DNA of 64,000 nucleotides, from contig NC_079167.1 of assembly GCF_947568905.1 (NCBI RefSeq), positions 43,400,001 through 43,464,000 of the forward strand. The letters run 5' to 3'. Origin of the DNA: Ostrea edulis. Taxonomy: Eukaryota. The notes below the pieces were generated by a model. It was not told the origin of the DNA and did not search any database. It saw only the letters and a program-made list of their open reading frames with translations. The translations under genes were made by a program, and so were the position numbers. Within the stretch, counting starts at the first letter, position 1, and each line of letters starts with the position of its first letter. This document shows, one piece after another, positions 1-64,000 of the stretch.

Positions 1-598
1 CAATCAAAATGAAGCACACGTGCATGCGCGTGCAAATTGGTAATTTTGACCATGCATATCAGTTAACGGTCCCAATATCTACCTATGATATGAATTTCAA
101 GCCATTTCAATGAACAACAAAAAAGTTAGACTGATTCCAAAGTTAGTGTACAAATTTTGTAATGCGCGTGCACGCGCATGCTTATGCTTGCGCGTGCTGA
201 CAAAATAACTATTATTTTTCATATGTACAAATGATATACTATCATCCTATTTAGGTTTTATATCGCTTCCTTCAATATTCTGATTTTCCATTTTTTGTAC
301 CAAAATTGCAATGCACGTGCACGCGCGTGCATGCACGTGCAGACAAAATGACTATCACTATGCACATCTACAAACGCTATACTATCATCCTGGAAAGTTT
401 CATATCGATCGCTTTTGTAGTTTCTGAGAACACTACCGGACAAAAAAGTACCGGAGAAAAAGAATAATAATAATAATAAGAAGAAGAAGAAACAGAGTAA
501 AAACAATATGTTCCCAAACTTTGTTTGGGGAACATAATAATAATAAGAAACAGAGTAAAAACAATATGTTCCCAAACTTTGTTTGGGGAACATAATAA
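1..598 (+). mobile_element. Helentron-associated (HINE-like) non-autonomous element, 3' part, with duplicated terminal hairpin
   Basis: Near-identical to ~1528-2064; (AAT)n microsatellite then AAACAATATGTTCCCAAACTTTGTTTGGGGAACATAA hairpin end, present twice (~489-540, ~541-598). Confidence 0.6.
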
Positions 599-828
599 TT
601 AGCCAATCATACGTAATTATCATCCCGTAACAAAATCCCACTCTCGTAATTCGTACATGTATGTAAAATAAATACAATACGTAAATAAATTAAAGAAGTA
701 AATGTTAACACTTTAAAAACACACCAGCGTTTAATTAAACCGAATCTACAATCAAATCGTCCGCCAAAAATAACTACGGTAAAAATAGATCAATACACCG
801 TGATGCATCATGGGAAAAATACACAATT

Positions 829-1982
829 AAACAAGAGTATGGCGGCGGCAGAACGTTTGTAAACACGTGTACTATAAGATGCTAAAACACATCAATGACA
901 GGACGATAAAGGTAAATACAAACTAGTTCTAATTGTAACGGGGACCGTTACAGATGTTCCCCAAACCTCCCCCAATTAAAAAGTGATGTTGTTGTGAATC
1001 TATAGGAAAAAATCATTTTATTTTAGCCTTTAATTACATGTAGTACGTTCAATATGGTCATTTCAGTACCAAGAAATGAAAGAAAGCGTTGCACGTGCAT
1101 ACACGCGCACGCGTGTATGATTCCGAATTTCTGTTGATGTCGTTCAACAGGCATTTGTATCATATACCCACAGTATGAATTTCATAACGTTTCCACCAAA
1201 TATAAGGAAGTTATAGCGATTTTAAAATCGTCCAATCAGAAATCAGCACACGTGCATGCACGTGCTGAGCAGTAATTCTAACCACAGCAATTTGTAAGGA
1301 GTACCAAGATACATCTAAACCCCTAATATGAATAGAATTTGATGAAAAAACAAAAACGTTATCGTCCTTTAAAAATTGAACATTTAAAAAACGTTGTACG
1401 CGCATGTGCGTGTGCGTTGGCATTTTTTGTTAAACCAATATATAGATACACATATTGTCTACATATGCTGTGAATATCATCTCATTCGCTTCATAAATAA
1501 GATAGTTACATACGTTTTAGCATTATCCAATCAAAATGAAGCGCACGTGCATGCGCGTGCAAATTGGTAATTTTGACCATGTAAATCAGTTAAGGGTCTC
1601 AATATCTACCTATGATATGAATTTCAAGCCATTTCAATGAACAACAAAAAAGTTAGACTGATTCCAAAGTTAGAGTACAAATTTTGTAATGCGCGTGCAC
1701 GCGCATGCGTGCGCGTGCTGACAAAATAACTATTATTTTTCATATGTACAAATGATATACTATCATCCTATTTAGGTTTTATATCGCTTCCTTCAATATT
1801 CTGATTTTCCATTTTTTGTACCAAAATTGCAATGCACGTGCGCGCGCGTGCATGCACGTGCAGACAAAATGACTATCACTATGCACATCTACAAACGCTA
1901 TACTATCATCCTGGAAAGTTTCATATTGATCCCTTTTGTAGTTTCTGAGAACACTACCGGACAAAAAAGTACCGGAGAAAAA

Positions 1983-2015
<33 letters not shown>

Positions 2016-2064
2016 GAAACAGAGTAAAAACAATATGTTCCCAAACTTTGTTTGGGGAACATAA
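829..2064 (+). mobile_element. Helentron-associated (HINE-like) non-autonomous element, full length
   Basis: Starts TT|AAACAAGAG, degenerate ~150-bp internal subrepeats, (AAT)n, 3' hairpin GTTCCCAAAC/GTTTGGGGAAC, ends ATAA|TT; TT target and this layout match bivalve HINEs. Confidence 0.65.
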
Positions 2065-2284
2065 TTACGGGTTAACTCTATAACTATGCATTTACATGTG
2101 AAATAACATCCAATGTGTAATTAAATACCGCAACAATGATTGACATTAAAGATACACCATAGGACATAAAAGGGGGGGGGGTGATCGTTACAAATAATTG
2201 TATTATGTTTCTAAAATAGATATTCTCTGTCGTAAATCCTCGACTGATGTTGACATTATTACTAAATCATCTGCATACATTAAG

Positions 2285-2588
2285 GTCTCTACAGCCCAGT
2301 AGCTAAGTACTTCGTTACTAGCTTGAAAATACGGATGTATATTTAATTGCTGTTATAAAATTTAGAAATTCATTTCAAAATTAAGGATTATCTCCCTCAT
2401 GCATAGCTCTTATCCTTGGACGAATTTGGCTCCATTTTTTTAGCACGCTGTTTTTGGCTATATTTTGATCTAAAACTTCATAGTTATTTCGGATTTCAAA
2501 CATTTCGGTTGAGCATCACTGAAGAGACATTATTTGTCGAAATGCGCATCTGGTGCATCAAAATTGGTACCGTATAAGTTTTACATTA
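2285..2588 (+). mobile_element. Non-LTR retrozyme-like element, sub-monomer copy
   Basis: Homologous to 34687-35091; ends at the same ATAAGTTTTACATT; flanked by direct repeat TACATTAAG (2276-2284, 2582-2590). Confidence 0.75.
2513..2556 (+). ncRNA. Minimal type I hammerhead ribozyme
   Basis: Stem I GCAUCA/UGGUGC, CUGAAGA, stem II GACA/UGUC, GAAA, stem III AU/AU capped by palindromic GCGC, predicted AUC cleavage after 2550. Confidence 0.85.
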
Positions 2589-3971
2589 AGCATATATAAA
2601 GTGATACAGAATCTATACATTATTTGGAAATACATGTACAATGAATAGAGAGGGGTTTAGATTGTCTCCCTGTTTTATACCAAGGTAAATAAAAATGGTC
2701 CAGTAAGATTATCTCCAATTCTAACACATGCTTTGGAATATGCGATTAAAATATAAAAAATAATCATATGTAGGCCTTTTAAAGATAAATCACTAACAGT
2801 ATACATGCGTATGCACGGAATGATTTTCTAAATTTAAGGCAATAACATTCTACAAATTTGACATTCATTCTTTTTGGTATATTTCCAAATGATTTTCAGT
2901 TGAATGAGCACCATACCACACAGTCACTGACACACACGTCACAGTGTGAACTGAACTTATATGACCCACAGTATAAACATCCTAAATCATATGAATAAGG
3001 GTAACATGAAACGAAGCCATGTAAGGGTTTTTGGTTGTTTTGTTTTTTTGCATCTTGATAGCAAACATTTTCAAGGTTTATGAGCCAAAGCAATTATTAG
3101 AAAATGCTTTTTGCTTCCGCTTCTTCTGTAAGCTTATCTCTCAACTGAAATGAAAATATAACGAACTTTTGCATTGATGTAACCGGTTTTTTCTGTTACA
3201 AGATAGATGTACTCAACTTTGAATTACAAGCAAAGACCTCTCTTTTTGGAAAATCTCTCTCTCCCGTTCACAGTTGCTATGCGTCAATCGTTCCAAAAAT
3301 TTTCATATGATTTATATTTGATATAAGAAGTAGCAAGGGGTTCGGAATAATATCATTGATGGTGAGTGCAATTTCTTTTTAGTTACCATTCCTCTGAAAC
3401 TGCTACAAATTCTTGGTAGACTATCATTTAAAGAGGCGGATTTTCCAGATCTTCGCATTCCTCTTTATCTTTTCCTCACGTGGAGATCTAAAATAGATGG
3501 CTCCAGTCAAATAGACCATTGTAGTAATAAACGAAAAACGTATGATACTAGGCTGTTATTTGAAAAAGAAAATTTACCCCATCAATATATCTTACATGCC
3601 AAATTCCTCGCTAATTTCATTTTCTGGACCACGTCCACATCTGATAGGACTCGATTCACCCAGACCTTTTCAACTAATTACTTTCTCTTTCAAATTTAAA
3701 TATAATAACTAGGTAGATTTTGTCTGAACTTTATCCACATTATCCTTGAAAACAATGTAGTGTCAACATTTAGCTGGAGTCAATTCGTCATATGTGTCGT
3801 GTGGGATTGATCTGGACTACTATTAACTTTCCACTTTCAACTGTCCATTGAAACATGACCCGGGGTCAAAATACTATTACTTTGAGGTCATTTTTAACCA
3901 ATGTGTTTTCGACAACCAAAATTGGTCGCGGCCATCGGTTTAATTTTGACTTGGTTGTAAAACAAACTTAA

Positions 3972-6010
3972 TTGACCAGTAACCAGACCCTTGCCGACGA
4001 TTTCGTGCAGTTTTTCTACAGTAAAGTTGAAAAGAGCAGACAGGGTGTCGATGCCTCAGATCTCCATGACAATACAGCTTCTCCAGACCTGGACAGATCA
4101 GTACCCCATCTTGGTTCCGTCAAGATCCAGACGCAGGAAGAAGTGGACAAGGTCATCAGGAGCTGTCCTAATAAGACCTGCTCACTGGATGCCATCCCTA
4201 CTGTGCTCTTGAAGAACAGCACTGTTCTCTCTGTGGTGCTACCGACCATTACTGAGCTGGTGAATACACCATTCTCAACCGGGGTCTTTCCAAATGAGCT
4301 GAAACGGGCACTTGTTACACCACGTCTGAAAAAGCCTGGACTTGATATGAGAACTTTTAGTAACTATAGACCAGTATCAAATATCCCATTCATCAGCAAG
4401 GTCATCGAGCGTGTTGTTGCACAGAAGCTTAATAGCCATCTCACCAGGAATGGTCTACATGATGATCTGCAGTCACCTTATAAGACCGGTACTAGCACTG
4501 AGACAGCCATCCTGCGAATAAAAGCAGTCGTAGAAGCAATACTGGATGAAGGTGACGTTATGCTCCGGGTCCTTCTTGATCCAAGTGCGGCATTTGATAC
4601 TATCGATCATACCCTCTTGCTGGAGAGACTACGTGAGGAAGCTGGATTGACGGACACAGCACTCCGTTGGGTACAGTCTTACTTGAGTGGCCGCATCCAA
4701 GCGGTAAAGATTAACAACAATATGTCCTCAGATGTACCACTGTCCACCGGAGTGCCCCAAGGGTCTGTTCTCGGTCCCCTTCTCTTCCTGGTGTACCTTC
4801 TCCCACTCAGCAGAGTTATCAACCAATATGCCACAGATTGTCATGGGCTCGCAGATGACACTCAACTTTACAGCCGTTTGAGTGTAAAAAAAAACCCAAC
4901 AGCAACCCACTGCCATGCGGACCTATCAAGTCAACATTATGGAAGAATGCATAGCGAGTGTCCGAACTTGGATGACTGTGAACAAACTTAAACTAAACAA
5001 TGGAAAAACTTAGATAATGGTGGTTGCTAGTGCCCACAACCAGTGGTGTGTGAAGGATATCCGTCTGAAGATTGGTGAGGCAATATTGACACCTAAGTCT
5101 ACTGTTAAAACCTCAGTGCTGCCCTGGACACCACCTTATCAATGGAAATACAAGTCAGCTCCGTGGTAAGGAAGGTGTACTTCAACATCAGGAGAATATC
5201 CAAGGTGAAACACCATCTCACCCAGGAAGCGTTAGCGAACGTCATCAATGCAACAGTCATATCCCACCTTGACTATCACAATGCCCTCCTGCTTGGCATG
5301 ACCGACCGCCCCATGCACCGACTACAAGTGGCTCAGAACAACGCTGCACGTTGTCTCACAAGAACATGCTACAGACAACATACTAGTATTTTGCTGGTAC
5401 TTCAACAACTACACTGGCTGCCTGTAAAGCAACGTGTTGTGTTTAAAGTGCTGAAAACCATACATAAGTCACTGCACTCTTTCTCAGCACCAGCATACAT
5501 GAGAGAGTTATGTCCTGTTTACCAGCCACATAGGACCTTGAGATCATCATCCGACCAATGGAAACTGGTAGTGAAGAAATCATCAAACAAATACGGTGCA
5601 AGAGCCATAAAAACACTAGGTGCACAATTGTGGAATAAACTGTCACTGGAACTTCGAGAGCTTGAAGCTCATGGAGCATTCCACAAGAACCTAAAACACT
5701 CTTGTTCAAGCGTGAATATGCAATGTGAATGTGAAATGCAGTGCAGTATCAAGGATTCCATGTGCAAGCTCTGCCAAACTGAATTTTGATCCAACATATG
5801 AATACCTGTATGCCAATTGTATCTTCTCAAGTCAAAGTCAACCACTTTGTCATTTTACTACCATGTTTTATTTGAACTCTTTCTATTGTTTTATCATTTC
5901 CTTTATAGCTCTTGCAGGTCTTTTATTAGTATATTATCATTGATTATTAGCACAAATATTGTACAGCGCATAGGAACTATATGTAATTTTGCGTCTTATA
6001 AATGAATAAA
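3972..6010 (+). mobile_element. 5'-truncated, disrupted L2/CR1-group LINE (RT and C-terminus)
   Basis: NYRPVSNIPFISKVIE, LLDPSAAFDTIDH, GVPQGSVLGPLLF, ADDTQLY, LHWLPVKQR; frameshifts near the A-run (~4890) and ~5110 plus an internal stop; AT-rich tail near 6000. Confidence 0.9.
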
Positions 6011-6244
6011 ATAATAATTGTCTTTCCTCCTTTAATTGAAAGTAACATTGTAAATTGTAAAAGGCCCTATACAGTCAAGTGATGGCTGAGAGATTATAGA
6101 AAGTTCATGGCTTCACCATCCACCTGCAAAATAATATATACCTAAACCACAGAGTAACTATGCAATTGAATCATACGCTTGATAAATTCAAAGGAAGTAT
6201 TGTGTTTATGAGAATGAGTGATTTATATTCAGTTACCGGGAATC

Positions 6245-8027
6245 TTATGGTTTGCGACAGATGTGTGGTGGCGAATCAAACAGCGCGGCGGGAGCGTCGT
6301 CAAGATGTACGTCAGAAATGGTGTAAGCCATCGATGAATAAGCTACACATATAAAGAAAATATAAATAATTTTTTTTTTTAAGAAAATTAGTCGCCGTGA
6401 ACCAGTACATCACCGGTAAATAGCAAAACAAAATTATCGCGAATTAAAGTTGGGCTACAGTATATAATCCATAGTTTGGATCTGGGCTTATATGCATAGG
6501 ATGCAGAAGTGATAAAAGAATTAGATAGGTTACATGAGGAATATGTTTTGGTTCCAGCTCACAAAGCTTGTAACAACATTGTCTTTGTTTGTAAAGCTCA
6601 TTATTACAACTGTATTTTTAACAAACTTGGCATTTATTCCACTTCTGGTAATCATATTTATACTCCAACTGCCCTTTCAAAAATGAAATTCTTCAAAACC
6701 ATGCTTCAGTTTAGATTGGTTGGTTGGTTGGTTGGTTGATGTTTTCTGCCACACTCAACAATAATTCAGTTATCTGGTGGCGCCCAGTTTTTATTGGTGG
6801 AAGAGAGAACCCAGATACAATGTACCTTGGAAGAGACCACCGACCTTCCGAAAGTAAATGGGAAACTTTCTCACTTACCGGCGCGATCGGGATTCGAACC
6901 CGAGCCGACAGAGTTGAGAGGCCGTGTGATTTTGAGCAAGATGCGCTAACCACTCGGCCACGGATTTAATATCCCGGTCAATGGGTCGAATGAATATGGC
7001 TCTAAACTACATAAAAACCTTACAAACAAAGATACACTGTTGAATCCAGTAAGTGCTCTACCAAGCCCCTATCTTTGCTCCTCACGAAAATATTAACAGC
7101 TGTGAAGGAGAAAATTCAAACTTACTGTGCGACTACATATGCCAGAAGTGGTGACAATCAAATGTGGATTCTAAAAAATTCTAAAGATTTGAAATCGGAA
7201 AACTTTTTCTCAAATCAACAACATCAAAACGTATGACTTTTCAACACTTTACACGACCATTCCTCACGATAAATTAAAGACTAGACTTTTTGACATCAGA
7301 GACAGTTGCTTTTCAACAAAAGTGGAAAACGCAAATGTTTATATCTAGTGAGAATTCATCCAAAAAAATTACTTTGTTAAACACCACTCTGATTCCATGC
7401 ACAACTACTCTGAAGTTGAAATAAAAAAAATATGCTAGAGTTCCTTATTGACAATATCTTCGTGGTCTTTGGTGATAAGTCTTCAAACAGTCTGTTGGAA
7501 TTCCCAAGGGCACGAATTGTGTTCCTTTGTTAGCTAGCCTGTTCTTATATTTCAACAGTCTCGATTGAAGTCAGCATTTCGCAAATTCTATGGTCGTTAT
7601 GACGATCTAGTTCGTCAGTACAACCTCGCATTGGGTCAAATGCTGTCTGACGTGTTTCATACCGATTGTTAAGCCGTTCTTGGCACACTGATTTTGACTG
7701 CGGATAACTCCGTTTACCTGATCAGGATATAGGGCTCACGGCGGGTGTGACCGGTCAACAGGGGATGCTTACTCCTCCTAGGCACCTGATCCCACCTCTG
7801 GTGTGTCCAGGGGTCCGTGTTTGCCCAACTATCTATTTTGTATTGCTTGTAGGAGTTATGAGATTGATCACTGTTCGTTATCTTCACTTTGCATTCCTAT
7901 GAAGCAGAATTTATTAAAACACTTCTACGCTAGAAGAAAAAATATCTTGCTGTGGCATTCAATTCGACATTTAGATATATTTTATCTATTAACAATAATA
8001 ACTTTCAAATGGTCATTTATTATTGAT

Positions 8028-8077
<50 letters not shown>

Positions 8078-11000
8078 AGCGACACAAAATATATATATAT
8101 AGGCCAAGATGATTATGGGATAATGTGATATTAAATATGATTTCAAAGATCTAGATACATGTATGTTTACCATATATTTATGCTTGACATCAATAATGTA
8201 TACGTATGTTTTGTCATCATACATGTATATTCATATACATGTATAATAGTGTATATATTCATACGGAAATAAATATTGCAACACCAATAAAAAAAATGAA
8301 AATAATAACTTTTATTCATATGTTGATTCGATATATTCCTGTGACCTCGAAATAAAAGACACCACAGAGTTGTCCACTTCTGCTTCATACTTGGATATTT
8401 TATTGAATGTAGATATTAACGGCAAACTAACAACTGAAGTTTATGACAAACGGGATGATTTCAGTTTATCCAACGTTAACTTCCCATATTTATGTACCAA
8501 TATTCCATTATCACCTGCATATGGTGTTCATATCTCTCAACTGATTCGATACACAAGAGCTTGTTCTGCGTATGGTCAGCTTTTTAAATCGAGGCAGGCT
8601 GCTGACAAACAAGTTGATGTTACAGGGGTTTCAACAGTCTCGTTTAAAGTCAGCATTTCGAAAATCATATGGTCGTTATAACGATCTAGTTCGTCATTAC
8701 AACCTATCATTGAATCAAATGCTGTCTGACGTGTTTCATGCCGATTGTTAGGCCATTCTTGGCACACTGATTTTTATTACGGATAACTCCGGTCAAGAAT
8801 GGATGCTTACTCCTCCTAGGCATCTGATCCTACCTCTGGTGTGTCCCAGGGGTCCGTGTTTGTCCAACTGCCTATTTTGCATTGCTTATAGGAGTTATGA
8901 GATTTATCACTGTTCTTTATCTTCACCTTTTCATAAATCGATTCCATATAAAATAATAGACACCACAGAGATTTTCCCATCTGCTTCACATTTGGATATT
9001 TTAATATCAACATATTTTAACATCAACATATTTTAATAAACACAGACATTAACGGCAAACTAACAACTTAACTTGATGAGAAACGGGATGATTTCCGCTT
9101 TTCCATCGCCAGCTTCGCATACATATTCTATTGTCATCTGTATTTTGTGTTTATGTCTCTCAACTGATTCGATACGGAAGTTAATGCTAAATGACTTTCA
9201 ACTGTCTCATTTAACATGGGTAATTTGCAAACTTTATGGTGGTTATACTAATCTTGATTACAAATAAAGGTCGAATTTGCAAATACAAACTGGCTGAATG
9301 TTGTCTGACGTATTTCATACCAATTTACATACTGATAATGGCTACTAATTACTCCGTTTTACTGATTAAAGACGAAGGTCTCACGATGGGTGTGACCGGT
9401 TAGCAGTGTATGTTTACTCCGCCTAGACTCCTGATCCATCTCTGGTGTTTTCAGGGGCCCGTGTTTACCCTACTCTAGATTTTGTATTATTTATAGGATG
9501 ATGAATTTAATCACTGTTCACTATGTTGATTTTCCATTCTAACATCGATAACATCGGAGAACACACAATATTCGTAGACTTCCAACTTGTAGCGAAAGGA
9601 TGTGTTAAAATCATTTGAATATATGTATCATTTTTATTATATACTACTCAAAATTTGATAAGGATCATAGATATTTTTCTGTTTAAAAAATTATTAACTG
9701 CATAACTGGCAATGTTGTGTCCAAGTGAAATCAAAAACGTCTTCAACAAACTTGCACGTGCATTTCCTGCCATGGGAAATGCGTTTCTCATCACAGTTTA
9801 TGCTTTTGCTACCTTTGCACGATTTTCACTCAGGCATCGTTGTCTGATTCTTTCTAAAATTTCAAACTCACTTGAGTGTTTACACAACGTTTATCAATAC
9901 AATGCCCCCTCAACGTGTAAGGCGTCGCCTGACGACAGAACAACTGGGCAGATGTATTGGAATGCTTGACGCTGGCTATTCACAACGTGACATTGCAAAT
10001 GCACTAAACGTCAGCCAGAGCGTTGTACACAGGGCCTGGAACCGACAGCAAACTTTTGGTACAGCAGCACACCGACATGGGGGTGGTCGTCAGAGGTCGA
10101 CAACCCAACGCCAAGACCATTTTGTGGCTATTCAGGCACGACGCCATCCCTTCTGGACAGCAACCAGCCTACGTAACGACCCCCTGAACGCCTCGGGGGT
10201 GAATGTGTCCACTTAGACGATACGGAATCGGCCTCACAATGCAGGTCTCATTTCGAGAAGGGCATGTGTTCGAGTCCCTCTGACTGTTCGACACCGGCGG
10301 GAGCGATTGGACTTGGCTGAAGATCATGTCACTTGGACACAGAACGATTGGGTTTAAGTTCTGTTCACCGATGAGTCCAGGTATTATTTGAACTTTACAG
10401 ACAGAAGGCACCGAGTGTGGCGACGACAACGTGAACGTTTCCATGATGCTAACATCAATGAACATGACTGTTATGGTGGTTGTTCCATCATGGTCTGGGG
10501 TGGAATCAGTAGGGATGGAAGAACAGATCTTCATGTCCTGGAGAGAGGAACAATGAAGGGGGTGCGGTACCGGGATGAGATCCTCGAAGTTTACGTCAGA
10601 CCCTACGCTGGTGCTGTTGGCCCTGAGTTCATCCTGATGGATGATAACGCCCGTCCTCATCGCACCAGGGTGGTGGAGCAGTACCTTCAGCAGGAGACAA
10701 TTGTCCGTATGGACTGGCCAGCGCGCTCGCCGGACTTGAACCCGATTGAGCATGTATGGAACATGCTGCAGGTTGCCCTTTCACGCCGTAGAGCACAACC
10801 CACGACTTTGGCAGAGCTCGGAAATTAACGCCCTCGTGGAAGAGTGGAACAACCTTCCCATTTGAAACATCCGGGTGCTTATTGACAGCATGGCTCGCGT
10901 TGTCAAGCCGTCATTGATGCAGGGGGAGGCCATACCCGGTATTGACACTTCATCGACTAAGTGTAATGATGGACTATCCCCAAAAACTGTGTAATTCTTT

Positions 11001-11544
11001 CTCTGGTTTGCTGTTAACTTTTTGTAATGAAATGCCTTTTGGTGTTGTTATCAGATTTCAAGCATTCCGTATTGATAAAAGTTCATGCCGTTCATGAATT
11101 TTTATTCATAACCTGAGTAACCACGTTTCTGAGTCAAATTTGTCTTTTGTTATGTTAGTGGTATATTAAACACATATAACCTAGTGATCCTTATCAAATT
11201 TTGAGTAGTATATTAGTATACCCAGTGATCACATAATGTGACTATGTATGTCTACATCTAGAAGCGGTTATGTACCCTCCCACCATTTAAGATGACAAAA
11301 TCGGTATCTGTAATTGTATACTAAATACCTCCATTCAGAAATCCATGTTCTGCCTGCAGCACGGGAATACAGTTCCCGGGAGAGGTCTCCGTCAACATCC
11401 GGTAATTAACGATATCAGTTCCGGGAATAGAGTAACGCCATGTCTGTATATTTAGTGGGTTCTCAGGAGATCCAATGTAACCAGAGGACATCAGTGTTGC
11501 ATCAGCTATATAAATAGATGTATAGTGATGGAATAATTCTTACT

Positions 11545-11589
<45 letters not shown>

Positions 11590-13866
11590 ATTAATCTTAC
11601 CAGAGATACACTGCTCTTGAATGGTGGCATTCATATGACTTTCAACACAGTGGTTGCCATCTACTTTGAGCACTTTGTGCTGAAAAGAACATACGATCTA
11701 AAATTGAAATTCGTTACTATACCCTGTGCTAAGCATAAATAATTAGTGAGTCATCAACACATTTAACAACAAGGAAAATTCTTGACGCATGCGTCAAAAC
11801 TATTAATGTCATAAAGACTATTTTAGAGGCACGAGAGGTTTTCATTGCAGACCTTTAGAAACTTTCCCTGCAGTCGGTCGCAGTTCATTTTGACAGATTT
11901 AAAGTGCATTGTGTACATTTTGAATAGATAATTTCCCATTGCCCTTAAAGTGTTTATAGAAATAACAATAACACATTCGTAGAATAAATAATCATAAAAA
12001 GGATGTATAAAACATTTCTAACAAAAACATAAATGAAATTCAAAATGAATTTGTAATTTGCTTTAGCCCTCTTTAATAGTTTTAGCCATCTGAAATAGTT
12101 AATACGCAATATTAATATATAAACATGTGATTAATCAGTTATCAGAAACGTGAGAGAAATTTGATTCCAGTACCATACAATGACAATAATGCAGAATAAA
12201 AGCTTTCAAATGTACACGAGATGTATTAAGGCATTAGGGAAATAGCACGCTTGTTCCGAAAGCTTTAAACTTGATGACGCTAATCACTACAGGCATTTTT
12301 AAACTTGCAGATTTCATACCAAGAAATTATTTTTCTTAAATGCTTTTAGAAAGAAACATGGTTATATCAAAATGTGAAATCTCATAGTCATAGATCTTAA
12401 ATAGAGCTTTTAAAAACAATGTCTAGAAACCACTGTATATCTAATAAGTTTTTTGTTTTGTTTTTACAAGTATGACCTTAACATGGACAGTGTATTTGTA
12501 CTGAAAACCAGAAGTATCATTAATTTGCTGCAACCTCAAGAAAACAGTGAAAAATAATTTAATTAGATGCTCAAATTTTCTCGTCATATATTTTCCACTT
12601 GTCACAATTGAGAAAAAAATAAAATAAACCGGAGACAGAAAGAAATTTCAACCATATTTACAGTCTTTCACGGAAGACTAATAATCGCCCGCCTCCTGGC
12701 GGCTGATAATGATACCTTCGCAAAATCGGCTATTTCCGTGTGCGTGAAGGTTGCTCCATTCGGAAGTGTGACAGCAGTCTCAGTCCTCGTCCTTTCTGTG
12801 ACGTAATCAAAGTACAGCGACATTTGGCTCTACAATTGAATTAAACGTATCAAAACATCGTTGTCGATCTGAAAGCAACGCCTTTATGTTGTTTCAACTC
12901 TGTAGCATCAATATAGTTTAGTTGTTGTTTTACATCCTTTCTGAGAATTTTTCAGTCATAATGACTGACGTCACAGGCTGTAGGTGAAGTAGTACAAATT
13001 TTGACCTACCGGTATTCGTGACACTCAGGGCTATAACAAGGAGGGTTCTTTATCGCAACAACGTCCAATACATGTCTTTAAGGTGGCTCACTACACCCAG
13101 AAATAGTTTCTCAAATCAGTACGAATTGATTTAATTATAAAAGATATGATGATATACTATAAGTACATATGCCAAAAAGGCATAGAATATACAAATTTGG
13201 ATAAAAACATTTTCAAAAAAAATTACTTCAACACATATGAACAAAAGACTCCGGGGGATTTGAACTTGATATCTGCGGTTCATCAGCCCAATACTTTAAC
13301 CACTGAGCTACGATGATAGACAAACAAATCGATCGATAAAAATAATTTCACAAAACATTCAAATCGCCATCTTGTGACGTGGTGATGTGGTGTCATACAG
13401 AGTATAAGTTTTAGTGTAGTGAGCTACCTCAAGTCCTGTGACTTTCATTTCTAATGCCGGAGTCTTATCCCGACGCTTAACATAGCGATTGTTCAATCGC
13501 TATGTTAAGCGTCGGGATCGAGAATCGAACCCATAACTTCCGGTTACAAAGCGATCGCTTTATAAACCGCTGGACTACCGCGACTGGTTGAAATCAACAT
13601 CGATATGTCTGCTTGGACTATCATCCCAGATACTAGTCAATGCTTATGATACGAAATTAGAATAAAAATCGGTAGACATGTTAATTAACACCTACGTCAA
13701 CATAATGTGGGCCATCGTTGGTAAGGAAACCACCCGTGACATCCATTTTACACCGGAAGTTAGTCGGAACGCAGCATCGTGTATCTGTTCCAAGGGTGCA
13801 TTTTGATGTGAAAATCTGCCAGTAGTTCAGAAGTACCAGGATAAAGGCTTTGTGTGTCAACGACAT
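6245..13866 (-). CDS. Ependymin-related protein A (secreted, 212 aa, 5 exons)
   Basis: Exons 13866-13696, 12829-12716, 11679-11601, 11505-11329, 6342-6245; all GT-AG, phases 0/0/1/1, 639 nt open; signal peptide, RCCVP, LYFDY, two Cys in exon 3, NCIPV, terminal FDSPPHIC. Confidence 0.88.
6507..9535 (+). mobile_element. Cluster of decayed and nested Naiad-type PLE fragments in EPDR-A intron 4
   Basis: Segments align by eye to 46025-47631; at least three 3'-end copies (ending ~7894, ~8920, ~9530); interrupted by a SINE and a (CT)n/AT tract. Confidence 0.85.
6716..6962 (-). mobile_element. tRNA-derived SINE with (CCAA)n tail
   Basis: Minus strand begins CCGTGGCCGAGTGGTTAGCG (A box), has GGTTCGAATCC (B box); inserted into Naiad RT sequence that resumes on both sides. 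Confidence 0.8.
9642..11210 (+). mobile_element. Tc1-type DD34E transposon, complete ends, inactivated transposase
   Basis: Perfect 26-bp TIRs TACTACTCAAAATTTGATAAGGATCA (9642-9667, 11185-11210), TA duplication; transposase 9902-10945 with HTH, FTDES, MDDNARPH, SPDLNPIE; two nonsense codons and a frameshift near 10826. Confidence 0.95.
13082..13428. mobile_element. Kolobok-like MITE in EPDR-A intron 1
   Basis: TIRs GGTGGCTCACTACAC / GTGTAGTGAGCTACC; flanks TTAA and TCAA. Confidence 0.55.
13435..13590 (-). mobile_element. tRNA-SINE fragment containing a perfect hairpin
   Basis: Similar to SINE copies at 31.6 and 33.2 kb; 24-bp perfect inverted repeat 13467-13518. Confidence 0.55.
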
Positions 13867-15703
13867 TATGGATACAAATAAGTTTATGGAGCAATGTTGA
13901 ACTCTCAAAGTGAAGTGTACTAAGAAACTGATAAGAAATTCATGATTTGTTTTGAAAAGTTCTGAGTACCGTAGAAGGTGTAGTAACATGGTGACCTGAA
14001 TTTCTCTCAGTTAACAGTAGAAACACTGTCTGGTTTCTTAGTGTGAAAAAAACAAAACCCAAAAAGGTGATAAATGCAAACAAATGTTATACTTTTTGTG
14101 AAATGTTATCGCGTGAGGTTTTACTAATTTTTTTAGACGCCATGGTTTAAGCAAAATTACGTAATATTTTGTTGGCGCGTAATACGTGTAGACAGCTGCT
14201 ACTAACTATTCAAATTTCATAGCTTTACACTGTCAATAACCTTACTTCGTTGTCAATCTTGCTGGAGTCTAGTATTAACAGAGAGTTGAACGTTTAATTG
14301 TCATATTCAGATTATTCCTCAGGGTCTACGAACGTCTACAAACTATCATGGCGGGCGCTGCTAACTTCAACCTGGTTACTATTCCTGGTTATAAAAATTT
14401 GTTTCAATTCTAACTCATCTGATGACTTACAGAAATCGCAACAAGATACAATTCTATCAACAAATTGTCATATTCATGCATATGCATATTTTTATTTTTT
14501 AATCAATCTGTAAATTAGTAATATATACAAAAACTAAATCATGCAGCGATGAGCAATTGCAAATTATTTTTGATCAAGTTCAACTAATCTGTATTGTCAC
14601 TGTATCGCGTAGCCCCGGGTGATCCATCATGGTATATGGTGAAAAATCGTCAGACCTTCTAAATCTGGCATAAATCTCTACTATATATTTGGTTTTCCAT
14701 TTTTACTAAGCTGACAAAAATTATAAGAATTTGTGTAGTTGTGTTGATTTCTAGTGCACGAAGATGAATCTCCTATCTAAGTGACCATGACCAGCCATGA
14801 GGAGACCACGAGTGTGTAGGGTCGTTCGTTTTCACGTCTCACTAGTTCTGGGTTATCTCTCTGTGACGTTGTTTTAGGTCACAGGTCAGTTTGCTTTGTA
14901 TGCAAAGACAGACCATGCAGTACATTTGCACTGTTCCTATCCGTAGTCATTAAATTTCTGAAAATACAATGCTATTTACAGGCATGTAACATCGTTTTTA
15001 GGGGGGGGGGTCGTCGGAGAAGATGACTTGCCAATATCTTTAACAATTGTCTAAAATTCTTGATAAGGAATTAAAAAAAGATTTTTGCCCAATCTTTAAA
15101 ATCCTGAATTCGCTACAACATGGGCTCATTTCCTAGCTTTCAATCTAACAGAGGCAAAAATAGAGGGGGGATGTTCATTCAGTATATTTTATTTTGCACA
15201 GAAAGGCTTTGGAGAAAGGAGATGTATATTACATAGAAAGATTCCTCTCATTCATTAAAGAACGGTTAGGAGAAAAAGATTCTTTCCATATCAAACCCCT
15301 CTCTTGTTTCTCATATCGCAGAAGAAAATGTTTGCTCCTTCAAACCAAAATAAAAATCAACAGAAGTTGCATTAACTCTTCTGTTTGTAGTTTCTGATTG
15401 ATGCCAGGTAAGAATATTTACTTTCCAAATGTGTTTGCCTTTGATATCTATATAAAATGAATTAGTGGCCATTTCCTCATGACAGTTAGCCAGTTGTCAG
15501 CCAATGTGCGTATGAATCTTGATAAATATAGTACGTCTATCTGATCGAATGAAACTTATAAAAAATGATTTTCACTTTTGAAATTATATGACGATATAAA
15601 TCGGTATCCTTTCATTTCGATTTGTGTTTTCAAAAATAAAATTAATTTCTTAAGTACTGGATTTTATTTTTTGACTTTATTCTACCCCGATACCAAAAGA
15701 AAA

Positions 15704-15763
<60 letters not shown>

Positions 15764-15900
15764 ATTAAAAAGCAGGAAAATATGCAGTTCCAAAATATAT
15801 TTTACGAGGAATAGTGATTTAAATATATTTTGGAACTGCATGTTTTCCTGCTTTTTTATTGAATTATTTTGACTGTGTGATATCAACTCTTTCTATTTGG

Positions 15901-15962
<62 letters not shown>

Positions 15963-15966
<4 letters not shown>

Positions 15967-16553
15967 ACTCAATTGATTGAAGATGTCTACAATTATTTGA
16001 AAATGTCATCAATTAGAATTATTGTGCGCAAGAGATAATAACAAAGTAGCGACAATTATAAAAACGCATAAAAATATTGTCTACTGACTAAAACCAATCA
16101 GATAATTTCAAATCAAACTTGACACAAAGCATCCTTTGGTAAAGAAGATTTAGATTTGTTCAAATGAAAGGACATAAATTGATGCTCGCCTCAAATCAAC
16201 TATTGCTCCCATCAATTCATTTGATCAATAAGCGCATCAATGTGGTGGAATTATTGCTCGCAAAATTTAATTAGGAACTCCATATAAGTGATGTGATGAT
16301 CTCTTTAATTCAATTGAATATATTTTAAATTATTTATCACGATTTCATATGCGTACGTCAACAATTCAATGAAAGAAAACTTCTATCTTTTTTTTTTTGA
16401 GCAATAATTTAATTATTGCGCGCGTGAACTGAATTAATGTGTATATCAAGCATCAATTCATTTGAAGAGATCTTTGATTGAATTGTTGTGTGCATCAAAC
16501 GAATTGATGATATTTTCAAATAATTAAAGATATCTTCAATTATTTGAGTTTAT
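15963..16553. mobile_element. TIR element (MITE) adjoining a (TA)n tract
   Basis: ATAAACTCAATTGATTGAAGATGTCT... mirrored by ...AGATATCTTCAATTATTTGAGTTTAT. Confidence 0.55.
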
Positions 16554-16554
16554 T

Positions 16555-16714
16555 TAAGAAATAAGATATCATTTTTTAATGTTGTTGGGATATGACATGA
16601 ATTTGGTCACGTGATCAAATCCTATAACGCCCGAAGGGCGTTATAGTAGATTTGATCACGTACCAACTTCATGTCATATCCCAATAACATTCAAAAATGA
16701 TATTTTATTTCTTA
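16555..16714. mobile_element. 160-bp palindromic mini-element
   Basis: TAAGAAATA...TATTTCTTA ends; imperfect arms around CTATAACGCCC-GAA-GGGCGTTATAG. Confidence 0.7.
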
Positions 16715-16838
16715 TATTTATATTTTCTATTTTGATTTGTGTTCTTACCGAGCTTCCATGATTATGTAGCAAAATAACGATCGTAGAACACAAAATATAG
16801 TTCGTTAGAGTTTTATCGAATAAAAAATTAGGAACAAT

Positions 16839-18068
16839 CACAGGCACTCGACGTTTTAAATATCTATAATAAAAAAAAATTGTCTTCCTGTAAACATAAT
16901 ATTGACAAGGTATACCACGCCGCCATCTTGGTTTTCGTTTTTACCAGCTGCATCGCTTGAAAATTTCGGCGAAAAGTTCGATATAATACAATAATTAGAA
17001 CCCTACCGTTTAGAAGCAACTCTGTGAAGGTCATACCTCTCGCATCGTCATGGTGAACTGGAAATAAAGTCCATTTATCGGCTATAATCGACCGTCAAAC
17101 ATCGTCTACTGCTTCTCAAATGCGAGAAATCGCTGAAAGGTGGACGTACGTAGACATAATTTTGGGATAGCCCTTTTTTCATTGGTCGATAAAATTAAAA
17201 ATAGTAAATATTATAATTAGCCGTAAATATGTTCTAGTGAGCGAGGTAATAGATCTTGAACATTATTCAATTAATACATACTTAATTTATTTTTTTAAAC
17301 GTTAAACATGATAACTTCACTTATTCATGCATTCGTTTCTGTTGAAAGTAAATTTCATAACGTAATAAGAAAACTTCAAAATTGAATTCACACACACACG
17401 CACGCTCGCCTACACGTGGGTATACTCTCAAACGTACACAGTAACATTTATACATCCAAATGTCCTGTCCTGCTTATTTGTAAATTTTCAGTGTTGTCAC
17501 AATGGGTGACAAAACGTGGGTTGGAGTCGAAGCAGGAGGGAGGGGGGGGGGGGGTCATGAACATTCCCAATGTTATTTGGTAATGTAATAGATTTACTAA
17601 ATTTCCCGTGCCAGCCTGTCCCGAAACCACACAATTGTGCCGAGTTTTATTGTTTGCAGGACTGCAACTACCCTGCATTCAGTGCCCCCCCCCCCCCCCT
17701 GCACAAGCGTCAGTGGGTACATTAGCTAGGGAATTCTCATTTGCATAATGATGTCAACTTCCGTCCCTAGATCAGGAGTTATCGCATTTTGAGGAGCAGT
17801 AGACGATAGTTGATGCTTGATTATATCTGATCAATGGACATTATTTCAAGTTTTCCATAACGATGCGAGAGATAAGATATTGACAGAGTTGTTGCTAGAC
17901 GGTAGGGTTCTAATTATTGTATTATATCGAACTTTTCGCCGAAATTGTCAAGCTGGTAAAAACGAAAACCAAGATGGCGGCGTGGTATACCTTGTCAATA
18001 CATGTATTATGTTTACGGGAAGACAATTTTTTTTTTATTATAGATATTTAAAACGTCGAGTGCCTGTG
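16839..18068. mobile_element. Non-autonomous DNA transposon (hAT- or P-like) with ~170-bp TIRs
   Basis: CACAGGCACTCGACG...CGTCGAGTGCCTGTG; perfect 8-bp TSD GGAACAAT (16831-16838, 18069-18076). Confidence 0.85.
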
Positions 18069-18936
18069 GGAACAATATAAAAGAGAATATAAGATAGAGA
18101 TATTTAATTGAAAGTGTTAAAAAAAAGACGAAACATGTGTAAAATAAAGGTAATTTAGAGCGTAAAGTTAACTGAAATGACGACAAGAAGAGCGGAGTAA
18201 ACTACATCTGTGATGTGATTTGGTCGCGATCAGCGATGGAGAAACTGGTGTCGGTCTAGCTTACTAAGTTGAAAACGCTTGTTGATCACAGATTTCGACA
18301 GAAATTCAAAGGATCTGAGAGAATTGATGGTGGATATGATGGGTCAAGTTAACGTTAAGATCTTAGTCGGGTTTTTGGAAAGAAACAACGGTATGTTCAT
18401 CGTTAGGACTTGCGGTAAACGTAGCCATGCAGGAGACGATTCAAGACAGTAGGACAGATTTAGACAAAGTGCAGGTAGGTTGCGTCTTTTATTTACCTTC
18501 AGTGTGTGTAAAAGAAAATAAAAACGAACTGACGGAGTTTTTGTTCACTTGAGAAATTTCTGTTGTAGGATTTTAATGAAGACTCGCACCGGTACCCTGA
18601 CATGAACATCTAAATTTTTCGAGCCTCGAAACCAGTCTTGCTTATGATCATGCCGAGTCATAGCCGTGATGGAAGTTGCCAGGAAACAACAGGTTAACTT
18701 ATCATCATAAAGTAAATAGGCTTATAACTCTGTCTACATGTCTTCGCTTCCAATATCATAGAACTTTATAAAATCGCCATGCAGAAGTTGAAGACGGTAT
18801 TTAAACTGTATAAAATGAAACAACAGAATGATATGTTTAATGTTTCTCTTTTATAAATTGATGAAATTCTTGTTTGTTTACAAAATAAAATCTGTATAAA
18901 TATCCTGTTGCGTTTGTTTCTGTTATGATATCATTG

Positions 18937-19100
18937 CAGTGGCGGATCCAGGTTTTACGAAGGGGGGTGGGGGTGAAAGGCAAGTATTAGCCAAAATACT
19001 CAGCCATTTTGGGTGCCGATCTGGAATTTTACTCGCACTATTTCTGTTATCTAAATTTGTGACGAGAGTGGGGGGGGGGGGGGGTCTAAATCCCCCACTG
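18937..19100. mobile_element. GGCGGATC-type MITE
   Basis: CAGTGGCGGATCC...CCCCCACTG flanked by CATTG on both sides; relatives at 27760-27925 and 63692-63864. Confidence 0.6.
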
Positions 19101-20225
19101 CATTGCATAAGCAAGAACCCAGGTGAAAATACAGGAACTGACTTTTGAAGCGGTGATTGTATTCATACGCAAGAACAAACTGATCACGTGACCAAATTCA
19201 TGTCATACGAAATTGAACATCGATTTCATTAGTACTGTCATATAAGGAAGTGCATTGGCAAATGTAAATATGTTAATTTGGTGCGCCATAAATACCATCT
19301 TGGAATTCGAAAAATAAAACAAAATTTTCAAAATACTGACACATCCTCCTGAGGGATGATCAACCCATTGAGTTATATCTAAACGCAATAAGATAGATGC
19401 GGGGTATGCTGACATCATCAATTATGAAATAATCATATTGCATGATTGCATGATATTAATTGTCAAATAGACTCCTGATTAAAATTCTACCCATTCCTGA
19501 CTTATATCAATCATTTCAATAGTTTAACCTTGTATCACACCGATGACACAATTATTGCAGAGGCAAATGATGAGGGCCATATATTTTCTCACTTAAAGTA
19601 ATTCCACCCTCCTGTGATGTCATCAGAGTTTGCAAAATCAATGATTTTTTTTTTTAGATTTATACATGATCGGAACATAAATTTTGTTAGAGTCTTTTCC
19701 AATAGATATTGTAAAAAATCTTGTTAATAATAATCTATTTCAAAAGTCTAAGTTATAGATGAATAATCAATGGTACGTTTTAAAATATTGAATCCAAGGG
19801 CAATAACTCTGTTTTTATTGATTTCTTTATTAAGTCTATTATGCAATAGATTTGCTTTATTTTTTACAGACATTTTGTATATTTTTGTGAAGATACAGTG
19901 TCATGAAATTGTTATGAATGCTATTATATCGTCATAACCAGTTTGTATGAAATTTTAAAACGCTGTTTAAGGAAAATTGCAATTTTCTGTCTCTGATATA
20001 TGATTCGGTTTATGCGTGTCTCGCATCTTAAAAAGTGTGATGACCTATGTATTTTATTTCATAATTTGTTAGTTTTAACTCTAATGAATGGAAATAAACA
20101 AACTTTTAAAACTTGTATCAGATAAAACTGCGAGTATGGAGTTACCTTAAAAAGAAAAGAAAAAAATTAATTCTTATTGAGAATATTGCAATACATTTAA
20201 ACAATAAAATGCCTCCATTGCTTAC

Positions 20226-20261
<36 letters not shown>

Positions 20262-20697
20262 AGCCGTAAGATTTTTTCTGCAATAAGTGCTACATCCATC
20301 AGCCAATAAAACAACAAAGAAAGACATTTTATTGTTTATATTTATATTTTTATGCATTTTAAAAAAATATGAGCTAGATTTAAGCATTAACATATCATAT
20401 CATTTGTTACTTTAACTGGACAGCCATTACACCCTTTGACCTTGACGACGCACCATATTTGGGGAAGATTAAGAGGACAGGTGGTACTAGAAAAACTGGA
20501 TCGAACTAGTTTGCAAGAAACATGTATTCATTGTCTTTGGTGAAAGCAATGTCGATTTCAAAAGAGGAATGTAAAAATGTGAATGTAAAAATATCGTAAC
20601 ATGACGTTACAATAAAGTTAATGTCATAATCAAATGTCGTCATTATGTCGTCACAATAGCATTTGTTGTGGTTAGATACAGCTAGTCAGCAAACATC

Positions 20698-21149
20698 ATG
20701 GGCGTCTTTCAGAGTTGTATCGCTAGAAACAATAAGATAGGAGTCATGAAAGAGGAAATGGAGGTCTACGAAAAATTACGCAGTGAAATGGTTACGGAGG
20801 ATATAGTAGAAAAGAAAGGCGGAGTGGCCTTTGGTCTTACTTTCATTGCTGAAGATACACCAAAAATGCCACCGCCCCGAATCACTGACAATAAGAAGGA
20901 GGAATTTGAGAAATGGAGAGGTAGATGAATAAGAATTTAATGTTGCATATCATTTGATATTTATTGATTGAAAAATTAGCACTTTGTTGTTCTTTTTTCT
21001 CAGAAACTCAGGAGAAAACGCAAGCCCTGAAACAGGATAGGGCACATCAGAACAGGGAGGAAGCCCTTACTAAGAGGAAGATTGAGGGCGCTCACAAAGA
21101 AATGGAGCGACTAGAAAAATACCTCAATATTGGAGCTGAAGAATTCTGA
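20698..21149 (+). CDS. Stathmin-domain-like small protein (122 aa, 2 exons)
   Basis: Exons 20698-20920 and 21004-21149, 83-bp GT-AG intron, frame joins as KWR|ETQ; MGVFQSC N-terminus, KKGGVAF motif, proline patch, charged coiled coil. Confidence 0.7.
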
Positions 21150-21592
21150 TGTGGACTCCTTAATACTCATTTTGGACCTTTAAAAAATTATAATTAGTAA
21201 ATTTGAGCATTTCATTTGAAATCAAAGAGAGGACACTTTAGCTCTTTATTTACAGTACAATGTTACTTTGGCTATTATTATTTCTTTTTTCTTATTGGTC
21301 TTTTTTAATCGGAAATATCCTGGATGTCCGTCTCAGTGGTACATCTAATGACAGAACTGCTGGTCAACATTTGTCTTTCTTTTGGTAACTACACAGGCGA
21401 AACAGATCGCTTTGCTGAGTTACCTGAGCAAAATTCCTTTAAATTTTTCGGAACTTCAGGCCTCCAGGGACGAACCATTCCTTAAAGGTAATAGAATTCC
21501 CTATCGAAAAGTATTTAAAATATTCAATAATACATGACCAGAAGAATAATACATACATTACAAGATGTCTGAGAGCTATGTTGTCCTCTCCC

Positions 21593-22220
21593 TTATCTAA
21601 TTATTATTATTTTATTGATAGAAACTGATTCAATAAATATACTTTGAATGCATATCTAATTATTATTTTATTGATATAAACTGATTTAATAAATATACTT
21701 TGAATGTATATCTAATTATTATTTTATTGATATAAACTGATTTAATAAATATACTTTGAATGTATATCTAATTATTATTTTATTGATATAAACTGATTTA
21801 ATAAATATACTTTGAATGCATATCTAATTATTATTTTATTGATATAAACTGATTTAATAAATATACTTTGAATGTATATCTAATTATTACTTTATTGATA
21901 TAAACTGATTTAATAAATATACTTTGAATGTATATCTAATTATTATTTTATTGATATAAACTGATTTAATAAATATACTTTGAATGTATATCTAATTGTT
22001 ATTTTATTTATATAAACTGATTTAATAAATATACTTTGAATGTATATCTAATTATTTTATTTATATAAACTGATTTGATAAATATACTTTGAATGTATAT
22101 CTAATTATTTTATTTATATAAACTGATTTGATAAATATATTTTGAATGTACATGTATATCTAATTATTTTATTTATATAAACTGATTTAATAAATATACT
22201 TTGAATGTATATCTGATTAT
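21593..22220. repeat. 56-bp AT-rich minisatellite, ~11 copies
   Basis: Unit ATCTAATTATTATTTTATTGATATAAACTGATTTAATAAATATACTTTGAATGTAT; period checked at 21655 and 21711. Confidence 0.95.
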
Positions 22221-22749
22221 TATTTGATTTTATTTTTTGTACAAAATTCTCCAAAGACGTGACAACAAACAGTTTAAGCGATAGATTGCAAGCCCCTACG
22301 GTATATCGTAGGTGCCCCCTCGAACAGATGATCCAAATCCCGTAACAAACAAAGCATTTGTTTATAGTGACCAGTCTCTTTATGTTGAGGGAATCGACGC
22401 TATGACACGAAGATTATTTTTACATTCTGGAACGGATGAAAATATAGTCTGGTTCCCGCCCCCTCCACTTCGTTCCCACTTTAAAGTAAAAACAGGGTGG
22501 CTAGGGGTGGGGACCAGAGAAAATATGGTAATTTAGTCGCATGTAGATAAGTTTCATTAGCGCTTTGCCGTGATTGGTCAATTGACTATGTAGAAAAGTT
22601 CCGTGAGCGCGGCACAAATTGATTGACGTATGACATTAAAGTTATATGTATACGAATCGGCAATTCCTATCTTCAAGGAAGGGACTGTCCTCTCTAGGAT
22701 ATTGTTTAAAAAAAACCCATTTCTTTAAACTGTTAAAGACACTTGATAT

Positions 22750-22817
22750 TTTTATGCCCCCGAGATCGAAGATCGGGGATATATTGTTTTTGTCCTGTCT
22801 GTCATTCTGTAATTCTG

Positions 22818-22854
<37 letters not shown>

Positions 22855-22855
22855 A

Positions 22856-22896
<41 letters not shown>

Positions 22897-23090
22897 CAAA
22901 ACCTTTCCGTTGGTACTAAACCTTTTGACCTTGACATTTGACCCACTTTAAAAAAAATTGACATTGCCATTTGGTCATAACTTCTAAATGGTAAATATTA
23001 GAGCTTTCATATTGTATATGAGCATTTAATTCTTGTGACAAGATCTTTCTACTGGTACCAAGATATTTGTTCTTGTGACCTTGGCCATCT

Positions 23091-23125
<35 letters not shown>
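22750..23125 (-). mobile_element. HINE-like element
   Basis: Minus strand starts AACAAGATGTGTTTGTGAAACAC and ends with hairpin ...TCCCCGATCTTCGATCTCGGGGGCATAA; TCTG-type microsatellite. Confidence 0.65.
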
Positions 23126-23345
23126 AAAAAATGGATGCGTGATTTGATGTTTACTTAGTTTGACTGTAATTAGTACATTTCCTTAAAAATAAGGGATTCA
23201 TAATTTTCTGTTAAAAAGTTGGAATAAATTACCTCTCCCTATATAACTTTATGCATATTTTGCACTCTGTTTTGGACTTAGTTGAGAAATCGTGGGAATA
23301 AATTACATTCCATATGGTATATTGTATTCAGTTTACTCTAAAACA

Positions 23346-26300
23346 TTAAATTTCAATTTTAATATTTTTAAAAAAAGTTTGTTTGAAGCAAGTGTCGTTA
23401 ACAATAAATGACAATATAGGAATAGGCTGATAAGACTTTATTAAGATGTTGGTGCACTTGGCACGGGCCCACACGTTGATCTGTCAAAGGTGAACACGGA
23501 GGCCTTCGTAATTCCTCGGGTGTAATTGGAGAAGAACAAGGTCAGCTGCTGCGGTACTGTGAAAAAAAGTCATGTATATATGAAATATTGTAATACGTGT
23601 TTGATAAACTGTCCTACAATGACGTCAGAAGAGCAATCACTATTCACCATAAGACTGACAGTGAAGCATCTCTGTGTCACAATATTGGTTTTCAATTTGT
23701 GGAAATGAAATCTCGATATCTTTAAACTTAGAGAACACCTGCTGTATCAGCAATTGGGGTCCAGATTGTTCCTCTAAATTAGAAACCTACAATTAAACAC
23801 ATTGTTCATCCTGAACATGCTGAAGTGGAATTCAGATGTTGTGTTTGGCCTCCTCTCTATCTCGGATAAAATCCTGGTTCCGCCCCCACCCCTACCTTTG
23901 ATCGGGACCTAACGTAACCCTAGTTTTTATTTACCTCCTCCAATATCGCCGACAAGGGACTCCATGACAGGGGTACAGGTTCCGTCCGCGGTCAGAACGG
24001 CCTTGACACTGAATCCGGGCGTATCCAATGCAAAGGTGTTGACGGTAATGTGATGAGCGGGGGAGCCCAGCTGTGACGATTCAACGAACCGGGCGTGAGC
24101 TGTTCAAATAATAAAAAAAAATCTATAGTGCCTACAAACCGGGCGTGAGCTGTTCAAATAAAAAAAATATCTATAGTGCCTACAAACCGGGCGTGAGCTG
24201 TTCAAATAAAAATATATATCTATAGTGCCTACAAACCGGGCGTGAGCTGTTCAAATATAAAATATATCTATAGTGCCTACAAACCGAGCGTGAGCTGTTC
24301 AAACATAAACAATATTTATAGTGCTCACAATGTTCAAACATAAACAATATCTATAGTGCCCACCATGTTCAAATACAATAAATATTTATAGTGCTCACAA
24401 TGCTCAAATACAATAAATATATATAGTGCTCACAATGCTCAAATACAATAAATATTTATAGTGCTCACAATGTTCAAATACAATAAATATTTATAGTGCT
24501 CACAATGTTCAAATACAATAAATATTTATAGTGCTCACAATGTTCAAATACAATAAATATTTATAGTGCTCACAATGTTCAAACATAAACAATATCTATA
24601 GTGCCCACCATGCTCAAATACAATAAATATTTATAGTGCTCACAATGTTCAAACATAAAAAATATCTATAGTGCCCACAATGTTCAAATACAAAAAATAT
24701 TTATAGTGCTCACAATGTTCAAATACAATAAATATTTATAGTGCTCACAATGTTCAAATACAATAAATATTTATAGTGCTCACAATGTTCAAATACAATA
24801 AATATTTATAGTGCTCACAATGTTCAAATACAATAAATATTTATAGTGCTCAAAATGTTCAAATACAATAAATATTTATAGTGCTCACAATGTTCAAACA
24901 TAAACAATATCTATAGTGCCCACCATGTTCAAATACAATAAATATTTATAGTGCTCACAATGCTCAAATACAATAAATATATATAGTGCTCACAATGCTC
25001 AAATACAATAAATATTTATAGTGCTCACAATGTTCAAATACAATAAATATTTATAGTGCTCACAATGTTCAAATACAATAAATATTTATAGTGCTCACAA
25101 TGTTCAAATACAATAAATATTTATAGTGCTCACAATGTTCAAATACAATAAATATTTATAGTGCTCACAATGTTCAAACATAAACAATATCTATAGTGCC
25201 CACAATGCTCAAATACAATAAATATTTATAGTGCTCACAATGTTCAAACATAAAAAATATCTATAGTGCCCACAATGTTCAAATACAAAAAATATTTATA
25301 GTGCTCACAATGTTCAAATACAATAAATATTTATAGTGCTCACAATGTTCAAATACAATAAATATTTATAGTGCTCACAATGTTCAAATACAATAAATAT
25401 TTATAGTGCTCACAATGTTCAAATACAATAAATATTTATAGTGCTCACAATGTTCAAATACAATAAATATTTATAGTGCTCACAATGTTCAAATACAATA
25501 AATATTTATAGTGCCCATAGATCTGACATTATCTGAGTTTCAGTACTTACTGAGTTGACAAGTGTTTTTGAGTTTGAGTACTTACTGAGTTGACAAATGT
25601 TTTTGAGTTTGAGTACTTACTGAGTTGACAAATGTTTTTGAGTTTGAGTACTTACTGAGTTGACAAGTGTTTTTGAGTTTGAATACTTACTGAGTTGATA
25701 AGTGATTTTGAGTTTGAGTACTTACTGAGTTGACAAGTGATTTTGAGTTTGAGTACTTACTGAGTTGACAAGGGTCCTGGAGAGGAAATGAAGGTGCTCC
25801 TACTGTATAACACGCCCCGTTCACTAAAGAATAAGTTTGGTTCTGGAATAAACAAAAGTACTGTCTTATATTCTGCATACAGCACCTTCGTCAGGCTTCA
25901 CAAGATTTGATCATGTGATTACACTTCGTCATATACTAATGAGGTTTTTGAAATAGACATCTATTTCCTAAGAAATACATTTCCATTATTTTCTTCCGGA
26001 AACCTTCCCAATGTATACGCATTTCGCAAAATTCATTGCGTGTATGGGATGGTGAATGATTATAAAATATTGATATCGAATTTTATAGAGTAACACAACA
26101 TCCTTTCCTGGGTAAAGTATCAACATATCAAGTGCACATTGAGACAATGTGAACATCTATAAATATAGTCTTTCTCTCGGGGCTTAATACAGATAAAAGG
26201 GTAAAACTCACCGCTGCGTAGTCGTTGACGACCTTGTACGGGTACATGGTGTCGCCCACCTTAGTGGTTCCCTCCACATATGTCCTCTTGTTGGTGTAGT

Positions 26301-26851
26301 CAAATTGCAGAAAAAGTGATTGCTGTTAAAATCAAGCGTATGGAAATTCAAAGGAAGTGGGCAATTCTAATATTCGGAGCGATAAAAAGATTCGCACAAA
26401 AATGAACAGTAAATCATCCCTAACTACCATGCGCACGTGGAAATTAGAAACTTTTTTTTTTAACTTCAAAGTGAGTGCATGCTTGTAAAATCTGGTTTTG
26501 ACAGGCGGATGTTCACAATAACTATAAATTTCCATCAATCAGCTAACAATATTTAAAACAACTGTCTATGTTCACAAAGATTAATTACTAAACATGTTCA
26601 AATTATATAGTTTATACGATGGTGCCCAATCCTTGCACCATGCATACGTAAAAGTATCGGTTACAGTTTTGAATTTACGCAAAGATAATCCAACTTACAT
26701 CAATGAATTTACCTCCCGTATTTGGATCAGGCCGTCCTCCGGTTTCATCAATGGTAGCGGAGAACTGTTGGCCTATACAGCAAGGGGCAGGAGTGGTCGC
26801 TCTGCATAACACCGCTGGCAGAACAGAAATCAGTAAGAAAAACGGAGACAT
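23346..26851 (-). CDS. Ependymin-related protein B (5 exons; C-terminus uncertain)
   Basis: Exons 26851-26699, 26322-26212, 25842-25761, 24099-23935 and from 23556; phases 0/0/1/1; signal peptide, PCCIG, QFDY, GACY, DPC, TCTPV, terminal Cys. First in-frame stop is at 23346; a +1-frame TAA sits at 23441. Confidence 0.85.
24085..25520. repeat. Intronic minisatellite: five 48-50-bp acceptor-containing units grading into ~35 copies of a 35-bp unit
   Basis: AAACCGGGCGTGAGCTGTTCAAATA... units at 24085-24300, then GTGCTCACAATGTTCAAATACAATAAATATTTATA. Confidence 0.95.
25535..25772. repeat. 35-bp minisatellite built from the EPDR-B exon 3/intron 3 junction
   Basis: CTTAC ends at 25550, 25585, 25620, 25655, 25690, 25725, 25760; minus strand reads TCAACTCA|GTAAGT. 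Confidence 0.95.
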
Positions 26852-28469
26852 CATTACTGGTGGAGTTTGAGAAATAAAGTAGTTTAAATGCTTATTTGTC
26901 TGCGATCGAGATATAAACGGAATGCGATAAGAAAGTTCACTCCTCGATCTACGTTAAACTGACAACATAACGAACGCTTGTCTTGCTAAATCGATGTTCC
27001 AGTTAATAATTAGCACACAAAATTCATTTATAAAGCAATATATTAAGAAAGTTCTGAACTTCATTAATGAATTATTTTCTACGGGAAAATTAATTTCTAC
27101 ACATTTCTTCTACGAAAGCAGATTAACAACAGAATATTTAAGTTGTTGAGGTACACATTCAGTCCAAAGACATTTTGTCAAGGATCTCTTCGTCAACTGA
27201 GCTTGANNNNNNNNNNNNNNNNNNNNNNNNNNNNNNNNNNNNNNNNNNNNNNNNNNNNNNNNNNNNNNNNNNNNNNNNNNNNNNNNNNNNNNNNNNNNNN
27301 NNNNNNNNNNNNNNNNNNNNNNNNNNNNNNNNNNNNNNNNNNNNNNNNNNNNNNNNAATATTGATTGTGTAAAGTTGAAAAAAATGTATTGCATGCATTA
27401 CTATAAAGCTGAGACCTATAGACTCATAGAACAAACCTTAAATAAAAAGGGGGGATTGTATTCTAGGACAAATCGTTAAGTGTAAACCTTGATAATTATC
27501 AAATGTTCCGTTAAGTGTGCACGATTCCGGGGTGGGGTGGGGGTGGGGGCGGGGGTATGTACAAAGAGACCAAAATATGGGGAAGTGTTCTACGGGCCTC
27601 GTTTATGTACAAAACACGAGTTGGTCTTTATTATGTAGCACGGTTATGACAAGCTTAAAATTAACAAAAATAAAACATCAATGTCAGAGACGTAAAATGA
27701 GAATGGGTGATGCTCTTGTCATCAGGTCAGCAGAGGGGCATCAGAGTGGTCTATCGTTTCAGTGGCGGATCTAGAGGGAGTCATGGGGGTTGCCCCCTCC
27801 GCTTGAACATCTTTAACGAAAATAATCACTTTTTGCCATTTTGTGGTCTACAATCCCACCACCCCTGTTGCATAAACTGGAATTGCAACCCCACCCTCCC
27901 TGAAAATTTTCTGAATCCGCCCCTGGAAATTATTCAGTGTGAATTATGTGTCGTGGTAGATTGAGGTGAACGAAGATTACGATAAGAAAGTGCACTTCAT
28001 CAGGTGCTTATGAACGTATTACGAAAAATATAGAACATTGCAAAATTCGTGTGTGAGAACATAGCGTCTGTGAAAATCATTTGTACTCATTCATCATTAT
28101 CATTGTGGGAATTCCACAAAGAAATTCAATGAATTTTGTCTACCATAAAATATGTGTGTAATGTTTTCCTTTTCTATAATAGTAGTCCCGGAAGAGTCCG
28201 ACTTAAGCTCGAGATCTGCAAGTTCATTCTCCAACAGAAGGATACGGCTTTAATAGACATTAAATTGATCATTCATAATCATATACTTTGATATTAATAA
28301 AAAGAATGTATTTCAAAAGCTTCACTGTGTATTTATTTACATAAGTCAGAAGTGGAAATGATACATCCATTAACATTTGTTTTGATCAATTATTGTGATT
28401 TTGATTTTATCTACTATGGACTATATATTGACCATATAGGTTAACGCTATTTGGTACCGTAAAAGAGAG

Positions 28470-28521
<52 letters not shown>

Positions 28522-28741
28522 ATTCGTCACCCTTTCTTTGATTTCACACGCCTTAAGATCGTGTTTCATCCTCTGGTTAAATTAAAGTGCGCGTGTTAGA
28601 TATTTTGCAATGATTGTTACTTGATAATAAAACTACATTTAGTCTGCATTTCGTCACTCCAGCCTGTTTTTAGCCCGTTCTATCGTCGCCTGATAAGGCC
28701 GGTCAGCCGTCTTACAGATCTCACACAGACACACTACAGAC

Positions 28742-29536
28742 ATGATTAGAGAAGCCCTCCTCCTGCTGTCCGCGGCCAGCGCTGTTCTCGCCGCCAACCC
28801 CACCCCATGTTGCTGCAAGCATCAGTTCACCACCGACATGATCGAAGTAGGGGGTAAAGTGGACCCCAATACAGGAACGCCAGAACCCATCACTGTGAGT
28901 ACAACCTTAATCGCTCTCCGAATTAATTTGAACGGAAATCCCTCTTGCTAATTAGTAACCTCCACCCCTTTACTGCCCAACCTCTCAGATCGTCATCTGA
29001 GTCCGCAAAAGTCGCTGTCATAGAGGTTAAAAATAAATCAACAAGTTTCTCTATCAAATCACAATATCTCCGAGTTTCTCTATTTTCATAAAGATGTCAT
29101 TAAGAATCTTTCTATTATATTCCATCGGATTAAGTCCATCAGAGCCCAGGAGAGCAAAGACCTCTCCCTCGAAATAGAAGTAGATTGCCTAATATTCTAG
29201 GTTTGTGGCCTCTTGCACCCCCCCCCCCCCCAAATAAAACGAAAAATAAGAAGCACCACCTCATTGCCTTACACATTTGCATGCAGGTTCAATACTCCAT
29301 GGATTTCCAAACCATTTAGAGAATATCACCGGTGGATCTAGAGGGCACATACACCCTCCCCTCCCCTAAAAAAAATAAAAATTAAAAAATCTTAAAAATA
29401 ATAAGATATTGGTTCAAAAAAATCCTCTTGCATTTTACACATCTTTTGGAATATGATTGAAATTAGAAGGTTTCAAATTTTCATTTTCATCCTCGGGACA
29501 AATTGATGGTAGTATCGCTTTCCTAAGACTCGTTTT

Positions 29537-29598
<62 letters not shown>

Positions 29599-32500
29599 GT
29601 AGCTGTTAAGCAACGAATCCATTAAAATGTATCTGGTTAGTAGAGGCTGGATAAATTAAAATAAAACCGAAACGCCCCCAAAGAAACTTGTCGTCCACTC
29701 TAAAGGTGTGTGAACGTACGGACCATACCTTAGACAAAGGACAGACTACCTGAACGGCTGTAAAAATAGCACTATACATTTTTGATATAACAGGTTTTTT
29801 TTCTTTTCAAAGCATTGTTTTGAAACCATATTTGATCCAATCTTATTAAGATTTATACCAATAACTCATAAAAATTCTTAGTTTCTTATCACAATTTTAA
29901 ATTCACTCTTTCCATTGAATAGTGTGACAATTTGAGAGCAAACAAAAGTATTTGCTAACCTATTATTTGATATGTTTAAAAATCGTAAAACTCCAGTAGC
30001 TGCGAATGAAAAGTTACCATTAAAACCATAGCCAGAAACTACAGCATTCAATTTCATATACATCCGACGAGAAAGGGTTTCATATACACCTGTACATCCG
30101 ACTAGAAAGGGTTTTAATTGATTATTTTGAAAAAGGATCATTTAAAAAAGAATAAAGTGAACTTTTCAATCGGTCAAATACTTCTCTCCACTATTCGTAA
30201 GTATCGTGGTCTTATAAAAGAATCGAAATGAACTACTTGTATTCTTACAAGTCCGATCTCTTTCGCTGAATATCCTGGGCACTTTATTTTACAGAATTTT
30301 CTCAACAATGTAACGCTGAAAAACAGAAATATCTACCGATCACTGTGATAATAATAAAATAATTAAAATGACACTATTAGAATGAAATCTTATATCAATC
30401 TGCTCGTGTATTTCAATTATTCTAATTTCATCGATTCTATCATTAATTAAGAGGTTTACTAATTGCGTATGTGCTGATTTGTATTGTATATATGTATGTA
30501 TCTTACATGTTCTCTACACTGATGTGAATTAGTTTATGAGAATAAAGTCCTTGTCATTGACCAATCCCCTTCGAAAAACTCTTTGTTCAAACACAAACGG
30601 ATATTGATGATACTAAACATCGAATTTTAAACTGCAAGTCTGACTAACATCAGCACGTATTTGTCTTTAACTTTCGAAGCCATCGAAATCCTAACATCTA
30701 ATGGTTTGAATTTTACTAACTGGCCGGAAGAAGAATTGATTTTTTGTGTGGATGAAGCGGTGAATGTCACTGAATTATAGATTGAGAAAATCATTTAACT
30801 TGAGTGCTGTGATATACCGGTAATTCATTACGATATACATACTCCTCTAGATCTGCTCATGCAACTTGGTTAGCGAAGGGTCCCAACACTATATTGTCAC
30901 AATACTCTCAAGCATCTTCAAATGAGTTGAAAAGGAACCGAAAAGTGCTAGCCAATACCTCCTAGATCCACCGATCTCATCCTCAAATAAGCGGAGCGGA
31001 TCCAAACAAAGATCTCTAGTCAAGGTTTATGATCTCCGAGATCCACTGATCTGTTTCAAATGAGTGTAGCGAATCCAAACCAAGATATCTCGCCAAGGGC
31101 TCCGAGATTCGCTAATATCATATTCAAATTTATAAATGTAGCAGATGTAAACAAAGATCTCTAACCAAGGTTTACGATCTCCGAGATCCGCTGATCTCAT
31201 CTCCAAATGAGTATAGCGGATTGGAACTAAGGTCACCAGCCAAAGGACCCCATTTCGCCACAATCTAATTAAAATCAGATTTCCCCTAACCGTTACATTG
31301 GAGAAGGAATTTGAGGTTATGTCATTGACCCCAGTCTCGTGAATAATTCAATAAATATTCGACCAATAACAATAGCTTGACAAAGAATCAAGGACCAATC
31401 AGGATTCATTATACTGAAGCGTATTCGGTTTGTAAGTTCACAAAAAATGGCGTCGATCCATGAAAAGATTATACAAATTCCAAATACCAACGTTAAAGGA
31501 AGAGCAAACGAAGATCTTAGATGTTAATACATCCATTATCGTTAAAATGTATTTTCTGTGGCGTTCTAACATCGCTCAGAGCCGCGGTGGCCGAGAGGTT
31601 AGAGCGTTCGCCCGCATGCGGAAGGCCGGGGTTCGAATCCCGGCCGCGACAGACCTAAGTCGTTAAAACAGGTAGTGACAGTTCCATCGCCAAACGCTCG
31701 GCATCTGGTGTGAATGTCATGGGTTCTCGGAGATTACCTTAAAAACGGATAACTCGTGTCACAGTAGGTGTGGCACGCTAAAGAACCCTCACTGCTCAAT
31801 GGCCATAAGCGCCGAGCATAGGCCTAAATTTGAAGCCCTTCACCGGTCTTGGTGACGTCTCCATATGAGTGAAATATTCTCTAGTGAGACGCTAAGCAAG
31901 ATACAAGCAATCAATCGCTCAGAGCCGTCGCCATCTTCGATTATTATTCTCCCGTGCTTCTCGGTAATTATTGACCTACCAAGTACGTTCCGATATAACA
32001 GCAAAACTTTCTTGTTCACGGAAGCTGTCATTTGGACTGTCAAAAGCATGACTGAGATTTTGTTAAGAAACTAATAAGATAAGATGAGATGAGGTTTTTT
32101 TTAGAGCAAACTTTATCCTTTGATATACGCAGAATCACTATGCTAGGCTTGCGGAGAGTTTATGCATATGTTTGTATTACATTTTAGATCAGTAGTTCAT
32201 TACTCCAAACAAACAAAAGAAAGTGCATCAACACTGCAACTATAGTACAAATTCTCTAAGTATTCAACATCGCTCTCTGGTTGAAGCTTCACTGAAAGCG
32301 ATAAGCTACCCTCTACTGAAATCTGAAGCACTCTTATCATTCAAACCGATCCCGATTTCATAGAAATTCTATGTTATGTGACTTTTGTGTGTGTCTTTTC
32401 AGATCAAATCCACACTGTACTTTGATTACGACGCCAAAAAACAGCGCGTGGAGCGTACGATGGAGAATGATGACGGATCGACATACAACATGACCATCTA

Positions 32501-34263
32501 TGTCGATTATCACCAGGTTTGTCAGCCAATCAATCAATCAATCAATCAACCAATAAGACCGCCAATAAATACAGAAAATATAAGGAGAAATATTCGGATC
32601 TTTTAGAAAAGTGAAACATTTCTCTATAGTGGAACAAGTTAATATCAAAACGTATTTCGTAAGCAATGTAGAAACGAAATGTAAGCCTTTCATTTCAACT
32701 AAGAAAAGTACAACACATGACTGTATGCTCATCTAATCATGTTGATTTATTTCCCCAGCAAGTAACACGCTCAATCGTTGATGGAAAGTGTTACGTCACC
32801 AATCTTCAAAACGCAGTAATGCAAGAACCATGCGTACCCGGTAAGTCTCTGACGTCATCACTAGTCGCTGATGTCATCACTCACTGAAATTCTTGGGGAT
32901 GTGTNNNNNNNNNNNNNNNNNNNNNNNNNNNNNNNNNNNNNNNNNNNNNNNNNNNNNNNNNNNNNNNNNNNNNNNNNNNNNNNNNNNNNNNNNNNNNNNN
33001 NNNNNNNNNNNNNNNNNNNNNNNNNNNNNNNNNNNNNNNNNNNNNNCCCATTTGAGAGATTTTTTCACTTATGAGGAGAAGTCTCCAGCTTTAGGTGATA
33101 CATGCCACATACACGTATAGTCTACGCATGCGCTCAAGGCCACGAGAGTTCTTTATCGTACCAATGTCCGCCGTCATATGGGACTTCCGTTTTTGAGGTA
33201 ACATCCGAAAGACACGTGATTTTCACTTCTTAATGCCGGGCTCTTGGTGAAACAACAGTCATTATTTAGGTCTAATGCAGCGCCAGAATAGAGAATTGAA
33301 CTCGGGATCTCGCGGTTACGGGGCGAGCGCCTAACTCATCAGCACACCGTGACTGGTCTTGTGATTAGCTTATCTCAGCAGGATTTGTGCATGGAGACGT
33401 TATGTAAAGATAAAAATGTAATTAGCAATGGCTATAAAACACAGATTGATATGAAAATTAAGGAAAGACCGTAGATGATTACTTCAATATCTTTGGAAAT
33501 TCTCTGATAAAAGTTTCCCTGCATTCGCAGCTATCTAATGTTATTGTTTTGATTTTTTACCAGCTGTTGCTACATTCGTGGGTACGCGCGTCCTGGGATC
33601 TGCCAACAATGGTGTCACAGTGAACTCGTTCTACGCCGACATGCAGAAAGCCGCTAACGTCACAATGAAGGTCTCCGTCACTGCTGACGACTGCACACCC
33701 GTGTCTGCTTCTTCTTATGGCGTCATAGGAGGAGGTAAGGTCAAAAGTTACTCACAAGAAATCAGTAAAGAAAATTGCAATCCCCTGACACATAAGAGGA
33801 GGAGGCGTTTTGATGCAATTGCTCCCAATCTGATATTTAGATGTATCTGATTTATTTTCATTTTTCATAGCTGTTGAGGAAATCACATATTTCTTCACCA
33901 ACCTACAATACAGCTTACCTCATCAAGTGTTCCACATACCAGCCGCGTGCCACGGAGTCCATGTGAGTATTAGTCAATGCTGTGTTACGATTGCATACAT
34001 TTTAAATGTTTAAACTGACACTATATATATAGATACCATCTCACGAACATCTATAACGTTAGTCATAACACATACTGTTATACTTTCATGTGATTTAGAC
34101 GAATTTGAATGGTTTATTAATGATTTTCATTAAACATATTATATAATATGATATAGTTTTGTGTCTTTACAAGTATACTATTTCCTTTTATTTTTAGGGT
34201 CCAGTCGTTGGAAGGGATGTCAAACTGCCAGTATATCTCCAAAGATTATTAAATGTGGAATAA
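28742..34263 (+). CDS. Ependymin-related protein C (225 aa, 6 exons)
   Basis: Exons 28742-28894, 32403-32516, 32759-32840, 33564-33734, 33871-33962, 34198-34263; GT-AG, 678 nt open; signal peptide, PCCC, LYFDYD, GKCY, EPC, DCTPV, FHIPAAC. Confidence 0.9.
31581..31913 (+). mobile_element. tRNA-derived SINE, full length, in EPDR-C intron 1
   Basis: A box TGGCCGAGAGG, B box GGTTCGAATCC (31630-31640), (CAAT)n tail, flanking direct repeat ATCGCTCAGA(GCCG). Confidence 0.88.
33047..33358 (-). mobile_element. Diverged copy of the same tRNA SINE family
   Basis: Reverse complement follows the 31581-31913 copy (head, body, TCTCC.CATA.GTGAAA 3' region); abuts an N gap. Confidence 0.65.
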
Positions 34264-34686
34264 ACTTATATTTCTATAGTTTACGAATTGTCTGCTTTGA
34301 TATAACTTGATGACTTGATGATAAAATGTTTTGGATATTATTATAGTTTCGAAACACAAAGCATTAAGATAGAATAAGAATGAATACATATATGTAAGAA
34401 TGAATACATATATGTACAAAAACAAATAGAAAGAGATGTTTTAGCCGGGTAGTTCATTTGTCCATTGCGGTTGTGATTTCGATACTCTTACAAAGTTTGC
34501 TGCAAATGTACTGCAAGTTTTCCGTAAGTTTGTGGCAAACAAATCATTATGGGACTAGTGACAGTGTGACAGACGTGCACCGCAATTTTTTCTTGAAAGA
34601 GACTTGAAACAGTGCACGAAAAGTTCCCATCTGATTAAAATCAGATCTTTGATCCACTCCGGTAATGTTATGTCACAGCTGTCAGA

Positions 34687-35091
34687 TTGTCGAAATGCGC
34701 ATCTGGTGCATCAAAATTGGTACCGTATAAGTTTTACATTACGACCCCTGGGTCGATGTCTCTGCTGGTGGACTGTTAGTCCCCGAAGGTTTCTACAGTC
34801 CAGTAGCTAAGTACTTTGTTACTAGCTTGAAAATACGGGTGTATGTTTAATTGCTGGGATAAAATTTAGAAATTCATTTCAAAATTAAGGATTATCTCCC
34901 TCATGCATAGATCTTATCCTTGGACGAATCTGGCTCCAGTTTTTTTGGCACTCTAGTTTTCCTCTTAGCTCTTACAAGTTTATTGTTATTTCAAATTTTC
35001 AAAAATTTCGGCTTGAGCATCACTGAAGAGACATTATTTGTCGAAATGCGCATCTGGTGCATCAAAAGTGGTACCGTATAAGTTTTACATT
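34687..35091 (+). mobile_element. Non-LTR retrozyme-like element, ~1.15 monomers
   Basis: 54-nt terminal direct repeat (34687-34740, 35038-35091); predicted cleavage sites after 34703 and 35054, 351 nt apart. Confidence 0.8.
35017..35060 (+). ncRNA. Minimal type I hammerhead ribozyme
   Basis: Identical to 2513-2556; predicted cleavage after C35054. Confidence 0.85.
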
Positions 35092-35821
35092 GCAAAAGTT
35101 CCCAACATTTTCTTGAATATTTACAATATGTAGAATCAAAACAGCTATATTCCACCAGAATGTTAAATAAACGTTTTCTGTAATCTGTTCTTGGAACAAC
35201 TTTTTGGAAAAGAATTCAAATTGTAGCAACTCATGAACAGTCCAAGAATTTCAATTTTTTATCTTTAATGATCAAGTTCAAATTAGATATTGTAATGATT
35301 TTCGAATCGATGAAGAATTTTTCAGGAACTTTGGGTGTAGTAGATTGTCTCCAGATTTCTGAGGAAAAGTACATGGTTGGAATGCGTGAATTTTGAATAC
35401 TGTAAACGTACTTTTTCCACGGGTTCATAAATCCACGGAATCACAATTTCTGTTTATTCCGCGGGTAGAAAATTAGGCGGATTTCTTAAAATTTGTGACC
35501 GCGTACATAGTGTAAATTAATACCGCGCGGAAAAAAGTACTTCTACAGTATATGTCATTCTTGTATGCAAATGCTGCTGAAATCAGTTGTTATGATGCAC
35601 ATATTCCTGTTCTGCAAAAGCCATACTTTTTAATATCTGTACATATACTTTAGATGATCATAGATACTCCTTTGTCATAATTGTATACACAATTCTAGTA
35701 AGAGCACCATCTGTATAGCATTGCTAGTTTAATAAGGGTTAAAAAACACACATTCATTTGACATAATTGAACTGAAAATGTCAAGATTCACCAATTTAAT
35801 TAAAACACAACCTGGCCTTAA

Positions 35822-36877
35822 GGTAGCTCATTACACTAAAATTTTATTGAATGGCTCGTTAAAACATCTCTTGTGAAGTATGATTTCACCATCGAAAGAG
35901 TGATTCAAGCTCTCAATTATTTTATATGATTTTTTTTGAGATTTTTCCCGGAATGATAAAAAATTAAAGGTGTTTTGTTTGCAAATAAGAGATTCTTGAG
36001 TCCAAATTTTGCTGTGATTTGGTGCATAATAGGAATATCTAATAAAACATGCCTAAATGATTCAGATATAAAAGTTCTATGTTTTTAGAAAAAATATTTA
36101 TGAAAATTGAAAACGTTATTAGTTCATATATTTTTTTAAATCTACGGATAAAATCTTCAAAAAACATGTCAGCTAGAAAAGAGATATATAGAAGAAATAC
36201 ATTATAAAAAGAAATTGAAACGAAATGATCAAATTGTAGCTATAATCACTATACATGTATTCAAAGGAGAGAAAAAAGTACCGACCCCGATCAAAATTGA
36301 TAGAAATTACTAAATTAATCATATTGTTGCTAATTTTATGCACTGTTCATCAAGAAATTTAGTTTCCTGTATAAATTCGTTTAATCTGTAAACCATTTTA
36401 CATCAAGGGAATGTAGTGATCAGGCTTGGTTCAAGTTAGAAAAATCGTTTTAACCATTTCATTTCATTTAAAAAATATATACATGTATATTTCTCTGATA
36501 TATCTCTTTTCTCATTTACATGTTTTTTGAAGATTTTATCCGTAGATTTAAAAAAAATATTAGCAAATAACGTTTTCAATTTTCAAAAATATTTTTTTAT
36601 TTAAAAAATTAGAACGTCTGTCTGAGTCGTTTAGACATGTTTTATTAGGTATTCATATCATTCATCAAATCACAGCAAAATTTGATCTCTTGAGTATCTA
36701 TTTGCAAACAAAGCACCCTTTTTATCATTCCGGGATAAATCACCCCCCAAAAAATATTTATCATATATAATAATTGAGAGCTTGTTTCATTTTTTCGATG
36801 GTGAAATCATACTTCATAAGAGGTGTTTTAACGAGCTCGAGCCATTAAATAATTTTTTTTTAGTGTAATGAGCTAAC
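35822..36877. mobile_element. Foldback, Kolobok-like non-autonomous element
   Basis: TTAA|GGTAGCTCATTACACTA...TAGTGTAATGAGCTAAC|GTAA; degenerate inverted arms of ~400 bp; termini related to 13082-13428. Confidence 0.65.
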
Positions 36878-38470
36878 GTAAGCCAGTAAAGGGCCACAGT
36901 AGGTTGATATTTTTCTCTAGATGTTTAAAGAAATTGTTTATACAGCAGTTTCTATATAAAATACACACTCATGACGAGAGTGAGACTTCACGGAGAACTT
37001 CTAACATTGCACAATGCATATATACTAGTAATATGGATCAGAAGCTTTTTGAAGTTTCTTTTATTCTCATATCGTGTTATTTTGCAATTATTTTGAATAT
37101 GTTAAAGATTACTTGCTATGTCATTGTTCTTGAAATTGTATTCATCGAATTGTTATTGTGTTTTTGTAACTACAGTTTATGTAGAGTCCCTTAATTTTGA
37201 CCAGACAGTGCCAGAAGTGTGCAGCAAGAGTGTGCCGCAACCCTGCCGCAAACTGTGTGCCAGAAGTGTTTGCCGCAACTTTACCGCAAACTGTGTGCTA
37301 GAGAAAAAAAAGTGCATACGAAAAATATATATACTTGCAGCAAATGCGCCGCAACTACTAATAGTTGCAGCAAATTGAATTGCCGCTGGAAGTTTGTAGC
37401 AACTGTGTGCCACATATCCGATACATTTGTATTTTGGTAAGAGTTAAATGAAGTATTAATAGCGTGTCTCTATCTCTCCATATGCTGTATAGAATATCCC
37501 ACAGTTTACATATATCACCATCTGAACACAATGGGAGAAGAATGGACCAGTCTGTGGGTCTGATGTACCAGGGACAGATCACCGACTTCACAATACGGGG
37601 AGTATCGACAAGTCGCTGGACCCGAGACGTCTCTCTGACGCTCTGTGTAGCAGATGGTCAACTGTTTCCACGTGGACACTAGACAAGATATAATCAATCT
37701 TAGAAGTAACAATAGTAGCCTTCAAACGCTTAACAATCTGAAATATAGAAATGTAAAATTCTGTATTGATATAAAAACTCATGATAATGGCAAATTGGTC
37801 CGTAATTGTCCTTTCTATTGCATTCCATTCCATTTAACGGCCCATGTGAATGCTTACGATATAATTTTTTGATAAACGAAGAAGATAAATGACCAAGAAA
37901 TTGAAATTTTCCTGACACGCCTTAATATATAGTATGTATTGAGGATGTCACTGATTGTGGATATGATGAATTATGGCCTCGAGATAAAAGGCCACAATCA
38001 AGAGGCGACCGGTCTAAAACTAATATATAAAGATCCTTGTGTCAATTTCAATGACGTTAAAAAGAAGAGCCTAAGTATAGATTAAACAAACTTTGATTTA
38101 AATTTTATCCGTTTAACATTTATATATTGGATAATAGCTGTGAGTTAGCCCTTCTCCTTTAATTTCACCCACACGTTCGGTTATTTAGTTGTAAATAACT
38201 TTAAAGATCCCGCTGTTTGCTACCAATGCCACAACATTGTCCTAGGCATTAAAGATCTCATCCCGGTAGCCCGTCAGATTTACGATCGAGTTCGCTGCCA
38301 CTTAAATGTCACTGCATTCCATCAGGAAAACCGAACGTCGCAAACACACGTAGTGAACCCCACGATGCTGGTTGATAAAACTCCAAAACAGATTGTCATG
38401 TGCTGTGCTCGTGGGCGATAGACAGAGGACCGGTTTTGACATTTAATGTGAAAAAATTAAAAAACAACTC

Positions 38471-40343
38471 ATGGGATCAATCTCATCCAAGAGAGTAAGT
38501 CCCATCCACGTGGACCTGAACGGCGACTGCCCCAGGACCGGAGCTGAAGAAAAATTTGCCATTGTAGATGAACATGCAAGAAAGGTAATTGTTTGTTTTT
38601 AATGTAGAAATCAAAATATAAAAATAAGATTTTCTTTTAAAAAATCTAGCCAATTGATAAATTCTAATCAGATCGAACGTCAAAGTCATGATCAAGAATT
38701 AGTTTTCTTTTTCATACAGGTGGCCATTGACACATATGTGCAAGTAAATTAATGCTAATCTTGTAATCATAGATTATTTTCTTTCTGGACAAGAAAGACT
38801 TTAAATGAAATTAGATTTAACTTTGCACGTCGCAGATGGGCCTTGTAATACTTTAATACTTTTAAAGAATTTTTTCACAGGCTCCGAAAACGTTGATGAC
38901 GTCAGATGTAGATCTCGTCGCCTATCTTTGCAGAAACACCTCTGATGACGTCAACAAAATACGGGCATTCTATACATGGATTATCACTAATAAAAGGTTA
39001 TGAGATTTTCGTTTCAAATTATCTTAAATAAGATTTAAGGGTGGTTTTGCATTTCTTTTAATTAAATTTCTGTATTTTTTTTCCTCCAGGCAGTTACAAG
39101 CGCTAAGTCGAGACGTGTCAAAAGAAGAGGATGTTTTTGCGAACAAGTTACACGCGCTTTTTAGGTAAGTGAAAAGTTATGCACTACTATAGATGTGTAA
39201 ATTGTTGTGCTGTTACCTACATTATTCCCTCATTTATAAGAATACAAATGAGCTACATGTGATAGTTAATTCTTCTATAACATTATGTCCCATTGGAAAG
39301 CGGACATGAAGTGAAGTTATATAATTTCTTGTAGTGTTGCTGGAATCCAGTCAAAAGTCATTAAAGGTGTTCATAAGGTGCCCACAGAAAACACGAACAC
39401 AAATGCTAGCATCCATGCAGACCACAGTTGGAATGTCGTCAATTTGGCGGGAAAATGGCACGTGCTGGACTGTCATTGTGGTGCAAGCGATATTCTCCTG
39501 GAATCATTCTACTTCCTGCCTGACCCTAGACAATTCATATCCAATCATTTCCCTCTCGACGTTGACCCCTCGTGGCAGTTGTTACAAGAGCCCATCACGC
39601 TTGAAGAGTTTAATCAAGCCCCTGTTGTATCTGAGTTCGCCACGTCACGTGGTGTTCGGGTCGTGTTTCCGAAGACTCGAATTGTAAACGTTCGTCATTC
39701 GTTTGATGTTTCGGTGGATGACATTCACAATGCGTTAACGGATTTCACTGCCGTTCTCTGTTCAGAGGATGGACTATCACACGATGGATTCGTCTTCATC
39801 TCAAGAACCGACATGAACACCTATACGGTCAACGTCAGACCTCCATTTGTCGGCAATTTCCGGCTGACGTTACAAGGTAAACTTTCCATAACGAGGATAG
39901 AACCAATCACAGAATTCATTGTCGTGTGTTCAGCTGTGAAGAAACACATACGAAAGTTTCCAAAGGGGTACGGAACTTGGGGAATCGAGACCAAATTTCC
40001 AGAATTATTCAACAAACTATGTCCCATGCCACAGACATTTCAAGAGGTGAAGGACGGGAGTTTAGACTTCTCTATCTCAACAAAGACTAAGCTCGAGGTC
40101 TACGTGTCTCTCCGGCGGCTGGAAGATGACCAGAACTTGGACGAATACATGAATACAGAGACCAGTCTATCCCTGATCAAACTCAAGTCGCTCCTACCAA
40201 AGAAAGGATTTTATCGAGTATGCGTTTACGTTCGGGGAGCGGATCTACTGTATCCCGTGCTTTACTTACTTGTGGAGAATAAAAAAGTGGCACAATGCCC
40301 CACCCCCTCCGTCGGTTACAGTAATCAAGATATTCTTATCTAA
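38471..40343 (+). CDS. KY/hillarin-like transglutaminase-fold protein (437 aa, 4 exons)
   Basis: Exons 38471-38584, 38881-38996, 39090-39164, 39335-40343 splice in frame; KIRAFYTWI, VAGIQSKVIKG, HSWNVV, WHVLD, FYFLPDPRQFISNHFP, followed by beta-rich KY-type C-terminal repeats. Confidence 0.8.
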
Positions 40344-40789
40344 TTATGACAGCAAACTTGGCTCTTACAACTACCAACTTGGCTTTTTAATTTGGTTTGC
40401 ACACGTGTATGAAATGACCAATATATACATGTATAGGAATCAGACCATGGGACTGTGGAAATCATCTTCTATGTGACGTCAGATTATTAACTCGTAAATG
40501 ATGTAAATAATTCCGTTCTTGCCCTCCAATATAAAATTACTTACACATGCAATCCTTATTTAAATTCAAAAGACAAGGTTATAGGTTAGGTCAGTTGGAG
40601 AGGTTTATTGGTCTCTAAACTTTATGCTGTATATGTTCAAATGTTTATATCTACATTAGATGATGTGTCACAAAGTAATAAAACAATAATGGTCAAAGCA
40701 CGTTGACGTGTCAGGTCAAAATACACGTGTAAATTGCACGCACTCTTTTTTCCAGATAGTAAGAGTTTTTGTCAGTAGAATATTAAAAC

Positions 40790-41207
40790 TCTCAACGACC
40801 TTAAGCTTGTACCTGTTAGTTCATGACTCTACACAACGACCTTAAGCTTGTACCTGTTAGTTCATCACTCTACACAACAACCTTAAGCTTGTACCTGTCA
40901 GTTCATCACTCTACACAACGACCGTAAGCTTGTATCTGTCAGTTCATCACTCTACACAACGACCTTAAGCTTGTACCTGTCAGTTCATCACTCTACACAA
41001 CGACCTTAAGCTTGTACCTGTCAGTTCATCACTCTACACAACGACCTTAAGCTTGTATCTGTCAGTTTATCACTCTACACAACGACCTTAAGCTTGTATC
41101 TGTCAGTTTATCACTCTACACAACGACCTTAAGCTTGTACCTGTCAGTTCATCACTCTACACAACGACCTTAAGATTGTACCTGTCAGTTCATCACTCTA
41201 CACAATT
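40790..41207. repeat. 41-bp minisatellite, ~10 copies
   Basis: Unit ACACAACGACCTTAAGCTTGTACCTGTCAGTTCATCACTCT, contiguous, no spacers. Confidence 0.95.
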
Positions 41208-42150
41208 ACAATTGTAAAGAGTTTGTCTAACGTTGACCGGAAACATTCGGAAAAATCCAGAAATAAACATACTAGAGAATTAGTTGATGGAGTCAGTGAA
41301 GTGTAATTTTAACGTACAGAAGAAAGGATATAGATGTCAGCTCAGATAAAGATGTATCTGTTCACATTCGATAGGATCGACAGACATTGCCAATGTTTTT
41401 CAAAAGGCCTTTGGAATCGGTAACATTTGTTCGCAGGTAGTCTCGCACATTACAATACAGAGCGCCTTATACATCCAACACGAGACACCAATGCATCACA
41501 CTAGTTTTATTTTGCTGCTAATGGAATTCTTCATTCATGTGGGTAAAAATGTCTGCAATACCTTATATAGAGACATGGTCCTAAAGAAAAAATATTGTCT
41601 TCATTAATTAGAATGAAGTGAGATTGATCATCTCGTCTTTCTTCCCTTATCTTTTTATTATTAGACACCATCAGAACGTCAACAAAGGAAGGCTCTGAAC
41701 GCGATGAAACACATTTCATACTCTCAGAAACCTTCTTGACGACGTTTATAGGACAGCTTTCGATATAAGCACCTCGTGTTGAAGGGAATACCGGTGTTGA
41801 CCGTCTCGTTGTGTCCTGTTGTGTTTCAACATCATTCAATGATCTACCTTCCCTGTCCTGCTGCTGTAAATGATCATTGTAATTGTAAGGTTTAAGATAA
41901 CGAACAGTGATCAATCTCATAACTCCTATAAGCATTACAAAACTTAGAATTAAACATGAAATACACTTAAAAATCAAACTGCTACGGTTCTGTGATATTC
42001 AGGACAAGTTCAGATAACGAACAATTATCAAATTCATAAATCCTAAAAGGAATTAAGAATCTAGTACAGCGTATACACGGACCCCTGGAAACACCAGAAA
42101 TGGGATCAGATGCATGCACTGATATCTAATTACTGTATATGCATTTCCTC

Positions 42151-42566
42151 TATGGCGTGTAGAACGTTACACTATTATACTAATCTTGTTATTCATGTTC
42201 GAAAACTTGTAATTTATATTCTAAAGCATATCATTCATATTCGAAAAGTTGTTATTCATATTCAAAAACATGTTATTCTTATTCTAAAACGTGTTATTCA
42301 TATTCAAAAACATGTCATTCTTATTCAATAAATTGTTATTCATATTCTAAACTTTTCATTCATATTCAAAAACATGTGATTCATATTCGATAATCTTATC
42401 ATTCATATTCAAAAACATGTGATTCATATTCGAATATGAATGATAAAATTATCGAATATGAATAACAACTTTTCGAATATGAATGATATGCTTTAGAATA
42501 TAAATTACAAGTTTTCGAATATGAATAACAAGATTAATATAATAGTGCAACGTTTTACACGCCATA
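42151..42566. mobile_element. IS3EU-like non-autonomous element
   Basis: TATGGCGTGT...ACACGCCATA termini, 6-bp TSD TTCCTC (42145-42150, 42567-42572), long inverted arms with ~21-bp subrepeats. Confidence 0.7.
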
Positions 42567-43249
42567 TTCCTCAGTATCTAGTCAGTATATTAAATTACCT
42601 ATAAAAATGTTCATCACCTAATCAGTAATGCAATACAGATGGAGCAATAAAATGTTTCCGATCTGATGCTGGTGTAGTTAATTAAGAAGATCAATACCCA
42701 TGTTCCTTCTGAAACATGATGAGGGGCGCTAGAAACCTTTTCATTACGACCATGCCAGAAAGTGCATTTTTAACATACATATTGAAAGTAGCTATTTTTT
42801 CTTTTCATTGAATAAATAATTTAAGTCTGACATTGGCATCTAAAGAACAGATTTCAATACTACGTGTCTTAAAATGCATCTAGAGAACATCGGTTTGCTC
42901 CTTGAAAATGTGGGCATTGTTTTCATATAATTTTCGTTAATTAGAAGTTAAAGCTGTTGACTGCTGTTCTTGTCTTTACGATATGATGATAAAAACATTT
43001 TCATTAAAAAGCAATACAAAATAGATAGTTGGGCAAACACGGATCCCTGGACACACCAGAGGTGGGATCAGTTGCCTAGGAGGAGTAAGCATCCCCTGTC
43101 GACCGGTCACACCCGCCGTGAGCCCTATATCTGGTGTTACTTCCCGTATCTTAGTGGGTACAGTTGGGGCTCGATGATCCATTTACAATGAAGATCTGTC
43201 TTTTAAAAACAAAGCAACTGAAAACAAACTTCCTGTACAATCCACTCTA

Positions 43250-44975
43250 CATCCTAAACTTTTTGTGTGAAGTATTTTGATATTCTACACTCAAATGCAA
43301 AAAGTTTGTGAGATGCTAAAGAAATGCAACATTCGAGAAGTTCAAAGCAGAGAGATAGTTCAACCTCAATTCTGCGAGAAAAAGGAGGAGAGAAGAGTCA
43401 ATTAGCACCTTAGAGAAAAAAAGAACAGCAATTATTTATTGCAAAGGAGAAGTTTTCCACTGACAAAAGTGAGAAGACTGGCCTGGAGAAAGTTTTTTTT
43501 TCAAAGGTAAAACTCATTTTGGGTTTCGTTTCAAGAAGTAGGTTTGACAGATCAACTGGAGACTCGCCTCCAGTTGCAGAAATTAGCCAAAGTAGGCTGT
43601 CGAATTATTTCTTATCATAGGGAGTGGATGAAAATTACATCCGACGAATGGGTTTTTAAAATAGTCCAAGGACTCAAGCTTGTGTTCTTAAAACATCTTC
43701 CAGCGACTAGAGTAAATATCACAAATGTACAAAATGTTGCTCAGAACAATGTATTTTAGAAGAAATAGAAAGTTTATTAGAAAAACAAGCCATAGAGGCT
43801 GTTCCCAAGACCCAGGAAGGTCAAGGATTTTAGAGCACCTTTTTTGTAGTTCCATAACGAGACGGAGGGTACCGTCCAATTCTCAATTTGAAACCGTTAA
43901 ATGTTTTTCTCCAGAATCAGCAATTCAAAATGGAATCTCTAAAGTCGATAATTCAGATTGGGTTGTAACAATAGACCTAAAGGATGCATATCTACATGTT
44001 CCAATTTATCCAGAGGACAAGAAATACCTTAGATTTTGCATATACAACAGGCATTATCAATTCAGGCGACAGCTCCATGAGTTTTCATAAAACTAATGGG
44101 GGCGATAGGAACGCATCTGAGAAGTCAACAGATCTTCATTTACATGTACTTGGACGATTGGTTTCTGAAAAATGCAGATCGAATGACCTTAATGCACCAA
44201 CTCTGTTATTATTTATGGATTTGGGTCTGGTGATAAATCAATCCTTGAACCAACTCAACCGATTACTTACCTTGGAGCGCTCTTTCTTCTCCATCATGGT
44301 ATGGTCTACCCAAGTTTGGATCGTTTCCACAATCTTTGTGGAATAATTTCAACCATGGTTACGGATTTCTTTATCCCAGCTCATACATTTCTCAGAATCC
44401 TTGGTTTAATGACAACCGGCATAGGCTTGGTCCCCTTTCCAAGACTCCAGATGCGTCAAATTCAATTCTTCCGTTCGTCCCATCGGTGTCCACATTTGGA
44501 CAGCCTGGGTCACAGTTGCAGTTCTTGGTCAAAACTCAAAGGTTAGGAAAGCCATGGAGACCTATCTTCATACCAGAGTTTAACACCTTTGCAACAGACA
44601 TCAGAGACTTGCTTTTGTGTCCATACAGATCACTAAAAATATATCTGGAAAGATCAAAGTCTTCTCGTGGTAATGAAAAGTGTTTGTTTTTAACTTACAA
44701 ATCAGGTATATAAGAACTAGCATCCAAAAATTAAGATCCATATTAAGATGGATTGTGTAAAATTTGTGTATCAACAGAATAGTGAGATCTTATCAAGCAT
44801 ACGCGAGCATGACACTAGACGAATGGCAACTGCATGGGCCCTTTTCAATCAAGCAAACAGTAGAAGAAATTTTACGGACAGCTCATTGGGCAACAGAAAC
44901 CATGCTTACTGCTTTCTACATGAGGGATGTTTCTCAACGAGAAGCTCGTTTTGCCAAGTTTTCAGTCCTTGACTA
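43250..44975 (+). mobile_element. Decayed DIRS1-type tyrosine-recombinase retrotransposon
   Basis: VGCRI...W..ITSDEWV, RPILNLKPLN, IDLKDAYLHVPI, YLDDW, CPYRSLKIYL, HDTRRMAT, AHW...FYMRD across several frames; internal deletions. Confidence 0.85.
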
Positions 44976-45145
44976 TTTAAGATGGGCAACGGGAAAGAAC
45001 AGAAATATAGTACACCTGTTATGGCGAGTCCAATCTTTACTTTTACTATCTATGTAGATAGTTATCGAAATAAAGTATTCCAGCCCAAACTCTGCTACAA
45101 AATTGTGCAAAAGTTGATATTGATGAAAACTGGAGGTTTTAAAGG

Positions 45146-47631
45146 GTGAAATCTTTGTTTCCCAATACCCAAAGACGAAAACGCAGTCATGGACATCGTT
45201 CATATAAAAGACCAAGTATAAATGATGTCACGTTTGATTCACTTTTGCCTTACGTCAACAGACAATTAGGTCCACATCACATTCGTACAAAACTTTACTC
45301 TATTCCATTGAGAGTTTTACACACGTTATTTGAAGAAGCTATGGCTAATCTATACTTGGATTTTTCAACACCTGAATAAAGACTGAACTCTATGATTATG
45401 AATGTTGCCTACCACAGGCTCTATAAACCAGCACGGACCATGGATGATATTCCTTCCAAATCATGCCGCCAGTTCCTTAAGCTCAAATTTACAAACAAAG
45501 GAATAGATGCCGTCAACATAAGCAACATTCTTCGTCATAAAAGGGTTGAGTCGTGTATTCCAACTTATTTCAAGTTCAAGTCTACACCCTGTATTTCCTA
45601 CAGCTATACTTCTACTATTGCATCCAAACTTTTTAATTATAAACAAACTTTGCAGTGCCTAGATATAGACCATCTTATACGTAATCCACCAACATGTTCT
45701 TGTTCTTCATCTTCTTTCAACTATAGTCCAGCTGGACATGTCATTACTGGTGATGTTGATATAGTTGAAAATGAGGACCTCAAATCACTTATTCTTAAAG
45801 GTCCTAAATACAGAGAACCTCGATCTTTTAATTGGCGACAGAACTTCATCTCTATTATGAGTTCTGTCGAAGATTATGCCAGACGATGGGCTAAATATGA
45901 AAAAGAAGAACTTGATACATTGTCAGAATGGGTTAAAAGCATAAGAGGGATATTGAAATCCCGCATTAGACATATGAAAACAAAAGTACGTACCATCTAT
46001 CCTTCTGTGTTTAGTAAACCAGAAGTGATAAAAGAATTAGATAGGTTACATGAGGAATATGTTTTGGTTCCAGCTGACAAAGCAAGTAACAACATTGTCT
46101 TTGTTTGTAAGGCTCATTATTACAACTGTATTTTAAACGAACTTGGCATTAATTCCACTTTTGGTAATCATACTTATACTCCAACTGCCCTTTCAAAATA
46201 TGAAATTCTTCAAAACCATGCTTCAGTTTTAGACACATTTAATATTCCAGTCAGTGGGTCGAATGAATATGAGTTACCGTACCTATACTGGATTCCTAAA
46301 CTACATAAAAACCCTTACAAACAAAGATACATTGCTGGATCCAGTAAGTGCTCTACCAAGCCCCTATCTTTGCTCCTCACGAAAATGTTAACAGCTGTGA
46401 AGGAGAAACTTCAAACTTACTGTGCAACTACATATGCCAGAAGTGGTGTTAATTAAATGTGGATTCTAAAAACTTCTAAAGAACTTTTGGTAAACTTGAA
46501 ATCACAGAATTTTCCCCAAATCAATAACATAAAAACCTATGACTTTTCAACACTATACACGACCATTCCTCACGATAAATTAAAGACTAGACTTTTTGAC
46601 ATCATAGACAGTTTCTTCTTCAACAAAAACGGAAAACGGAAATATTCATATCTAGTGATCAGTCATTCAAAAACTTACTTTGTTAAACACCACTCTGATT
46701 CCACGCACAAGTACTCTGAAGTTAAAATAAAAAATATGCTAGAGTTCCTCATTGACAATATCTTCGTGGTCTTTTGTGATCAGGTCTTCCAACAGTCTGT
46801 TGGAATTCCCATGGGCACGAATTGTGCTCCTTTGTTAGCTGACCTGTTTTTATATTCATATGAAGCAGAATTTATTCAAAAATTTCTACGTGAGAAGAAA
46901 AAATCTCTCGTTGTGGCTTTCAATTCGACTTTTAGATATATCGATGACGTTTTGTCTATTAACAATGATAGCTTTCATTCATATGTCGATTTGATATATC
47001 CCTGTGAGCTCGAAATAAAGGACACCACAGAGTAGTCCACTTCTGCTTCATACTTAGATATTTTATTGAAAGTAGACATTAACGGCAAACTGACAACTCA
47101 ACTGTATGACAAACGGAATGATTTCAGCTTCTCCATCGTCAACTTCCCATATTTGTGTAGCAATATTCCATTATCACCTGCATATGGTGTTTATATATCT
47201 CAACTAATTCGATATGCAAGAGCTTGTTCTGCGTATAGTCAGTTTTTAAATCGAGGTAAGCTACTGACAAACAAGTTGATGGTACAGGGATTTCAACAGT
47301 CTCGATTGAAGTCAGCATTTCGAAAATTCTATGGTCGTTATAACGATCTAGTTCGTCAATACAACCTCGCATTGGGTCAAATGCTGTCTGACGTGTTTCA
47401 TACCGATTGTTAAGCCGTTCTTGGCACACTGATTTTGACTGCGGATAACTCCGTTTACCTGATCAGGATATAGGGCTCACGGCGGGTGTGACCGGTCAAC
47501 AGGGGATGCTTACTCCTCCTAGGCACCTGATCCCACCTCTGGTGTGTCCAGGGGTCCGTGTTTGCCCAACTATCTATATTGTATTATTTATAGGAGTTAT
47601 GAGATTGATCACTGTTCGTTATCTTCACTTT
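45146..47631 (+). mobile_element. Naiad-type Penelope-like retroelement, 5'-truncated
   Basis: One reading frame 45146-47413 with three nonsense codons; RKRSHGHR, CxC linker (TCSC...GHVITGD...KGPKYRE), WIPKLHK, YDFSTLYT, GIPMGT, FRYIDD; no C-terminal endonuclease; ~220-bp 3' UTR. Confidence 0.85.
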
Positions 47632-48685
47632 GCATCTATACTCACCTGCATCATCCTCACAAAACTGAAGCGGGATATCTCGTGAGGATCCGGGTTATAA
47701 TATGTCCTCAGTAGTGTATGCATTATGAAATGAATTTTTGTGATTTTTCTGATGCATGGCAATTTTCTGTAGTTTATGTATGTAATGCATTATGACTATT
47801 GTGATGTATGTATGTATTATAAAATGAGCATTTCAATAAAAGATCTTTAAATCATTTAATAACTTTTAAAGTGATGACTTATAAACGATGCTGATTGGTT
47901 GAAAAATTCGTTTGATTTCTCTGTCAAAATTTCGTTCGGAGTTCATCTGCACTAAGCACGCGGGACTACTTTTCTCTGGAATGCGTCTTCCCTGTTCTAA
48001 TTTAGCGCTATTTATAGAACGGGATTTTCCACACAAGCATTATATATAACGAAATGCATTTGTTTTTCATTGCTATCAAAAATTAGCACAACTAAAGATA
48101 TTAATAAAATACAAATTAATTTAAAGAAACAACATACGTAGGCGATGACGTGGCAGAATAGTCAATTTGATGACGTAGACCACTTACTGGTAGAAGTAGA
48201 CAAATTACACGAGTTCCCGGTATGAATCGTCTGCTTTACGAGATCGATAACATGACGGAGCAAGTGGCGACTTCTGATCTGGTAAATATCAATGAAATTG
48301 AACTGCGTTATATGGGGCTCAGTCAACGAGTGCGTTTTGAACGTTTTCCTCGATATTGAAATGGAGCCGAATTGCATTCCACCGTTCCAACGACACAACC
48401 AGTGTTCAACGTCTCCTCCAACACGATGCAGCATAAATCCAGTCACCACTTGTTATCTTCCTTTATATTTAATTCAGCTTTTAACCATTGCACCTTTAAT
48501 TTGGCGTATAATCCATTTAAATCTGCACAGTAACTGTTCCTGACCTGAACGCACAGCCATGCCCTTTTGTTTTTGTTTTCATTCTTGCCTATATGTATTC
48601 CTACGCGCCATTTCAGAAACGTTAATTCAAGCTTTTTGATGGGAGAAACTATTTGTTTTTCTATCTTAAAAATATAATTAAATGA

Positions 48686-48831
48686 TGAGAAATAAAACTT
48701 ATAATTCTTTGTTTGATGCATGTATCAAACGAAACATTGGACGGGAAACTTTTTCATCATTGATGAAGTTTTCCGTCCAATGTTTCGTTTGATACATGCA
48801 TCAAACAAAGAATTATAAGTTTCATTTCTTA
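48686..48831. mobile_element. 146-bp near-perfect palindromic mini-element
   Basis: T(G)AGAAAT...ATTTCTTA ends as at 16555-16714; ~60-bp arms. Confidence 0.7.
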
Positions 48832-49196
48832 AAAAATGAGGAAAAAACTATGGTATTGTAAATTTTGAGTAGTGATTCCCTTGACATAACAATATTCACC
48901 GGTTGTCAACGAAGAAGTCAGCAATCTTTCTATTATCAACTGCAGAGCACGTAGAATCAGAGTAGTGTTTAACAAAGTAATGTTTTGATATATGAATACT
49001 TCCGTGTTCCATTTTTATAGAAGACGCAGCTATCTGCGATGTCAAAAGAGCCTAGTCTTTAATCTATCGTGAGAAATGGTCGAGTACAGTTTTGAAAAGT
49101 CATACGTTTTGATGCTGTTCATGTACATATTACATAGTAAACTGATTCAGAGGGTTGCAAACTGGAAAAAAATATACCTACACGTCTTCGTCTCTA

Positions 49197-49588
49197 TTCA
49201 TGACATTGTTCTTTATATACTTGTACTTGACAGTTTGTTTATTTGTTATGACATTGTTCTTTATATACTTGTACTTGACAGTTTGTTTATTTGTTATGAC
49301 ATTGTTCTTTATATACTTGTACTTGACAGTTTGTTTATTTGTTATGACATTGTTCTTTATATACTTGTACTTGACAGTTTGTTTATTTGTTATGACATTG
49401 TTCTTTATATACTTGTACTTGACAGTTTGTTTATTTGTTATGACATTGTTCTTTATATACTTGTACTTGACAGTTTGTTTATTTGTTATGACATTGTTCT
49501 TTATATACTTGTACTTGACAGTTTGTTTATTTGTTATGACATTGTTCTTTATATACTTGTACTTGACAGTTTGTTTATTTGTTATGAC
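49197..49588. repeat. 48-bp minisatellite, ~8 copies
   Basis: Unit ATGACATTGTTCTTTATATACTTGTACTTGACAGTTTGTTTATTTGTT; explains three overlapping repetitive ORFs. Confidence 0.95.
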
Positions 49589-50276
49589 GGTGGCTGCCAC
49601 CGTGTGTAATCAATGACAAATCTGGCTTATGGATCCAAGATTTTCGGAGATAAAAACGTTTTGTTACATACGCAAAAGGAAAGAGACGTAACTCCTGAAA
49701 ATGATATGATAGTCTGGGTGTGGTTAGATATGCGCTTTATAAATGAATATAATAATAATAATAATCTTGTTAAATGTTATGATATTGAATTACTTATCTG
49801 GCAAATTATGATCAATCAATTATTGCTTTTAGCACAGTAATATGATGAATTCAATTCCCCTCTTCTTCCTGTATAGCAACTGGGTTTCTAGATAGTAACA
49901 ATTTATAATCAAACGGGAAACAAAATATGTCTAAACAAGACAATTGTATTCATTTCCTTAAAATCATTATGATTAAAATGATTACATATCCAAATACGAA
50001 AGATCGATCATAACAAGGCGTGTATCCTCGATGACAAGTGCATGTGAACTTTGACTTTCCTTTCCCACAAGTAGTACTCGGTGAAAACGCAGGGCAAAAC
50101 TTCCGGTTCCTCCTATGTACGGATATCCTGATTTGAAACAAGAGTTTTACTTTAAAAACTGATATACAGGAGATAAAACCCCTAAATCTGAAAGAATTAC
50201 TTCTGATTTCCTATTACACACTTCATATAAAAACTACATATGGATATAAAGGTGGGAGCACTGTAAAGGGATATAA

Positions 50277-51383
50277 ATGGCAGAAAACAGCACGTATGCC
50301 GAGCACTGCTACGCGTGGTTGCGCGAGGATCTCTCGGACACCGTCACGCTAGATGAAGCTAACGCCAGATTTCAGGCCAGACATGTAGGAGGAATCGTCT
50401 TCGTTACGTTACTCAGTGCGATCGGCGTCATCGGGAATCTGCACGTCCTGGTGATGTTCTTACGTCACTACAAACGTTCATCTTACCGGACCTACATCCT
50501 GTGTCTGGGTGTGCTGGACATGATAAATTCCACCATCAGTATGCCGCTAACAGTTTTCTACCTCAGCCATCCTCTAAATTACTTCAACGACTTTTTCTGC
50601 AAGATCTACCGGTTTCTCTTATATTACATCAGCATTGCGTCTACCTTTATCTTGGTCATCATTGCAGTTGATCGATATAGAAAAATCAATACGCCACTTA
50701 AACGGCAATGGACGGAGAAGCAGACCTTCCGGATCTGTATGGCTGGATTGGTGTTTGGTTTAGTATTTGCGTGGCCGGCACCAGTTTTGTACGGAGGTAG
50801 TTCCGTGAATTTACCGGTGAATAACTTGACAGGACACCGATGTTACATAGAGGACAAGTTCAAACATACGTCATATACCGCTGTATTTAACATCGTTTTG
50901 ACGTCGTTATTTTTCCTGATTTTCACCATTCTTATAACATTGTATCATTTTATCTGGAGAGCTGTGAAGAGCCACGTAGATTTTTCTTTACAACATCAGA
51001 CGGGGTCACTGTCCTCCCTTGCGAATTCTATGTCTGTGGGGCTGGATAAACTGAAGAATTCCACGAAAGACGCAGATAAAACCGTCAGGAACCACAAGTA
51101 CCTACAGCTCCGCCGGACCACCATCACGCTCCTGTCGGTTACCATTGGTTACTTGTTATCCGCGTTTCCTCATCACTGCTTAGCGCTGGTCATCTTTGTT
51201 TTTCCGGACGTGGAATGCACAATGTCGTTTGGCGCCAGTGTCGTGTTTTACACATTTGTGTGGATATTTCTCGTCAATAATGTCATCAACCCAATTATCT
51301 ATTCCTTTTCTGATGTCCGATTTTTGAAACAACTAAAATTATCTTACGGCTGTGGAAATTCGGATGATATTGAATCCATTTGA
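50277..51383 (+). CDS. Intronless class A (rhodopsin-like) GPCR, peptide-receptor-like orphan, 368 aa
   Basis: Seven hydrophobic segments; GN in TM1, LGVLD in TM2, C-DRY in TM3, ECL2 Cys, SAFP in TM6, NPIIY in TM7; N-terminal NST sequon. Confidence 0.93.
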   Translation: MAENSTYAEHCYAWLREDLSDTVTLDEANARFQARHVGGIVFVTLLSAIGVIGNLHVLVMFLRHYKRSSYRTYILCLGVLDMINSTISMPLTVFYLSHPLNYFNDFFCKIYRFLLYYISIASTFILVIIAVDRYRKINTPLKRQWTEKQTFRICMAGLVFGLVFAWPAPVLYGGSSVNLPVNNLTGHRCYIEDKFKHTSYTAVFNIVLTSLFFLIFTILITLYHFIWRAVKSHVDFSLQHQTGSLSSLANSMSVGLDKLKNSTKDADKTVRNHKYLQLRRTTITLLSVTIGYLLSAFPHHCLALVIFVFPDVECTMSFGASVVFYTFVWIFLVNNVINPIIYSFSDVRFLKQLKLSYGCGNSDDIESI

Positions 51384-51469
51384 TAACACAGTGAATAGTT
51401 TACGTGTAGTTCATGCGACAACATAAAATGTGTATTATTCATCAGGAGTTATCTCATCAACACATTGCC

Positions 51470-51740
51470 ATTACAACTATCATTGGGTCAAATGCTGGCG
51501 TGTTTCATACCGAATGTTAGATTGTTCTTGGCACATTGAATTTGACTACAGATAATTCCGTTTATCTGACTAAGATATAGAGCTCACGGCGGTTGTGATC
51601 GGTCAACAGGAGATGCTTACTACTCCTAGGCACCTGATCCCACCTCTGGTATATCCGGGGTCCGTGTTTGCTTAACACTCTTTTGTATTGCTTATAGGAG
51701 TTATTCAGAGAGTAATCACTGTTCTTTATTTTCGCCTTTC
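51470..51740 (+). mobile_element. Naiad 3'-end fragment
   Basis: Aligns to ~47355-47630. Confidence 0.8.
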
Positions 51741-53874
51741 ATTTATCAATCTACCTAAAACTAGACGCTATACAGGAGAGAATTATAATTTCTGTTTGAA
51801 CCGAGATATTATGACAACGTAAACAAAGCAAATCACGTGATGAAGGATCCGTTTAGGGACACAAAAGGAAAACCCTATTAGTCCGGACCTGGCGTTACTT
51901 TCTACAAAAAGCTTACCCATAATCGTTCTAGATTGCCACCGAAGGCGGAATTCTAAAGTATGTGGACATAGTAGACGTATAAACCTTTAAATAATGACAT
52001 TCCATTTCCGGCAAGGGCTGCGAGATGATCTATACGTATACGTTAATCCAAAAGAACGGCTAATTTTGTCTGTAATGATAATAGTAGGGGGTCTATATAC
52101 TATCCCCTATTAAAAAGCAAGGAATGAAACGAATTTTTACTCAAAACTTCAAAATAGTTTGAAATTCTGTTTTTATCGTCACCCACCCCTTCTTCCTGAC
52201 ATACATACATGTATATCTTACCGTTAAGATTGATTTTTAGGTTCCCAATATTGCACGGAACGGTTCGGTTCGTTTTTAAGGTGTAGTAGCACGTTTCAGG
52301 GTCTGTATAAAGTACTTACTATCCCCATCCGGGTGATTTACTGTTTTTTGATTTTGGATTGATGAAGAATAAATGTCACAGAATTTACTCCGTATTAAAG
52401 TTTACAATAGAAGATCCTGTCAATTCTTTCTTAAGATTACTCCATACTCGTATTATTATCTGATAAAAGTTTAAAATGTGTATTTATTTCAATGTATTAG
52501 AAATAAAACTGATAAATCATCAAATAAAATATATAGGCAATTAATCGGACGTTTATAGATGCGAGAAATATCTCATAGGCAGAAAATTGTAATTTTCCTT
52601 TAACAGCATTATCAAAATTTCACAAAAAAGTTTCATGAAACTGTTTCTTTACAAAACTATTCAAGATTTCTGTAAAAAATAATAATAAAGAAAATCTGTC
52701 ACATAATGAACTTGATAAAGGATTCAATGAAAACAAAGTTATTGACCTTGGACTCAATGTTTTGAAACATATAATTGATTATTTATATATATCTTAAGAC
52801 TTTTTAGATATTTTATGTTTAACAAGATTTTTTACAATAACAATTGGGAAATACCCCGACAAAATTCATAGTAACATCACACATAAATCTAAATATAAAA
52901 TTGATTTTGCAAAATCTTATGACGTCACAGGAGAGGGGAACTACTTTAAACTGTTAACATTTGAATTACAAATTGTCAGAAATTTAAGAATTGTGGAAGC
53001 AGGCAATGATATAAACTTCCTTCCGTTCACCTTGTGATTTCCTTTGAGAGAATCACTCAGCAATTTGCAATACATCAGCGATAGACGGTGAGAATTCAAA
53101 TCTACAGTGCCTGCAAGCGCCCTGGCATCTTTCATGATATAAAAACTATAATGGGAGTTTTGTTGATTGATTTATTGTTTTTACGTCTCGTCAAGAAGCC
53201 CCGGAAACTCACGGGATTTACCAATGAATTCATAAATTTTCCGTGCATAAAACCAGGGTTTGTCAATTTCTTAGAAGAATTAACAAAATTAATTTCTATG
53301 GTGTTTTATAATGCCAGAGCTCACCGCGTGTATTCATTTTGGACTGACTTTACATTTGATTTACAAATTGTGTTTAAAATATACATTTGTAGTAGTTGGG
53401 CATTCTGCCACTACTATTGATATGTTCTTTTTACTTTGCGTTGTGTGTGTTTTTTTAATGATGATAGGTGTTATATAAAGTATTCAACCCTTTAGATTTC
53501 TCCAGGTAAGTTTGAGTCCGCCTAGAGTGAGGCTAGCAATTAAATAATAAATAAATAAAGTTTTAAACCTTTAATAAAGTTCGACAATTGTATGATAAAT
53601 ACCAAAATAATAATCCCGGGGAATGAATGTGGCTTGATAGAAAAATATAACTAAATAGGAAAAATAAAGAAACAATAATCAAAATTACGGGGTGAGGCAA
53701 CTCCTGATATTTACCTTGTTGCAAGGAATGGCTCAGCAGAAGCCCCGAGCACGGTAATTTACGTAGACAAGTAAGTAGAAAATAATGAAATGGAGATAAT
53801 ATAGACCGATACTACCACATTATTGAATGGTATACTTATGGTGAATGACAAAAACAGTATCCTAATTCCGTGTA

Positions 53875-53942
<68 letters not shown>

Positions 53943-53997
53943 TATTTTCCAATCAAGGGCCCTCAAGGGGCAGCATGAAAATATATACAAATACTAA

Positions 53998-56900
53998 TGT
54001 GGTAGTTTGAGTTTTATTTTTACTTTTATTTCTGGATTTCGATCCCGATGTAAATTATTCACCCGTTGTATTTGACCACGCCCACTTTATCTTTCAGCCA
54101 ATAACTTTAATGACAGTTTCTATTGTTTAATTTGCTATATAAAGCCATGCAACTTACTATTCGTTGAAGCGAGACAGCTGGCCTTGCTAGCTACTCTTCT
54201 CCTTCCATTATTCCTATTTTGGTATTACGTTTTGTTCGTCTACTTTGCCCTTTTTACTTACTAAATTATCATATTACCTTTGGGTTGGGAGATTTCTTGA
54301 TAGTTTCTAGGCTAAGTTCTAGGCTTTAGGAGTTTGTCTTTGTCACATTCATACTGGTAATAAATTCGTAAAGTGCTATTTCTCTTATTTTCATTTCTAA
54401 GTTTAAAATCATAGTGTAGTTGGGTCGTTTCGTGGTCGCCACTATCAAAATAAAATAAAACTAACACAACGCGAAGTACAGACTATACGAACGCCAGACC
54501 TGCTACATTATTTGGTGGACCGTGACCAGGATAGGATTTTCATTGTTGTGGGGAAGTGGTTGTTAAAGACACGTGCTTCACGCAGCGAGTCCTATTCAGC
54601 GATACGAACTGCTGCCTTATTTGTTCGACCGCGACAACTCAGGATAGAATTTCTATTGTTGTTGGGCAGTGAGTCTTTTTCAGCGATTGGGATTTTGGCT
54701 GAATTCTTTCGTCATATTTTTAGGGAAAGTTTTTTTTCCCTTTACATTTACCTTTATTATTTTGTTGTTGATATTTTCAACAGTGAACTATTTTTGCTCA
54801 CCATGCAGTTATGCAAAGGGGTTTCAAACCTTTATCAGATTTAGACCATAGGATAGATCTCTTAACCGCGAAATGTGCTTTGTTAGAAAGCCAAATCAAA
54901 GTTAAGTTAGAACAGAATGGAGGTCGTTTTCAAGAGAGACGGTTCTTGCATGAATCAGTCGATTTTAGGAAAGAAATTAATCCACCATTGTTTGATGGGC
55001 GTTACGATATCCGAGAATTTTTCATTCAGTTTGAACATGCTGCAAAGTGGAATGGCTGGAGTGAGAGAGAGTGTGCCAATCAGCTTCTTATGTCTTTACG
55101 TGGCTCAGGAAGACACATTCTATCTGAAATTCCTTTAGCCGTGTCCTTAGATTTTCAAACATTGAAAGATATTTTACGGAATTGTTTTTGTCTATCGGCA
55201 TTTGAGGATTTTTACAGAATTCAAGAACAGGGTTAGAGAAGAAGGAAACTATTTCAGACTTTGGTCATTCCTTGCGGAGACTGGCATTAAAAGCGTATTC
55301 TTGTTCTTTTAGCTCGATAGAAACTCACGTTATTGACCAGTTTGTATTTGGCTTAAGAGATGCCGACTTAATGAAACATGTTTACATTAGTCGTCCTGCA
55401 TCTTTAGATGAAGCCATTGCATCTGCTGCTGAGTTTGAAGATTTCATTGAGCAAAATGCGTATGTTAAACAGAACATTGCATGTGATTCCGACACACCAG
55501 TTAATACAAATTCTGTAAGAGCTCTTATTCGTAGAGAAATCCAAGCCGCTCTTGATTTGTATACGGTCGATGAAAAGAACAAAGTACTGGAAACTAATGC
55601 CATATCTCAGATTAAGAATGATCCTGACTGTGCGTCAAAGTCAACCCAAAATATCGGGAAACTCACAAGTTCTGATGCTTGGGCCGTGACATCAGATCTA
55701 GAACGTTCAAACATTACCGAACACAGTAGGCCACCCGAAATTTTGACGAGTACCAAACAGAACGAACTCGCCGAAATCAATAGAGAGTCATTTCATTCGG
55801 ATGGCGAAGTTCCTATTTGTAACTCGAATGATAGTCACATACCTATCGATAGTTGCGAGTCAGAGTTGAAATCGGTTTGCGTTGCGACTTCTTTGAATCC
55901 TGAAGCAAAGGAATTCATTCCTAGATCGGAATTTTCTTTAGAGCCTTCAGTTGAAAAGTTTGACTTGCGTTCTGTTTTTACGTTGAAACTTGATGGGAGG
56001 ACTGTTCCCCCTGGTCAAGTTTGTGCCTTGGTGAGGAGCCAGTGCACAAGCACTAATTCGGTCCGTTATGCAGTAGAGTCGCTGGTATTACCGCGTAAAT
56101 TTACTCTATTATACATTTTTCTTTAAATTCTCTTATTTATTCATTTACCAGTAATTATGATATTACTTATATTTACTTTTTCATATATCTAGCACTCTTG
56201 CTAAACATGCTTTCAGATTATTTTTTAGTTTCTGGTGGGACATGGATGACAGTTACAAACGGAATCCAGAGATTGATGCATGGAACACATGGTTTTCAAC
56301 TCTGTGGGATTTCCGTGATTCATGATCTTCGGAGTATCTGGACCTAAGAACCGAAATCAGTGAACGTGATGTGTCAGTGTTGTGAACTATTCCTGTTTTC
56401 GCGCTCCTGACATTTTGGTGAAGTCAATGCGTCGATACTAACCGAGGAGAACTGTTACGTTACCTGCCTTTTGATGAACTTTTCATGATACATGGACTTT
56501 TCTTCAAAATGAACTTTCGTATATAACGTATACTGGACATTCATTCATATATTTTGTACAATGTATACCATTGTTTTCCATGGGGAGAAGAGGGGTTTAT
56601 TTTTCATTTCTATATCCTAGCTATTAGTCAAATGTATAGCATTTGTCTTTAAGGGGGGAGGAATGTGGTAGTTTGGGTTTTACTTTTACTTTATTTCTGG
56701 ATTTCGATCCCGATGTAAATTATTCACCCGTTGTATTTGACCACGCCCACTTTATCTTTCAGCCAATAACTTTAATGACAGTTTCTATTGTTTAATTTGC
56801 TATATAAAGCCATGCAACTTACTATTCGTTGAAGCGAGACAGCTGGCCTTGCTAGCTACTCTTCTCCTTCCATTATTCCTATTTTGGTATTACGTTTTGT

Positions 56901-57187
56901 TCGTCTACTTTGCCCTTTTTACTTACTAAATTATTATATTACCTTTGGGTTGGGAGATTTCTTGATAGTTTCTAGACTAAGTTCTAGGCTTTAGGAGTTT
57001 GTCTTTGTCACATTCATACTGGTAATAAATTCGTAAAGTGTTATTTCTCTTATTTTCATTTCTATTGAATTTATTTTCAAGTTTAAAATCATAGTGTAGT
57101 TGGGTCGTTTCGGAGTCGCCACTATCAAAATAAAATAAAACAAACACAACGCGAAGTACAGACTATACGAACGCCAGACCTGCTACA
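53998..57187 (+). mobile_element. Non-autonomous Gypsy-type LTR element (gag only)
   Basis: LTRs 53998-54507 and 56664-57187 (TG...CA, roughly 98% identical by eye plus one ~14-bp indel); PBS-like TGGTGGACCG after the 5' LTR; PPT AAGGGGGGAGGAA; capsid-like gag 54811-56126 with one frameshift; no pol; no clean TSD. Confidence 0.9.
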
Positions 57188-58069
57188 CTGTACATACAAA
57201 TACAAATATTTATTGGCACAAACACAATTACAATAATTGGCAAAGGTCCATTGAACATCAATCCATAATGTTTACATAATTTTTATGTAGTTGAAAGTAA
57301 TCCGACTTAACTCACTATGAGTTAAGTCCTGTTATTGAAATGAACAAAACAAGTATTTGTTGTTCAGGCAAAGAAACATAACTCTTGCAATCAATTGAAT
57401 TGCGCAGTTTTGACACTATCCCCCCCAAATACCTATTATGACACCTTCCCTCTTTCTAATCCCTGGGTATATATAGTGCGCAAGCGCTAATTGCCGGTCC
57501 TTGTCGAGTTGCATGTCAACGAAAATCCAAATTGAACAGATCTGGAATTTCAATTCAACACCATCACCCTGTCCTCGACTGATTCACCATATATTTGGGT
57601 ATGATAAAAACATATCTAAACTGCGAAAATGTTGCGACGTACCAAGCGACCATCTAAATCGCCTTATGCTAGACCGGCACAACATCCAGCTCTTCGGTCA
57701 TTGCCCACACAGAATCTGACCCCTGCAATTCCAACCCGGATTCAGCCCCGTCCGACATCAAATCAACCCCGAGAGCTATCATTTAATCACAAAGGTCGCC
57801 TCCCAGCCTAATCGCGGAAACCACCGCACCCACGTGCACACAGCCACCGGCGACACCCTTCATAACAGGTGAAAATCCCCTTTCTTAACGCACAGCATGC
57901 AGCATTTTTATAATTTTCGTAATTTTATTTCATATTATTGATGTTTTGCTAGCATTGTTTTGATATTACCTGCCTTAATGCTATGGTAATTTCCATTTAC
58001 TACTTTAATAACACGCTGTATCAATTTTATTGTGTGCAGTGCTTAATGGTTATTTATTATAATATAATT

Positions 58070-59020
58070 ATTATGCGCCCCCCCCCCTTTCAAGGAAGAG
58101 GGGCATATATTAGTTTGCACCTGATGGTTGGCAGACTACGTGTTGCCCGCTTAATTCATCGTAATGATATTTCATATGGGAGTTGTTAACTTGGATGAGT
58201 TGACGAGGACCCCTATTGTTTTTCTGGTCAAGGGTCAATCTTCTCTGGACATAGGAATACCTAGTCTGCTCAATATCTTGAGAACCCTTTGCTTGACAGA
58301 CATCAAACTTAGTACACTGGTACATCCCAAAGAGTAGATAACCCCTATTGATTTTGAGGTCACATGGTCAAGGGTCAAACAGGACATAGAAATTATATAC
58401 TGACCACTCAATGTCTAGAGAACCCTTTGCTTGACAGACATCAAACTTGGTACACTGGTACATCATCAGAAGATGACCCCTCTTGATTTTAAGTCACATG
58501 GTTAAAGGCCAAGGGTCAAACTGGACATATGTATATATTGACCACTTAATGTCTAGATAACCTTTTGCTTGACAGACATCAAATTTGGTACACTGGTGCA
58601 TCTTCAGGAGATGACCCACCTTGATTTTGAGGTCACATGGCCAAAGGTCAATGGTCAAACTGGACATAGAAATATATTGTCCAATCAATATCTTGAGAAC
58701 CCTTTGCTTGACAGACATCAAATTTGGTACATCTTAAGGAGAAGATGACCCCTATTGATTTTGAGGTCACGTGGTCAATGGTTTAATTGTTTCCTAATTT
58801 TAACAATTCTTCGCTTTACTGACACCAAATCTGGTACAGCATAAGAAGTAGATGACCCCCATTGATACTTGGTCAATCCACTCCTGACATTGGAAGATAT
58901 TGTCTGCTCTATTTCGAATTGGTGATACTACTATCAATCAAATTAGGCAAGTGTATACCCGTTTTCAATTTTGCACCATGGGGGCATATACATGTATGTT
59001 TTACAAACACATCTTGTTAT
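58070..59020 (-). mobile_element. HINE-like element with ~138-bp internal tandem repeats
   Basis: Same AACAAGATGTGTTTGT start as 22750-23125; repeat phase at 58281, 58419, ~58556, 58696; terminal CCCC/GGGG hairpin. Confidence 0.7.
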
Positions 59021-59504
59021 TACAAGCATTACTGATGAACTTGGGGCTCACGTTTCTCAAGCCATCAAAGATCAAATTTGGGCAAAGCATTATGTCAATT
59101 TACCTTAACTCTTGAATTCACAATCACACAACAACCATGATACACACAAATGTTCAATCATACAAGGTCAATTAGTTCTCGAATCCATCATCAAACATAA
59201 CAAAATTCCCACGATTCATAACTCCATAGATGGATTTTTGATATTCGCAAGTATATATTTAGCTAGGCACCCTTCTGACATCCAGGGCATCTAAAAAATA
59301 TATTCATGCCATTCGCATAGCACATGATCGTAACTAGTTCTAACCGGCTCGAGTACGATAGGTGTTCAGGCCAACAACAACAAAATCCCTCAACCTCCTT
59401 TGGTTCCATTGATGCTGAGTTATGGTTCATGTATATATGCAATCCTATGTTTCCTACCAGGTAACCCTTCAAATCAGTGAAAAACCACAGACACATTGCT
59501 ACAT

Positions 59505-60683
59505 TACGGCGGCGTAGAAAGGCCAGGTAAAAAAAAAAAAATTATTCGTTCGGACGAATTAGTAACGGAGTGTAACACATTCAATAAGAAACTAAAGTTT
59601 TGTATAGAGCGACAATAATGCAATTATGCGCCAATCAGAGCCTATCAAAGTTTTGTCAACGCAAATCTGGATATCCAAATTTTATATCAATTTTTCTTTA
59701 TAGCAATTAGGGGCCTAGAACAATTTTAGAACATAAATTTCCCAGAAGTGTAAGGAGGGGGCACAAACATACTCTTCTCCCCACTCCCTACTTTTGAAAG
59801 TGTTGTGGGGACACGAGCAGGCGCGTAGCATCGTTTTTGAAAGGGGGAAGCTGGAGGCCAGCCAAAAAGGAGTGGGGGGGGGGGGGGATCAGCCGGACCA
59901 AAAGAATTTTAATATGTAAAAAAAAGAAAAAAAAAAAGGGAAGATTTTTTTAAAAAGTGGGGAGAGGACCAGGCCCTTACTGTCCCCCTCCCTCCCTGTT
60001 GCTATACGTCCCTGACGAGTATCCGCTGCCAACCCTCCCTACAAGCTTATAGATCTCTGTATATGTATGTATGTATGTATACATGTACATGTATCTACAG
60101 AGCTTTCTATAAAGACAGCATATATCATTTTGTCCTATCGAAAAACTTTTTTGTCATTTTTAGCTTGTTATTTCAGGGGTTGGGGTGGTTATGTAGTTTA
60201 CTGTATTTACCGTCGCCATCTTCATGATGTTTATATGGAAAATTTTGGAATTAAATCTCATTTTAGCATGTGCCCCAATTTAAGCTTTGTGCTTCCCAAT
60301 CACCACTTTATGATGTTTCACTACGGCATTGGCGTTGCCTTATAGCTAATTAGAAATTCGTCCGAAGAAATTACTTATATGCCCGAACAAATTTACTTAT
60401 TCGTTCGAACGAATTTCTACTTCGTCCGAACAAATTGCTAATTCGTCCGAACGAATTACTAATTTGTCCGAACAAATAGCTAATTCGTCCGAACGAATTG
60501 CTAATTTGTCCGAACAAATAGCTAATTCGTCCGAACAAATAACTTATTTGTCCGAACAAATAGCTAATTCGTCCGAACGAATAAATAATTCGTCCGAACA
60601 AATTGCTAATTCGTCCGAATGAATTACTAATTCGTCCGAACGAATAATATTTTTTTTTTACTTGGCCTTTCTACGCCGCCGTA
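59505..60683. mobile_element. IS3EU-like non-autonomous element with a nested MITE
   Basis: TACGGCGGCGTAGAAAGGCC...GGCCTTTCTACGCCGCCGTA; perfect 6-bp TSD CTACAT; 11/22-bp TTCGTCCGAAC subrepeats at 60370-60650; nested CAGG...CCTG insert 59818-60014. Confidence 0.8.
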
Positions 60684-60789
60684 CTACATACACACTGGTA
60701 CATTTAAATATTCATTGTTTGATTCAAAATATTCAGTGAATTATGGATTCATTGACCTCAAATGTTGCGATCATCACTTTAAAGGCCCA

Positions 60790-62080
60790 TGCCTTAAACC
60801 ACACAGCATCAACTTATCAAATGGGCATAAACTCTCTTCAAACTTTCGTACCAAATATGAATTCCAGCTATGTTGGCCCCCACCAGTCCACCAGTGTATC
60901 AACTATATTGCTTTCTTAAGTACCACCTAGGTATCGTTTTCAACGGCTAGGTGCATTAGTTATAAAATTCAGTTAGAGGGCGGTATTGACAACACAAAAC
61001 CTTCATAGTAAGCTCAATCCTACAGGGATTCCATAGGCTGAACCAAGTAAAGCATGCCCGTTTCCCTATCACTCTTCGTATATCTATCCTACCAATAGTT
61101 TGTTCAAGTTCATACGAAGCCGCCACGTTTCCCACCGCATTTCAGTTGGCAATTTTTGCATTGTTGCGGGTTGTTGCTAATCATGCCGCTCCTACACTAT
61201 TATACACTCGCGTATCAATAGGTGATGTACATATTTCGTTGTTTATAACTGGCTCAAAACATCAATGCAATAGGGGTTCTATGTTGCACTTTTCACTCAA
61301 CTCACGAGCAGATTTATTGTTCCAGCACATGCACAATTTTTTGTCCATTAGACCAATCACGTGGCCCATTTTACTGCCACCTTAATGCCAAACCGCTCAC
61401 AAAATATCAACTTGCATCATTATTGCACAGACCTATTGAATTCATCGGTCTAGATCCCCAACACAAAATTGAGGCTAGAGGCAGATGGAAATGTGAATCA
61501 TTTAATGCCTATATCAGAGCCTAAAAATTCAAATTTTTAAGTATACCTGCAATATTGTGCGTCCTAATTCAATACTACTGTCTGGATTATTGCCTCTTCC
61601 ATTATTCATTATCCTGCCCGCCGTATATGGATTTACTACAGCACATCTTTTTAGTGTGGTAAGAGTGGCATGGTGTGGAAGGAGGTGGAGCCCAAAGGGG
61701 CAAGCCTGATGTTATATTAATTAATTGGGGAGGGGGGCCGTATTGGTACAACGCCATTGGCTAGATTGCAAAAATTTCTGAAATTAACTATTGCCAGGAT
61801 GCCTATTTACAAACTTCCTCCACAAACTCGGTTCATATCATCCCAGATCCTCCCCAGGCGTTACTATACACATACGTTCTCAATATTGCAGCAGACAACG
61901 CACGTACGAGTATTATCAAATATTTAGCTCCATTCGTAACATCACACAATGCCGAATACATAAAATACCTTCAAATGTCTTCAACAATGCTCTTCCAAAT
62001 TTCACAGACACAGTATGCATTGTCTGATATTGCTCAGGTTATGTATTTAAACAGTATCTGGGATGGATTGCTCAGCATTG
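60790..62080 (+). mobile_element. Highly decayed Ngaro-like element (tyrosine recombinase plus SGNH-like remnant)
   Basis: AIFALLRV, FYCHLNAKPLTKYQ, GRWKCESFNAYIR, then GKSGMVW, PDVILINWGG and LSDIAQVMYLN remnants. Confidence 0.5.
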
Positions 62081-62269
62081 TTTAAAGAAACGCTAGAATA
62101 TTTCCTTAACCTAACTACTATTTGATAAGCAGTCTCCCTGTCATGGCTCGAGCAAAATTTTGCCCGCTTGTGGCGGATGAACATTTCTTAAACATACATG
62201 AAGACATATGGCCGAATTTTGCTAAGCCTGCCACAGATTTTGTTTCAGTCCAGGTCCGTGGCCAATAAT

Positions 62270-63500
62270 TGGGCTTATTGACATTGAATGATTGATTGAT
62301 ATATTGATTGATTGACACATTGGTGGATTGAAATATTGATTGATTGATTGAAAATATTGAATGACTTATTGATCGATTGACACATCGGTGGATTGAAATA
62401 TTGATTGAAAATATTGAGTGAATTATTGATTGATTGACTCAAACATGCATGGACTATTGATGCTGCAACATTACTATCCAAAAGTCGTTGTAGATCATGC
62501 ATTTCATTACAGAGTGTATATGATATACATACTGATGGTTTGTATTGATATGAACATTGTCGCTGAATTGGAAATATGTTTTTATTAAGTAAAGCCATGA
62601 CAAAGACTGCCAATACGTGTTATCGTTCTGTTCTATTGAAATAATTGATTTCTGTATTCAAAACAGTCTCTAATAAATTTCACAGTAATTTTTAAGACTT
62701 TATGTATATCACTGTTAAAATATATTTGTAACATGTATATATCTTTCATTGTCCAGAGTAATATTTTTTCTGGTGTTACATGTATATTATAAATGTTTCT
62801 AAGGTGGGTGTTTCTTAGCTTAGAATAAGATTTACATTGAAAAAGAAAATGAATTTCATCTACGATCACACCAGTATTGCAAGCATTACAACATCTTTCA
62901 TTCATTGATGTGGAATTATATCTACCACTTTCTATTGCAAGTTTATGTGCACTCAATCTAATTCTACTAAGAGAGGATCTTTCAGATCTTTTTCTGAGTA
63001 AATCAACATATGGACTTCTTTTTCTTGTGTATAATTTTTTTTTTATTTATAAAATTCAAGTTGTTTTTAACCAGAGATTGTTGATGATTGCTCCTGGGTG
63101 CACTGGTCAATGATTCTTTATTTTATGTTTGGTAAAAGGTGTTGAATTGAATCTTTATATTTTGTAAGGTTTGAAAATCCCAGATTATCTAGAATAGAAA
63201 ATATTTTCCTGGTCCAAGTGTTGTAATCACTTGTGGATTGGTAAAGTTTAAAAGCCAAAGAATCAGACGTTATCAGATGATTCCAATATTTAATACTTGA
63301 GAATGAAATTTGGGACCAAAGTGGTAGTCATTAAGTTCTGCTAGACAACCAGCATTGGATGTTTTACAGTGCACTCAAAGGATATCTTTAATAAATTTTA
63401 AGTGAATTTTTTTAGATTTAAAATATAATACACATATACAAGTAAAGAAAGAAGTAATTACATAACACATAGTTACATACAAATACAGTGTCATATATTG
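62270..63500 (-). mobile_element. 3' end of a non-LTR retrotransposon with C-terminal Zn ribbon and (CAAT)n tail
   Basis: SAHKLAIESGRY...ERCCNAC...DEIHFLFQC..Y..LR at 62633-62956; degenerate (ATTG)n at 62270-62460; left boundary of homology uncertain. Confidence 0.7.
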
Positions 63501-63691
63501 TTCAAAATAAATTTTCCAGTTACATTTAGAATAGATGGCTCTTCAGAACATGTGCATAAAGTGATATTCGACTCGTGACATTTGGACCAAGTAAGTGTAC
63601 GCAGGTAATTATATACGGACACAATTGAATATCATAAAATCAATCAGAAAATTTAACAAAACAACAAGACGTCTACTCTGATGGTATGGAA

Positions 63692-63864
63692 TAGGGGCGG
63701 ATCCAGGAATTTAAATGGGGGGGGGGTCTACCATTAATTTTGGTTTTCAAAGGGGGGGGTCCACCCTCAGAATGCGATATTTTTACCTTTTTTAAACAAA
63801 ATTTACTGACAAAGGAGGTCCGACCCCCCCCCCCCCCCAGAACACCCCTCTGAATCCGCCACTG
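63692..63864. mobile_element. GGCGGATC-type MITE
   Basis: AGGGGCGGATCC...GAATCCGCCACTG inverted ends with G/C runs. Confidence 0.6.
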
Positions 63865-64000
63865 ACTTTTCTTTCTCTCTCTTTCTCAATTAATGTGTAC
63901 GCAGTTGCGTACTTGCAGCTACGCGCCTTGATGATGTGCTATGTCTGGTTGAAACTGGACTAGATGTTCTGAAGAAGACGGACAGACGTGTACATATAGT

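What the first reader, a model, noticed from the sequence alone, without database searches (positions are those of the whole stretch)
34687..35091. Hammerhead retrozyme longer than one unit: footprint of a 351-nt circular RNA
A complete minimal type I hammerhead (35017-35060) and the 3' half of a second (cleavage after 34703) bracket a 351-nt non-coding monomer. The very short stem III with a palindromic UGCGCA is the form known from Penelope-type ribozymes that cleave as dimers. Non-LTR retrozymes producing small circRNAs are known in some animals, including mussels. A 405-bp insert beginning mid-ribozyme and ending at a fixed point fits reverse transcription running more than once round a circle. 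The mobilising RT is not evident here, since Naiads are reported to lack canonical hammerheads. It lies ~420 bp downstream of the EPDR-C stop, on the same strand.
Basis: partly seen in the sequence, partly recalled or inferred. Interest (0 to 1): 0.8.

Follow-up and report, generated by a model that had tools for sequence, protein, structure and literature searches.

The report
Oyster hammerhead retrozyme insertion, 1.15 units
This 405-base stretch is one copy of a very abundant small mobile element of an oyster-like genome that carries a self-cutting hammerhead RNA and is a clear relative of the mussel "retrozyme" already shown to make RNA circles, so it is a well-supported new member of a known kind and not a new system.

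Summary
A 54-nt direct repeat (34687-34740, 35038-35091; spacing 351) brackets the unit. Bases 35017-35060 form a complete type I hammerhead that matches Rfam Hammerhead_1 end to end (31.2 bits, just under the cut-off of 34).

The element belongs to a family with about 17,500 hammerhead halves in this 895-Mb genome. It is homologous and collinear with the published mussel retrozyme Mg353. All 13 hammerhead pairs are kept, four through changes on both sides.

In 54 other copies the 3' end is fixed 37 nt past the cut site. The 5' ends vary and lengths run from 131 to 873 nt. Units within one insertion share private variants. So every copy came from an RNA whose hammerhead site was intact: a religated circle or an uncut multimer. 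The sequence cannot tell which, and the public RNA data could not show circles.

- The insert bounded by the target duplication is 464 nt. It carries a 57-nt filler taken from a small transposon arm.
- The focal copy has only one complete ribozyme, so it is a footprint, not an obvious source.

The mobilising reverse transcriptase was not found. The scan had already noted this family many times elsewhere in this genome.

The parts
34687..35091 (+). Retrozyme insertion of 1.15 units (405 nt; unit positions 1-351 plus 1-54)
   Evidence: Copies elsewhere are 91-94% identical to it.
35017..35060 (+). Complete type I hammerhead, cut predicted after C35054
   Evidence: RF00163, 31.2 bits, model 1-45/45; 13/13 pairs kept against the mussel motif. 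Sequence read.
34687..34709 (+). 3' half of an upstream hammerhead (part of helix II, GAAA, palindrome, cut site after 34703, 3' strand of helix I). It lacks CUGAAGA and the 5' strand of helix I.
34704..35054 (+). The 351-nt unit between the two cut sites, which is the predicted monomer
   Evidence: Folded as a circle: -76.0 kcal/mol, z -0.83 against shuffles.
35055..35091 (+). 37-nt tail between the scissile bond and the fixed 3' end of the element
   Evidence: 3' ends of 54 other copies fall at unit positions 52-59.
34630..34686 (+). 57-nt filler at the 5' junction: one arm of a small palindromic MITE (34629-34676) plus 10 nt
   Evidence: The junction with the retrozyme is unique in the genome.
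34619..34629 (.). Upstream copy of the 11-nt target-site duplication AAAAGTTCCCA
   Evidence: Relatives of the host repeat carry this stretch once, uninterrupted. It scored above all mismatched-flank controls.
35094..35104 (.). Downstream copy of the target-site duplication
34748..34772 (+). Non-ribozyme block conserved with mussel retrozyme Mg353 (23/25)
   Evidence: 1 match, 0 expected in 100 shuffles.
34887..34912 (+). Second block conserved with mussel Mg353 (23/26), collinear with the first
2282..2588 (+). Second, 5'-truncated copy of the family in the window (307 nt; starts at unit position 100, ends at 55). It belongs to a sister subfamily with the same hammerhead.

Best explanation
The stretch is one insertion of a non-autonomous, non-coding retroelement of the non-LTR retrozyme kind. 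It is homologous to the mussel retrozyme Mg353.

Inferred from the mussel work: multi-unit transcripts of the family are cut by the hammerhead after the C of AUC. Two motifs probably pair through the palindrome AUGCGCAU to do this. The 351-nt monomers are then closed into circles by a host RNA ligase.

Shown here from the copies: new DNA copies are made by target-primed reverse transcription. It starts at a fixed point 37 nt downstream of the scissile bond and runs towards the 5' end of the RNA. It crosses the intact hammerhead site and stops at variable points, sometimes after more than one unit. The template was therefore a religated circle or an uncut multimer, never the cut linear monomer.

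The focal copy ran 405 nt (1.15 units). It picked up 57 nt of unrelated filler at its 5' junction and made an 11-nt target duplication. It holds only one complete ribozyme, so it is a footprint rather than an obvious source of circles.

The enzyme is most likely a Penelope-like RT/GIY-YIG protein. This is inferred and no partner was identified.

My odds: membership of the family about 0.93. That the template of this copy was a circle rather than a linear multimer about 0.5.
For: - Motif and repeat.
- Abundance: 17,542, 14,587 and 6,437 hits for three 24-nt probes, reversed controls 0.
- Homology to the experimentally studied mussel clone: two collinear blocks of 23/25 and 23/26. The hammerhead is 36/48 identical, with 13/13 pairs kept, 4 pairs changed on both sides, 1 on one side and none in the core.
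- Mussel RNA circles and self-cleavage are published (PMC7229834).
- Fixed 3' end and scattered 5' ends, lengths 131-873 nt, in 54 other copies.
- Units inside one insertion share 33 derived variants, against 5.0 +/- 2.7 with random partner copies; 0 of 2000 permutations reach 33.
- 57 of 75 complete hammerheads in held copies are intact, and 12 of 54 copies hold two or more.
- The dimer fold forms an 8-bp helix III.
- Family contigs occur in an RNA-seq run and in a metatranscriptome.
- The genome has thousands of Penelope-like ORFs (5,838 first-look candidates).
Against: - No RNA ends, no circular junction and no strand information could be read, because all runs were contigs.
- The predicted circle is not more structured than shuffled sequence (z -0.83).
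- Most copies lack a recognisable target duplication.
- No autonomous element with the same 3' module was found.
- The Rfam score is just below the gathering threshold.
- Shared variants between neighbouring units could also come from later gene conversion.
Confidence: 0.85

Rival explanations
1. Same element and same enzyme, but the template was a linear RNA and not a circle. It would be an uncut multimeric or terminally redundant transcript that starts in the upstream hammerhead region and ends at the fixed 3' point. This mirrors the pseudo-LTR organisation of autonomous Penelope-like elements. The 1.15-unit form would then be the full-length element and shorter copies its 5' truncations.
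For: Penelope-like elements, which are not thought to be circles, insert as partial tandems with a 30-40 bp tail (PMC8557442). Many 5' ends lie at unit positions 329-351 and 1-12, which gives lengths of 391-430 nt. On C1:0-6.6 Mb, counted by eye, 21 of 45 exact mid-unit probes have the upstream hammerhead half and 17 have the obligatory downstream one. Only about 5% reach the next unit's probe. That looks like a full-length class.
Against: The 5' ends are spread over about 50 nt and are not sharp. The pile-up is not significant in the small held samples. A quarter of copies are longer, up to 2.5 units. In mussels most of the RNA is circular and little is linear or multimeric (PMC7229834).
Confidence: 0.35
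2. The 54-nt terminal repeat arose at the DNA level, by slippage, unequal exchange or partial tandem duplication of a one-unit insertion. It would then say nothing about the RNA template.
For: Tandem repeats are prone to such events. The two 54-nt copies differ at only one base.
Against: Dozens of independent copies at unrelated loci have more than one unit with the same fixed 3' end and different 5' ends. The target duplication brackets the whole 1.15-unit insert plus filler.
Confidence: 0.03
3. The hammerhead-like motif is an inactive relic, and the family is an ordinary SINE-like repeat with no ribozyme step.
For: No cleavage data exist for this species. The Rfam score is under the threshold. 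Every insertion was copied from RNA that was not cut at the site.
Against: All differences from the mussel motif are compensatory or lie in free positions, and none touches the catalytic core. The mussel motif cleaves in vitro. 76% of complete motifs in decaying copies are still intact.
Confidence: 0.04

Closest known systems
Mussel non-LTR retrozyme (Mytilus galloprovincialis clone Mg353; Cervera and de la Pena 2020, PMC7229834)
   Same: - Unit size 351 against 353 nt, low GC, no ORF.
- Type I hammerhead with 6-bp helix I, 4-bp helix II and a short palindromic helix III.
- Thousands of copies.
- Sequence homology in three collinear blocks.
   Different: - The host is an oyster-like genome with about 17,500 hammerhead halves, against about 5,000 motifs reported for the mussel.
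- 12 of 48 hammerhead positions differ, all compensatory or in free positions.
- Circles and cleavage are shown for the mussel only.
- The fixed 3' end, the 5' truncation spectrum and the variants shared between units were read here from the oyster copies. I did not find them described in the parts of the paper I read.
Penelope-like elements with hammerheads in their pseudo-LTRs (Cervera and de la Pena 2014, PMC4209133; Craig et al. 2021, PMC8557442)
   Same: - Partial-tandem insertions.
- A hammerhead close to the 3' end followed by a short tail.
- Variable or absent target duplications, and some insertions in (TA)n.
- Likely the source of the enzyme.
   Different: - The retrozyme has no ORF and is ten times shorter.
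- Its hammerhead is the canonical metazoan form, not the min-HHR.
- The one canonical 787-aa element examined here (L079) has only a hammerhead-like core with a rudimentary helix II and an unrelated 3' sequence.
Newt satellite 2 and axolotl retrozymes
   Same: Units of about 330-350 nt with type I hammerheads that need the dimer form for efficient cutting. [quoted passage not shown]
   Different: No detectable sequence relation was sought or seen. They are vertebrate, mostly in long tandem arrays, whereas the oyster copies are dispersed and short (1-2.5 units).
Plant LTR retrozymes
   Same: Non-autonomous, hammerhead-processed, with circular RNA as the proposed transposition intermediate.
   Different: Type III hammerheads inside LTRs, a primer binding site and polypurine tract, 4-bp target duplications, mobilised by Gypsy elements. 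None of these features is present here.

Membership tests
Hammerhead ribozyme, type I (Rfam RF00163) | Conserved core CUGANGA ... GAAA ... UH, with helices I, II and III in type I topology | tested here: met
   The sequence shows the core and helices. cmscan aligns model positions 1-45/45 to 35017-35060. 13/13 pairs are kept in oyster and mussel.
Hammerhead ribozyme, type I (Rfam RF00163) | Score at or above Rfam's gathering threshold (34 bits) | tested here: not met
   31.2 bits, E 1e-6 on 71 nt. No hit in the window-wide scans. The shortfall is small and the alignment is full length.
Hammerhead ribozyme, type I (Rfam RF00163) | Self-cleavage after H17 | not testable with these tools
   Needs in vitro transcription. 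The homologous mussel motif cleaves at about 0.1 per min (PMC7229834).
Metazoan non-LTR retrozyme | Short non-coding repeat of 150-450 bp with low GC, carrying a type I hammerhead, present in many copies and partly in tandem | tested here: met
   Unit of 351 nt, GC 0.38. About 17,500 motif halves. Copies of up to 2.5 units.
Metazoan non-LTR retrozyme | No LTR, primer binding site, polypurine tract or ORF; target duplications, when present, longer than 4 bp | tested here: met
   The target duplication is 11 nt here and is not recognisable in most other copies. No ORF of at least 35 aa was listed over the left edge of the element, and the unit has no protein-family context.
Metazoan non-LTR retrozyme | Homology to an experimentally characterised member | tested here: met
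   Mussel Mg353 blocks match at 23/25 and 23/26 with 0 expected by chance. The hammerhead is 36/48 identical with compensatory changes.
Metazoan non-LTR retrozyme | Expressed as unit-length linear and circular RNA | tested here: inconclusive
   Family contigs occur in one RNA-seq run and one metatranscriptome. Contigs show no ends, strand or circles, and DNA carry-over cannot be excluded.
Non-autonomous partner of a Penelope-like element | Shares its 3' module or hammerhead with an autonomous element of the same genome | tested here: inconclusive
   The three autonomous copies fetched do not share it, nor do the RT fragments in the window. Identical hammerhead halves 3,684 nt apart on C1 could not be fetched.

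The most novel reading that the evidence does not exclude
The usual full-size insertion of this family may be about 1.12-1.2 units rather than one unit or a long array. The 5' ends would gather inside the upstream hammerhead just after one complete turn. That is what a reverse transcriptase would leave if it copied a closed 351-nt circle once, ran into its own starting point and stalled after displacing a few tens of bases. If a full census confirms one stop zone after the first turn only, this would be genomic evidence that animal retrozymes are copied from circles. In addition, non-ribozyme blocks are conserved at about 90% identity between oyster and mussel. This points to a constrained RNA function or to horizontal transfer.
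Probability: 0.3. Interest if true: 0.6.

Novelty: new member of a known kind. Interest (0 to 1): 0.3.

Why it matters
It extends the hammerhead retrozymes studied in mussels to an oyster-like genome. The family there makes up roughly half a percent of the DNA.

The comparison of the two bivalve lineages gives a natural covariation test of the ribozyme.

The copies also record how they were made. The fixed start lies past the cut site, and units within one insertion share variants, so the template still had an intact hammerhead site. This narrows the models for how these elements move.

It is not a new kind of system, and the scan has already noted the family many times in this genome.

Tried and rejected
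- Rfam at the gathering threshold and at E up to 10 on 1.2 kb found no hammerhead. Only the 71-nt scan did. The genome-wide RF00163 search returned nothing usable.
- RNA evidence: two run searches gave contigs only. Laying four runs showed family contigs but no ends, no back-joints and no strand.
- Search for the mobiliser:
  - GIY-YIG hits and three fetched Penelope-like loci did not share the retrozyme's 3' module.
  - tblastn of two Penelope-like proteins against all held loci found only unrelated fragments.
  - The retrozyme 2.1 kb downstream of the 973-aa ORF in L080 sits against another abundant repeat and is not part of that element.
  - The RT fragments in the window have no hammerhead and no similarity to the retrozyme.
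I did not try to get round this.
- Apparent target duplications in L045 and L055 turned out to be host tandem repeats.
- A 5'-transduction reading of the 57-nt filler was rejected, because the filler-retrozyme junction is unique in the genome.
- The pile-up of 5' ends at 391-430 nt is not significant in the held samples.
- Identity within an insertion is barely higher than between insertions. Only the shared-variant count separates them.
- A full computed alignment with the mussel clone was left out, because that sequence has no reference here.

Full report
**Observation**

The window holds a 54-nt direct repeat at 34687-34740 and 35038-35091. The copies are 53/54 identical and start 351 nt apart.

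Read, bases 35017-35060 contain every element of a type I hammerhead:
- helix I, GCAUCA with UGGUGC, 6 pairs;
- CUGAAGA;
- helix II, GACA with UGUC, closed by a 5-nt loop;
- GAAA;
- the self-complementary octamer AUGCGCAU;
- C35054 as the cleavage nucleotide.

The upstream end of the repeat unit carries only the 3' part of the motif. Its cut site lies after 34703.

Rfam's Hammerhead_1 model aligns to exactly 35017-35060 over its full length, at 31.2 bits (gathering score 34) and E 1e-6 when 71 nt are searched. The window-wide and 1.2-kb scans missed it.

A minimum-energy fold of the 44-nt core keeps helices I and II but not the 2-bp helix III. Two cores together form an 8-bp helix III and reach -27.3 kcal/mol, against -7.8 for one.

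**The family**

The stretch is one of thousands of copies. The genome is 895 Mb in 52 contigs, and earlier notes of the scan call it an oyster. Three 24-nt probes, each allowed up to 2 mismatches, gave these counts:

| Probe (unit positions) | Hits |
|---|---|
| 3' half of the hammerhead (3-26) | 17,542 |
| 5' half of the hammerhead (326-349) | 14,587 |
| Mid-unit (75-98) | 6,437 |

The reversed control patterns gave 0 hits each.

The hammerhead module is shared by at least two subfamilies that differ upstream of it. The focal copy belongs to the rarer one. A second copy, 5'-truncated and of the other subfamily, lies at 2282-2588.

**How copies end**

I analysed 54 other distinct copies from two sets of loci. 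One set was chosen by similarity to the whole element. The other was chosen by similarity to its last 120 nt.
- Every copy ends at unit positions 52-59, in ...TTTTACAT(T).
- The 5' ends fall all over the unit, and lengths run from 131 to 873 nt.

The fixed end lies 37 nt downstream of the scissile bond. So each copy longer than 37 nt spans that bond. The template was therefore not the cut linear monomer. It was either a religated circle or an uncut multimer.

Of 75 complete hammerheads in these copies, 57 still have an intact core, helices and palindrome. Twelve copies hold two or more intact motifs. The focal copy holds one complete motif and one 3' half.

**Are successive units of one insertion from one template?**

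Plain identity hardly separates units within an insertion from units of different insertions, because most differences are private and arose later. Derived variants shared by the two units of one insertion do separate them. There are 33 such variants, against 5.0 +/- 2.7 when the partner unit is taken from a random other copy, and 0 of 2000 permutations reach 33.

This fits one RNA molecule read more than once, or a homogeneous multimer. It argues against joining of unrelated monomers. Later gene conversion between neighbouring units cannot be excluded.

**A possible stop zone**

Many 5' ends lie at unit positions 329-351 and 1-12, which gives lengths of 391-430 nt. The focal copy, at 405 nt, is one of these.

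I compared the listed exact hits on C1:0-6.6 Mb by eye:
- 21 of 45 mid-unit probes have the upstream hammerhead half 72 nt before them.
- 17 have the obligatory downstream half.
- Only about 5% of probe sites have another mid-unit probe one unit upstream.

So most copies that reach position 98 go on past the upstream cut site, and few go much further. In the small held samples this pile-up is not statistically significant: scan statistic P 0.3-0.7, binomial 0.09. I treat it as a lead.

**The junctions of the focal copy**

The flanks belong to an old repeat with subunits of about 55 nt. Its relatives carry ...AAAAGTTCAC-AAC... once, uninterrupted. In the window AAAAGTTCCCA stands at 34619-34629 and again at 35094-35104. 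This 11-nt duplication is a target-site duplication.

Between the two copies lie:
- 57 nt that are not retrozyme (34630-34686);
- the 405-nt retrozyme part;
- GC.

The first 47 of the 57 nt are one arm of a small palindromic MITE that is common in the genome. The filler-retrozyme junction occurs nowhere else in the genome. It is therefore filler or a template switch at this insertion, not a transduced flank.

Most other copies show no duplication above the control level. Two apparent long ones are host tandem repeats.

**Relation to the known mussel element**

The supplement of Cervera and de la Pena 2020 gives the genomic clone Mg353.
- Its 25-mer around CTGGGTCGATG... matches 34748-34772 with 2 mismatches.
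- Its 26-mer ending in CCTCATGCATAGAT matches 34887-34912 with 3 mismatches.
- None is expected by chance for either block.
- The two blocks and the hammerhead stand in the same order, at similar distances from the cut site, in units of 351 and 353 nt.

The 48-nt hammerhead regions align without gaps and are 36/48 identical. All 13 pairs are standard in both species. Four pairs differ on both sides, one on one side, and the remaining differences lie at N7 and in loop 2.

For the mussel element, self-cleavage in vitro, abundant circular RNA in tissues and circularisation by RtcB are published. The same paper proposes that a primed circle is copied into tandem cDNA and names Penelope-like elements as likely helpers. 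A 2026 preprint reaches the same view for vertebrates.

**RNA evidence here**

Only assembled contigs were on offer. Family contigs occur in two runs of unknown type, in one RNA-seq run and in one marine metatranscriptome. Depth is confined to the element and falls to zero in the 3' flank. No ends, strand or circular joints can be read from contigs, so expression is suggested and circles are untested.

The predicted 351-nt circle of the focal unit is not more stable than shuffled sequence (-76.0 kcal/mol, z -0.83).

**The mobiliser**

The genome has many Penelope-like ORFs: 1,102 first-look GIY-YIG candidates and 5,838 candidates for a 787-aa RT-EN protein. That 787-aa element has, about 130 nt after its stop and about 50 nt before its 3' end, a hammerhead-like core. 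The core has a 6-bp helix I and a GCGC palindrome but only a rudimentary helix II, and its sequence is unrelated to the retrozyme.

No fetched element shares the retrozyme's 3' module. Pairs of identical hammerhead halves 3,684 nt apart on C1 hint at an element of autonomous size.

**Verdict**

The identity as a hammerhead retrozyme is well supported and is now tied by homology to the mussel element.

The reading as a footprint of a circle is consistent with the data but not singled out by them. A linear multimeric or terminally redundant template, as assumed for Penelope-like pseudo-LTRs, explains the same anatomy.

This is a new member of a known kind. Earlier notes of this scan list the family many times in this genome, and one follow-up reached the same classification.

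Noticed in passing
window 34629-34676: One arm of a tiny palindromic MITE: two arms of about 48 nt, whole element about 110 nt, apparent 8-bp target duplications in other copies. It is common in the genome, sometimes in tandem or nested arrays. Another retrozyme copy (L036) sits inside such a MITE.
   Followed up: partly
window 34560-35230 (outside the insert): The host sequence is an old repeat with internal subunits of about 55 nt (GAAACAGTGCACC-AGAAGTTCACCACAA-CTTTTTCTTGAA...). About 12 diverged copies (70-80% identical) exist in the genome.
   Followed up: partly
G000 C1:4965929/4969613 (both minus strand); C1:2818970(+)/2822653(-); C1:2836706(+)/2840390(-): Exact copies of the 24-nt hammerhead half lie 3,683-3,684 nt apart, once in direct and twice in inverted orientation. 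This may be an autonomous-size element with the same ribozyme. It could not be fetched.
   Followed up: no
L079:2990-5624 (minus strand), also L081: A young Penelope-like family with a 787-aa RT plus C-terminal GIY-YIG ORF and many 99-100% identical copies, some in tandem with a 3,717-nt period. It is inserted in (TA)n and has a hammerhead-like core (CUGAGGA ... GAAA GCGC UU, 6-bp helix I, weak helix II) near its 3' end.
   Followed up: partly
L080:5200-5762: A very abundant unrelated repeat (12,710 first-look candidates, copies about 82-85% identical) abuts a retrozyme copy exactly at the retrozyme's 5' end.
   Followed up: no
window 35013-35090, from laid contigs: In an RNA-seq run the 78-nt hammerhead-plus-tail module (1 mismatch) occurs in contigs whose sequence on both sides is unrelated to the retrozyme. 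Summed depth over this module is 5-200 times that of the rest of the unit. The module may be shared with other elements, or the contigs may come from very short copies.
   Followed up: no
window 34375-34414: Perfect tandem duplication of a 20-nt unit (TAAGAATGAATACATATATG).
   Followed up: no
window 31581-31651: tRNA gene on the plus strand (Rfam tRNA, 34.3 bits, above the gathering score of 29), GC 0.72.
   Followed up: no
window 43725-44713 and 45392-47035; 50277-51383: Two degenerate reverse-transcriptase fragments (RVT_1, below threshold) without a hammerhead, and an intact-looking rhodopsin-type GPCR ORF of 368 aa (7tm_1, E 6e-31).
   Followed up: partly
window 33578-33720: An exon with an ependymin domain match (PF00811 positions 50-99, E 2.9e-6) on the same strand, upstream of the retrozyme. 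The retrozyme may lie in or just after this gene's 3' untranslated region.
   Followed up: partly
focal unit against 54 other copies: The focal unit differs from the commonest base at 13 of 351 positions, mostly transitions, so it is not a recent insertion. Several other copies also share 5' ends at unit positions 144-148 and 147-161, a second small cluster.
   Followed up: partly
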